A DNA stretch of 64,000 nucleotides from Octopus bimaculoides. Lineage: Eukaryota. Position 1 is the first letter of the stretch. Each line of letters begins with the position of its first letter. The position numbers and the translations under genes are program-made. The DNA lies in NCBI RefSeq assembly GCF_001194135.2, contig NC_068989.1, forward strand, positions 70,011,286 to 70,075,285, read 5' to 3'. Of this stretch, positions 1-64,000 are shown in pieces. The notes below the pieces were generated by a model. The model saw only the letters and a list, made by a program, of their open reading frames with translations. It had not been told where the DNA came from and did not search any database.

Positions 1-149
1 TTGCAATACACTCTAGGATTTTATAAAATAAACTAGCTTGCCCTTTGCCGTCAAAATTGATGGATAATTGTAGTATTTTATATATAAATATGGATGGTAA
101 ATCAAATTAATAGACTTGTCAATGTTCACATACATTCACATACTTCCCC

Positions 150-366
150 ATCCCACCAGTTTGTCATCACCTAAATATTCTCCCTATTTTACATTCAAAC
201 TGGCCAGATCTGGCCTGCCACACCTGTCCTACGATGTCATTCTAAATATACACATAATCACATCATCGAAATCTCAAAGCTGTGAAATAATACAAGATTA
301 ATTCAAAACAATGTGAATAAATAAGTATTACATTTAACAGAGCAATCTGAATGCTGAAGGGTTATG
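150..366 (-). mobile_element. piggyBac-like MITE family 2, copy 1
   Basis: Reverse-orientation match to 20745-20909 (gcattcagatt...ttgttttgaattaatc...gatgatgtgatt...); terminus aagggtta resembles a piggyBac-type CCCTT end. Confidence 0.5.
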
Positions 367-1223
367 AAGTCTAGACAAGTCTATCTAGCAATGATAGACT
401 AGTCTATCCTGCTAATTAAAAGACAGCAAAACCTATCAGTTCACTACTGACATTTTCTATCATAGTTTTCAATCACTAACTCTATTTTTCTGTTTTTGTT
501 CTTCATTGACATATAAAAATTATAAAGTTATATCATCTGTCAAGAAACAGCTGTTTGTTGTATAATCTATCAAGGGAACTATTGGAAATGTTCTATTGTT
601 GTCTTAACACAACTTTCTTCTTTTTTTTTTATCAAATATGTTGTGATTTGAATATATTGTAAATAGTTATTTTGTGATGAAATCATCTTGGGAAATCATT
701 TTTGATTTCCGTTTAAAGATCCTTCATCTCTGCATACTTTCTTCAGATGTAATAATAAAAAATGTAAAAAAAGTTTTCAATTAAATGTAATCTGAATTCA
801 ATCCTCTTATACTCAGAAATTTAATAAATCAGTGAATTTAAATATAAATTTCAAATTTGGCACAAGACCAGCAATTTTAGGGGAGGGGTAAGTCAATTAC
901 ATCAACCCCTGTGTTCAGCTGGTATTTATTTTATTGACCTCAAAAGGATGACCCTAATTGATAAACTGGTACATTAAACAATATGCTATGTCTTTTTGAC
1001 CTGTATCTATATTGATAAAAAAACTCTTTGTGTATCTAAGTTGTTTATCATTAGATCTATGATCAAAATCATTCAAATTGTAACCATCATTTTAGTGGGT
1101 ACGTCTATAGTTACATTATTTGATGCCCTTTCTTGATTTAAGATGGCAAGGTGTAATTTGGAGATTTAGCTGCTCTTTCAAGCAGGTTGGTCAGCCATGT
1201 TAGTTTTTCCAGTGTTATTTCTT

Positions 1224-1274
<51 letters not shown>

Positions 1275-1289
1275 TATATGATATAATAG

Positions 1290-1440
1290 GCACAGGCATG
1301 ACTGTGTGATTATGAAGTTTGCTTCCCAAATATATGGTCTTGGGTTCAGTCCTACTGTATAGCTCCTTCTACTATGGTCTCAGACTACCAAAGCCTTGTG
1401 AGTGAGTTTGGTTGATGGAAACTGAAAGAAGCTTGTCATG
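1290..1440 (+). repeat. tRNA-derived SINE family A copy
   Basis: ggcatgactgtgtg...aagtttgcttccc...ctactatggtctc...caaagccttgtgagtg...ggaaactgaaagaag, shared with copies near 7700-7840(-), 21690-21820(-), 32530-32670, 33688-33815, 58230-58380(-) and 59945-60100. Confidence 0.75.
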
Positions 1441-4334
1441 TGTATATCTTTGCTTGTTTCTCCTCATCTTGACATCACGTGATTGTTGTAAATGAGTGTT
1501 GTCACTGTCATACAAGGAATGTGATTCAGTTCCATTATTCTGCAAAAACATGTTGCTTGGCTGCAGTTAAGAGTAGGTGTCAGGAAAGGCATCTTCCCAT
1601 AGAAAATATGCCTCAGTAAACTGTGCAACTCATACAAGCATGAAAAAGTGGATATCATGATGATGGTATATATGTGTGTGCGTGTGTTCACGCACATGTA
1701 CACTCACACACAAAGAGCTTCTACACAGTTTCTATCTACCATCATTCACTCACAAGGCATTGATTGGCCCTGGGTTATAGTAGAAGACACTTGCCAAAGG
1801 TGTCATGAAGAAACTATATAGAAGGCTGTTCAGTGTGTGTGTGTGACAACTGGTATTGGTTTGTTTATATCTTTGTAACTTGGCAATTCCATAGAAGGGG
1901 GATTGATAGAATATACACCAGGGTGCCTTGTAAAATGCATTGGTGTGGGTACTGGTGCCACATAAAAGACACTGGTAATAGTGCCATGTAAAAAGCACCC
2001 AGTGCACTTTGTAGAGTGGTTGGCATTAGGAAGGATATCCAGCTGTAAAAACCAAGCTAAAACAAACTTTGGCCCCTAGCTTTGCCAGTTCCTGTCAAGC
2101 CGTCCAACCCATGCCTGCCAGTAAAACAGACATTAAATGTTGATGATGACTTCCACTCATACAAGGTTTGATCTGATCTACTAAATCCAGTCACAATATT
2201 TAATGGCTCTCCACACAGTTTCTCTTCACTTATTCCATTGACAAATGATGGCCAAGGTGCCATGCAGTGGGATTGAACCTGAAACTATGTGGTTATAAAG
2301 CAAGCTTCTCAACATGCAGAACCTTTTTTTTTTTTTTAATAATTATATTTCTTGGATCCTGTCAAGCCATCCAACCCATGCTAACATGGAATAGGGATGC
2401 TAAATACTGATGATAATAATGATGGTGATGTTGTATTTTTGTCTGTCTTTTAGTTCAGGTTGTGATTTTTTAATTAAATTTAAAGAAACAAAATTAAGGC
2501 TTCAGGAGCTGCTCTTCACATTGGCTTGTTTAGATAATATTAATCTAAAAGTGAGATTTTTTGTTTGTTATTCTTAATCATTTTAGCATATACTACTACA
2601 TATAGAAAAACATTTTCACTTTATAATAGTTGGAATTACAAGTTCGGCTTGTTTTCATCTTCTTTATTCCTTTTTGTTTTGATACAACCATGGATTTATT
2701 CTAATCCATATCCAGTTTATAAAATGGAGGTGAAGCCTAAAGAGGATAAGCTTATGGATGACTTAAAAGTTCCAATCCATCTAAAGGTTACTGGCAAAAA
2801 TTTCCCTTGATTTTTTTTGAGATTGTTGCACTATTGATGTCAGATCAAATTATTTGTTGGGAAATGTTAATGAATTTTTTAAATTACACAGCTAACAATA
2901 ATAAAGAAAAATAAATTACTGGAGTTTGTTAATTCAATGTCATTCATGTGAAAAACTGTCAGTGTTAGTGATATGACATACGACTTCTCGTCATCACTGT
3001 TATATCTGAACTGTTATAATATCAAACATTCCTGATGTTCTCTTATTACTCTCCAACTGTATCTTCAACAAGCCACTCCACAATATCTCTATTCAATAGT
3101 TCCTATAACATGTACAATATGGCTGCGCATATGACATTCTTTCCAGACTGTTCTGCACGTGCTCATTTATACTAACTAGTATAGTTCACTTAGCCAATCA
3201 TGGGGTGGGGTACAGATTCCACATACAACAGTGAGTGTTAATATTAACATTCTTAACATATTTAATGTAGTGACTGTCAAAAATACTTGTGGTGTTGAAA
3301 GGACAATATTAGCTCATAGGCTAACATTACTTTAAACTTCCATTGAGGAGGTCTTATACATCAGAAACATGTTAGAGTTGTCTCCCTGTTTTGAAGGGGA
3401 GGTTATGTTATTTTACTTGCTGGCTCTGGTGGAAGGACCAGTGCTCATGACCTCTGCAAGCTCTCCTAAACAGGTGAAATTCTTGCCATTAATGTTCCTC
3501 TTGAATCTTTGCACATCAACATCTTATGGAAAGGCTTCGACTAAGATAGCATTCCATATGGCCAAGATTGTAGGAAGGAAGTCTGTGCACAGTAGTTAGT
3601 CTAAGGCCAGTGGAATGGACATTACAAGGATGATGAGAGGAGGAGAGATGAGTTGGTCAGGAGGTGGCATGTGCCTAGCCAGCTCCAAGGAGCAGAGGCC
3701 ATTATAATAATAGTAGAAATGGCAGAGAGTAAAGACAGTATACCAGTGAGCCAGAGACAAGAGTTTGTCTACAGGTGACTTTATGCCCTTTAAAATGATT
3801 AAAATGATATTAATCATTGGGCTATTGTTATCTCATTCATACTATAAGTCTTTCTAATTAGATTTATTTTCTCATTACATTAAATCTGTTAACACTAATT
3901 CAACAATACTTTAGTCTCAAAGGATCTAGTTGTAAACAGACACAATGCAATCTATTTTTATTTCTTTTTTTTTTATCCAATATGCTTAAATATTTCATCA
4001 TAGCAAGCTTTCCAAATGGTCTAGGTTTTCTGTTGCCTTTATTTTTTGGTTAAAGAGTAAAGAACAGACATGATTAAAATATCGTAAATTTACAAAATGA
4101 CACATTTAATGGAAGATTTGATAGACTTGTACAACATGTTGTGGTAGTGGTTTGGTTTTCTTTTACATTCTCAATTCAAATCTCACTCAAAGAGTAATGA
4201 GAATAGTTAGTTAAATCAACCTCAATATTTTATTGGTACAAAATTTTTTCAACTGCAAGAGGATGAAAGATGACGTCAACTCTGACAAGAGTTGAACTTT
4301 GTAACCTGGCATTCAAAGCACACTGTGAAACATA

Positions 4335-4567
4335 CAGGGCTGGCCAAAAGTCACCCAAGAGTAAATTAAAATTCCATAAATACTATCTGTAATTCTGTAT
4401 TAACTCAAATGGAAAAATGTGTTGCTCAAGAAGGACTTCAGTTTGAACAATTTACATGATGTTTCATATTTAGATGCTTTTATTAAATTCATTCACTTGT
4501 TAAACATAATTAAATCTTGGAATTAAATGGTTTTGATTTACTGTCAGTTGACTTTTGGCCAATCCTG
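4335..4567. mobile_element. Tc1/mariner-type MITE
   Basis: TIRs cagggctggccaaaagtcacc / gttgacttttggccaatcctg, with TA on both sides (4333-34, 4568-69). Confidence 0.8.
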
Positions 4568-6044
4568 TATAGTCTAGCTTATTGACTCACTCCTTCTGTT
4601 TTCATACTCAGTGATCTAGTATACTGATACAAGGCCATAAATTTACAGCTAAGAAGTAGAGTCTAGTAGACCCCAGTATATCACTGCTACTTTTACTTTT
4701 AATAGCTTAGTCAGAGGAAGAAGGGTTTTACCTATAAATCTTTTTCCAGGGTTGACAGGTAGGAGTCATCCTCTGATAGTAATTGAGGTGCAAATGCTTG
4801 CTATAAAGTTTGCAAAAAGTGTCAAAGGGCCAGATGGTGTTAAACCAGACAATGGATTAAATCAACTCATTATATTGACCCTGGAAAGAAGAAAGGCAAT
4901 ATATTTTGACAATGTAAACAGACATAACTAAGGCACTTTCAGTTCAGTCCATTATCATTTCTGTAGCTCTCCAGCCTCTTGTTTCCATATAAAATTTCTT
5001 TAAATTCTTTCACTTTAGTAATTAACTTAAGAATCTGTGAAACATTTGATTAGAATATTTTCCTCTCATTCAATTTAATCACTCAAACTTATTTAATTCA
5101 CCATGAATTTTCTTCTACTGCATGGCCAGATTTCACTGTCATCAAATTATCACCACCTTAACATTACTTACTGGAGTAAATTAATATTATTTACTTAGAA
5201 AATTACTTTGGCTTCGTTCATAGACAGACATTTTCTAAACATAGTATTTCAGCAACATTATACGACAGTATTTATTCATGGTTTGAAGACTGGAAGTTTT
5301 TATGTCCGAATTCATGTTAAATAAACTAAACAAATTTTGAAGTTATCATAAAATACTTCCACATTGTCATTTTCTTCTGCATTTGTAAGAAGCTTTCATA
5401 AATAATGAGAACATATTAATGGATATTTATCCTAGCTGAAGCGTTAAATGATCCATTCTTTTGAAAAATCTGCATTAAATATATTAATGGATGGTAATAA
5501 AAACAATTCAACTTAATGCTAGTGTAGAGAGCATTTTCTCAGTTTTAGTTAGGGAACTTTCCTTACTGCATCCTAAAATTTTAATATTGAATCTGAATGG
5601 TTTGAAAGCCACATAAATTATACAATGCTTTGAAATCGAGTATTGCACTTTGCTAAACTGGAAAAGGTTTTTTTCCTTTTATGCTGGTTGATTGAGAACA
5701 AATCAGTGTGTTAAAAATATCTATTTGTTTTACATGCTTTTCCTTCTCTCCTCCACTCTCACTACTGGCATGGATTAGGCATATATATTATTGAGGTATG
5801 GTTTTGCAGCTGGATACCCTTCCTGTCACTAATGTGTATCTGCTTTTTTTCAAGTAAAAGATCTCTCATTCCAAATGTTTTCTATGGTGTGAGGTGAGCA
5901 GATTTGTTGACAGGAGAACTTTTAACTACAGTATGACTCATATCAAGCAATGTTTGTTGCAAATGTAAACGAATGTGTAGATATGCATGCACACACGCTG
6001 TGCATATGAATACACACACACACACATGCGTATATGACTTAGCG

Positions 6045-6280
6045 TTCTGTCGGTTTGACAACAAGGGTTCCAGTTGATCCAATCAATGGAACAGCCAGCT
6101 CATGAAATTAGCATGCAAGTGGCTGAGCACTCCACAAACACACATAACTTTAATGTAATTCCTAGGGAGATTCAGCATGACACAGAATGTAACAAGGCTG
6201 GCCCCTTAAATTACAGATGCTACTCATTTTTACCAGCTGAGCAGACTGGAGCATGGTGAAATAAAATGTCTTGCTCAAGG
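6045..6280 (-). repeat. SINE family B copy (5'-truncated, reverse)
   Basis: Reverse complement matches 6566-6805: tccttgagcaagac...aaaaatgagtag...gctgaatctccct...ggatcaactggaaccctt. Confidence 0.8.
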
Positions 6281-6489
6281 ATAAAATGAATACACATATC
6301 AAACGGGCTTCTTTCAGTTTCTGTCTATCAAATTCACTTATAAGGCTTTTGATCAACCCAAGGCTACAGTACAAGACATTTGCCCACGACATTTGTACAG
6401 TGGGACTGACCTGAAACCTGAAGTATATTAAAAACACACACACACACACACACATATATAGATATGAAGCTGTGGTTATGAATTGTGAA

Positions 6490-6805
6490 GGCACATGGCT
6501 TAGTAGTTAGGGTATTCAGCTCGCAATCGTAGGATCGCAAGTTCGATTCCCAGCAATGCATTGTGTCCTTGAGCAAGGCACTTTATTTCAGTTGAGTGCT
6601 CCAGTCCACTCAACTGGCAAAAATGAGTAGTACCTGCATTTCAGCCTTGTCACACTCTGTGTCATGCTGAATCTCCCTGAGGACTACATTAAGAGTTCAT
6701 GTGTCTGTGAAGTTCTCAGCCATTTGCACGTTAATCTCATGAGCAAGCTGTTCCATTGATCAGATCAACTGGAACCCTTGTCATCATAAGCGAAGGAGTG
6801 CCAGT
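6490..6805 (+). repeat. SINE family B copy with tRNA-like head
   Basis: ggcacatggcttagtagttagg (A-box-like) ... gttcgattcc (B-box-like); body shared with 22372-22690, 46254-46390 and 55725-55975. Confidence 0.8.
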
Positions 6806-6987
6806 TCTTTTTGGTTCTGAATTAATAGTCGTTTCATAGTTTGAAGATTTAGTAAATACTTTTATGTCTTTCTTGACTTCATTGCTTTTTCTGAGGATGA
6901 CACATCAGAAAAGGTTTGTCTAAGGATTTTAAAACCAGTTAAGAGCAGATGCCCTTAAAGCCAGGAACTTTCCAGCTCCTCCTTGTC

Positions 6988-7024
<37 letters not shown>

Positions 7025-8220
7025 AAGTACTGTTATAATATTGGGTTTTATTTACAATCCAAAATAATAATTAATACTTTTTCCTATTGTTTCCATAATG
7101 TGAAGTTATTGATGAAGCAGTTATTCTACTGGCACTGATTTTTTTTTTTTATCTTATGCTAACAATTCATTTATATTAAATTGGTTTGTAGTTTCTTATG
7201 AATCCTTTCCATTTTGAAATTGATGGAATGTATTATCATTTCTACAAAAAATTGACTTCTTTGACATTTGAAACTTTATTATTCAGTCTTGAAAATACTT
7301 CGAAATATTTATTAAAAAATTTTTTTTTTAAGTTCTAACTTAAACATTAGTTTAGAGTGTGGTCTCCCTCACTGCTGAAGAAGTGAGATGAAAGTAAAAT
7401 GTAAGCTAATGGAAAAAGTGAAATAGGAATATTGAAGTGGTGATTTTCATCATCATCATCATCTTCTTTTTAACATCCACTTATCCATGTTCACATGGTT
7501 TGGATGGAATTTGTAGAGAGTTGATGACCCACCCTTACCTGTTTTCAAGCAAAATATTTCCTTATGGCCAGACATGGTTTTGTGGAAGATTGGAAATGAA
7601 GGATGTAACTTATATGACAGTGACAGTCATTTATAGCTATAACATGATATCAAGACAAGGAGACATTAACACATATATGTAAATACACACATATACAATA
7701 AGCTTCTTTCAGTTTCAGTCTATCATATTCACTCACAAGGTGTTGGTCAGCCCATGGCTATAATAGAAGACACTTGCCATACAGTGAGACTGAACACAAA
7801 ATCATGTGGTTGCGAAGCAAACTTCTTAACCATACAGCCTTGCTTGTACCTTGTACATGTTAAATTAAAGAAAATAAAACATTGGTCCAAACAAGCTAAG
7901 TAACATGTAAATTGAGAGACAACCATATATTTTTCTGGCATCAAATTGTTGGTTTATATACTGTTTTGATTGATGTCTCATAAGCTTATTAATTGGGAGT
8001 GCAAACCAATATTGGTTCCTATCTCTTGTGTAGCAATTCTCAGTTGAATAATGTATATATTTCTGTAGTTAGTTATAACAAAAAAAAAAAAAAAAATGAT
8101 TGTTATTCAACATTTTGTCATGTTTTCATTATAGAAAATGACATTAAAACAGAGACGTATTGTACAATTCCATGTTTATTCTTCAGTAACAATCAATAAA
8201 TTTTCATCTGTTTATTCTAG

Positions 8221-8469
8221 GTTATTGCTGCTGAACCTGTTCAACTGTTAATGAAGCTGAGAGTTTATTTGGCAAACATCTGGAATATCTGGGACACATG
8301 CGCCATCTTGTTTTTTTCATTAGGAGTGTGTTTGCGGTTCAACGCAGACACTTTACAAGCCTCTCGTCTTGTTTATATCGTAGATGTTGTTTTGTGGTAC
8401 ATTCGTATTCTTGAAGTGCTCAGTGTTAATAAATACCTTGGGCCATATTTGAAGATCATTTGCAAGCTG
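8221..8469 (+). CDS. TRPM3: TRPM1/3-like channel, internal exon (end of S2, S3, S4, S4-S5 linker)
   Basis: ttctag acceptor and CTG|gtaagt donor, phase 0/0. Translates VIAAEPVQLLMKLRVYLANIWNIWDTCAILFFSLGVCLRF...LWYIRILEVLSVNKYLGPYLKIICKL, matching the TRPM3-type motifs ILMSEP..., WN..D, WYIRLL...VNKYLGPY. Family call is firm; the TRPM3 symbol means 'most similar to', not proven orthology. Confidence 0.95.
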
Positions 8470-8497
8470 GTAAGTATCTGTAACAAAATTAGTATAA

Positions 8498-8790
8498 CTT
8501 TAACATTTTTGTTTACCAGATTTCTGCGTTTTGTTTCAATTAATTTTGAAAATAATGAAGAATTTAATAAAATTACTTTGTCATAAATTAACATGAAATT
8601 TTGATGGAAGGTGTTAACTTAGATTACTTTTACCCTTTTGTTACCATATTTCTTTTGAAATACACTGCGTTTTGTTTCAATTAATTTTGAAATTGAAGAA
8701 TTTAATAAAATTACTTTGTCATTATTAAGCTGAAGTTTGTATCATAGAACCATGGAACAGTTACAGGTGGGCTGGTATCAAAAGAGTTAC
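8498..8790. mobile_element. piggyBac-like MITE family 1, partially duplicated
   Basis: Internal sequence gttttgtttcaattaattttgaaa...gaagaatttaataaaattactttgtc occurs twice; ends acccttttgttacc and ggtatcaaaagagtta resemble those of 12537-12760 and 19845-20352. Confidence 0.65.
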
Positions 8791-9589
8791 TGAGAAATTG
8801 TTAAATTATACAAAGAAAAAATAGATTTAAATTACAAAACTGTCTTTTACTGTTACTTTATGATGTGAATTTTAAGCTTAATCTGCTGTTCTGTATTCTG
8901 TGTTCAAATTTCACTGAAGTTGATTCAATCAACTACAAAAATTGGCTTAGTTGAAAGAAAGCAATCAATCAATAAAGAGAAAACTTTTTTAACAAAACAT
9001 TTGTTTTGGTAACAAAATGAATTGATTTTGGAGCTTTTGCTATGCACATTTACATTTCAAAACTGCTTCTATAAAAAAGATTTTTTTTCAGACATTTTAG
9101 CAATGGTTTTGTCTAGGTCTATTGACTAGCATTTGAATTATTTTTCACTCTACATATGGAATAATTTATTTTATTCATATTGTAAAACCCAGCTAAATGT
9201 TATGCAGTTGAAGATTTTAGTCTCAGCAGATTTGAAGTTTTTTGTCATGGTTATTATATTGTTCTACACTCAGGCACCACAGTATTCTACTTGATATTTA
9301 GTGTGGGTCATCAGAGACAATTGTTAGCATTCTGATATAATTTTGGTGATTTGAGCCATAGAATACATTCAGTTGCATAAGACTTTTAAGAACAGGTAAA
9401 TGCTTGAATTTTCACAGGCAGCTTTCAATTCTTGCAAAACATGGAATAGATTTTTTCTTTTTAGGAAAAAACTATAAGTATAGAACTTGAATAATTTTTG
9501 TCACTGATTTTCTAAAAAGAAAATAATAATAATTACAGAATATGAAATCTTATTTATTAATATATTTATTTTTTTTGTTTCTATTTCAG

Positions 9590-9764
9590 CTGAGAGATAT
9601 GTCATATTTCATCATCATCTTATTCATAGTTTTAATCAGTTTTGGAATAGTGCGACAAGCTGTACACTATCAACATGAAGATCCTTCCTGGCACATTGCA
9701 CGCAATGTCTTCTTTTATCCATACTGGATGATCTATGGAGAATTGTTTGCTGAAGAAATAGATC
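9590..9764 (+). CDS. TRPM3: TRPM1/3-like channel exon (S5, pore helix, selectivity filter)
   Basis: tttcag acceptor, GAT C|gtaagt donor (phase 0/1). LRDMSYFIIILFIVLISFGIVRQAV...FFYPYWMIYGELFAEEID matches TRPM SFGV.RQAI and PYWMIYGEVFA. Confidence 0.96.
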
Positions 9765-10449
9765 GTAAGTTAGCAATATTTTTTAAACCTATTTTTAAAA
9801 ATTTCTCTTGCTCAGCTTACATTATCTCGGTTTTAGTTAGATTTTTTTTCCTTACTGAATTCTAAAACTTACTACTAATGGTTTCAGAGCCACATCAAAT
9901 ACATAGTGCTTTAAAATCAAGTACCACACTTTACTATACAGAGAAATGTTGTTTTTTTTTTTCACTCTTCTCCTGAACTTTGATTAGATGAGGGAAACAA
10001 CAGTATGTTAAAAGTTATAAGTGGTAGTTCTGAATTATTCTGAGTTAATGATCACTTCTCAGAAAAAAGCTATTCGATAACTTTTTTTTTTTTTTGACTA
10101 TTGGTTTAGTATTGATTAATTGTCTTTTGAGGAGACAGTTTCTTTTTGGATTTAAAATTATGCAGATAATAATTATCTTGGAAATAAGTAGATTAAAGTT
10201 GTCATCATTATCGACATCATCATTTCAACATCTACTTTTCCATACTTGCATGGGTCAGATGAAATTCATTGCAGGAAATTTTCTCTGGCTCGATGCCCTT
10301 CCAGTTTCCAAGCTAGTTAATATTTTCCTGCAACCCTTCAAATACAAACACAATGGCTAGACATGTAGGCAAGAAAACACAAACACCCATGCATACATAA
10401 CTACATATATATATCTGACTATGTATGTATGTATACACACACACATATA

Positions 10450-10780
10450 TCATCATCATCATTGTCGTTTAACATCTGCTTTCCATGCTAGCATGGGTTG
10501 AATGGTTTGACTGAGGACTGGCAAGCCAGAAGGCTGCACCAGGCTCAAATCTGATCTGGCAAGGTTTCTACAGCTGGATGCCCTTCCTAAAGCCAACCAC
10601 TCCAAGAGTGTAGGGGGTACTTTTTACATGCCACTGGCACAGAAGCCAGTCAGGCAGCACTGGCAATGACCACGCTTGAATTGTGCTTTTTACATGCCAC
10701 TGGCACCAGTCAGGCGGCACTGGCAACAACCACACCCGAATGGTGCTTTTTACTACAACCCCCACTCTCAAGTCTTTCCT
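10450..10780 (+). repeat. SINE-like family D copy with internal ~65-bp tandem units
   Basis: catcatcat...tttccatgctagcatgggttg...ggtttctacagctggatgcccttcct...tttttacatgccactggcac; related copies near 12085-12475, 23130-23350, 25690-25785, 33390-33590 and 2000-2150(-). Confidence 0.75.
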
Positions 10781-10829
10781 ATATTTCACGGATATGTCTC
10801 AGCACATCTTTACCTCCATCTCTTTCACT

Positions 10830-10915
10830 ATTGCTCACTTTATCTTACTCTCTCACTCACCTGCTCTCCTTATCTTACTCTCTCACTCACCTGCTCTCCT
10901 TATCTTACTCTTTAA
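10830..10915. repeat. 30-bp minisatellite (~3 units)
   Basis: ctcacctgctctccttatcttactctctca repeated directly. Confidence 0.85.
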
Positions 10916-11019
10916 CTTGTTCTATCTATCTATGTATCCCACTCTACAGGAAAACACCTGCCACAATGCTATTCCCCCATTCCCAGCCAATCATTTTTGT
11001 CTTGCATATTGCTTGGCGC

Positions 11020-11235
11020 TGATGCCATGTAAAAAGCACTGGTGCCAGTGTCACGTAAAAAGCACTGGTGCCAGTGTCACATAAAAAGCACTCAATACCC
11101 TCTGTAAAGTGGTTGGCATTAGGATGAGCATCCAGCTATAGAAACCATGCCAAAACAGACAGGTAGAGTCTGGTGCCTTAGCTGCTCCTATCAAACCATC
11201 CAACCCATGCCAGCATAAAAAACAGATAAGTGATG
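11020..11235 (-). repeat. SINE-like family D copy, reverse
   Basis: gtggttggcattaggatgagcatccagctatagaaacc...aaaccatccaacccatgccagcat is the reverse complement of the 10450-10640 head. Confidence 0.75.
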
Positions 11236-11287
11236 ATGTTGGTGTTTGTGTATGTGCATGTGTGTATAAATGTTGTGTATGTTTATA

Positions 11288-11318
<31 letters not shown>

Positions 11319-12472
11319 TTATATAGCTGTACATGTGTGTGTGTGTATATATATATATATATTTATATAGCTGCAATGTGTGTGTGTGTATATATATATG
11401 TGTGTGTGTATGTATGTAAATATATATGCATACATATATAGCTATGTATGTATTTATATGCACAAGGAAAATATTAATAGTATCTTCAACAATGTAATGA
11501 CAGTAAGTCAAAACTTGAAAATCACTGTCAACCTTTCCTTCTAAAATAAATAACTATGTTACTCTACTGAAAAGTATAGAGTGATCTTTCAGTTCAACAT
11601 TTGGCTGCTTTATATATAGCTTTACGTAAAAAAAAAAATCCATTAATTTGCATGAGCATGTTTGTGTTTTTACATTGGATGGGCTTCTTTTCAAAATGAC
11701 TTATACACACACACACACACGCATATATATATATATATATATATATATANNNNNNNNNNNNNNNNNNNNNNNNNNNNNNNNNNNNNNNNNNNNNNNNNNN
11801 NNNNNNNNNNNNNNNNNNNNNNNNNNNNNNNNNNNNNNNNNNNNNNNNNNNNNNNNNNNNNNNNNNNNNNNNNNNNNNNNNNNNNNNNNNNNNNNNNNNN
11901 NNNNNNNNNNNNNNNNNNNNNNNNNNNNNNNNNNNNNNNNNNNNNNNNNNNNNNNNNNNNNNNNNNNNNNNNNNNNNNNNNNNNNNNNNNNNNNNNNNNN
12001 NNNNNNNNNNNNNNNGCCTTTTAGCAGTTGAAATATGTCACAAACATATTTTAACTAACCTAAATTTTGCATATATATATATATCATCATCATCATCATT
12101 TAACATTTGTTTTCCATGCTGTCATGGGTTGGACGGTTTGACTGAGGACCTGCAAGCTAGTAGGCTGCACCAGGCTCCAATCTGATCTGGTAAGGTTTCT
12201 ACAGTTGGATTCCGTTCCTAAAGCCATCCACTCTGAGAGTGTAGTGGGTGCTTTTTACATGCCACTGGCATAGGAGCCAGTCATGGAGCACTGGCATCAA
12301 CCACGTTTGGATGGTACTTTTTATGTGCCACCAGCACAGTGCCAGTCAGGGGGCACTGGCATTGACCATATTCGGATGATGCTTTTTATGTGCCACCGGC
12401 ATGGGGAGCCAGTCAGGTAGCACTAGCATCGACCCATGCTCAAATGGTGCTTATTACGTGCCACCAGCATAG

Positions 12473-12510
<38 letters not shown>

Positions 12511-12536
12511 AATGAGGTTCACTAATGATTCTTTAA

Positions 12537-12760
12537 TGCTGTTATTACCATTTTTTTTTTTAATATACTGCTTTGTTTCAATTAATTTTGAAAAAAATTA
12601 AAAATTTGATAAAATAGTGAGGTCATTTATTAAGTTGGTGTTTGGAACATAAATTAACATAGAATTTTGAAGGAAGGTTGTTATTTAAAACACTTAAAAG
12701 CAGAAAATTTGTCCCATAGAATCAGGCACACTGGTCTTAAGTAGGTTGGTATCAAAAGAG
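12537..12760. mobile_element. piggyBac-like MITE family 1 copy
   Basis: TTAA at 12533-36 and 12761-64; right end ggtatcaaaagag; internal identity to 19845-20352. Confidence 0.7.
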
Positions 12761-14940
12761 TTAAAAGCGTCCTGATGGAAGAGAACAGGAACAAAAAAAT
12801 TAATTTGAACTACAAACTATGATTTGACATACTCTCGAATGATTGGCAATTGTTAAACTAGTTTGTATCAATATTTCTACCAATGACTTAAATTTGCTGT
12901 GTTGAATTTTTTTGAATTACCTCCAAGTCAGAAGATAACTTATTTTTCTGTCCAAATCAATGACTGTATTTATTACTTCTATTTACATATGCTCTCTAAA
13001 TGTCACTTCTTATTGCATACACGGAAGCAGATATTTTTGGCCATAGTTAAAAGCACAGATGTGTATTTTATTTATGTATCTCAAATTGTGAACAATAGCA
13101 TTGTTGGTTTATAGGTTTCCAATAGGCCTATCACTGGTTTACTGTACATATTCCTGACAGCAGTGAACTAGTGAGAGCAACAAAGGAGTATTAATAACAC
13201 AGGGGACTTAGTTACTAAACTGCCAGCTTTCCACTTTTCTTTTGGTGTTTATGTTTATATCTTTCACTGATATATATCAATGAAAAATATACACATGCCT
13301 AATGTGTTCACACACAGATATCTGTGTGTGTATACATATGCATACACACATTGGTGTGTGTGTATGTATATGTGTATTTGTATGTATATACGTATTTGTA
13401 TGTATGTATATGTATTTATATGTATGTAGATGTACTTAGGTGTGTGTATATATTTGTGTATGTGTATATATATATATGTAATGCACATAAGATTTTATAA
13501 GATAAAATTAGCAAAGTTTTAAAAAAAGGTATAAAAGATTTAAAACAAATAAACTCTAAAAATACTATCAAAGAAATTCAGGAACAACTTTCTTTTATAC
13601 CATTTCAATAATCTAAAGTACATGCAAGGTTAAACTAAAAGATGGAACGCCTAAAGCAACATAACAAATGACTATTTAAAAATAAATTGAATTAGTTATG
13701 AAACATTGTCTTCAAGATTAAAGCTTTGTTTGAATAATCTTGTAGAATGTCCATATTATGCATGAATAAATGTAGCGTATGTTGATTTGTACATTCATAT
13801 ATAAATATATACATACAAGGAATATATGGAGTTAAATTATCCAGGTGGGTACCATACAAGCACTCAGTTATAATCTAGTTTCAGGCTGATTACATTGAGT
13901 AGTAAGTAACACCTAGGATTACTTAGGGTGAGCAATCTGGGTGTCATTTATTATGAATATTAAGATTGGTACATCTGCGTATTACAGTTAATTATACAGC
14001 ATAATTAGTTTATTTATATATATACATCCTCATTCGTTCATTCCACTGTTCGTTCTTTTGTTCCCCCTCATTCACATTTCCTTGCTTTCTCTTCTCCCTC
14101 CACTTTTCACTTCCCTGTGTCCCTGTCATTTTTCTTGCCCCTCCCTAATTCTTTTGTCTCTCTACCTCTCCCTCTTCTCTTCTCATGTGTCCGGTGGTCG
14201 GCCAAGCCTGACCTTTCTTTTTTTGGACAGCCGTTGTGCATGAAACATCGTTATTTCTTCCTGTGCCTGTGAAATTTTGTATCCCGGCTGTAAGGCCTTA
14301 TTTCCATATACGCCAGCTTAATTTTATTCATCCTTAGTTGAAAGACATCTGTTGTTATGTCCCGTTATTATTCCTACTGTATTTGTGTAACATTGTTCGT
14401 TATTTTCCGTCCTTGTTTTTGTATACATTCGCTGCTTTCTTCCAAGGAATCTAATGCTCTTAGCTTAGTTTTCCCTTGGGGCTGGCCAGATTGGAGCAAT
14501 ATCGAGAATAACCAGCCGAAATTACAAAGATAATCTGGATCTCGACTGAAGAGAGAAAACTCTGAATGACACGTCTGTNNNNNNNNNNNNNNNNNNNNNN
14601 NNNNNNNNNNNNNNNNNNNNNNNNNNNNNNNNNNNNNNNNNNNNNNNNNNNNNNNNNNNNNNNNNNNNNNNNNNNNNNNNNNNNNNNNNNNNNNNNNNNN
14701 NNNNNNNNNNNNNNNNNNNNNNNNNNNNNNNNATATATATATATATATAATGTGTGTGTGTATGGTTGAGATATATATGTGTGTGTAGTGTAATATATGG
14801 ATTCATAGAATAGTGTGGCTACCACAGAAAGCTCCTCCAGTGGACTCATCTAGCAGATCGCATAGTAATCCAGTACAGAGGAGTATAATGCAGAGTTCCA
14901 AGCAGCTGAAATCCAGGTAATCTGATCAAGGAAATTATTT

Positions 14941-15320
14941 CAAGAGGTATGGAAGGTGAATATATTCATTTAATCACAGGACCCTTCTTCATGTAATAAT
15001 AATTTCAGTGTATAATGAATTATGTTTACATGTCTGCACTATTATGCATGTTGTGCATTATACACTACAACTGTATGTTTACAAATTGATGCAGATAATG
15101 AGAGCTAGGTCATCAGATCACCAGAACATCGTGTTTGTACTGATTCCACTCTGGGTTAAACCATGATTATACAATACATGTATTGTATAAGACATATCTG
15201 GCATATTAGTGCAGACATGTAAACATGAATTATTATACACTGAAATTATTATTACATGAAGACTGTGAATTGGCCATTATCCTGTAGTTAAATAAATATA
15301 TTCACCTTTTGTACCTCTTG
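14941..15320. mobile_element. Fold-back / long-TIR MITE-like element
   Basis: ~110-bp imperfect inverted arms: caagaggtatggaaggtgaatatatt...cttcatgtaataataatttcagtgtataat...tgtttacatgtctgcacta versus tagtgcagacatgtaaaca...attatacactgaaattattattacatgaag...aatatattcaccttttgtacctcttg. No TSD identified. Confidence 0.75.
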
Positions 15321-16799
15321 ACTTTATATGGATGTACATTTGTATGAATGTGTGTGTATAATATACAAGTATCTGTGTGTGTGTGTATTCAGATATCTAG
15401 GTGTCTGTGGGTGTGATATATATAAGGCATATGCACAGTTTCTATCTCTCTATTAAATTTCATTATTAATCAAATGGTATTATGTCAGATGACCCTCACC
15501 CAAACTACTCTGCAGTAGTACTGAATCTAGAACCATGTTATTATTAGACAGACTTTCTTAAGCAGAACGCCATACCTATTACACCTGTATATATGTTCCA
15601 ATAAATAATCAGAGTGATTTTGTTCAGAATATTATGCAATTGATGTTAAAAGGTGTTGTAATCAACTCTGAAATATCATTACCCTCTTGGTAGAAGCAGT
15701 TTCTGTTGTTGACTTTGTAAGGATTTCAGTGCTGTGAACTATGATATATTGACTCTTTCAGCTTTATGGTAGTTTTGCAGCTGCAACAATTAAAATGAAA
15801 ACTTGTTTATTTACATTTCTGCTTGTATCCTATCACATTAAACATTCAGAAAATAAACAGTGATGTTAGGATTTTTTTTTAATATGTATATAAACACATG
15901 ATCAGTTTGTTATGCTATAACCTTATATGAACCTTATATTGAATAGATATCTCTTTCAAAAACAAACATTATAGTTGCACATTTTTTTTACCTCTGTTGT
16001 CTGTCAGAATAATGTAGTTTACATACGTTGAAAATAACCTGAATTAGCTATTCTATGATATCATTATATCATGCTTTTTAATTTTTTTAACTGAAGAAAA
16101 GGATGTTGCCCAAAATCATTTTAAAACTGTCTTTGCCTGGAAGATGGATCAATGTAGATAATCTTTAGATTAAACATTTCAAAGTCAGACATTGAAAGTA
16201 AACATGATGAGGCAGGAGGTAAAATCCAACGGTGTCAGCTTTTTAAGAAGGTTTGAAGGTTTGACTGAGTTGTAGTGTTTGGCATGGGCACCAAAGAGTA
16301 AAATGTTGTGGATTTGTGTGACAGGGAGGTTTAAACAGGTTTTTGTGGTGGTGAGATGCAAATGGAATTTTCACCAACTTCAGCAAAGCAAAATTTATTG
16401 TTGTTTAAAGAGGACAGAGTATTGTAATGAGTAATAGGAGCAATGTTCCAATCATTTAATGTTTAAATATTTAAATCATACTCTGATATAAATTATATTT
16501 GAGATTTTGTGTAGAGTTAGCTTAAATTTAGTGATGAAAAAAAAAACACTTGGTCTAGGTGAATCAAACTTATTTAAATATATATAATAATATATAATGA
16601 ACTTATTGTATGCAGTGCTCGGGTGCACTACAACTCATTAGAAAAAATAACCAAAACTGCATGAAGAGTTCAAAGAATATGCACAGGAAGTGAACAGTGA
16701 AAAAGTCTTAAACAATAAAGGAAGAAGAAACAGAGGTGGGGGGGGGGGGCATCAGGTATACTGTTGGTGAATTTCAGCAAGCATGGAAGTTTTGAAGAA

Positions 16800-17420
16800 T
16801 ATAATGTCTCAACAGTTAACTGATGCAGGTAGTTTATTCCATGCTTCAGTAATTCTGAGTATAAAAAAATGTTTCCAAAAGTCATGGGTGTTGTGCTGTT
16901 TTTTTGAATTTGTAAGCATGTCCATGAATATTAGATGTATGGAATTCAAAAAGGTGCCTGTGGTTGTTGTTGGAAAGATGGTGGATAATCTTGTGGGTGC
17001 CTACAAGCTCAGTTGCCAGACATCAGAGCTTTAATGTGTCCTTGCCCAGGAAAGCAAGACATTCAAAGTATGATAGATGTCTGACGGTGATGCAAACTCT
17101 GTGTGGACATACCATAGTCATGTACAACTTTAAATAGATAGCTGGAGAGCAGCTGACAAAGGTCTTACTGAGTGATGCTAAGACACTCTCAGTCTTCTTG
17201 ACAATCTTAGAGATGTGATTTTTCCAACACAGATCGCTGTTATGTGTCATCATAATGCACATGATGAAGTGTATGATGTTGGTGAGTACATTTTTATGAA
17301 GTAGTATCATGTCTTGTGTTATGGTATCGTTCTGTAGGTTTAGGCTGTCATGTCACCAACCATAGGTTGTTTTTTCAGGTCTTTGTTCATAATGCCTGCA
17401 GATCATTCTGCCAGTTGTTA
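16800..17420 (-). mobile_element. CR1/L2-type LINE, degenerate RT C-terminal fragment
   Basis: DLCWKNHISKIVKKTESVLASLSKTF...LKLYMTMVCPH, then HGHAYKF...FFILRITEAWNKLPASVV, matching CR1 LSW..HI..IV.K...RTF...LY...VRPH and RGH...FF..R....WN.LP; stops and frameshifts present. Confidence 0.8.
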
Positions 17421-17649
17421 TTTCAATTGATAAATGTTTAAGAATTCTGTGGAAGAGCTGTCTAAGAAAGAAATCATTGAATAATATAAAAGAAAGTTGC
17501 TGGCTTGAATATTCAAAGGCTGTACTTGGTAGCCAGAAATCAAATTGAATCTTTCTTGAAGAATATCACAACCTTTGCTCTCCACTATGATATATATTCT
17601 ATTTATATATATCCATAAGTTTCATTTCTGTTCATTTTTCTTTTTGCAG

Positions 17650-17767
17650 CTTGTACCAATCCTGATATGGAATGCTCCTATGGTGCCTGGGTTGCTCCTG
17701 CTCTCATGTGTGTATATTTGCTCGTAGCTAACATTTTGTTAGTTAACCTACTTATTGCAAGATTCAA
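17650..17767 (+). CDS. TRPM3: TRPM1/3-like channel exon (outer pore loop, S6)
   Basis: ttgcag acceptor, TTC AA|gtaagt donor (phase 1/2). (P)[38 protein letters not shown](N) matches TRPM C..GAW..P.....[15 protein letters not shown]. Too short for the ORF track; found by reading. Confidence 0.95.
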
Positions 17768-17829
17768 GTAAGTTTATTTTAATTTATTATGATAACATAT
17801 CTATTATAAACTACACAATCTTCAAACTC

Positions 17830-18890
17830 TAGAGTGAAATTGGTTTTAACCTCTTACTGCAAGATCTTTTAATTGATAAAGAAGTCCGTTTAGTAAAGAA
17901 GGAAATTACCAGAATTGACATTTTAAACCTCACGGCATGCCTACAGGAATTTCAGAGCTTGCGTGTCTGGTTCAAAGCATGTTTATCCTGGAACAGGATG
18001 AAGAACTTTCCTGAGAAGCAAAGATTACATTTCATAGGTCTTTTATAAGCTCCATGTCTGTATGATGATGCTTTTTCTAGAATTTTTCAGGTTACATTGA
18101 AAGGACAGGTGTTATTCTCTTTCAGTTCCCAGACATGCTTTACAAGACTATTTGCTGTCCTATTCTCAGGGTATCAGAAAGAATCTTGGTGGGAATAGAA
18201 TCGAGTCTTGAATGAATTTTCCAAAGCACCTGTGTATGTTTTATATTCTTGTGAGCCATCTACTTGCACTTTAGCTCTATAAACAATTCCTTTTTCAAAA
18301 CATTTACTTTCTAATGGACAGCAAGTCTTATCTTTGAAGTTGCAGTTCCTCAGATTAGATTCAGTACAGTAGTTGTTTGTAATAATTTTCGTGTTATGTT
18401 GGTTGATAAAAAGAGGCAAAGTTTTTACAACAAGAATACCTAACCTTCAGTGTTGTCCTATTAAAATTTCTATAGAACTTATGGCTAGATTGAAAATGTT
18501 TAGAAACTAATTTTAAGAATTCCCTACTTATATTAAATGTGGGCTTAAACCACAAAACTTTCCAAGTTCTAGTTCTACGTGGTCTATTATTGTTAGAATT
18601 AGCTTGACTATACTGGATCTTCTCTAAGAATTCGCTTTTCCTTAATGCACTATTGTAATACAGTGCTGCATTTTGAAATGCTGTCTCATCTGAAGAGATT
18701 GATGATATTCACCTTCCTACATTACTAACTAGATTCTTAAGAATTACGGGTAGATGATTAGTTTCTTTGCTAATATAACATAGCTTTTCATTGGGCTTAC
18801 AGTAGGGTTTAAATTTATTTAATTGCAAATCTAAGTTGATATCTAAAAAATCTACATTATTAAGGTTACTGCAACTGCAAAATAACAGTT
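17830..18890 (-). mobile_element. Penelope-like element relic (RT thumb + GIY-YIG endonuclease)
   Basis: Minus strand reads VDFLDINLDL...FKPYCKPNEKLCYISKETNHLPVILKN...KHF...FNRTTLKVRYSC...NQHNTK...CN...CPLESKCFEKGIVYRAKV...TYTGALENSFKTRFYSHQDSF...SLVKHVWELK, the PLE pattern; interrupted by stops and frameshifts. Confidence 0.88.
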
Positions 18891-18990
18891 TTTGTGATAT
18901 TTTTGTTGCTTTTTAATAAAGCATATTACTTTACCTCTGGTATTCGAGTACTATTTCTTCCATCTTGTTTCACATCTATATGCTTACTCT

Positions 18991-19034
<44 letters not shown>

Positions 19035-19844
19035 ATTAGTTTGTTGAAATAATGTTTTGAAACATTCACCTGGCTTCCTCTTCTTTTATTTGTCTTACCT
19101 TTTAGTCGGGAAGGAAGGCAATGTCCATGACCGTTTACAGGGCCTCCAAGACTTGTGGGAGGGAGGGGGTATCCTCAGACCAGGAACCTGGTCTACATGC
19201 TTGCAATAAAATGGGATCTGTTAAAGGCACACAAGCTGCTAGGTGGTGGGGTTTAATTGGGTGGAACTCAAAATGCAAAGAGCCTGGACAAATACAACAA
19301 AGTATCTGGTCTAATATTCTTACAGTTCCACTACTCCACCATCTTAGATTGATACTTCATCCTTCATCTGCCCAGAAAGGATAAAAGCTGACTTGAACTC
19401 AGAGTACAGAGAATTGGAACAACTGCCATGAAGCAGTCTGTTCAATGCCCTAATGATTGTGCCAATTCACTACTATATGATAAAAATATCTATCTTCGCT
19501 TTAGAAATTTTGCAAATTTGCCTTCTGGTAAAAAATCTCCTCTAAATTTCTGTTTGTATGTTCTTGCATTTCTGTTTTCAGATAATTTTATGAATTCCTT
19601 ATCACTCAATCCAATTGTAGTTTGCAAGTAGTAAATTTTTCTCTTGCATCTGTCAGTTGAGGAATTGTTTTCATATCATCAATTAAAAATTTCACTTTCA
19701 CACACACATTTCTTTCATTGCAGCTCATTAAAGTATCTCTATATAAATGATCTTCTATTGAATTTCATTATTCTTTAACTTGTATATTTCTATAATCCAT
19801 ATTTCTGATTTCAGTGTTATAGCCACATTTAGAACATGTTTTAA

Positions 19845-20352
19845 TCCTTTTGTTACCAAATTTCAATTGAAATACATTGTTTATATTTCAATAAATTTTG
19901 AAAATAATGAAGAGTTTAGTAAAATAACTTTGTCCTTATTAAGTTAGTGTTCTGAACATAAACATGAAATTTTGTTACAAGGTTTTTAATTTAGATCAGG
20001 GGTTCTCTACCACTTTTTACCTATGGACTCCTTTGATTGCTATTTTGTTCTGGTGGACCCCCATAGCCATTCAATGTTTAAAGATACTTCTTTCAAAATT
20101 CCTATTTTGTTTTTCACACATTGCCTTGTGCAGATTGAACAATTTAAAACTTTAGAGAAGAAAATCCAAGCTGTTTCTTGCAGTACATACTAATATATAC
20201 ATCTGAAGCAAAATTTTTTTAGAGGCCTTTAAAATACAATTTGTTAAGTGGACCCCAAAAATCCTATATAGACCCCCAGTTGAGAACCACTGATTTAGAT
20301 CACTTTAAAAAGGGAAGTAGGGGCCATCTCAAGAATCTTGGTATCAAAAGGG
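19845..20352. mobile_element. piggyBac-like MITE family 1 (host of nested hAT MITE)
   Basis: TTAA at 19841-44 and 20353-56; termini tccttttgttacc / ggtatcaaaaggg. Confidence 0.8.
19997..20292. mobile_element. hAT (Charlie/Buster-like) MITE
   Basis: TIRs caggggttctctac / gttgagaaccactg; exact 8-bp TSD ATTTAGAT (19989-96, 20293-300). Confidence 0.92.
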
Positions 20353-20461
20353 TTAATTAAAATTGTTCATTTGTTAATTTTCTGAATTATTGTTTTTTAC
20401 AATTTGAAAAAAAAAAATCATATTCAACAGAATTTCTTTTTTTCTTTTTTCAATTTTTTAG

Positions 20462-20652
20462 TGCAACATTCATTCGCAATAATGCTAATTCCAGAGAAAT
20501 TTGGAAATTCCAACGATATCAGCTCATTATTGTATATGAGCTACGACCCCTTTTACCTCCACCTCTCATCTTACTCAGCCATTTATTCCTTACTTTAAAG
20601 TTTATCAAACGAAGGTGTCAGGGAAAACGAGATTATTTTGATAATGGCCTCA
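20462..20652 (+). CDS. TRPM3: TRPM1/3-like channel exon (TRP box and TRP helix)
   Basis: tttag acceptor, CTC A|gtaagt donor (phase 2/1). ATFIRNNANSREIWKFQRYQLIIVYELRPLLPPPLILLSHL...DNGL contains the TRP box IWKFQRY and the LPPP motif. Confidence 0.96.
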
Positions 20653-20744
20653 GTAAGTATTATTACCAAACTATATTAAATCTTTCAAATAAGCTATGCT
20701 TATGTTTCTGTTTCTCTCATTGAACCTTACTCATTAATAGTTTT

Positions 20745-20909
20745 GCCTTATTGCATTCAGATTAGTCTATCAAATTCTCTTGTTTTGAATTAATCATGCA
20801 TTGTCTTATAACTTCGATTTTTCAATGATGTGATTGTTTATTTTTAGAATGATATTGAGGGTAGTTGTGAGCAGCTGGATATGGCTGGCTTGAATATTAA
20901 AGGGTTAAA
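20745..20909 (+). mobile_element. piggyBac-like MITE family 2, copy 2
   Basis: Ends aaagggttaa; homologous to 150-366. Confidence 0.55.
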
Positions 20910-22371
20910 TATCAATCATATTCATTTTTCCCATTAAAAATTATCAATTAATCTTATTTGCATTATATCTTATAGATTCTTTATTTGTGATTATCTGTAA
21001 AATGATGAGACAGAGTTTTCAAATAAAAGTTTTCAGTTTAGTCAAATAAAAGTTTTCAGTTTAGTGTTTGAAGCTGGACAAAAGCAGGAACATTTTTTTT
21101 GTTTTTGCAGAGTTGCTGGAATAACTTGAAGAATTTAATGAATATTATCATCAGCACAATATAATCATATTTACTTAGTTCTAGTTCCATTGCTAAAATA
21201 TATTTTGATTCTTATGCTAACTTTCCACAGTGAAGGTAGATAATGTATAATAAACCATCTTAGATTAATACTTTTTTTTTCATCTGCCCTGAAAGGATAA
21301 ATGGCAAAGTGAACCTCAGTTGAATTTGAACTCAGAGTACAGTGAGTTGGAACAACTACCATGAAGCAGTCTGTTTGATGCTTTAATGATTGTGCCAATT
21401 CACCACTATATCGTAAAAATATATTTTTCCTGTACAAAGAAAAAGAAAATCTATTTTGGCCCTTTTATACATCAGCAATGCTTTAACATCCACTTTTCCA
21501 TGAACCAGACAGAGTTGATAGAGGCAGATTTTCTCTGGCCAAGAATCTCTTTGCAGAATATTGAAAACGAATGACACTGCTTATATGACAGTGGCAATCA
21601 TTTACAATTATCATATGATGCCAAGGGAGAGAGAGACACAAACATACACACACATTTACATACATATATACATGATGAATTGGTTTTAGTTTCCATTTAC
21701 CAAATTCACTCACAAGGCTTTGGTTAGGCTAGGATTATAGTAGAAGACACTCATGGTGCCATGCAGCAGGACTGAACCCAAAGCCATGTAGTTAGGAAGC
21801 AAACTTCCTAACCACACAGCTGTACATTACCAATAATTTAATCAATTTTACAGTAAATGTCTTTCCATTAAGTCACCTTTCACTACCTTAACCTTGGTCA
21901 GCTTTATTGAAAATAGGGAGCACTTTATGCTCACAGCTGAGTTGATAGCATTAGAAGACAATCCATTTGCTCTATTAATTCCAGTAGTTCTTCACCAAAA
22001 TTTAATGTCTGTCATCATAGAAATGTTTCTTTGCTTAAAACCATTTTAGTTAAGAGGAAAATAAATGCTTTCAAATGATTTGCTGTCGTCAAGAATAAAT
22101 AACTGTAGTGTGATTGTTATGTTTTGGAATTAGATATCGCATGGCTATTCTTAGTATACTCTTGGACATTTTTAGCTTAAGGGAAATGTACCAAACTAAT
22201 TATTCTCTTGGAATTTCAAATGTGCATTCAATATTGTTTATTTTTAGCTTATATTTATTTTGCTCAGATTTTAGGTAATTCTTTGTCACATAATCCTTTC
22301 TTTTTCCATTTTCCTTTTTTCTTTCTTTTTTTTTTATTACAAGTAACAGGTGAAGATGCATAATCTAGTGA

Positions 22372-22690
22372 GGCACATAGCTTAGTGGTTAGGATATTCA
22401 GTTCATGGTCATAAAGCCATCAGTTCGATTTCTGGTGGTGCATTGATATCCTTGAGCAAAATACTTTATTTCCTGTTGCTCCAGTCCATTCAGCTTACAA
22501 AAATGAGTAGTACCTGTATTTCAAAGGGCCAACCTTGCCACATTCTGTGTCACACTGACTTTCTGAGAACTATGATAAAAGTATGCGTATCTGTGGAGTG
22601 CTCAGCCACTTACATATTAATTTCACAAGCAGGCTGTTCCATTGAGCGGATCAACTGGGACCCATGTTGTCATAACTAACAGAGTCCCAC
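22372..22690 (+). repeat. SINE family B copy
   Basis: tRNA-like head ggcacatagcttagtggttagg plus the family B body. Confidence 0.75.
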
Positions 22691-25283
22691 TTAGTTGAAG
22701 GCATTGCATTCATGATCGTAAGATCATGGTTTTGATTCCCAAACTGGTTGATGCATTATATTATTGAGCAAAACACTTCATTTCATGTTGCTTCAGTCCT
22801 CTCAGCTGTAGATGAGTTCCAATAATAGCTGGGAAGCTAACCCTGTGACAAACCACTGTCCTGTTCAGGAATACTGTTGTTATAATCTCAGTCACTTATA
22901 CACCATCAAAACTGAGTTAATCTCTGGCCTCGTGTCCTAACATTGCAGACCTAACAACTAACTTGCTTTATAAAGAATTATCTTACTCTATACCATCATC
23001 ATCATTTGTTCACTTTTCCTTCTTGCATGGGTTAGATGAAGTTTATTGAGATAGATTTTTTTATTACTAGATGTCCTTCATGTCTCCAACCCTCACCTGT
23101 TTCTAAGCACTATATATTTAATGATGAGTCCAAAGAATCAGCATCATCATTGTCTAATGTCCACTTTCCATGCTTGCATGCATTGGATGGTTTGAAATGG
23201 AGCTGGCAAGCAGGGAGCTGATCAGTCTCCAACTGTCTGTTGTGGCTGGATGTCCTTCCTAACACCAACCATTTAACAGAGTGTGCTGGGTGCTTTATAC
23301 GTGCCACCAACATGGGTGCATTTACGCAGCACTGGCACAGGTGCTTTTAATAGATTAAGATATATATACATGCCAAACTGACAAGGTTTCTCTCCTTGCT
23401 ACCCTTTTAACTATCTTTAAAATAGTTGTATACAAAAAATATTGCTTGGTATAATGATATGAGTTTAGTCACATTGTTGTGAAAAGATTTTCAGTTTAGT
23501 GTTTGGAGGTAGACAAAACAGAAACATAATTTTTTGGCCATTGCTGGCACAATTTGATTATAATATTAACTAACCAACTTATGTATAGTTTAATAATCTT
23601 TCACCAAAAGTGTTTTGTGATGGTCTTTCTTTTTTTTTCCTTAGAAATTCACCTTTAAATAAAATGAAGAAATCTATTTTATATACATTAAACATTAAGC
23701 TCAATATAAAGTATAGGAAATTATTATTGTTTTAATAAATAACATTTCTCATATTTTGTACAACTTTCCAATAGTTGCACTATTTCAATACAGTTATGTT
23801 TACACATAGACACACAAACAAAAATACATGGAGAATAACTCTTTTCTCTTTGGACTTGTAATTTCATTTGGCATTTAAATAATAAAAGTACATACAAATG
23901 CTTTAATAGTACTTTGTGGTTCTGAAATCCCCCCCTCCCTTTTTATGCTTCTCTGTATTTACAATTATCATTTGATAGGTCATTTTACAAGTTTGCAAAA
24001 TCTGTTGGTTTTTTTTCTTCCTTTTTTTTTAGAGAGAGGAAGAAAGAAAGATGGGATAGTAAACTATATCTAAGATGTGTGACCTAGCAGTTGAGCAACT
24101 GGGTTCTTGATCATAAGGTCATGGGTTCAATTTCCAGTCCAGTAGGTGCATTGTGTCCTTGGGCAAAGCACTTTACTTCACATTGACCTGATGGTTAGGG
24201 TGTTGCATTGTGTTCTTGATCAAAACACTCCGTTCCTCATTGTTTCATCCCACTCAGCTACAAATGAGTTCCAGCAATGGCAGGGAAGTTAGCCCTGTGA
24301 TGGACTAGCATCCTGTTCAGGAGAGAGTGTTGTAATCTAAGTCATTTATATGCCATGGAAACTATGGTAAGCTCTGGCCTTGAGTCCTAAGGCTCATGAC
24401 AATCCAACCAACTGGCAAAAAATGTTTATTAAAATAGAGCGACCAATCAGAATCATATTATTGTGGCAGCATTGGAAAGCCAGAGGTACAAACAAAAACA
24501 TTCAGGGATGAAAATAAATACATATTCTATCATAAACTATATCCAGTATTTGAGATTGACAGCCATGTATTGTATAAGAACACAGCATCAAGATATCATT
24601 GTTTAGTCATCTCTGGTCAAGAAGACCAATATGATGAATGCTAAAGGATGAAATAAATATAAAAACCAAGATTATATTTTGCTACATGAAGGCAGTGGCT
24701 GAGTTGCTGGACAAAATGCTTGGCTGCATTTCATCCATCTTTATGTCCTGAGTTGAAATTCTGCCAAGGTCATCCATGCTTTTCATCTTCCCAGGGTCAA
24801 TAAAATAAGCACTTGTTGAGAACTGAAGTCAATGTAATCAACTTATCCCCTCCTCCGAAATTGCTGGCTTTGTGCCAAAATTTGAATTCAATATTTTGCT
24901 ACATATGATATAATTGTCTGAAATATTTTCTTTTGAAATTTTCTACTTATATATAGTTTTTCACTGTTAACTACTCAATTATGATAATGAAGAAGAGGTA
25001 ATTAGTTGTTGGTAAAAAAAAGAGAAAAGATATAAACGTTTTTGTAATATAGATAAAAGTACTTTTAATTACCTATTTTGAATGTTGATTGCAGCTATAT
25101 TTAAGTATGTGTGTATGTATGTGTTCACTTCAGTTAGTCTATATAAAAGTAATCCCCCTAGTTTGAAACCAGTTTGATAAGTGCTAATGCATGAAACTCT
25201 CAGCCATTGAGTTACTATGTAATGTTTGCCTAGTAAACAGGAATACATGTGCATGCATGTGTGTATGTTAGTATATATGTGTA

Positions 25284-25334
<51 letters not shown>

Positions 25335-26154
25335 NNNNNNNNNNNNNNNNNNNNNNNNNNNNNNNNNNNNNNNNNNNNNNNNNNNNNNNNNNNNNNNNNN
25401 NNNNNNNNNNNNNNNNNNNNNNNNNNNNNNNNNNNNNNNNNNNNNNNNNNNNNNNNNNNNNNNNNNNNNNNNNNNNNNNNNNNNNNNNNNNNNNNNNNNN
25501 NNNNNNNNNNNNNNNNNNNNNNNNNNNNNNNNNNNNNNNNNNNNNNNNNNNNNNNNNNNNNNNNNNNNNNNNNNNNNNNNNNNTATCATGGCTACTGAAT
25601 AAATGTCACATACTTTTACAGATAAATTCCTCTATTTACATAATATCGAGGTCTCTTTCTTTCTTTCTTTTGTTGTCCTTCCTATCTATATATCATCGTT
25701 TAACGTCCGCTTTCCATGCTAGCATGGGTTGGACGATTTGACTGAGGACTGGTGAAACCGGATGGCAACATCAGGCTCCAGTCTAATATATATATATATC
25801 TCAGTTGATAAACTGGAAAATAAGAATTCTTCACCATATTCCAAAATATTTGCTTCATCAATTGACCATCCTCAACTCCCTTTCCATTACATAAAACTGT
25901 TCTAATACATATGCGGGTTTGTTTGTTTAGAAAGAAAATAAGTATAAATTTTTAAAATGTCCAACTCAAAATTATCAACTAATTAAAAAAATTGATAATT
26001 ATTAAAAGAAAGATTTCAAAGAAAACATTTTGCATTACAATAAATTGTAAAGTATTTTGAGTGTATATTTTTTTTGAAATTTATTGTGTTTCTAAACTTG
26101 AAAGAAAATTACTACTTTTTTTCTTTTTTCTTTTTTTGTGTATGTATTATACAG

Positions 26155-26287
26155 AACTATTCTTATCACATGAGGATACTGAAAAATTACATGCCTTTGA
26201 AGAAGAGAATGTTGAAGATTACTTTAGAGAGAAAGACAGCAAATTTCAATCTAGCACAGATGAACGTATTCGAGTAATAAGTGATAG
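26155..26287 (+). CDS. TRPM3: TRPM1/3-like channel exon (C-terminal rib helix)
   Basis: atacag acceptor, GAT AG|gtgagt donor (phase 1/2). (K)LFLSHEDTEKLHAFEEENVEDYFREKDSKFQSSTDERIRVISD(R) matches TRPM3 KLF....K.H.FEE...E.YFREK....S.DERIRVT.ER. Confidence 0.95.
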
Positions 26288-27601
26288 GTGAGTGGTATTT
26301 TAACTATGCGTTTTTGGGTGGAAGAAATTTTTTTTTTAAATCGAAGTACATGATCATCACACCATCATCACCACCATTACCACCACCACCATCATCATAT
26401 CTCCTTTCTATGCTGGCATGAGTTGGATAGGTTGTCTTGGTTCGAGTCAGTCTCCTATTGGAAGCTTACTGCTCCTTAAGTTCAAGTGCTCATACACAAC
26501 ATTTGGTTTGATTTCTATGGTTGGATCCACTTTCTAATACCACCCACTTTACAGAGTGTACTGGGTTCATTTTTGTCATTGCACTAATGCTAGAGAGGTT
26601 CACCAGTTCTTGGTGAGACAGGACTAGAGGGACCTCTCATAACCCTATACTTTCTCTAGTCCTACAGCCATACTTTTCTGAGAAAAACCTACATTGTCAT
26701 CATCATTTAAAGTCCATATTCCATGCGTATGTGTTTGTGTCTTTCCATTTTCCTGACATTGTTTGCACATTATGTACACTATGTCATTGCTTGAGTCTGC
26801 GACAAAAGGCATGTCTAGCTGTCTGGGCACTATGCGAAAAAGCAACAGTGTTTTTGTTTACATCTGTCCCAAAAACAGGTTGAGTCATCAAGTTGCTTGT
26901 CATTTGAAAGCCAAGCCCAAGGGAAATAGCCACCCCTGGGTTGCTACTGGAAACAATGAGGGTTGGTGACAGGAAGAGCATCAAGTTATAAAAAAAGACT
27001 TCCCCTAACAAATCTAATCTGACCTATTCTAGCATGGAAAAAGTGGGCCTTAAAATTGATGATGGTAGTGGTAGTGGTTATCAATGTTGTTGTCATCGCC
27101 ATTTCAAAAATAATAATAATGATGATGATGAATTCTCCCATCAAAGACGACGTATGAGTGATAAGCTTTTGCTGAATGACATGCACAAAATGATTTGTTT
27201 GTAGTGATCAAATGTTCATGTCACACATTAGATCACTCGCTCCATCAAATTGACATTGTCTGAACAGGTGCACTGTGAGCCACACGTCAGATGTTGAAGT
27301 GATCGCAGAGCAATGTGAGATGAAGTGTTTTGCTCAAGAACACAACACGCCACCCAGTCTAGGAACTGAAACCACGGTTTAGCGATCATGAGTGCAACAC
27401 CCTAACCACTAAGCCATTCGCCCTCACATAATAATAATAATAACGATAATAATTCTTGCTACTAAAAGTACAAGGTCTGAAATTTTGATAGGAGGAGACT
27501 AGTTGATTACATCAACCCCAGTATTTCACTGGTACTTAATTTATTGACCCCGAAAGGATAAAAGGCTAAGTTAACCTCGGCGGAAATATAATAATAATAA
27601 T

Positions 27602-28095
27602 AGTACCAGGAGGTGGCTCTCATGGCATTTGATCTTAACTGATTGGAAGTGTTATCATGTACGTGTTTTATCTTGGTATAAAAAAGATGGCCTTACAGCA
27701 AATATTTTGCTCAGTACCACAGATTTGCCTGGCCTTAATCAGTTGAGTATGTCCCTTAGTGGCTGACAATATGTGCATCTCTGATCACGAGCAGAAGTAG
27801 TGGGGGAGCATCATAGCCATGTGTTGAGAGGAATTCTTTGGGGTTTGAATAATTCACCCCTGGAAACACAGGTGTTTCATTTATCATCCTTAAACAAACC
27901 TTATTCAGGAACCTTTTGAGCAGGATGGGCTACTTGATGTGAAGAAAATTGTAACTGGGCCCCACCTGCAAGGTCATGTGCACATATGGTTGTGATGCAT
28001 GTGCCTGGTGTACCCTTATCAGACAGGTAGTCATGATGGGTATACTGGGCTTCATATGTTTGTACCCCATTGTCACTTTGATGTCATAAACTGCT
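27602..28095. repeat. Dispersed repeat of unknown class just upstream of the terminal exon
   Basis: accacagatttg...gtcccttagtgg...tgtgcatctctgatca...gtagtggggga...tttggggtttgaata has a reverse partial copy at ~35500-35720. Confidence 0.65.
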
Positions 28096-28168
28096 CTCTC
28101 ACTCATTGATAATAATGTTTTTCCTCTCAGATAAATCAGAAATTAATTTTTATTATTTTATTTTGCAG

Positions 28169-29654
28169 GGTTGATAATATCACAACACGCATGGAAGACA
28201 TGTATACCAAAGAGAATGCAATAAAACTGTCTCACCAAACTATTGATTATAGATTAAGTAGGTTAGAAGAAATTGCTGCCCAGATGGGTGACTCTCTTGC
28301 TGTTATAGAGGAAGTTATAACAACCGAGCGGAATCCAGTCTTCTCTGATGCAGACACAAACATAGACTATACCAGTGATGAATCTCTTCAACCAACGGAA
28401 GATAACAGTAGTCCAAAAACCACTTACCCTCAGAAAGATCAACTCGCAGCACCTTCATTATTTAGACCGAGTTTATCTAAAAGAGGTAGTGTTTCAAATC
28501 GTATGTGTAGACTTTCTGATCATCGACCATCATTGCTAAGCAAAAGAAGCCCATCTATTGGTTTAAAACGTTCTTGGAGTCTTTGTAGCCGTAGCCCTAA
28601 ATTTGCCAACACCAGTCCTTTACAAATGAAACGGCCGTCTCTTTTCCAGTTTCATGACGCCATGCAGAAAGCAGCTTTGCAGAACCATGATATAGATGCT
28701 ACAGATGAATCTAGTTCTAATGCAAACATGTCAAAATTACAGAAACGGCGTAACGTCACTGCAAACCTACATGTCAACTTACGGCCGGAAGAAGTCCAAG
28801 AGGACTGTTTTAATTCCAATAACTCTCCTCCAAATGTATCACCAACATCATGTAATGCTCCTTCAGTGAAATTCAATGAAGCATTACCAGAGAAAAGTGT
28901 TTACAGCACTGCTCCCATTGAGTCTGATACTCGCACTGCTACCTTAGTTCCTGGCAAAACTATGACTCTTGATCTCTTGAAGCCAAAAGATACTCAATTT
29001 AATCGTGATGCTGAAAGCCAATCTGGTGCTATCATTGGTCACACACCAGTTTCCCCTCTTGACACCCCAAATTCGCCATCGAGTAGTGTTACGTTCGGTT
29101 GCTTCAGTGTGTATGAGAAATACCAAGCAGGGACCTCCGCCGGCCAAATGCCATCTCTTTTAACTTCTTTGAATCCAGAATATACAACCATTACAGATGA
29201 TATCGATACGTCATACTTAATGGAAACGTCTAGTCCCGCAACAAGTAGTATATTTTTTTCCGATCAAGATGAGAAATATTTCTGGAACAATGAAGAAAAA
29301 GCGTTGAAACAAGCAGAAGAAGTCGAACACCATCGAATGGAACGGGTCATTCGCAACCGGTTGCGTCAGATTTCACTTGATGATACCGATAGCATTAGTG
29401 ACATTGCCAAAATTGTGGTCTCTGAAATGGAAGGTAACCAAAAGCACACACCACCTGATGCAGTTGTGGATGTCGACGAAGAGGATATAACACTTGTAAA
29501 CAGACCTGCATGTATACCGCAGGTCACGGTAGAGAATAAAGACTTTAAAAGCTCTTCTGTTGATAGATCCTTAAAAAATATCGAAATCAAAGTCATTCGT
29601 GCATCCATTGACAAAGGCAGTAGCTGCGACAGTGATCGAGACCCACAATGTTAA
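28169..29654 (+). CDS. TRPM3: TRPM1/3-like channel terminal exon (tetramerisation coiled coil + long low-complexity tail, TAA stop)
   Basis: ttgcag acceptor, phase 2, joins in frame to the 487-aa ORF at 28191-29654. VDNITTRMEDMYTKENAIKLSHQTIDYRLSRLEE is the TRPM coiled coil; EYTTITDDIDT resembles the TRPM3 tail motif EYTSITDCIDT. Confidence 0.93.
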
Positions 29655-29718
29655 TTATTCACTGTTTTAGGTGAGGCTTCGTTATTTTACATGTATTATT
29701 AAAATGTATCTATTTGTC

Positions 29719-29732
29719 ATTAAACAAATAAA
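29719..29732 (+). promoter_or_regulatory. Candidate polyadenylation signals (ATTAAA 29719-29724, AATAAA 29727-29732)
   Basis: Hexamers 65-78 nt after the stop, followed by a U/GU-rich tract (gttttttt...gtatctttattgtg). Actual use unverified; the UTR could be longer. Confidence 0.4.
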
Positions 29733-29836
29733 AACAAAATTACAGATTACAAGTTTTTTTTTTTTTGTATCTTTATTGTGGGAAAAAATGGAAACATCTG
29801 CTTTCTACTGTTAACTTCTTTGAAAAAATATAATTA

Positions 29837-30820
29837 TGAGGTGGTATTAAAAAGTTCCCAGACTACTCTTTACTCTTTTCAGTCATTTGACTGTGGCCAT
29901 GCTGGAGCACCGCCTTTAGTTGAGCAAATCGACCCCAGAACTTATTCTTTGTAAGCCTAGTACTTATTCTATCCGTCTCTTTTGCCGAACCGCTAAGTTA
30001 CGGGGACCTCTACACACCAGCATTGGTTAATTAACTTATTTATCTAAGTTTTAATATCATCTTCAAAATAGTCATCTTGCACAGCAATACACCAGCCCTA
30101 TCATTCCTGCCATTTTTGGAATTCAGCCTGGAAGTTGTTTTCTGTAAGCGAGTCAAGGACATTCTGCAATTCGCTCTTAATCTTAATAACAGTGTTAAAA
30201 CAGCAGGTGAATAGGGCAGGTGCAGAAGCAATATCTTGTTGTTTTTGACAAGAAACTCCTGAGTGAGGAGAGCTCAATGACAGAGTGCATTGTCATCGTG
30301 AAGAATCCAATTCTTCACGCTCCACAGATCCTGTCACTTTTGTTGAATGTCCTCCCTCAAACGCTTCAAAACATCATTGATTGTCCTCCGACAATCCTCA
30401 TGCATAAGCTGATGAATTTTGTCAACATTTCCAGGGGTGATGCTCATGGCCAATCTTCCAGATCGCTCATCATCTTTCGGAGATGTTCTTCCGATTTTGA
30501 AGCTCCCTTGCCACTTGAAACATTGCATATAACCCATTACCTTGTCACTGTAAGCTTGTCAAAGTATGCTCAATGTCTCTGTAGCAGACTTCCCAAGTTT
30601 AATGCAAAATTTCATATTGGCTCTTTCTTCCAACTTCTTGTCCATGACAAAAATCACAGACTACAGCTTATACGTGATCACAAAAACACAAATTTCACAA
30701 CTTGTGAAATAAACACAGTAATGTTACTCAGCACACTGCCTCATGAAGGTTACTGCTAGCTTTCACCGTGCAAGCAACTGTGTGCTGCCATCTGTTTGGG
30801 CACTTTTTGATACCACCTCA
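29837..30820 (-). mobile_element. Internally deleted mariner (DD34D-type) transposon
   Basis: TIRs tgaggtggtattaaaaagt / actttttgataccacctca with TA TSDs (29835-36, 30821-22). Minus-strand relics QCFKWQGSFKIGRTSPKDDERSGR...HEDCRRTI (HTH), LKRLREDI...WILHDDNA...HLPYSP, and WCIAVQDDYFE. Confidence 0.93.
29870..30030 (+). repeat. SINE-like family E copy inserted in the mariner
   Basis: tttcagtcatttgactgtggccatgctggagcaccgcc...cttattctttgtaagcctagtacttattctatc...gccgaaccgctaagttacgggg; other copies near 34310-34535(-), 58010-58200, 60160-60310(-) and 63755-63960. Confidence 0.8.
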
Positions 30821-33800
30821 TACAAGCAACGGGATAAAGGTGACGAGTAGAGGAAAGGAAAAAGTAAGGAATGCACGGTGCTGGCTAGAAAGGAAGGAAG
30901 GATAAAGGTGACAAATAAAATAGAGTGGTGACATTTAGTAGAGATGACCCAGAAGTTGTTCCTCTTCGATTACTATTGCAAACAGCAGTAGCTTTCTTCA
31001 ACCGAATACGTCATTGATTGGTTGAAATTACCCAAATTATAACACGAAATAACTTCTAAAATAGGAAATTTTGTCAAAAACGTTCAGAGTAAACCATGTT
31101 CTACGTGAGAAATTCTACCAGTATTTGAAGTTTCAAACTGTTTAGTTAAAAAAAAAAATTAAGAAATCTGTGATTGAGATGGAATAGATCCTGTTTTTGT
31201 TCTGATGGGTTTCCAACAACCTTTCACAATCCTCTTCACTAAGTTTGCTTGGTGAAGAAGGAACCAGTCTAGTTATCACTGACCTACCCATACAACCGGT
31301 TGTACCAGACTACATGTTACTAGCAACACTCCTTGGTAATATACTCCTCTTTTGTACATAAACGCGTATTGAGGTCTTGGTCATGTACAAAGGCAGAACA
31401 AGCACACGAAAATATATTTTAGCCTGAACTTTACATTTTGTTGTACACTGTGTGCTGTTAGAGCATAGCAGAAGCATTTTCATGTGATTGTGTCGCTGAT
31501 CACAAGTCTACATTGCTTCATACTTCATGTTTATTACTTGTAATTTTCAAATTTTCAGCTCAACTACCATCTTCTCTCACTCAAAGAAATATTGCTGATT
31601 TTGTTGTTGTTTAAAAATGTAACAATATTTACCTATCATATTTTCTGGCATGCAAGTCAAATTTTTCAGACCAAAGCTTACAACCAAAAAAGTTACGTTG
31701 ATTTATAGACCAAAACGATTTTTAAAGAACTAAAATCCCATGTGAAATTCAAACACCATCGCTAATGATAAAATAGTGATGATGTTTATATGACATGTTT
31801 TCACTATATTGTGTTACATCAACTTGTATGCCAGAAAATACAGAATAACATCAAAACTATCAATATGCATTGGTCTATTACAGCATTTTTTCCTTTTGTT
31901 CAGATAGTATAATTATCATTATAACTACAGTTTAGTTTGCTCTCTCATAACTTTCTTAATAATGTATATTTTTTTAATGAAATTTTGTAGATTATGATCA
32001 TGTTGATGAAATTAGAAAATTTGGCAGTTCTTTTTTTCTTCAGATGAAAAGAAGTCCACATGTTTTTTAAAACCAGTCAGTTACTTCCTAGTGATCATTT
32101 CAGTACATTAATATTTTTTTAATCTATGACACCATCTTGGTCAATATTATTCATTATCAACTTAAACTTGAAAGGTATCATGAAAAAGAACTTCTCATTT
32201 ATGTTTAACCTATAATAATACCAGTTGAAAGTGTTTTACAATGATTTCCATAAATGTGTCCCGTACCTCTTATTGAATGGTTATAGAATAAAATTCCATC
32301 AACATAATCATAGTCTATTGAAAAGTATTTTACTTTTAAGCACAGGTAGGGGTGAGTTCTAAGAAGACTTTACAATCAGTTGGTTTCAAGTTCAGCCCTA
32401 TAGCATGTCCCCTTCAGTGTCTTCTAATAACTCCAGGCCAATCAATGCCTTGTGAGTGAATTTGGTACATGGAAACCATGTCACTTATTAATACACACAC
32501 ACACACAAACATATAGGTGCAAGTATAACTGTATGGTAGCAAATTTACTTTCCAATCACAGGGTTTTGGGTTCAGTTCCACTGCATAGCACCTCGGGCAA
32601 GTGTCCTCTGCTACAGCCCCAGGCTGACCAATGGCTTGTGTGTGGATCTGGTTGGTGGAGACTGAAAGAAATGTGTGTGTGTGTGTTACTGTCTCCTTGC
32701 TTTGACATTGCATAGTAGTTGTAAATGAGTGCCACTGTCATACAAGTGGTGTCCTTTGTTTCCAACCTTCCATAAAAAAAAACATGTCTGGTCATAGGGA
32801 AATATTACCTTTCTTGGAAACAGATGAGGGTTGACAATTCACTTGCTCAAGGTGATGGACATTGGGACTGAACCCCACACCACATGGTTGGGAAGTAGTG
32901 TGTGTGTGGAGCAGAAAAACATGAATTTCACATATAGATCATACAATTCACACAAAGTATGAAATTTATGCTTTTCCCTTTTTATGCTAAATATGTGACT
33001 TAAAAACCACTTTAGCTGATTATATACATACATGCAAGTTGGTTCCACTTTGATTTACTCCATTGTAACAAACACATTGAAGTTTAACAACTTGCTATTC
33101 ATTGAACTCTTAGCTCTTAATTACTGTGGATTTATTCTTAGATGCAGTGCAGATTTACCTTGTGTAAAGGTTCTTTGCATAGTTACATTTAATGTTTTCA
33201 CTATGGACACGTTCACAAGCCCTTGTATGTTCTTCCTTGGCTGCATTTTCATGCTGTATTATCCATTGAGATGATTTAGAAACAGTATCTTCTCTTTCAT
33301 CTTGCCATGTCATTTTTCCATCCATCAGTTAGTGTGGATGATCTTTATACATCAATTTTCTATATGGAAATATCTGTGAGTGTATATACATACATCATCA
33401 TCATCCTTTAATGTCCGTCATTTTCCATACTGATATGAGTTGGACCGTTTGACCAGAGCTGGCAAGCAGGAGGGCTGCCCGAGGTTCCAGTCTGATTTAG
33501 TTTGGTTTCTACAGCTGGGTGCACTTCCTAGCACCAACCACTTTACAGAGTGTGTTGGGTGTTTTTACATGGCACTAGCACAGGTCTCTTGCAGGCCTAC
33601 CCCCTTTAGCAGGGAGAGCAGCATTATCACTTCTGTTGTGGAGGACAAATCTTCTTGAGTACTGCAAGGGTGAAAGCTCATAAGCGCAGGAGTGGTTGTG
33701 TGGTAAGAAGCTTGCTTCCCAACCACATGGCACCTTGGGCAAGTGCCTTCTATTATAGCCTCGGACCGACCAAAGCCTTGTGAGTGGATTTGGTAGACGG

Positions 33801-34537
33801 AAACTGAAAGACAGTCATATATATATATATATATATATATATCGAAACGTAAAACCACCTTTCTTTCCTTCTCTGAGCATCTGCTAATACTTTACATGTA
33901 CCACGTCCTCGCGTTGTTATTTTTTTCATATATATATTATGTATAGCTATAATATAATGAAGGATGAGAACTTACCCTATATTTTCCGAAGGTGGCGAGA
34001 TAAACGTTTGTCAACGACCGTTTGGCAGAAATGAAATAACGTTGGTATGAATAACCAAATATATATATACAGGAAGTTAGCATAGTATGAGACAGGTAAC
34101 CTCGTTCACTTCCTGTTAAAAAGGAGAGTGGGGAAGACAGCGGGAGCTTGGCGCGGATAGAACCAGAACGAGAGACAGAGCTGCTTACGGGTCGGACCGT
34201 TCACCACCTACCTTGAAACAATTGAGACTGGACATAATCTCCATATATGAACACTTTGTTGTTGCGATCAGAAGTTTACGCCTTTTTCTTACATTATAAT
34301 TTGTCTGATCGTAACAATGTACATGCATGTATTTGTGTGTCTGTCTTTGGCCCCCCACCCCAAAAAAAAACATCGCTTGACAATTGATGCTGGTGTGTTT
34401 ACATCCCTGTAATTTAGCAGTTTGGCGAAAGAGACCGATAGAATAAGTATTAGGCTTACGAATAATAAGTCCTTGTTCAACTAAAGGTGGTGCTCCAGCA
34501 TGGCCACGGTCAAATGACTGAAACAAGTAAAAGAGTA

Positions 34538-34568
<31 letters not shown>

Positions 34569-37500
34569 TTCCTTGTTTCTTTCATTAAACGCTGGCCATG
34601 CTGGGGCACGTCTGCGTAGGACACTCCACACATACCTCAAGTGATAATTAAATATATCTATCATGCTTTGTTCTTTGTGTGTTTTTCTGTTTGTTTTTTT
34701 TTAATTTTCACGCGCGCGTGCACACACACTGTGTGTCTGCAGAAAACTTCCAATTAAATAAGCCCAATTGTTGTCTTTACCAAGATAAAAACAAAAAGCA
34801 ATACAGAATCTTGATACATTATCATTTATTTCGATATATTATTTTTCTGCATGGAAAGACAAAGAAAAGAAGATATCAGATACATATAGAGAACATGTAT
34901 TATATATATAATGTATCTCTATAGATGTATATCATTTTATAAGATATAACATTAAATTAAGCTGTTAATATGGAGTGTCGAGAAAAATAAACGCTATTAT
35001 TTTTATCTCTGAACAACAATGCACTTTTACTATAAGCTGACACTTATACAACGTTTGTGAGAAATTCAATTAAGTCAGAATATTTCATCGGTAAATCTTG
35101 AGAGATTTATAAATATGACATGCTATTTCTGATATCAATCCAATATAGCAACTATGCAATATGATGTTATGAAAAATTACTCAATTATCCAGACTTGCTA
35201 GTTAACAGTCTGGTGTACAAAATGCATGTTTCTTATTACTTTAACTTTGACATGTATTTCTGCTGTTCGATTCTGTCAACCCCTCAACTTCAGGTTTGCT
35301 TATTTCTTTACACAAAGTGTCCGCACGTTAAATGTAATTTATAATCGCATGTTCCACTCTTTATGCTTAAGATTATGTCAAAAGAACATCTCACAGCAAA
35401 ACACCAGGCTAGGTTCCAAAATAGTAATTACGCTGTGTAACACGATTTTCTTCCTCGGGTAGCAACTGTTATTTCCTATTTGCTTACTCCTAGAAATGGT
35501 TAATATTGCCTTCAAACTTTGCTTTTGTTACATTTATTCAAACCCCAAAGAATCTTTCTCAACACATGTCTATGAGGCTCCCCCACTATTCCTGCTATGA
35601 TCAGAGATGCACATATTGTAAACCACTAAGGGACATGCTTAAGCAGCTATAGTCAAGGAACTGACAAGCAAATCTGTGGTATTGAGCAGAATACTTGCTA
35701 TAACAAAAAATTTCTGCTGCAGCATTGAATTTGTGTGAAATGTAATCGAAAATAGGTTAGTTTCAAAACATTGATGTCCAGATCCAAAATTTGAACGGAG
35801 TGCAAAAGTTTCTGCTACCATAACAAATGCTTCTGCATGTCACAGACATTTTTAGAGAGCAAAAAAAGCTTCTAGACTCGTTTAAAAAAAAAAAAATCTA
35901 CAAGACTGTCAACGAGTGCTAGTGAACCGGCGATCACGTCTACAAGTGATGGTGTGCGCAAGTTTAGTGTGAGTGAAAGTGATTTAAAAAGACAGTTATA
36001 ACAAGCGCACTCAGAGAGTGCAAAGCTCCACCAAGGCAACGCCACTGTCCTCTCAACAATTAGCCAGAGATGATTTTTAAAATGTGAATATCTGAAATAA
36101 ACTCGACTGCTCTAACAAACAAGAATACTAAAAGTGAACCCGGCTACTCTAAAAAACTAAGTAATAAAGACGGAAAAATAATCCAGAATCCTTGTCCGGT
36201 ACCTGAACGATCCCAATGGTAGTCATGGAATGTTAAGGTGGCTGGAGAAAATTTAGTAACAGTAATAAATAGTTTATCCTTATCTAATACAAACCAAAGT
36301 TAACAAATCCACCATTCAAAATAGTTACAGCCTAAAGAGAGATAAATGAGAAAGACTTGGAAGTTAACATAAGATCATAATCATGTAAAGTGAATTGAAT
36401 ATAACAAATAATCCAGAATCTTTGTCCGGTACCAGATCGATCCCAACATCTAATCAGTTTGTGCCAGTCACAAACTGACATGTGTAATTGTCATCTTGAC
36501 ACAGAGTAACTCGGACTCTTATCTATTGTGTCAATTTTTAAAGAAATATTGGGATATGATTTGATTAACATTTGGCTGCTATTTCTAGTCAGTCGAACGA
36601 CTTCATAGAGGCTGACTTATGTAACTGTCACCTTGTCAGTTTATAAGCAGGTGAGAAAGAAAAATAAAACATCACAGAATGGCTAATATTTTATCTCAAG
36701 GGAAAATAAATGTCCCTGTTTACGTAAACGATGATGAATTCGATGACATGACGGGAATTTTGGGTTTTGCTTTTTAAAATGGCTTCCTGTTTATGAAGCG
36801 CAATCTATTATTCATTATTTTTCTTGTTCTCAAAATATATAACATTGTTATAACAATTTTAAATGTAAAGAAGAAGACATTGCTGTTCTATTTGTCTATC
36901 GTAAGTAAAATAAACAAACAATAATATATATCAACAAAGAAATCTTTATCTATCTAAAGAGAAAACTCCAAATGCCAAAAGGGAGTTTTTAAATTGTTGT
37001 ACGATGATAGTATGTTATTTTCCCCTGAAATATGTATTGTCCTACCTACTGTCTCGTACATATGCTATTGCAAAATTGTGAAAGCATCACTCGCCGTAAC
37101 TTGAATCATAAATTTTCACTTCGATTAATATCGATATTTCGTTGTGAGAGCTGCTTCTCCAAACGATATGTCGTTTCTCTTTTTAAGTTCATTTTTTTTA
37201 AATTTTACTTTAATTTTTCAATTTTTTTTTTTTTTTTTTTTTTNNNNNNNNNNNNNNNNNNNATTTTTTAAAAATTTTACTTTAATTTTTCAATTTTTTT
37301 TTTTTTTTTTTTCATTTTATATTTTATTTCTCGACTTTTTTAGAGTGGTTGGGTCAATGAACGAGCTCGAACGCTGAGTGGATTATTAATAACTTATCTG
37401 CTTATTTTGCTGATAAGAAAAGATAAAAACTCTTTACTTCAATATTTGAAAACCAGTCTGAAACGTTTCGTAACATTTCGAACAACAATCTTTCTATCTT

Positions 37501-37886
37501 AGAACAAATGATATCTGTTGCATAAAGTTCTGTGAGGAGAGAGAGTCGACGAGAGAGACTAATTTGAAATAGAAATAAACTATTTGTTTTAATGTCTTGA
37601 AAGCTACAATTGTTTCATGATATAAAACCGTGGCTGCCAATCCCGACACCAATCTTTTCATGGAATCTCCAAATACAAGTTAACCAAACCAAAAAATGCC
37701 TGCTATTCGTGGAAGGTGGGAAAATGGTGTTTATTATGTAGGAGAAGTGGACATACACCATTCTGTGTATTCCAATTCCGTACATTAAATTTCTTAAGGA
37801 AGAAAACGGAACGCAGACTCTAAACTAAACAGCACAACAATATTTTATTACGGCAAAAATCCGCTCACACGAGGAGGGGATTTGGT

Positions 37887-38520
37887 GATAATGAACGAAG
37901 GGCATCAAAAACAGAACGTTGATATGCACGAACCAGATTAATTTTTTAAAAAACAGTACAGCCATGTAGATTAGCTGAAAAATCCTGCAGATTCCTAATG
38001 GAATAACGATCAGGCACCGTTACAGCATTAAGACGCCGATAGTCCCCCACCGGGCGAAAACCAGAATCACCTTTTCAGGCCGAGTTGAACCATGTGTTCA
38101 AACTCGGCCCTAGCCGTTTTGAGACGGTCCGGTGCCAGACGCCGTGGGCGCGAAAAAACAGGCGACCCAGTAGTCGTGATAAAATGGAGGGTGGAATGTG
38201 CGGGCTTAGCGGGAAAAGAAGCTAGAAGCGAATGAAAAACATCCCCAGCAGTGGCAATAAAAAACGCTGGGCTAAGAGTTGGGTAGGTAGAGCCCTTTGC
38301 TGGCGTGAAGAGAGATGTCGAACCGTCGACAAGCCTCCGACGCCGAACATCCACCAACAAGTTAAAATGATTTTAAAAATCCGCACCCAAAATAGAATGC
38401 GGGATGTCAGCTATGACAAAAACCCATTGAAAATCTCTGGTAAGACCAATGTCTAGTCGCAGAGAAAGCTGACCAAAAGTACGTATCAGGGAGGAATCAA
38501 TCGCGTGTAAAACAATAGAC
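37887..38520 (-). pseudogene. Gypsy pol relics (protease C-half, RT N-terminus, integrase scrap)
   Basis: IRTFGQLSLRLDIG...WVFVIADIPHSILGADF*; PVFSRPRRLAPDRLKTARAEFEHMVQLG; GDYRRLNAVTVPDRYSIRNLQDFSANLHGCTVF.KINLVRAY; VFDALRSLS. Large blocks between these pieces are missing. Confidence 0.85.
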
Positions 38521-38679
38521 GAATGCCTAGGTTTGTCAGTAATAAGGCGAAGAGGTCAAATACTACAGCACGACCATGAAGAACTTCTTCGACACCTGGT
38601 CTTTCACAAAAATTGTACGATAAGAAAAAAGTGTAGAGGAGGAAACTGATGTGCTCAATTCCTCCTGTGGACGTTTCCC

Positions 38680-39380
38680 GAGATAAAAGAGCATGGCTGG
38701 ATACACTTATGTGCCTTTTCTGAAAATTTAGTATGGTACCAGCACAATCCAGGTTGTCTTCCAGAAGCTGAACGACCACGACTTGAGAGCGGGAACGAGC
38801 GCGGGAAAAAGGCTTGTTATCCGGCATAGAGCGTCCAACTGACGCGTGAGCTCTTCTAGTTTATCAGCAATGGCGTCATACGACAAGGAAGAGGATCAGG
38901 CTGCTGAAGTGGCCTCAGAACATAGACAGGCACCGCGTGAAGGTTGGCCGGAAAATTCTAGGATTTTATCGGCCAAGATTGTCCGCACGTCCGAAGGCAA
39001 TCTCGAAAAGAAAATTTTACGCAGAAGAGGAGTGTCAGTTGAATCTCCGCTCAACTCGCATAAGTGGCGTAAAAATTCTGACGGAGTTCTATCTCCCAAT
39101 TGCTCATCCGCCATGACCTCATTGAATCTGCTCTCAGCAGACTTGGTGTAACGACGTAAAATCTCCGCTTTTACGGAGATATTAGTGGCGTCAGGACTGG
39201 GAGACGTGACTAAATCCCTGGCGGAGGTGGAGAGTTGCAACGGCAAGTCACAATACAACAACTGTAACTGCTTTGAGGTAGGAATACCATGTGTGTCAAA
39301 ATATGCCTCCAATTGAGCAAACCACAAGGTTGCGTCACCTGTGAATGAAGGTAACATGTGGGAGAGCATAGTTCCTATCG
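38680..39380 (-). pseudogene. Gypsy gag relic
   Basis: LPSFTGDATLWFAQLEAYF...LGDRTPSEFLRHL...LLRKIFFSRLPSDVRTIL, then frameshifted CWYHTKFSEKAHKCIQPCSF, typical of this Gypsy gag group. Confidence 0.88.
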
Positions 39381-39873
39381 AAAACATGATTCCACCAAAG
39401 GAAAAAAAAAAGGAAAGAGACAATGAACAGAAGGTTCTCGTATATAAGATACGTGGACAGCAAAAGGAGTCCACCAAAGAAAAAAACGAAATTTTCTTTT
39501 TCGTGTTTTTTTTTTTGTATTGAAGTGTACACAGGAGAAAGAGAGAAAGAAAAAAATTTTTGTAAAGAAAAACAATGTGTTTGCCTTTTTTTTTTCCTCA
39601 GAGTGTGTGTGTGTGTGTGTGTGTTGCTTTTGTGTACTGTATGCAGGAACAAAATATCACCAACCTTGTCGCGCCGAAAGGTAAATATNNNNNNNNNNNN
39701 NNNNNNNNNNNNNNNNNNNNNNNNNNNNNNNNNNNNNNNNNNNNNNNNNNNNNNNNNNNNNNNNNNNNNNNNNNNNNNNNNNNNNNNNNNNNNNNNNNNN
39801 NNNNNNNGAGCCGAAAGGTAAATATAACAATAAAACAGGGTAGAAAGTTAAATGTGTGCGAGTCTGTCTAGCA

Positions 39874-40120
39874 CAGGGCTTTTCAAACTGTGGTCCGCAA
39901 GGACAAGACAGGGGGTCCGTGGACAGCAAATACTTTTTATGGGCAATTTGATTTTATATATGTTTTTTAATCGAAATCTTTTAATTGACAATAAACCTAT
40001 TTGTTAAATACTGTTAAATAAATAAATGTAAAAATATATGTTATTTTAAGCAACTATTTATGTATAAATTTCATAAGCGTTTATAAGGGGTCCGCAAGTC
40101 AAAAGGTTTGAAAACCCTTG
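39874..40120. mobile_element. hAT MITE nested in the Gypsy leader
   Basis: TIRs cagggcttttcaaact / ggtttgaaaacccttg; exact 8-bp TSD GTCTAGCA (39866-73, 40121-28). Confidence 0.92.
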
Positions 40121-41339
40121 GTCTAGCAGGACAGCCTTATAAATAAACACAAAGTCAAAAGTAACGTCTGTGGTGAAATATCGTGATTGAAAAGGAACCA
40201 CGAAAAGCACATGTAGTCGGGCGGAAGAGAACTGTTCAGTCGTTTGTCTCGTCTCGCGGTCTAAGGCTACTGTGGAAGCATGTGTAAGACAGGCGACGGA
40301 TTGTGTAGTATTGTAGTCGGTAGTACAGAGTTTCCTGGCTGCATTCATTCTTGTTTCGGGGTCACCAGTTGTAGGAGAAGTGGACATACACCATTCTGTG
40401 CATTCCAATTCCGTACATTAAATTTCTTAAGGAAGAAAACGGAACGCAGACTCTAAACTAAACAGCACAACAATATTTTATTACGGCAGAAATCCGCTCA
40501 CACGAGGAGGGGATTCGGTAGCATGTCGCTCTTTGTTTAGATGAGACGTTGTCTTGAAGTCGCGTAGCTGGAAGTCATTGTTGTCCTCTCTGGTTATCTA
40601 TGTGGATCCAATTTAGTGTTGACGGAGAGCTGCTATTGTGACGTCTAGCTTCCACGAACTCCAGCTAGCAAAAGAGGTAGAGAGACGCGGGAACGCTTGG
40701 ATATTGGATGACCACGCATGAGGGACTTCCTGCATTCCTTCCGGAAAACTAGTCCCTGCGCATGCGTGGATAAACTCTCCAAAATGGTGACTGGTATTAG
40801 GCGCCACTACAATTATATTGACATCCTGCAACGGTGTACAAATGTGCCGATAACTGGAACAAGATACTCAACTTATTAGAAGTTATCATCTTAAAAATGG
40901 GCGGACCGGGGGAGGGCTGAGGAGCACGTACCCCACTCAAGAAAAGAAATGTGCCCTTCTAAATAATGTTATTACGCCTTTTTCTCCTGGAATTGTATTC
41001 CCTTCTGNNNNNNNNNNNNNNNNNNNNNNNNNNNNNNNNNNNNNNNNNNNNNNNNNNNNNNNNNNNNNNNNNNNNNNNNNNNNNNNNNNNNNNNNNNNNN
41101 NNNNNNNNNNNNNNNNNNNNNNNCTGCTAAAAGTATTAATGCAAATTAATCTTTTTCGTTTTCATCCAACCACAAAACTTAATCTGAAAATTTTCAAAAA
41201 ATGTACTTTATATATAATTTTGCATGCTGATGACGAATACCGCAGTTATTATTTTGGAAAGCTTATAAATTTTCATATTTAATTTACATATGAATTTCAA
41301 ACCGGAGTCTTCATAGCAGCAGTCGAAATTATTTGGCAA

Positions 41340-41820
41340 CTCCAGTATATCGTTGTTTACTCATACTGTTGTAGGTGTGACAGGACTGGCATCTACTAGG
41401 TTTTGTAAGGAGGAATTAGAGATTGGTATCACTTTCGCAGTAGACTATAAATATTATTTACTGGAGATTTGCGCGGAAGATTTGCTTCACAATCCAGTGA
41501 TGATTGATGGTGGTCTCGGTAGAATTGCTGAAACAGACGAAACTGTATTTTCAAGGAGAAAATACAATCGGAGTTCGAATGGTTAATCGAACAGTGGGTT
41601 TTCGGCGGTGTGCGTCGCGAGACTCGAGAACTTTCTTTTTTCTTTTCGCTGTGCCCTCTCGAGATTGTGATACATTCACAGATTGCATTCGACAATCAAT
41701 TCTGCTGCCAACAACTTTTTATTGTGGCCTCTGGCGCACATACTCGCATATTCCTGAGATACAACTGATGACACCATTACGACGACAAAACATTCAACGA
41801 CGGAAGTTTTCATAAAGTCA
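41340..41820 (+). mobile_element. Merlin / ISXO2-like DDE transposase relic
   Basis: YLLEICAEDLLHNP...GGLGRIAETDETVFSRRKYNR; EQWVFGGVRRETR; FFLFAVPSRDCDTF..CIRQSILLPTT, matching IS1016/Merlin GG.G..VEIDES...RKYNRG, QWVFGG and ILPGT motifs; frameshifted. TIRs not identified. Confidence 0.82.
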
Positions 41821-42929
41821 TGTGAAATGTTGAAAGAAGCATGTGACACGAAAACAATAACTGAATGTTAAATTACAGAAAAATTAACTACAATTCAGTT
41901 CATGTAAAAAATACATATTTTATAGCAAGGTCGTTAAATTACGAGAAAATAAATTGTAGTGCAGTTCATGTAGGAAAAAACAACGTGAACTACACGTGGT
42001 TGAACCGGGCAGCAAGAGACGAGTAAGCAGACTACACAACAGCTTGGCTTGCTACAATCGAATCAGGCACCAATGTGACTGTGGGTTTCAATTGGCTAAA
42101 ACTACCCAAAATTGACAAACTTTAAAAGCTATTTATGGTAAAAATAATAATTTCATTTCACAATTAGCATACAAAATTACATCAATACACAAAATTTGAT
42201 ATCAACTGGAATAAAATTGAAGGTATTGAAACGTGAAACCCCCAAAATCCTTTTCATGTTTGTTTTGTTTTCTTTCATTAAATTCTTTTTAATATATATT
42301 TTTAAAAAAGCTTCTCTTTTCGTTTGTTTACTTTCGTTAAACTCTTTTTTAATAAAAACTATTCAATTTTCACGGTTCCCTTTGATTGCATTTCCAGCGA
42401 CAGTCTGTTTGTTACCATGACAATTATGACAGCAAATAGTTTCTATTATCGCATGTGAGGATATGGATTCCTCTTTGTGTTGAAAATTTGAAGACAATCC
42501 ATTGAGAATTGAAAAATCTTCAAACAGCTGGGGGAAAAAAGCGAAAAAAGATCCACGCAATTCATTATTAGCTATACTTGCATATATATATGTATAGCAA
42601 GTTATACATACATACATACATACATACATACATACATACATACGGATTACAAATGTACATTTATACCAATAATAATTGGAGCACTTGGTTTTGTGAGTAA
42701 GTGCTTAACTGTCAATCTGGATAAGTGTGTGTTTTCAGAAAAAGAAAGCAACCGATTCGCGCATTACAAATACAATCTGTAAGAGGAACGGAAAAACTAA
42801 GCTAGCCTTTTCGCGTGTTTAAAATGTGACATTGTTTTCGTTATCTACATTCCAAAGATGGAGCTTTGTATCTTTCTTAGAAACCAACTCTTTCTTCAGA
42901 GGAAAAATTTAGATGATTAAAAACAGAAG

Positions 42930-43170
42930 GTACAAGCATACATGCATGGGTTAAGAGAATATTGGTGGAACTTAAGAATTAAAACATCCACCAAGTTGAA
43001 ACACAAACGGCCAGATATTATTGAGTGAGACCACAAAAAAAAGTAATGTTCTGTTGTGGAATCACCTGCCCTCTGGACACCAATGTGGTTAGAAAAATAC
43101 AAGAGAAAGAAGACATCTATGGACCATTGATAAGGAATTTGCAAATCCAATACCCACGATACACTTTATA
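42930..43170 (+). mobile_element. LINE relic with restriction-like endonuclease (R4/NeSL/R2-type)
   Basis: WWNLRIKTSTKLKHKRPDII..DHKKK...GITCPLDTNVVRKIQEKEDIYGPLIRNLQ matches the REL pattern RPD...D..CP.D.N...K..EK...Y..L. Confidence 0.75.
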
Positions 43171-45565
43171 TATACACAAACAGAGAGAAGTAGGTGTATG
43201 TGTGTGCGCGCAGGAACGCATGTATGTGTGATCCCTTGTCTTAAGATTATGCTATAGATGTAAGCGACTATCACTATCATACAAGCGGTGTTGTTCGTAT
43301 CCAATCTTCTATGATAAATGTGTCTAGCCACAGAGAAATATTACTTTACTTGGAGAGAGGTGAGGGTTGGCGACAGAAAGGATATCCGGCCGTCTCCTTC
43401 AACAATTTACTTTTGTCCCGTGTAAGCATAGAAACATAGACGTCAAACGATGATGATGGTGAGAAAAGCTGACTGAAAAGTTTCAACTTGCTCATCGCTA
43501 TGAGATTGCCATAGTCTGATATCGTGATGATAGCGAGCTGTGTGTGTGCGTGTGTGTGTGTGGATATTTACAAACAATTATCATGCAATTGAATTAGCAT
43601 TTCTTAATTCTTGCCTTGAATATACATAAATATTACATAATTGTTAAAGAGGACAACAAACATTAAGGCAAGACAAACATCTCAAATACTCTGTATTATT
43701 TCCCTAAAGTTTTACGAAAAATTGGAATCTCCATTGGTACTACCAGTTGACCGATGAAACAGACTTCCACTGTGACATAAACTTAATGCCAAAGATAATT
43801 ATGATATTGTCAGATGTCATTCGCAAGCTGGGATGGTGACGTGTACCATGCTAATAAGCAGTGCAAGTAGACACAGACAGCTTGCTCGTTCAGCCCTTTT
43901 CTAACGGAATATCCAGAACGTAACACCTTGAAGGACAGAGGGTTATATCAACGCCAAATCGGTATTCATTATAGAGCGAGTAGCCTGGAATAACGTAGAA
44001 TGAAGTGCTTGTCCAAGGACACAACACAGCCCGGTCCGATCCAGGAATTGAACCCGTAACCACTTGGCTACACGCTTTCAAGATATAGCCTAAGGGAAGA
44101 GAAAAGAAATTGTGTGTCGTTAATATCTTTCTGAAATTGTGTCTTTACTCAGGTATCGAAAGTGAGTCGTAGATTCTATTTTGTTGGAAACTTTACCGCG
44201 ATCTACTTTACAATGAGGCGCGTGTTTTCATATTTAAAGCAGCCGATGATGAATTGTGATATCTCTCCTACACACAATATGAACGTCATTTAATTCATGT
44301 GATGTTAAGTAATTTAGGATCAAAGACGAAAAACAAAGTGTTTTGTAAATTGTAAAGAGTTGTAGGTCTAATTTAGGAAACTTACTTTCTTGTACACGTT
44401 AGAGTAAAAACACAATTCTAAGAAAAAGTAAGGAATTAATTCCTGATATCAGATTCTAAGAAGACAGGACAAAGCTGACAAAGTTGGGCGAATGTATGAT
44501 CCTAAATTTCCTTTCCTCATTACAATATCTGTTACTTTTAATAAAGTTGCAATTCGTCAAACAGGATGTTTTCTCTATGTGAAAATGACACTGAATATAT
44601 TAGCTATAAATTAAAAGTGCAGCAATAAGTTTTGAACAAGCAGCTTGAAATAACAACTTAGGGAAGTGGAATGAAACTGAAGGGATTGGGTTTGTGTATT
44701 TACGAAGTTATTTAATGACAGTGTACAGCACATTACTGACCTCTAAGCAGTAGTTCTGCAACAGAAGCACACTCGATGATTTGCATACGTTTTCCAAGTG
44801 ATCAACAAGAATCCAAGACAGCAGTATAGTTTCAAGTTGATAAGAGGTGATAAATGCAAATGAAATTAGTAAAATGGCTTTCAATAACCAGTTACTGTTA
44901 CTTTAACAACGCTATGTTATTTGTTTCTTAACTACCGTTATTCCCAGTTTTGTAGACGTTAAGCTGTTGAGAAGTATCACTTACACCAGCTAGAATCTAT
45001 GGTAGATTTCGTCACATTAATGGAACATGTTGTTGTTGTTTAACCCTTAAGTCAATTCTGGTTAAGCAAACTTTGGTTAAAAGACCTTCCTATCATGACC
45101 ACCACACTTTTTAAAATCTACATTGCATTGTCTTCGATATCCAACATTATTCGAGTCAACAGAGTTTGATTTGAGGATTCACACGAAAAAGATTTTTGCA
45201 ACGAACCGTTTACTTGAATGGATTATCAGACCAATGCCATCGCTACTATCACTCCTCTCCCTCTATCTCTACTTCATTATTCCAGAGAGAGAGAGAGAGA
45301 GGGGGGAGAGAAGTCTGACAGAGACTGAGAAATGAAAGATTAAAAAGAGAGTGCAAGAGGAACAAAGACAGTTTTATTTTGAAACAAACGTGGTTTTGAA
45401 TCCTGATACTACCACTTTGTATGTTCTTCCTGTCTAATGACGAACAATAATATATACGATTATGTGGGTCGTTTTGTAATTTCCGACATACGTAGACAAC
45501 TCTCTTTCACACACGCACGCACGTGCGCGCGCACACACACATACATACATACATACATACATACA

Positions 45566-45597
<32 letters not shown>

Positions 45598-46069
45598 ATA
45601 TAAATTGAACATGGGCTACCATTGTATTCTTTCTTGTCTCGAGGTTCACGGCCAAACGGCTGGGGTGGATTCGCGTGAAAAATGGCACACATGTGGAGAC
45701 GGATGCATAGATTGGAACGCGCTTTGTATTTTTTCCTAGCCCCCATAGTTACCGACAAAATCGATTAAAACAACCTGCGTGCGTGTATGTGAGTGCACAT
45801 ATATATATCAAGAAAAATGGATCAAGAGTCCTTTCCGAGTCATAGGCTCATAAACCGGGACAGGACGCCGGTCCGTCACTGGATTACTCATTTTTGCCAT
45901 TGAGTGGATTGGAACAACGTGAAATGAAGTGTTTTACTCAAGACTACAACGCCTCGTCTGGTCCAGGTGTTGAAACCATAATCTTACCATGACGAATGCA
46001 ATACTCTAAACACTAAGCCACACACGCACACACACACACACACACATTTAAATACACAGNNNNNNNNNN

Positions 46070-46100
<31 letters not shown>

Positions 46101-46113
46101 TTAAATACACAGG

Positions 46114-46168
<55 letters not shown>

Positions 46169-46253
46169 GGGGAGAGAGAGATGACAAATTGTTTTCCTCG
46201 CTGCATAAATATTTATCGTTACTTTATAAATGCGCCATAGTAAAGGTGCGTAG

Positions 46254-46390
46254 CTTAGTGGTTAGAGTGTTGGACCCATGATAGTAAAATTGTGGTTTCA
46301 ATTCCTAGACCGAGCGATGCATTGTGTTCTTCAGAAAAACACTTCATTTCACGGTGGTCCAGTCCACTCGACTGGCAAAAATGAGTATTC
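46254..46390 (+). repeat. SINE family B head
   Basis: ggtgcgtagcttagtggttagagtg...ggtttcaattcc...cacttcatttcacg...ctggcaaaaatgagta. Confidence 0.7.
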
Positions 46391-46679
46391 CGGCGACGGA
46401 AACCGGTAAACTGGTAAACCAGTCACATGAGACGATAAAACTCGAGAAGAAGCTTTATCCTATTATCGTCCCATGTATTTAATATACTACAACAAACTTA
46501 ACAAAATTCACCTATTAAAAAAATAAAGTACTGGGCTCGATTCTTCAAAGCGGTGCCCCAGCAAGGCCACAGTCTAATGACAGAAACAAGTAAAGGGTAG
46601 AATATATTAAGGTTTATCGAATAATCCTTGACTTTTATGGTGCTTCAGGCTGTATATCATCACTATAGTCAATTTTAAG

Positions 46680-46885
46680 GCGGCGAACTGGCAGAACCGT
46701 TAGCATACCGTACGAAATTCTTAGTGGCATTTCGTCCAGCTTTACGTTCTGAGCTCAATTTCAACCGATGTCGACTTTGTCTTTTATCCTCTGAGGGTCA
46801 ATAGAATAAGCACCAGTCAAGTATTGAAGTCGATGTAATTGACTTTCCCCTCTCCTCAAAAATTGCTAGTCCTGTCCTGGAATTT
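46680..46885 (+). repeat. tRNA-derived SINE family C copy
   Basis: ggcggcgaactggcagaaccgttagc...ttacgttctgagctcaatttc...gtcgactttg...gatgtaattgact...aatttgaaac; related copies at 48273-48460 and 24690-24890. Confidence 0.75.
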
Positions 46886-47282
46886 GAAACTATTACGATA
46901 ACCAATTTTCTGATTGGGTGGTTTTTCTTTTATAATATTGTATTAATTCATCTAGTTTTATTATTCTATATATTGAATAGTTGTTTTATTTAACGATTCA
47001 TTTTCTTGGGTAATTCAATTCCCCACATCGTCTTCTATCACACATCCACTACAACTTTACACTGGTAGATTGATAAAACACCAAGTTTACTATATTTAAT
47101 GAAACAGAAAATGTTTTAACTCAAGTGATGTTGTATGAATCTGAAAATATTTTTTGTTGTATCTGTGGAAAATAATTGGATTTTGTAAGGGTGATAAAAA
47201 ATCATACAGTTAATCATAAATTTGAAGAACTTACGGTCAATGTCCTTTAAGAGTACACGAAGGGTAAGAGAATTCGTTAAGT

Positions 47283-48273
47283 TAGTGGTTCTCAGGCTGA
47301 ATGACGGGAACTAAGCCAATGTTTTCAGTGTCAACGAGAAGAAAGAGATATTCTTAAACCAGTTGTTCCGAGCTTCGATAAGACAAAAGAAAGGTCTTTA
47401 GGGCAAAGGTTCTCAGGTTGAATGAGAGGAAATAAAAGTCCTAGGGACAGTTTGCATGACAGAAACAAGAACCCTGAAGCCAGTGGGTCTCATGGTAAAC
47501 GAAAGGAAAGAGAACTCTTGGGACCAGTGGATCTTAAAGTGAACAAGAGGAAAAAAGACTCGTGTGGTCATTAGGTCTCAGGTTGAATTGGAGGAAAGCG
47601 ATAACTTCTGGCTAATGGATCTCAAGTTGAACAAGAAGAAAGAGAAGTTCTGAAGCTAGTTACAGTGGATCACAGTTTGAATGAGTAGTCCTTAGCACAG
47701 TAGTTTTCCTTTTGACCAAGAATAAAGAAAATTCGTCAGGACAGTGGTTCCTAGTTCTGCCGAGAGGATGAATTTGTTCTTAGGGCAGTAGCTGTCAGTT
47801 TAAACGAGAGGAAATAGGAGTCATGAAGCAAGTGGCTGTCCTGGTTAACTGAAAGAAAAATAATGAGGGTAGTGTTTCTCAGATAAAGGAATCCTGAGGC
47901 CAGTAGTTGTCAAGTAGAACGAAAGAAAGGAAATGGAAGTTCTTAGGACAGTTCTTTTCAACTTACACAACAGAAAAGAGGAATCCTGAAGCCAATGATT
48001 CTCAGATCAAATGCGAAGACAGCGAAGTTCTTAGACCAGTGGTTTTCAGGTTGATTGTGAATGAATAAGAACCATAAGAGGAAAAATGAATCCATGTGAT
48101 AGTGGTTCTAAAGTTGGATGCGAGAAAATTGAATCCTTGAGAAATGGTTCTCAAGTTAACCGGGAGGAAAGGGAAGTTCGTATGTCAGTTGTTCTCCGGT
48201 CGAATGAAAGAAAAGAGGCGTCCTTAAACCAGTGCTTCTCAAACTGAATGAGAAACAAGATGAGCCCTGAAGC
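47283..48273. repeat. Degenerate 44-bp tandem array (~23 units)
   Basis: CAGTGGTTCTCA-like motif recurs at 47360/47404/47448, 47481/47525/47569/47613, 47742/47786/47830, 47949/47993/48037 and 48142/48186/48230. Confidence 0.85.
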
Positions 48274-50293
48274 ACACCGGGCAAAATACTTAGCGGCATT
48301 TTGTCCGTCTTCACGTTCTGAATTCAAATTATGTCGAGGTAGACTTTGCCTCTTATCCTTTCAGGGTTGATAAGATAAGTGCCAGTTGAACACTGGGATC
48401 GATGTAATCGACTTATTCCCGGCCCGAAATTGCTGGCTTTGTGTCAAAATTTGAAACCGTTATTATAATTATCATCGGAAGTTATTGTTATTATCATCTG
48501 CAGTTCATGGCTTTGGCATAAAAAATAAACCAGTTAAAACTTTCCTCTTACAACCAAACAATATCCCACTAATCATTTGTAGAACTGATATCAACGTATG
48601 GGATGCTTGACTGACCTGTAAAGGAAATCTGCTCCATATATATTAAACCCCGCAGGGTCCTGACATTTAGTGCAAACCTCTGTAGAAACAATAGAAACAA
48701 TCACTGCTTCGAAATTTGCAGCCTATTTACTCTGCTTATAAATTCACATTTACACCTCTAATTATTTGTGCACTTTATTATTATTATTATTAATTGTTTA
48801 AAAGACAATCTGGTAAAGGTCGTATTTTCAATCAAGAAGGAGACACGCACTTTACACAATCTTTAGGTGGAACAGCAAAAACATGCAAGACTTTTCTAAA
48901 GTTCAACACGTAGTACTTGTTGTTGTTATTATCCAACGATGGAGCTTTATTTCTTTCTTGCAAATTCTTAGAAACCAAGTCCTTCTTTGTAAGAAGAATT
49001 CTAATGATTAAAAACAAAAAGATGCACACACACTTATATACGCACACACACACACATATTTGTATCCTCTATTATTCTATCTTTTAATGGTGAATATGAT
49101 CACTCTGCTGTATTTTCAAACTATATTACTTGAGGCACTGCAAGTTATTTTTGATCGACTATATCGACTCCAGCGCTTATTTAAGTCTATTTCTATATTT
49201 TCTGAATTCACAATTTAAAACAATCACATCATTGACTCGATACACACATACATACATACATACATACATACAAACATACATACATACATACATACATACA
49301 CACGCACGCACACAAACACACACACACATACACACCTATGTATATGTATATATATCGTGCAAATGTACAAAAAAAGACAAAAGACAGACGGGTGTGGGGA
49401 CAACAAATAAGGTGTACTAGTTTGACGCTCAGGAAAAATAGAAAAGTCTTTGACATTTCGAGCCTATTCTCTTCATATAAACAATCTATATTTCTACTGA
49501 ACTTTTGTCCATTTAATTTATATCTTCACGGATAAATTAATGTTTTAATTAGTTAATCTTAATTTAAATGCTAACACATGAGCTGTCAATGTCGTGTAGT
49601 TAGGAAATTCGTTTTTCAATCATGTATTTCTGGGTTCGGACCGGTGCGGCTTTGGTTGTTCAGCGCACATAAAAACTTAAATTTGTCAGCTCAACACAAT
49701 CCTTACTTTCCTGGATAACTTTTAAATTTTTAGGGATACAAATTCAGTACTACAATTATAGCTGTCTCAAGCTACCTATGACCCTACTCTCTATATATAA
49801 TTTGAGAAACAAGCCTCTATCCGTGTTGTGTGTCGCTAATTTTCTCTTCTACTTCTGTCTATCACGTCTTCCATTTTCTCAATGAATCATTTCTCATGCG
49901 TTTCTGTCCTCCGCACATGCTTATATATCAATATCGAAAGACTGTATTTCATATGACATCTTTCAGCGCCAGTAAATGTTTTCGTACTACCACTACTATC
50001 ACCAATACTACAACCATCACCACTACTACTGCACCATTCCCACTATCATTATCGTGAACGTGACATCATTGTACAGCATGACAGATGTATATGATTATGG
50101 TATTAATTGTAACACTAGGCAGTAGTGATAGTGAAAAGTACTCACACTCGTTTTTACATCCCTTCTCTTTTTTTATTCTTCCATACAGGTTTTTTCTCTA
50201 TCACACATGCATACACACATACATATCAACGCGTGCAAATGTGTGTCAATGTGACTTGTTTCACGCTACATGCATGTCAAGAATTGCTTCAAT

Positions 50294-50295
<2 letters not shown>

Positions 50296-50368
<73 letters not shown>
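50296..50368. repeat. (CT)n microsatellite
   Basis: Direct reading. Other long microsatellites: (TA)n ~1227-1260, (CATA)n ~45540-45595, (GATA)n ~46115-46166, (GT)n ~50926-50990, (TAG)n ~59167-59202, (GT)n ~62670-62770. Confidence 0.95.
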
Positions 50369-50373
<5 letters not shown>

Positions 50374-50924
50374 TTGTCTCTCATGTTTTGTCTATCTGCC
50401 TTGGTGAAATCCAAACTGCAGGCTTGCTGGTGATTGACGAATCCGACACAAAATTAACAAGGTCCAGCAGTTGTAAAGAAACTTCTTTATTGAGTTCAAT
50501 GTTGCTTAGCTACGGCTCTTTTTCAGTTTTCTTTTGACCTCAAGGTCAACCCTAAGTATTTTCTCGAAAGACGAGATAGACTATTGAATAGTGCGTCTTC
50601 ACGGTAAATATATTTATTTTAGTCACCACACTTACTCTTTGGCATATCCTTGGGTGAATACTTATCTCGCTCTCTCATACACACACATACATGTACGTGC
50701 ATACATACTTCACATGCACGTACGCACGCACGCACGCGCACACACACATGAACACGTGCACAGAAAACTCCCCAGAACACTGCCTAGAGAATAGATAACA
50801 CTTGATACTTCAATTACACATAATATATATATTCTTGGTAAACTAATCGTATCCTCTTCAAAGTGCCGCGATCAGGAAATTAGATAGTCTTTGCTGATCA
50901 AATGATTATCATTAATTGGGTGAT

Positions 50925-50979
<55 letters not shown>

Positions 50980-53900
50980 TGTGAGTGTGTGTTCGCGCAT
51001 GCGCGTGTTTAACAAACTGGATTGATTCAATATTTATCCATTCAAAGAAGTGGTCTTTACAAACATTGTTTTTTTTTTTTTCGTAAAATCACTTCGTTCA
51101 TAAAACTGGCTTTGTTGGGGGAAAACTGTGTATGAAACGGAAATTAAACTATTGCTCCTGTGGCTTAATTAACATACACACACAAAAAAAAAATACGCAC
51201 AAACAAACCCACGCATGCATACATACTCACTAGCAAACAGTCTCACACGCACTCACATAAGCGCATTCCACACAAACACACGCATAGGAATATGCACGTA
51301 ACTGTTCACAAATATTTTTTCATGTCCATATATAGATATTTAACGTGCATATATCGTGCTAACGATTTTTGAACTTCCCAAAGGAATATCTATAATTTTA
51401 AATGCTGTTTCTTTTACACCTACCTCTATATACGAACATAGAAAAGCGCGCGTGTGAATATGTATATATATAGAAAGAGAGGGGGAGGGAGAGAGAGAGA
51501 GAGAGAGAGGGGGGGAGAGTGTGTACATGTGTCCGCGTGTGTGAGCACGTGTTTTGCACACATGCATGCGTATTCGTTCAATGTTTGCAATACTTCACTT
51601 ACAACGATTCTAGCAGGTAGCTGAGTCATTTCACTGGTTTCTGATGCTTACCATTTACCTTCTGGCTGTTTATTAAGTGTCTCTTAGCACCGATCATCTC
51701 TATTGCTGTGTATTCTAGCTATAACGATGCGTTTACAACTCAACAATTCTCCCAACTCCATTCAAAGAAATATCATTCTTTCATTTACATCGCATCTCTT
51801 ACCTAATATGAATGTGTCACTCTCATCACAACCTCCAGCATTTTTCTTTTAATATTCTTTGAACAGTTTCTTTCCTATCTGCTTTCCTCTGTTACTTGCA
51901 ATTATACCAATACCACTCTCTATAGTTCATATAATTTACGCCGTTATGTTTTGTCTCAGACTTTTTTTTAACTAAATACATTGCAATAAATACCTCGGTG
52001 GCTGACATTTTCAGTTCAAATCTTACTGGCGCTAGACTTAGCTTTTTAACTCTCTTATATTCTATAATGCAAGAACAAAAGATCGTATAGTTTTTCCTTG
52101 TAAAATAAAAGCACTTTATCTATAAGAATTCGCAATATTTATTTCTTATCTTTTTTCCATTCTTCTATTTCATTTCCCATTTTCAAACATACTCTTCTCT
52201 ACTTACTTGCTATTAAATATATCCCTTTCTACTTATTTGCTATTAAGCATATCTCTTTGTACTTGTTTGCTATTATCGCAAAGTTTTGTTCACAGTTTTC
52301 TTATCTGTATACATACTTCTATCCAGGTTTTCCTTTCTTTCACATATTCTCACACGTATCATTTGCTTTGCTCTGTACAAAGGAATCTGTAACAGAAACT
52401 CTTAACATTAATCACTGCCATTCATATTCAATAAATCTGAAGAACAACGTAATGAAGCTCCTGAAGAACGGAGTTCACAACCTGGTTTTCAGTTCTATTT
52501 GTAGTTATTTCACTTCACATACTTTCACTACTAAATACACATGTGTAGTTGTGACAAAAGACTTGTTAGTTTATATACATTATTTATTGTTACCATATTA
52601 CAAAGTTTCGTGCAATACATGCAGAGTCAATTTTATATGAACATAATACTTTACAGATGTCGGAGATTTTCACCAAAAATTTGACAATTATGCTGATTTT
52701 TTACATTGCTGCATACTCATATGGTCGTGTTAATTCTTCATCCATCTCCGGGTTGAGTATAGAGTTGTAAAAACAGCTACTATGTAATCGCGCTGGGTTG
52801 AGTGTAGATTGTGAAAATAGCTATAGAGAGGAATTCACCAGGGACCAAATTCAACGAAGTCCGAATTCACTCTGCTTTTTCACCCTGAAAACCGCTGTAT
52901 TTAAGGCCTCCGTTGACAGAAGGTTTTAGGGATTATCACATAAACCAAAAAGTTCTGACTGGCTGAAATGGGGTCTGCACGCATGACAAACTCGCGATTC
53001 ATTTGTCGAAAATAGGGTCGTCCGTTAGTTTTGATTGTTAGTGTTATTCATACTCTTCAATAAACTGAATCCCTACTCGTGAAATAAACTTGTAAGTGAC
53101 TGAGTATTCCGCAGTCACGCGTTTTCAAAGTAATTCTCAGCTTTGATTAATGTGATTAGGCTAGTCTTTTGAATTCCATTTACACTCCAGAGAGAAATTA
53201 TAATCTCAAAAAATATCTGAATAACTTTCGTTCTCTTGTTTTTCCTGCTGCAGTACGTTTATATTCATAATAAATCTACGGTCGTTATTTCTCTAAATGA
53301 AAAAAAATTAATATATGCATTTGAAACAGTCTCATTAAAATGTCTGTATGTGTGACATTTATAACGTCTCTACGAACATGGAACGGAACTAGATGTAAAA
53401 TTTTGTCACAAGTCTTTCAGAAAGTTTCTCCGAGACTAAATATAACAGCTAATGTCGTTCCATGTTTGCTTATATATCATAAATGCCACAGGGTTTTTTT
53501 TTCTTTTCCCGATATTCTAAAGATTCTGAGAATTCGCAGCCTTTAATAATTTCTGATTTAGGCACAAGGCCAGCAGTTTTGAAGGCCAGAGACTTTGTTT
53601 TATCGACCCCAAAAAGATGAAAAGCAAAGTTGACCCCGATGGAATTTTACCTCGGGATATAAAGAGGAGGAACAAATACCGCTCAAATGATTGTGCTAAC
53701 TGGTCGTCTTAATATGCATATTTATTGTGAGATTTAAATTAACAGCGCGGAAATTTATAGTTTTAAATTATTTCTGAATTCCGGAAAATTATTAATTTGA
53801 AATAAACTCATTTCAGAACTAAAGATAATTAAAAACAAAATGACTGACAGGAACTCGAGACAGACGCCCGTAGTATGGAGAATAATAGCCAATTAGAAGG

Positions 53901-55059
53901 CTAATTAATAATTATGGCTTTAAAATTAGTTCACTACAAGCATTAACTCAACTATTACCTTTCATATGAATGGCATCTCTAACTAATTTTCTCGGCGATT
54001 ATTTTTCTTAATATGCTAATTTTCCCATCTACTAATACTTTAGTAATTCTTCTGGTAGTAAGACGTGATCTGCTCTTTGCTGAGGAGGTCTCATACAACC
54101 GGAACATGTCCGGAATTGTTTCTTGTACTAACCGAAAGGAATAAAATAATATCATCCACTGAGCTATGTCTTTTCTTCACTGTATAATCATTTCAAAACT
54201 TGCTATAGAATAGTCTTACATTTAAAATATCAGCATTACCTGTTTAAGCTGATTTTTATACAATGGAAATGAAAGAATTGGTAAACTTGGAGTTAATCTT
54301 TCTGGTCGTCGTAAACGAATCTTTACTAATCTTCCACTTACAAATGACTATATCTTGGCTGATATTTTGAATCAGCGCATAAGCTGATTTCGATATTTAC
54401 ATAGAATTCTCATTAAAGATATTACAAGATATTATTGAAAGAGCATTTCTAGTACATAACTCATTCAATTACCATAGAGCTTCAGCTGCAATTCTCAGCA
54501 GGAATTTTTGCTGTGTCTTTGAGCAGAACACACGGTACTCTATTATATCCAATGAGCTATGAAAAGATTTTTCTCGGAAAAGACGCCATGAGGAGGTCTC
54601 ATACAACTGAAACATGTCTGGAATTGTTTGTCATGAAAATTTAAATGATTTGTTCTGTTTATCAAAACAAGTGTATACATTAAATAATTATCTTACTTTT
54701 TTTCACAACACACATAAAACAGACATGTGGCCTTGTTTTATTTTGTATAGTCTAAAAATCACTGTATTACAAGGAAATAGGAGTGATAGGAACTTCATGA
54801 CTTTCCAAGAAATGCTAGCCTTACAAATAAAAGGAAATAGTTTCAAACTATTTTATTGGAAAGGAGTCGTAGTACCGAATCTTGCGATTCCTTACTTTGA
54901 CATTCTAATCACATGTCTGTAATACCGGGGATGTAACCTCACAATGCAGAGGAGTAGCAGTTCGACCTAGCGAAACACCCTGATCTCCGAGTTACCCACC
55001 TCCCGAATAACAGCATTCCAAAAACTCTTCGGAGGAACCCTATTTCGGCTGCCTGTATT

Positions 55060-55310
55060 TGCGTGTGTATTTGGACTTTGACAGAGATGTGTATAATTAC
55101 TTCTCTTTTTTATAATTTTCATGAACTGGATTGACATGAGCAGCCGTTGTGGAAGTGGTATCACAATTGGTGGGTGTAGAATCAGTCGGCTGATATTTGC
55201 AGACGACATGGTGCTACTTGACTCATCAAATTGTGGTCTCCAGTATGCACTGAATGGAGTGCTGCAACGCAAGGATGAGAATTAGTGTTACGAAAACTCA
55301 GACATTGGTC
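55060..55310 (+). mobile_element. RTE-type LINE reverse transcriptase relic
   Basis: GL*QRCV...FFIIFMNWID...GITIGGCRISRLIFADDMVLL...LQYALNG...MRISVTKTQ matches GLRQGC...FADD...M.IS..KT. Confidence 0.78.
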
Positions 55311-55724
55311 CTCTTGTATCAGGACGCGAACTCGCGTTTCCACATTGCGGATTTCAAGTCACAGCAACGGCTTGATCATGTGTGCAGCCGAGTTATTGTC
55401 CAATCAGAAGACAGACATAACGTGAAAGATGATTCTGGAAAAACCTGGACCTTTTCCCTCCAAGGCCTATAAATAGTGTCCTTTTAAAAGGCGCCAGACG
55501 TCATTACGGCCTTGGTCGCAGTACGAAATGCACTCTCTTTCTTAGTCGTTCACGAATGGCATGGTCCACGAATGGCATGAAGGAGGAGGTTTAAATGGAT
55601 GCCAGAATTTCAGGTGCTGACACAGGAGTGCGCCAAATTCAACATTTGATCCTCAGAAGAGAAGTTGCAAATAAAAAAAGAAGAAAAACTCGCTATCGTG
55701 CCTATCCTCACCTATAAGGGGAGG

Positions 55725-55975
55725 CCGTGTTTTGTCCTTGAACAAGACACTTTATTTCAAGTTGCTCCAGCTCACTCAGCCGTCAAAAATGAAAAGTATC
55801 TGCAATTCAAGGAACCACCTTTGTCACATTCTGTGTCTCACTGGATTTCCCTGAGAACTACGTTAAAGGTACGCGTGTTTGTGGGGTGCTCAGCCGCTTG
55901 CACGTTAATTTCACGAGCAGGCTGTTCCGTTGATCGGATCAACTGGAATGCTCGTCGTCGTAACCGGCGAGGTGT
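55725..55975 (+). repeat. SINE family B copy (CpG-intact)
   Basis: gtccttgaacaagacactttatttca...gagaactacgttaaagg...ggatcaactggaatgctcgtcgtcgtaaccg. Confidence 0.8.
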
Positions 55976-56865
55976 CTATATACATATTAATATAAGATTT
56001 CGGAGAAAAAATATATTGTGGATACAAATAAAATAAGTATCCACAATATATTTTTTCTCCGTTTTCTTATATTAATATAAATGTACATTAGACAGTTTAT
56101 TCCTATATTTTGAGAGAATTTTCCCAGTATATAATCGATAACACCAGTTGATCTCTGGATTTTATAATCCCTAAGGAGGATATTATNNNNNNNNNNNNNN
56201 NNNNNNNNNNNNNNNNNNNNNNNNNNNNNNNNNNNNNNNNNNNNNNNNNNNNNNNNNNNNNNNNNNNNNNNNNNNNNNNNNNNNNNNNNNNNNNNNNNNN
56301 NNNNNNNNNNNNNNNNNNNNNNNNNNNNNNNNNNNNNNNNNNNNNNNNNNNNNNNNNNNNNNNNNNNNNNNNNNNNNNNNNNNNNNNNNNNNNNNNNNNN
56401 NNNNNNNNNNNNNNNNNNNNNNNNNNNNNNNNNNNNNNNNNNNNNNNNNNNNNNNNNNNNNNNNNNNNNNNNNNNNNNNNNNNNNNNNNNNNNNNNNNNN
56501 NNNNNNNNNNNNNNNNNNNNNNNNNNNNNNNNNNNNNNNNNNNNNNNNNNNNNNNNNNNNNNNNNNNNNNNNNNNNNNNNNNNNNNNNNNNNNNNNNNNN
56601 NNNNNNNNNNNNNNNNNNNNNNNNNNNNNNNNNNNNNNNNNNNNNNNNNNNNNNNNNNNNNNNNNNNNNNNNNNNNNNNNNNNNNNNNNNNNNNNNNNNN
56701 NNNNNNNNNNNNNNNNNNNNNNNNNNNNNNNNNNNNNNNNNNNNNNNNNNNNNNNNNNNNNNNNNNNNNNNNNNNNNNNNNNNNNNNNNNNNNNNNNNNN
56801 NNNNNNNNNNNNNNNNNNNNNNNNNNNNNNNNNNNNNNNNNNNNNNNNNNNNNNNNNNNNNNNNA

Positions 56866-57856
56866 ATCACCGCAAAGTGAAAATATTTGCTGATGACACT
56901 AAGCTCCAGCAAATCATCAATGAAGAAGACCGAACTCAACTCCAGTCTGATCTATATGCTGTGAGTCAATAGGCAGATAAAAACAAAATGAAACTGAACG
57001 AGGGAAAATTTGAGCTGATGCATTTTGGAAGAAAGTCTATACTAAAACAGCCATACTCTCTTCCTTCAGGGGAACAGCTCACGGCATCTAATACTATCAG
57101 AGATCTAGGTGTAATTGTTGATAACAATCTCAGTTGGAGTGCCCACATCAACAATAAGTTCGATATAGCTCGCAGGATGAGCTCCTGGATCTTAAAAACC
57201 TTACGGTCCAGAGAACAAGGTGTCATCATTCCACTTTTCTCCTTTGTAAGGCCACACCTCGAATACTGCTGCACCTTGTGGTCTCCCCATACAAAACAAA
57301 ACATCTCGAGGATTGAATCGGGCACTCATTAAACGAATTGAAGGCATGACTGATCTCAATTACTGGGATCTCCTTAAAGCCTCGAAACTCTACTCTCTCC
57401 AATGCCGCCGCAGGCGGTACATCATTTGTACGATGTGGAGAATATACCACCAGCATTGCCCAAACGACCTGAACATTAGTTTCAAGGTCATCCAGGGCTG
57501 GGACCACGGGCCATACGTCCCCTACCCAATTCAGGATCACAACATATAGGTACACTGCGACATAATTTCTTTTCCTCAACAGGCCCTGCCCTGTTTAACA
57601 TTGTCCCAAAACTGATCAAAGAGGAAAAGGATCTCATCACCTTTAAACGGAGTCTGGACAGATTTCTTCAAGGAATACCAGAAAAGCCACCCATACCTGG
57701 ATACAACTCACTCAACAAGAACTCACTACTTGAATGAACCATAAACAAAACTTGACTTAAAAGGATTTAGATAATCCTATCAGGTGGTGCTATTAAGTTA
57801 GACATGGCCTGGACCAATCTTTGGTCGAAACATATCTAAGTTTTATCTAAGTTTTA
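56866..57856 (+). mobile_element. CR1-type LINE 3' part (RT domain to tail); 5' part probably in the N gap
   Basis: KVKIFADDTKL...LQSDL...*ADKNKMKLNEGKFELMHFG...IRDLGVIVDNNLSWSAHI...FVRPHLEYCCTLWSP...KLYSLQCRRRRYII; premature TAG near 56970 and frameshifts; ends in a tctaagtttta tandem tail. Confidence 0.9.
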
Positions 57857-59167
57857 TATGTGTGCGTGTATCGGTCTACAGAGTCACTATGAAGAGACGA
57901 CGCCATTCATCTTCTTTTTCAGCCTAGCCTCTTTATTTGGCAAGAGGGTAGGTTGTGTGGGTGAATGACGTAGTGTACCAATATCGAAAGATTGCCTATT
58001 ATCGTTTACTTGTTTCACTGTGGCCATGCGGGAGCACTGCCTTGAGGAATTTTTGCCCAATGAATTGAACCCGATGCTATTTTTTAAGCTATTGGTGTCT
58101 TTTGCCGATCCGCTAGATTACAGGGATGTAAACGTACTACCACCGGTTGTAAAGCGGTAGGTAAGGGACAAACACCGACGCAAAACACACATGCACGCAC
58201 ACACACACGCACGCCACACACATGCGACGGGCTTCTTTCAGTTTTCCGTCTGCTAAATCCTCTCACAAGACATTGGTCAGCCTGGGGCTATAGTAGAAGA
58301 CGTTTACCCAAGGTGCCGGACAATGGGATTGAATCCCGAGCCGTGTGGTTGGGAAGCAAACTTCTTACCACAGAGCCCCTCCTACGCTTATGTATGTATG
58401 TTTGTGTAATTGTATGAGATGTTTTACGTAAGAAAGATATAACATATAACCTCATTACATACGAGACACATAATGCATTCAATATCAAATGTATATATGC
58501 ATATTAGCTATCTCATGAACATTTATTACAAAATGTATCACACACAAAACTTGAATCGTTTTAGCGATATTTATGTTCTCTTACATAAATAACGACGTTA
58601 TTTCATGAGTTCGCTGAAGCTCTTACATAACGATAATATACAGCTTCATAGGAGAATTAGAAAATATACACTTTTTTTTTAGTTTTATCTCATTTATTTT
58701 TCCGAAAGATTCGCCAGTGAAATATCATTTTAACTAGCCGACACAGCTGGCGTTGTTGGAATGCATAATACTGTTTCTCGTTGAAACAGTTTATATATAT
58801 CTATGTATTTATTTGATAATTGTTGAACTTAAATAACTCATAGCAAGCTTTCCTCCAACCCCTTTTTTGTGTAAGTACATTTGCTTATATTTTTATTGTA
58901 GAGCAAATACATATCTGAATTTGAAATTTTAAAGGTTTCTATGATGTGTGAAGTTTTTGAGAATGTGTTTATTCAGTTCTATATTTAACAGATGAGGAAT
59001 TATGTACATTATTTACATTTGACGGATATTTGTCCTCGTCTTGTTTGTTAACACAACGTTTCGGCTAATATACCCTCCAGCCTTCATCAGGTGTCTTGGG
59101 GAAATTTCGAACCTGGATTCTCATTCCTAAGGTATTTTTTCGATGTTATTATTATTATTATTATTAT

Positions 59168-59202
<35 letters not shown>

Positions 59203-59641
59203 NNNNNNNNNNNNNNNNNNNNNNNNNNNNNNNNNNNNNNNNNNNNNNNNNNNNNNNNNNNNNNNNNNNNNNNNNNNNNNNNNNNNNNNNNNNNNNNNNN
59301 NNNNNNNNNNNNNNNNNNACAAATACGCTTCAGATTGTGTAGATTCCGATTATATCGGAATTTTGGTCAAACTAAAGCGTTTGACCAGGTGACAAAAATA
59401 AAAAAAAAATTAGTCTAATAGGTGTAAAACAACTTGCTGGGAACGAATATGAAGAAAAAAATGCGCGCTCGTGAACGGGGGTGGGTGGGGAGAGGGCTCG
59501 GAACATTCACATCGTCAGTCCATGGCCTCTAAACTATAGTGCATGACCCAAGATCTATCTATCTATCTATCTATCTACAAAATAGAAATATTTCTATCTA
59601 CAAAACAGAAATCTTTCTATCTATCTACAAAACAGAAAAGT

Positions 59642-59823
59642 GAAAATTTTTTAGTACTATTTATTCTCCATTACACATGTTTCATTTGCTAATAAGAATT
59701 GCAAAGATTTACATGTTAGATAGACATGTAAGGAATTTCCCATCAGAAATTTGTCAGAATTTTGTAATTCCTATTAGCAAATGGAACATGAGTAATGGAG
59801 AATAACTAATACCAAAAATTTCC
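59642..59823. mobile_element. Hairpin MITE-like element
   Basis: Arms ttattctccattacacatgtttcatttgctaataagaattgcaaa / tttgtaattcctattagcaaatggaacatgagtaatggagaataa, extending imperfectly outwards. Confidence 0.7.
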
Positions 59824-60892
59824 CTTTTCCTATTTAGTTACACAAATGATATTTCCATTATTATCAATTTTAAAATATATTTTGATTAGCATGCAACAGT
59901 AACTACAGATAAATACTCATTGTAATAATAAAATTAACAGATGTAGGAGTGGCTGTGTGGTAAGTAGCTTGCTTATGAACCACATGGTTCCGGGCTCAAT
60001 CCCCCTGCGTGGCACCGTGGGCAAGTGTCTTCTACTATAGCCTCAGGCTGACTAAAGCCTTGTGAGTGGATTTGGTAGATGGAAACTGGAAGAAGCCCGT
60101 CATATATATGTATATATATATATATGTATGTCTGTGTATATGTTTGTGTGTCTGTGTTTGTCCCACCAACAATTTGCGGTTCAGCAAAAGAGACTGATAG
60201 AATAAGTACTAGGCTTACAAAGAATAAGTCCTGGGGTCAATTTGTTCGACTAAAAGGCGGTGCTCCATCATGGCCACAGTCAAATGACTGAAACAAGTAA
60301 AAGAGTAAAAGAGATGTGCTTCAAGAGGAAACAGCAAGGATTTAACCTAACTACCTATGTAATATCTATCTATCTGATAGTCTGTCTATCTATCCATCTA
60401 TTTCTCTGCTTCACTCACTAAGTCCAACCTCTTCACTTCTCTCTCCTCTCTTCCACTCTAAATAAAGAGAAGAACTCATTCTTAAGCTTCCATGTAGTAA
60501 AAATTTAAAGAAATAAACAGCTTTATTTATTTATCTATTTATTCATTTATTCACTTGGAATGCAACATTAAACAGCATCTCATCAATCTGTCTGGAAACC
60601 AACACTTGCAGTTCTGTTCACTGTCATCATCTTCTTCATCATCTTTATTACTATTACATTTAGTATTGTTTTATCGAATGTAAAATAGGAACAGATATTC
60701 TCAGCTCAATATTTCATGATAGTGAGTGAAATAAAATATATTTTTCTTTTAACTTCAGAACAATAGTAAATATATTTTTGAAAAAAATTTATAAACCATC
60801 ATTGGAATCTTCTACCTTTTAAGATCGTAACACTTTTATCAGATTTGATTTTGTTCACATTCAATAACAAATAGTATATATGTATCAATATA

Positions 60893-61215
60893 GCCACACA
60901 AAGTACTAACCTCATGAGAGTGGCAAATATATTTAATATGTTATATTATTTTATTTATGCTATACACTTTGACTATTTTGAATTAGCACAAGCTTTCAAT
61001 GGTTTGCTCATGAGTTGCACAAGGCAGGTTACCCTTTTAACCCAGAGTATCAGCAAGATCCACTAATGAGAACTAAGATCATTATCAGAGTTCGAAATCA
61101 CGTGATATGGATATATCTGTTTGCTTCATTTTGTGAATTTATCTCACCATAGGAAGGTGCTTTTGCTCGCTCCCTCACTTCTCATCTATCTCATGAGGTT
61201 AGTACTTTGTGTGGC
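60893..61215. mobile_element. MITE with perfect 27-bp TIRs and TA flanks (Tc1/mariner-type)
   Basis: gccacacaaagtactaacctcatgaga (60893-60919) / tctcatgaggttagtactttgtgtggc (61189-61215); TA at 60891-92 and 61216-17. Confidence 0.88.
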
Positions 61216-62666
61216 TATTGAGTCGTTTTTTTACTCTTCTTTCTAGCAACACTGGTACTATTTTTGTACCCTTGATTATTACTTTGTCTTTAGGTTTTAA
61301 TTGCTTATGGGTCACCTATATTACAATATATTTAATATATTATATTATTTTATTTAATGTATCAATATATCTATTTATCTATCTATCTAAATCTATCTAT
61401 ATTTATCTATCTATATCTTTCTATTTATCTATCTCTTTCTGAATATGAAGAGAAATTGCAGTATGTTAACTTGAAATTTCAACTATTCCCACAGAATCTT
61501 TATGAACTTAGGCAAAAATATCAGTAATCACATATCCAGCTTAACATTTGATAGGGAATCATTTGACCATCCTGTTCATTATTACAATAATGCATTAAAA
61601 TATGGTAGATTCAAATACAGAATTACATTATAAGCAAAAGAGCACTTAAAGTTAAAAATGCAAAAATGGGAAACCAAATATAGTGTCAATATTCGTTCCA
61701 ATGTTTCTAGGATATTAACCTAAAAAAGAAGCATTTCTCAGTAAATCAAATTTATCATAAGATCTTTAACAAAAATAGAATTATGGTGAGTTGCTGTTGC
61801 ACCAAAGACTTTGCTGCTTCTGTAGACAGTATAAGAATGTACAAAACATTTTTCTATGTAATAGTAATAACCCTAGTACATACCCTATCAGTGACAGCTT
61901 TCTAATGCATTAGTTTATCAAGCTAAGATCTCCATTGTAAACAACAGTGAAAATAGCTATATAAGATTTACTGAAAACACCTTTAAAAAGATTTTGCAAT
62001 ATATTTTTAGATTCAAATACTCAGAAAGACATCCAAATCTATCTGAAGTTTAAAGGACCATAATATTAACAAATATAAAATCTACTGAACTTTTACAGAA
62101 CATGTACTTCTATATAAATTTCTCCAGAACATGGGATCTTGGTTTCTCCAAGATCTATTACATCCTATTACAACATTTTGCAATTTTGAACAAAAGATGA
62201 GAATTGGGGAATTCTTGTAGACACTACCATTGATATTTACTGAGAAATTTTCTAACTAACAAGTAGCTGAAATGTTTTACTTCCCACACTATGGACACTA
62301 TTCTGTGAAAGAAGGTTCACATATTGAAGAAATATTCAATTTTTATCAACCTGAAACTTCAATTACGATATATTCATCTTCCTTGCTTTTGTGTGTTTTA
62401 CACATATGATACTGAACAACATGAAAATATGTGTTTTTGCATATGAATAAAGGAATATATTACATGCTCTTTGTATAGCAATTGAAGAGATGAATGTGTG
62501 AGTCTTGTAATGTTTTTATGCGAACCAAACAAATCTCAAGAACTAATCTTGCTTTGATGTGTTTACAAAAATTTTTACTAACATATTGTTGCACTGTTAC
62601 ACTTCCTCAAACATTTGAATAAATGATAATGTAAAGCTCAATGTAATCTTGTATGAAACTTTAGCT

Positions 62667-62726
<60 letters not shown>

Positions 62727-63629
62727 GTGCGTGCGTGCGTGCGTGCGTGCGTGTGTGTGTGTGTGTGTGCATTTAAATTTCCATAAGGGGAAGTTGAAGG
62801 GTTTGGCAGTGGTTTCCAAGTTCTTCTTTCAAGAAAAAGTCTGACAGTAATTTGAAGTTTTGGGTTCCTACCCATCATCAGGCTAATTCATACGATGCTC
62901 TACAATACATTTTTGAGTGATCCTTCAATTTAATGTGAAACTATTTTTATATATAGCTTTGCATAAACCAGGCATCGATATCAAAATATATATATATATA
63001 TTTACATACAGTTAAATATATGTCCAGTCATCCATAAAGAGCTTAGCTTTATAGACAACTCATCAGGCTCTAATGGCCATTAGAGTTTGATGAGTCATCT
63101 ATAAAACTAAGTGTTTTATGGTTGCGAAATCATTGGTCACTCTATAACCAGACATATATTTAACTGCATATAAATACATTACTGTTCTATCCTTTAGAGT
63201 GCAATTCTTTTTTGGATATATGATATACTGACCACTTTATTATCATTGTTATATTTAATAATGGCAATGATACTTTATTAAATTTGAAATTTTTCACTTA
63301 CTCACTTTATATTCATTTTTTTAATGTTGCGGGGGCATTCAGGTGAACAGACGTGTATGGTTTAGTGAATATATTTTGAAAAATAGTTGTATACAGTAAG
63401 CTTGGCTAACAATCCTTAGTGCTAATGCACAAAAGTGAAATCAATTGATACCAAGATATCTGTTCTTTACTTTGTAGTTTTTGCAAAGGTAAGCCCTATT
63501 TCTTATATTCGCTGCATTAACTGTGCGTGTTTACTTATAGTGAGAGATATGTGGCTTTGGGATGTTGACTCCTATTTACAGCAAGCTGATATTCTGGTAC
63601 CCTCATTTATTTGTGTGTATGTATGGATG

Positions 63630-63661
<32 letters not shown>

Positions 63662-63754
63662 AATATACATACATACATACATACATATATGTGTGTCTGT
63701 GTCTATCTATATCTATATATATATCTATATATATTCTTTTTTTCTTTTTGTTGC

Positions 63755-63960
63755 AGTCATTTGACTATGGCCATGCTGGAACACCACCTTAAGGGGTTTT
63801 TAATCGAAGTAATTGACCCCCAGGACTTATTCTTTGTAAGCCTAGTACTTATTCTATCGTTGTCTTTTGCCGTGCCACTAAGTTACAGGAACATAAACAC
63901 AACAACATTGGTTGTAAAGTGATGGTGGTGGGGACAAACACAGACACAAACATACAAATA
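63755..63960 (+). repeat. SINE-like family E copy (CpG-decayed)
   Basis: cagtcatttgactatggccatgctggaacaccacc...cttattctttgtaagcctagtacttattctatc...ccactaagttacagg. Confidence 0.75.
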
Positions 63961-63965
63961 TATAC

Positions 63966-64000
<35 letters not shown>

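What the first reader, a model, noticed from the sequence alone, without database searches (positions are those of the whole stretch)
47283..48273. 44-bp periodic array whose unit looks like a hAT transposon end plus its target site
Seen: about 23 units over ~990 bp keep a 44-bp spacing in five separate runs while diverging heavily by substitution. Each unit has a conserved head (CAGTGGTTCTCA[A/G]G-like), a variable purine-rich middle, and a conserved TCTTAG(G)AC/CCTTAAAC-like end. The head matches the terminal repeat of the hAT MITE in this window (cagtggttctcaac, reverse complement of the 20279-20292 end); unit 23 reads cttaaac|cagtgcttctcaaac. The sequence before each head resembles the central-TA 8-bp targets of the two hAT MITEs here (ATTTAGAT, GTCTAGCA). 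Inference: an old satellite amplified from a transposon-end/target junction, which could act as a transposase-binding sink, an integration hotspot or a small-RNA source. The repeat/variable layout is superficially CRISPR-like, but the middles are homologous to each other. Period 44 is not a multiple of 3, so it is not a coding repeat.
Basis: partly seen in the sequence, partly recalled or inferred. Interest (0 to 1): 0.7.

Follow-up and report, generated by a model that had tools for sequence, protein, structure and literature searches.

The report
Decayed minisatellite seeded by hAT transposon end
A 1-kb stretch of about 23 worn-down 44-bp repeats most likely grew from the junction between a hAT transposon end and its insertion site; it now looks like an inert fossil, an ordinary kind of transposon-derived minisatellite.

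Summary
The array is real. Window 47283-48273 has a 44-bp period (autocorrelation z=11.4) with about 23 same-strand units, too divergent for TRF (units 56% identical to each other, about 71% to consensus). The hAT resemblance also holds. The first 12 nt of the consensus (CAGTGGTTCTCA) equal the end of the hAT MITE at 19997-20292 (P≈0.001 against shuffles) and the published SPIN/Charlie-type hAT TIR. The 8 nt just before each head is the best of all 44 phases for the published target motif NYYTARRN. The "conserved head, variable middle, conserved end" layout is not real: under unbiased registration, head 70%, middle 67%, tail 55%. Unit similarity does not fall with distance. There is no sub-repeat, inverted partner array, flanking hAT end or TSD, Rfam hit, RNA structure (z≈0), long ORF or internal TE insertion. 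A 5'-truncated SINE abuts the 3' edge. Best reading: one old tandem amplification of a hAT-end/target junction, then neutral decay. The transposase-sink, integration-hotspot and small-RNA ideas have no support. TE-end-derived tandem repeats are a known class, so interest is low to moderate.

The parts
47283..48273 (+). Degenerate 44-bp minisatellite, about 23 head-to-tail units. Consensus CAGTGGTTCTCAGGTTGAATGAGAGGAAAGAGAAGTCCTGAGGC. The + strand is 61% purine.
   Evidence: Autocorrelation z=11.4 at lag 44; 21 head hits, all on the + strand; unit table and alignment; 20 profile hits with E<1 inside the array.
47262..47282 (+). Possible partial unit (middle plus tail, GGTAAGAGAATTCGTTAAGT) leading into the first head. 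Its last 8 nt, CGTTAAGT, are one mismatch from NYYTARRN.
   Evidence: Local alignment to the consensus is not significant (P=0.10); weak profile hit 47250-47281 with E=15. Tentative.
48271..48478 (+). SINE copy lacking about 25 nt of its 5' end, abutting the last array unit with a 3-nt overlap (AGC). It marks the 3' boundary of the array.
   Evidence: 74% identical to the fuller copy at 46679-46905 (D12, 10). No array-like sequence lies beyond it (P=0.97).
46679..46905 (+). Fuller copy of the same SINE family, about 380 bp upstream of the array. An independent insertion, not part of the array.
   Evidence: (D12).
19997..20292 (.). Comparator: hAT MITE with TSD ATTTAGAT and ends CAGGGGTTCTCTAC / CAGTGGTTCTCAAC. 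Its right end is the best match to the array profile anywhere outside the array.
39874..40120 (.). Comparator: second hAT MITE with TSD GTCTAGCA and ends CAGGGCTTTTCAAA / CAAGGGTTTTCAAA.

Best explanation
This is a fossil minisatellite born at a hAT insertion junction. Proposed steps, each marked as shown or inferred. (1) A hAT element with the SPIN/Charlie/Buster-type end CAGTGGTTCTCA... inserted at a typical NYYTARRN target (inferred from the unit's tail plus head). (2) A segment of about 44 bp spanning the flank/TSD-TIR junction was duplicated in tandem, by replication slippage or by misaligned gap repair after excision (inferred). (3) It expanded to at least 23 copies in one early phase. 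Shown: unit similarity does not depend on distance, and there is no higher-order repeat. (4) The rest of the parent element was lost. The 3' edge now abuts a 5'-truncated SINE with no target duplication, which suggests a deletion (partly shown). (5) Since then the units have decayed independently and neutrally, by about 0.29 differences per site from consensus (about 0.37 substitutions per site after Jukes-Cantor correction), with indels breaking the register at about nine places. The array now has no detectable sequence-level function. It is much older than the two intact hAT MITEs in the window, whose TSDs are still perfect.
For: The periodicity and the unit alignment are real. The head matches a hAT end 12/14, P about 0.001 against both shuffled consensus and random window 44-mers. 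The best profile hit outside the array is exactly the MITE terminus 20292-20279. The same 12-mer begins the published hAT TIRs CAGYGGTTCTCAACCT and CAGTGGTTCTCAACCTGTGG, whose TSD is NYYTARRN (PMC3014272). Offset -8 is the top phase of 44 for NYYTARRN. Mean pairwise unit identity is 0.56, and stays flat from 0.571 for units under 50 bp apart to 0.545 for units over 600 bp apart. Lags 16, 22 and 28 sit at baseline. Head and middle are equally conserved. Tail variants are not linked to the rest of the unit. There is no Rfam family, no fold signal and no ORF over 58 aa. TIR-derived tandem repeats are a documented class (PMC9659126; PMC12368964). A young tandem duplication containing the same TIR exists in an unrelated metagenome contig (L002).
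Against: No parent hAT element or second end with a matching TSD adjoins the array. Only 12 nt of the TIR match, and positions 13-16 differ. The key T of the target motif is T in 8 units and G in 10, so the ancestral 8-mer may have been one mismatch off. Copy number elsewhere in the genome is unknown. Neutrality is inferred from the decay pattern within this one locus, not from comparison between species.
Confidence: 0.6

Rival explanations
1. The array is one arm or an internal or subterminal repeat block of a larger, multi-copy non-autonomous element. An example of the type is the cod hAT-derived MITEs, whose 600-bp TIRs are built of tandem repeats. On this view the units diverged inside the element family rather than in place.
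For: hAT-derived MITEs with tandem-repeat TIRs, and a derived repeat-only subfamily, are documented (PMC12368964), as are Tetris and Xstir. The region is rich in TEs. The head is TIR-like.
Against: No inverted partner array or minus-strand unit occurs anywhere in the 64 kb. No hAT-type end plus TSD brackets the array. The flanks are not array-like. The TSD-like 8-mer before every head is explained more simply by an insertion junction. Genome-wide copy number could not be tested.
Confidence: 0.2
2. This is an ordinary old minisatellite with no transposon ancestry, and the head/TIR and tail/target resemblances are coincidence.
For: Only 12 nt plus a degenerate 8-mer match. The resemblance was found post hoc. 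As a blind search the profile hit on the MITE end has E=0.95. Head positions 7-14 (TTCTCAGG) also fit NYYTARRN within one mismatch in 12 units (offsets +6 and +7), so that motif is not very specific in this sequence.
Against: Two independent tests both point the same way: P about 0.001 for the head, and 1/44 to about 0.05 for the target phase, giving a joint probability of about 2-5e-5 before any look-elsewhere correction. The 12-mer is a canonical, widely conserved hAT terminus.
Confidence: 0.13
3. The array is functional: a multi-site binding platform for a hAT transposase or a domesticated hAT-derived protein, a piRNA or small-RNA source, or a cis-regulatory block downstream of the TRPM-like gene.
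For: There are about 23 same-strand copies of a transposase-recognition-like motif. Each unit carries a strongly purine-rich tract. The array lies about 17.6 kb downstream of a gene.
Against: No unit keeps the perfect 12-mer. The head is no more conserved than the middle. The register is broken by indels. There is no structure signal, no Rfam hit and no TE insertion inside the array. Expression could not be tested.
Confidence: 0.05

Closest known systems
TIR-derived tandem repeats of DNA transposons (Xstir from the Xmix MITE TIR in Xenopus; TIR-220 arrays of the Tetris foldback element in Drosophila virilis), as tabulated in PMC9659126
   Same: A head-to-tail array whose monomer carries the terminal-repeat sequence of a class II element. 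The origin is by local tandem amplification of a transposon end.
   Different: Those repeats are multi-copy, relatively homogeneous, and found inside or next to recognisable parent elements. This array is a single visible locus, about 1 kb long, with units only 56% identical and no parent element attached. Its unit also seems to include the flanking target site, not only element sequence.
Atlantic cod gadMor-hAT-1784/8043: hAT-derived MITEs with about 600-bp TIRs built of 167-169-bp tandem repeats (PMC12368964)
   Same: hAT ancestry and a tandem-repeat organisation that involves the element ends.
   Different: The cod units are 167-169 bp, form inverted arms, are young and similar to each other, and are multi-copy. 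Here the period is 44 bp, there is no inverted arm in 64 kb, and decay is heavy.
SPIN/Charlie-type (Buster-group) hAT elements and their MITEs: TIR CAGYGGTTCTCAACCT, TSD NYYTARRN (PMC3014272, Table 1)
   Same: The first 12 nt of the unit are identical to the TIR, and the 8 nt before it fit the family's target consensus. Two intact MITEs of this type lie in the same window.
   Different: The array is not a transposon: it has no second inverted end and no flanking 8-bp duplication. The match stops after position 12.
Classical minisatellite / VNTR
   Same: Unit length of 10-100 bp, an array of about 1 kb, non-coding, and strand-asymmetric purine richness.
   Different: It is far more degenerate than typical polymorphic VNTRs and shows no sign of continuing turnover.

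Membership tests
TE-end-derived minisatellite/satDNA | Head-to-tail tandem array with a statistically supported period | tested here: met
   Lag 44 z=11.4 and lag 88 z=8.3; 23 units aligned.
TE-end-derived minisatellite/satDNA | Monomer homologous to a transposon terminus | tested here: met
   12/14 match to the MITE end, P about 0.001; identical 12-mer in published hAT TIRs; adjacent 8-mer fits the target consensus NYYTARRN at the correct phase.
TE-end-derived minisatellite/satDNA | Physical association with a parent element, or intermediate forms | tested here: not met
   No hAT end or TSD brackets or adjoins the array. Loss of the parent element is inferred, not shown.
Satellite DNA in the strict sense | High genomic copy number or many loci | not testable with these tools
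There is only one locus in the 64 kb, and there were no metagenome hits to the unit.
Satellite DNA in the strict sense | Homogenisation of monomers (concerted evolution) | tested here: not met
   Mean pairwise identity is 0.56 and neighbours are no more alike than distant units.
hAT transposon / MITE (the array as an element) | Terminal inverted repeats at both ends plus an 8-bp target-site duplication | tested here: not met
   The window-wide scan finds only the two MITEs. No minus-strand head with a matching TSD lies downstream. The 36-nt unit core has no inverted ends (read directly from the consensus).
Foldback element | Two inverted arms made of tandem repeats | tested here: not met
   All units are on the + strand, with no minus-strand cluster in the window and no array-derived inverted repeat.
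CRISPR-like repeat/spacer array | Conserved repeats separated by unrelated spacers | tested here: not met
   The middles are homologous (67% to consensus). The context is eukaryotic, with spliced TRPM-like gene exons, SINEs and MITEs.
Small-RNA / piRNA source locus | Small RNAs mapping to the array, or hairpin/dsRNA potential | tested here: inconclusive
   No fold signal on either strand (z=0.17 and 0.06) and no inverted arms. Read mapping was impossible.

The most novel reading that the evidence does not exclude
The array is a maintained multi-site landing pad or decoy for a hAT transposase or a domesticated hAT-derived DNA-binding protein, or a piRNA-generating trap against SPIN/Charlie-type hATs. 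In that case the repeated 'target + TIR' junction mimics a transposon end in its genomic context.
Probability: 0.04. Interest if true: 0.65.

Novelty: new member of a known kind. Interest (0 to 1): 0.25.

Why it matters
If the reading is right, this locus is a clean fossil showing that a tandem array can start from an insertion junction (target site plus transposon end) rather than from inside an element. That is a small addition to the known routes from transposons to tandem repeats. It would also show that SPIN/Charlie-type hAT ends were present in this lineage long before the intact MITEs now in the window. It does not open a new question. No function is indicated, and the class of TE-end-derived repeats is already well documented.

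Tried and rejected
- TRF at minimum score 30 does not see the array, so autocorrelation and a profile were used instead.
- Sub-repeat within the unit (GTTCTYAGG occurring twice): lags 16, 22 and 28 are at baseline. Rejected.
- Higher-order 88-bp repeat: lag 88 is weaker than lag 44, and tail types are unlinked to the rest of the unit. Rejected.
- The array as the subterminal region of an intact hAT: no right end plus TSD. Rejected.
- A 36-bp micro-MITE inserted repeatedly into its own TSD (36+8=44): the unit core has no inverted ends. Rejected on reading the consensus.
- The array continuing beyond the SINE or further upstream: P=0.97 and P=0.10. Not supported.
- The 20-nt similarity 47194-47213 / 48518-48537 (D20): A-rich and does not extend. 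Treated as chance.
- The 6-nt inverted repeat CTCAGG/CCTGAG within the unit: expected by chance (roughly 0.2 per unit, by my own estimate), and there is no fold signal.
- Rfam: only sub-threshold microsatellite artefacts, none in the array.
- ORF look-ups for independent assemblies: not on record.
- Orthology through the nearest relative: L001 aligns only at exons and ends about 7 kb short of the orthologous position.
- Metagenome scan for the unit: 0 hits. The two-heads-44-apart scan gave three loci, none of them a comparable array.
- A literature search for the SINE string found nothing, so the organism could not be named. From memory, untested, the SINE resembles octopod SINEs. The closest database proteins are only 55% identical and unnamed, and one weaker hit is from the bivalve Pinctada.
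- A second protein search with a translated consensus array was considered and dropped. The consensus has no in-frame start and a stop every 44 codons, and the window's own species appears to be absent from the protein collection.

Full report
THE OBSERVATION. The sequence at 47283-48273 has a strong 44-bp periodicity. The self-match fraction is 0.439 at lag 44 and 0.393 at lag 88, against 0.269 +/- 0.015 for shuffles (z = 11.4 and 8.3). Tandem Repeats Finder at its most permissive score does not list the array, because the copies are too divergent. A search for CAGTGGTTCTCA with up to 3 mismatches gives 21 hits inside the array, all on the + strand, and no other cluster in the window. Cutting at the heads gives about 23 units, 14 of them exactly 44 bp. 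The rest are 31-63 bp because of indels, and five runs keep exact 44-bp spacing. The consensus is CAGTGGTTCTCAGGTTGAATGAGAGGAAAGAGAAGTCCTGAGGC. A profile built from the 14 clean units recovers 20 units at E<1 and finds nothing significant elsewhere in the window.

WHAT IS NOT AS DESCRIBED. Phasing units on the head inflates head conservation. I therefore registered units on one block and scored the others. Identity to consensus is then 0.70 for the head (registered on the middle), 0.67 for the middle (registered on the head) and 0.55-0.57 for the tail. The whole unit is homologous, head and middle decay alike, and the tail is the least conserved part.

INTERNAL STRUCTURE AND AGE. Clean units are on average 56% identical to each other (range 36-70%) and about 71% identical to the consensus. 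Similarity does not fall with distance: 0.571 for neighbours and 0.545 for units more than 600 bp apart. Lags 16, 22 and 28 are at baseline, so there is no sub-repeat. Two tail variants occur, TTCTTAGG in 8 units and TCCTGARGC in 10. They are not linked to the rest of the unit (within-type identity 0.58, between-type 0.57) and do not alternate regularly, so there is no higher-order repeat. This is the pattern of one early amplification followed by independent decay without homogenisation. It amounts to about 0.29 differences per site from consensus, or about 0.37 substitutions per site after Jukes-Cantor correction (my calculation). The two intact hAT MITEs in the window still have perfect 8-bp target duplications, so they are much younger than the array.

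THE hAT RESEMBLANCE. One is at 19997-20292, with TSD ATTTAGAT and ends CAGGGGTTCTCTAC / CAGTGGTTCTCAAC. The other is at 39874-40120, with TSD GTCTAGCA. I compared the consensus unit in every circular phase and on both strands with the four MITE ends. The best match is 12/14, with the first 12 nt contiguous and identical. Only 0.1% of shuffled consensus sequences, and 0.1% of random 44-mers from the window, do as well. The best hit of the unit profile outside the array is exactly that MITE terminus (20292-20279, profile positions 1-14). As a blind search it is not significant (E=0.95). The same 12-mer begins published hAT TIRs: SPIN_AC CAGYGGTTCTCAACCT and hAT-N1_AC CAGTGGTTCTCAACCTGTGG. Their target-site consensus is NYYTARRN (Novick et al. 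2010, PMC3014272, Table 1).

THE TARGET-SITE TEST. That published motif allowed an objective test of the 'target site' claim. Among all offsets relative to the heads, the 8-mer immediately upstream (offset -8) ranks first. It has 6/22 perfect and 12/22 within one mismatch, and the lowest mean mismatch. The window-wide frequencies are 0.45% and 5.4%. Units share ancestry, so the binomial P-values printed are inflated. The fair figure is about 1/44 for 'best phase', or 0.005-0.05 for one ancestral 8-mer. I conclude that the unit most likely descends from a junction between a target site and a hAT end.

WHAT IT IS NOT.
- It is not an intact hAT or MITE. No second inverted end with a matching TSD exists, and the 36-nt core of the unit has no inverted ends.
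- It is not a foldback element. There are no minus-strand units in the 64 kb.
- It is not CRISPR-like. The middles are homologous and the context is eukaryotic.
- It is not coding. ORFs are 58 aa or shorter, and the consensus has stops in every + frame and one per 44 codons on the - strand.
- It matches no Rfam family.
- Neither strand folds better than shuffles, with z = 0.17 and 0.06.

SURROUNDINGS. The array lies about 17.6 kb downstream of the last exon (ORF 28191-29654, TRPM tetramerisation domain PF16519) of a TRPM-like gene on the + strand. The region is rich in TEs. A SINE copy lies at 46679-46905. A second copy at 48271-48478, 74% identical, lacks about 25 nt of its 5' end and abuts the last unit with a 3-nt overlap. 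Neither the sequence beyond that SINE nor the upstream flank is significantly array-like (P=0.97 and 0.10). So the array ends at the SINE, and no parent hAT sequence remains. A deletion that removed the SINE's 5' end together with whatever followed the array is a plausible cause, but this is inference.

MECHANISM. The steps are as follows, each marked as shown or inferred.
1. A SPIN/Charlie-type hAT inserted at an NYYTARRN site (inferred).
2. A segment of about 44 bp across the junction was duplicated, by slippage or by misaligned gap repair after excision (inferred).
3. It expanded to at least 23 copies in one early phase (shown by distance-independent similarity).
4. The rest of the element was lost (partly shown).
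5. The units then decayed neutrally (shown within this locus).

THE PROPOSED FUNCTIONS. No unit keeps the perfect 12-mer head. The head is not preferentially conserved. No TE has inserted within the array, since the irregular units differ from 44 bp by 19 nt or less. NYYTARRN sites are only about twofold enriched in the array. These results argue against a present-day role as a transposase sink or an integration hotspot.

COMPARISON WITH KNOWN CASES. Tandem repeats derived from transposon ends are a documented class. Examples are Xstir from the Xmix MITE TIR, the Tetris TIR-220 arrays and pvB370 (review PMC9659126). Atlantic cod has hAT-derived MITEs whose 600-bp TIRs are built of 167-169-bp tandem repeats (PMC12368964). 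A metagenome scan for two heads 44 bp apart turned up a young 2-3-copy tandem duplication containing the same TIR in an unrelated contig (L002, 974-1064, 93% matches). This is an anecdotal precedent for step 2. The present case differs in four ways: it is a single visible locus, it is heavily decayed, it is detached from any parent element, and it includes the target site in its unit.

LIMITS. No eukaryote genome or repeat library was available, so genome-wide copy number and Dfam/Repbase identity are untested. The nearest relative reachable (L001) aligns only at exons, at 68-84% identity, and does not reach the orthologous position. The organism could not be named. The best protein hits are 55% identical and unnamed, and one weaker hit is from the bivalve Pinctada. 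From memory only, the SINE resembles octopod SINEs.

VERDICT. The array is real. Its origin from a hAT end plus target site is supported. Its proposed functions are unsupported. It is a new member of a known kind, a transposon-end-derived minisatellite. Interest is 0.25.

Noticed in passing
window 8251-29686 (+): A TRPM-like ion-channel gene. Exons align collinearly to a relative's contig (L001) at 9569-9771, 17643-17773, 20456-20658, 26153-26289 and 28158-29686. The last exon ORF, 28191-29654, carries the TRPM tetramerisation domain PF16519. The closest database relatives are only about 55% identical. The hAT MITE at 19997-20292 sits in one of its introns.
   Followed up: partly
window 46679-46905 and 48271-48478 (+): Two copies of one SINE family, 74% identical. 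The downstream copy is 5'-truncated exactly at the array edge, with a 3-nt overlap (AGC) and no clear target duplication. ARAGORN and Rfam find no tRNA in either copy.
   Followed up: partly
window 45891-46025 and 46246-46380: A 135-nt inverted pair, 76% complementary, of another tRNA-like or SINE-like repeat. It flanks CA and AGAT microsatellites and an assembly gap (N run at 46060-46069).
   Followed up: no
window 38896-39477 (-): A 193-aa ORF with DUF7041 (E=1e-8), probably a retroelement gag-like remnant. It lies next to the second hAT MITE (39874-40120).
   Followed up: partly
window 56988-57332 (+): A 114-aa ORF that reads like a reverse-transcriptase fragment of a non-LTR element. It has no Pfam hit at E<=0.01.
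   Followed up: partly
window 12247-12469 and 11029-11092: A 65-bp tandem repeat (3.4 copies, 75% matches) and a 26-bp repeat (2.5 copies). They share a GTGCTTTTTAC / GTAAAAAGCAC core on opposite strands, and may be pieces of another repeat family.
   Followed up: no
array consensus positions 6-14 versus 33-42: The inner part of the TIR-like head (GGTTCTCAGG) resembles the tail or target region (AGTTCTTAGG). The head itself fits NYYTARRN within one mismatch in 12 units. There is no lag-16 or lag-28 signal, so this is not a sub-repeat. Whether the similarity means anything is unexplained.
   Followed up: partly
L002 974-1064 (metagenome contig JAAUYM010019872.1); L003 3811-3866; L004 449-504: L002 has a young 44-bp tandem duplication (2-3 copies, 93% matches) whose unit contains the hAT TIR CAGTGGTTCTCAACC. 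L003 and L004 carry the same repeated element, with two TIR-like heads 44 bp apart. These are unrelated organisms.
   Followed up: partly
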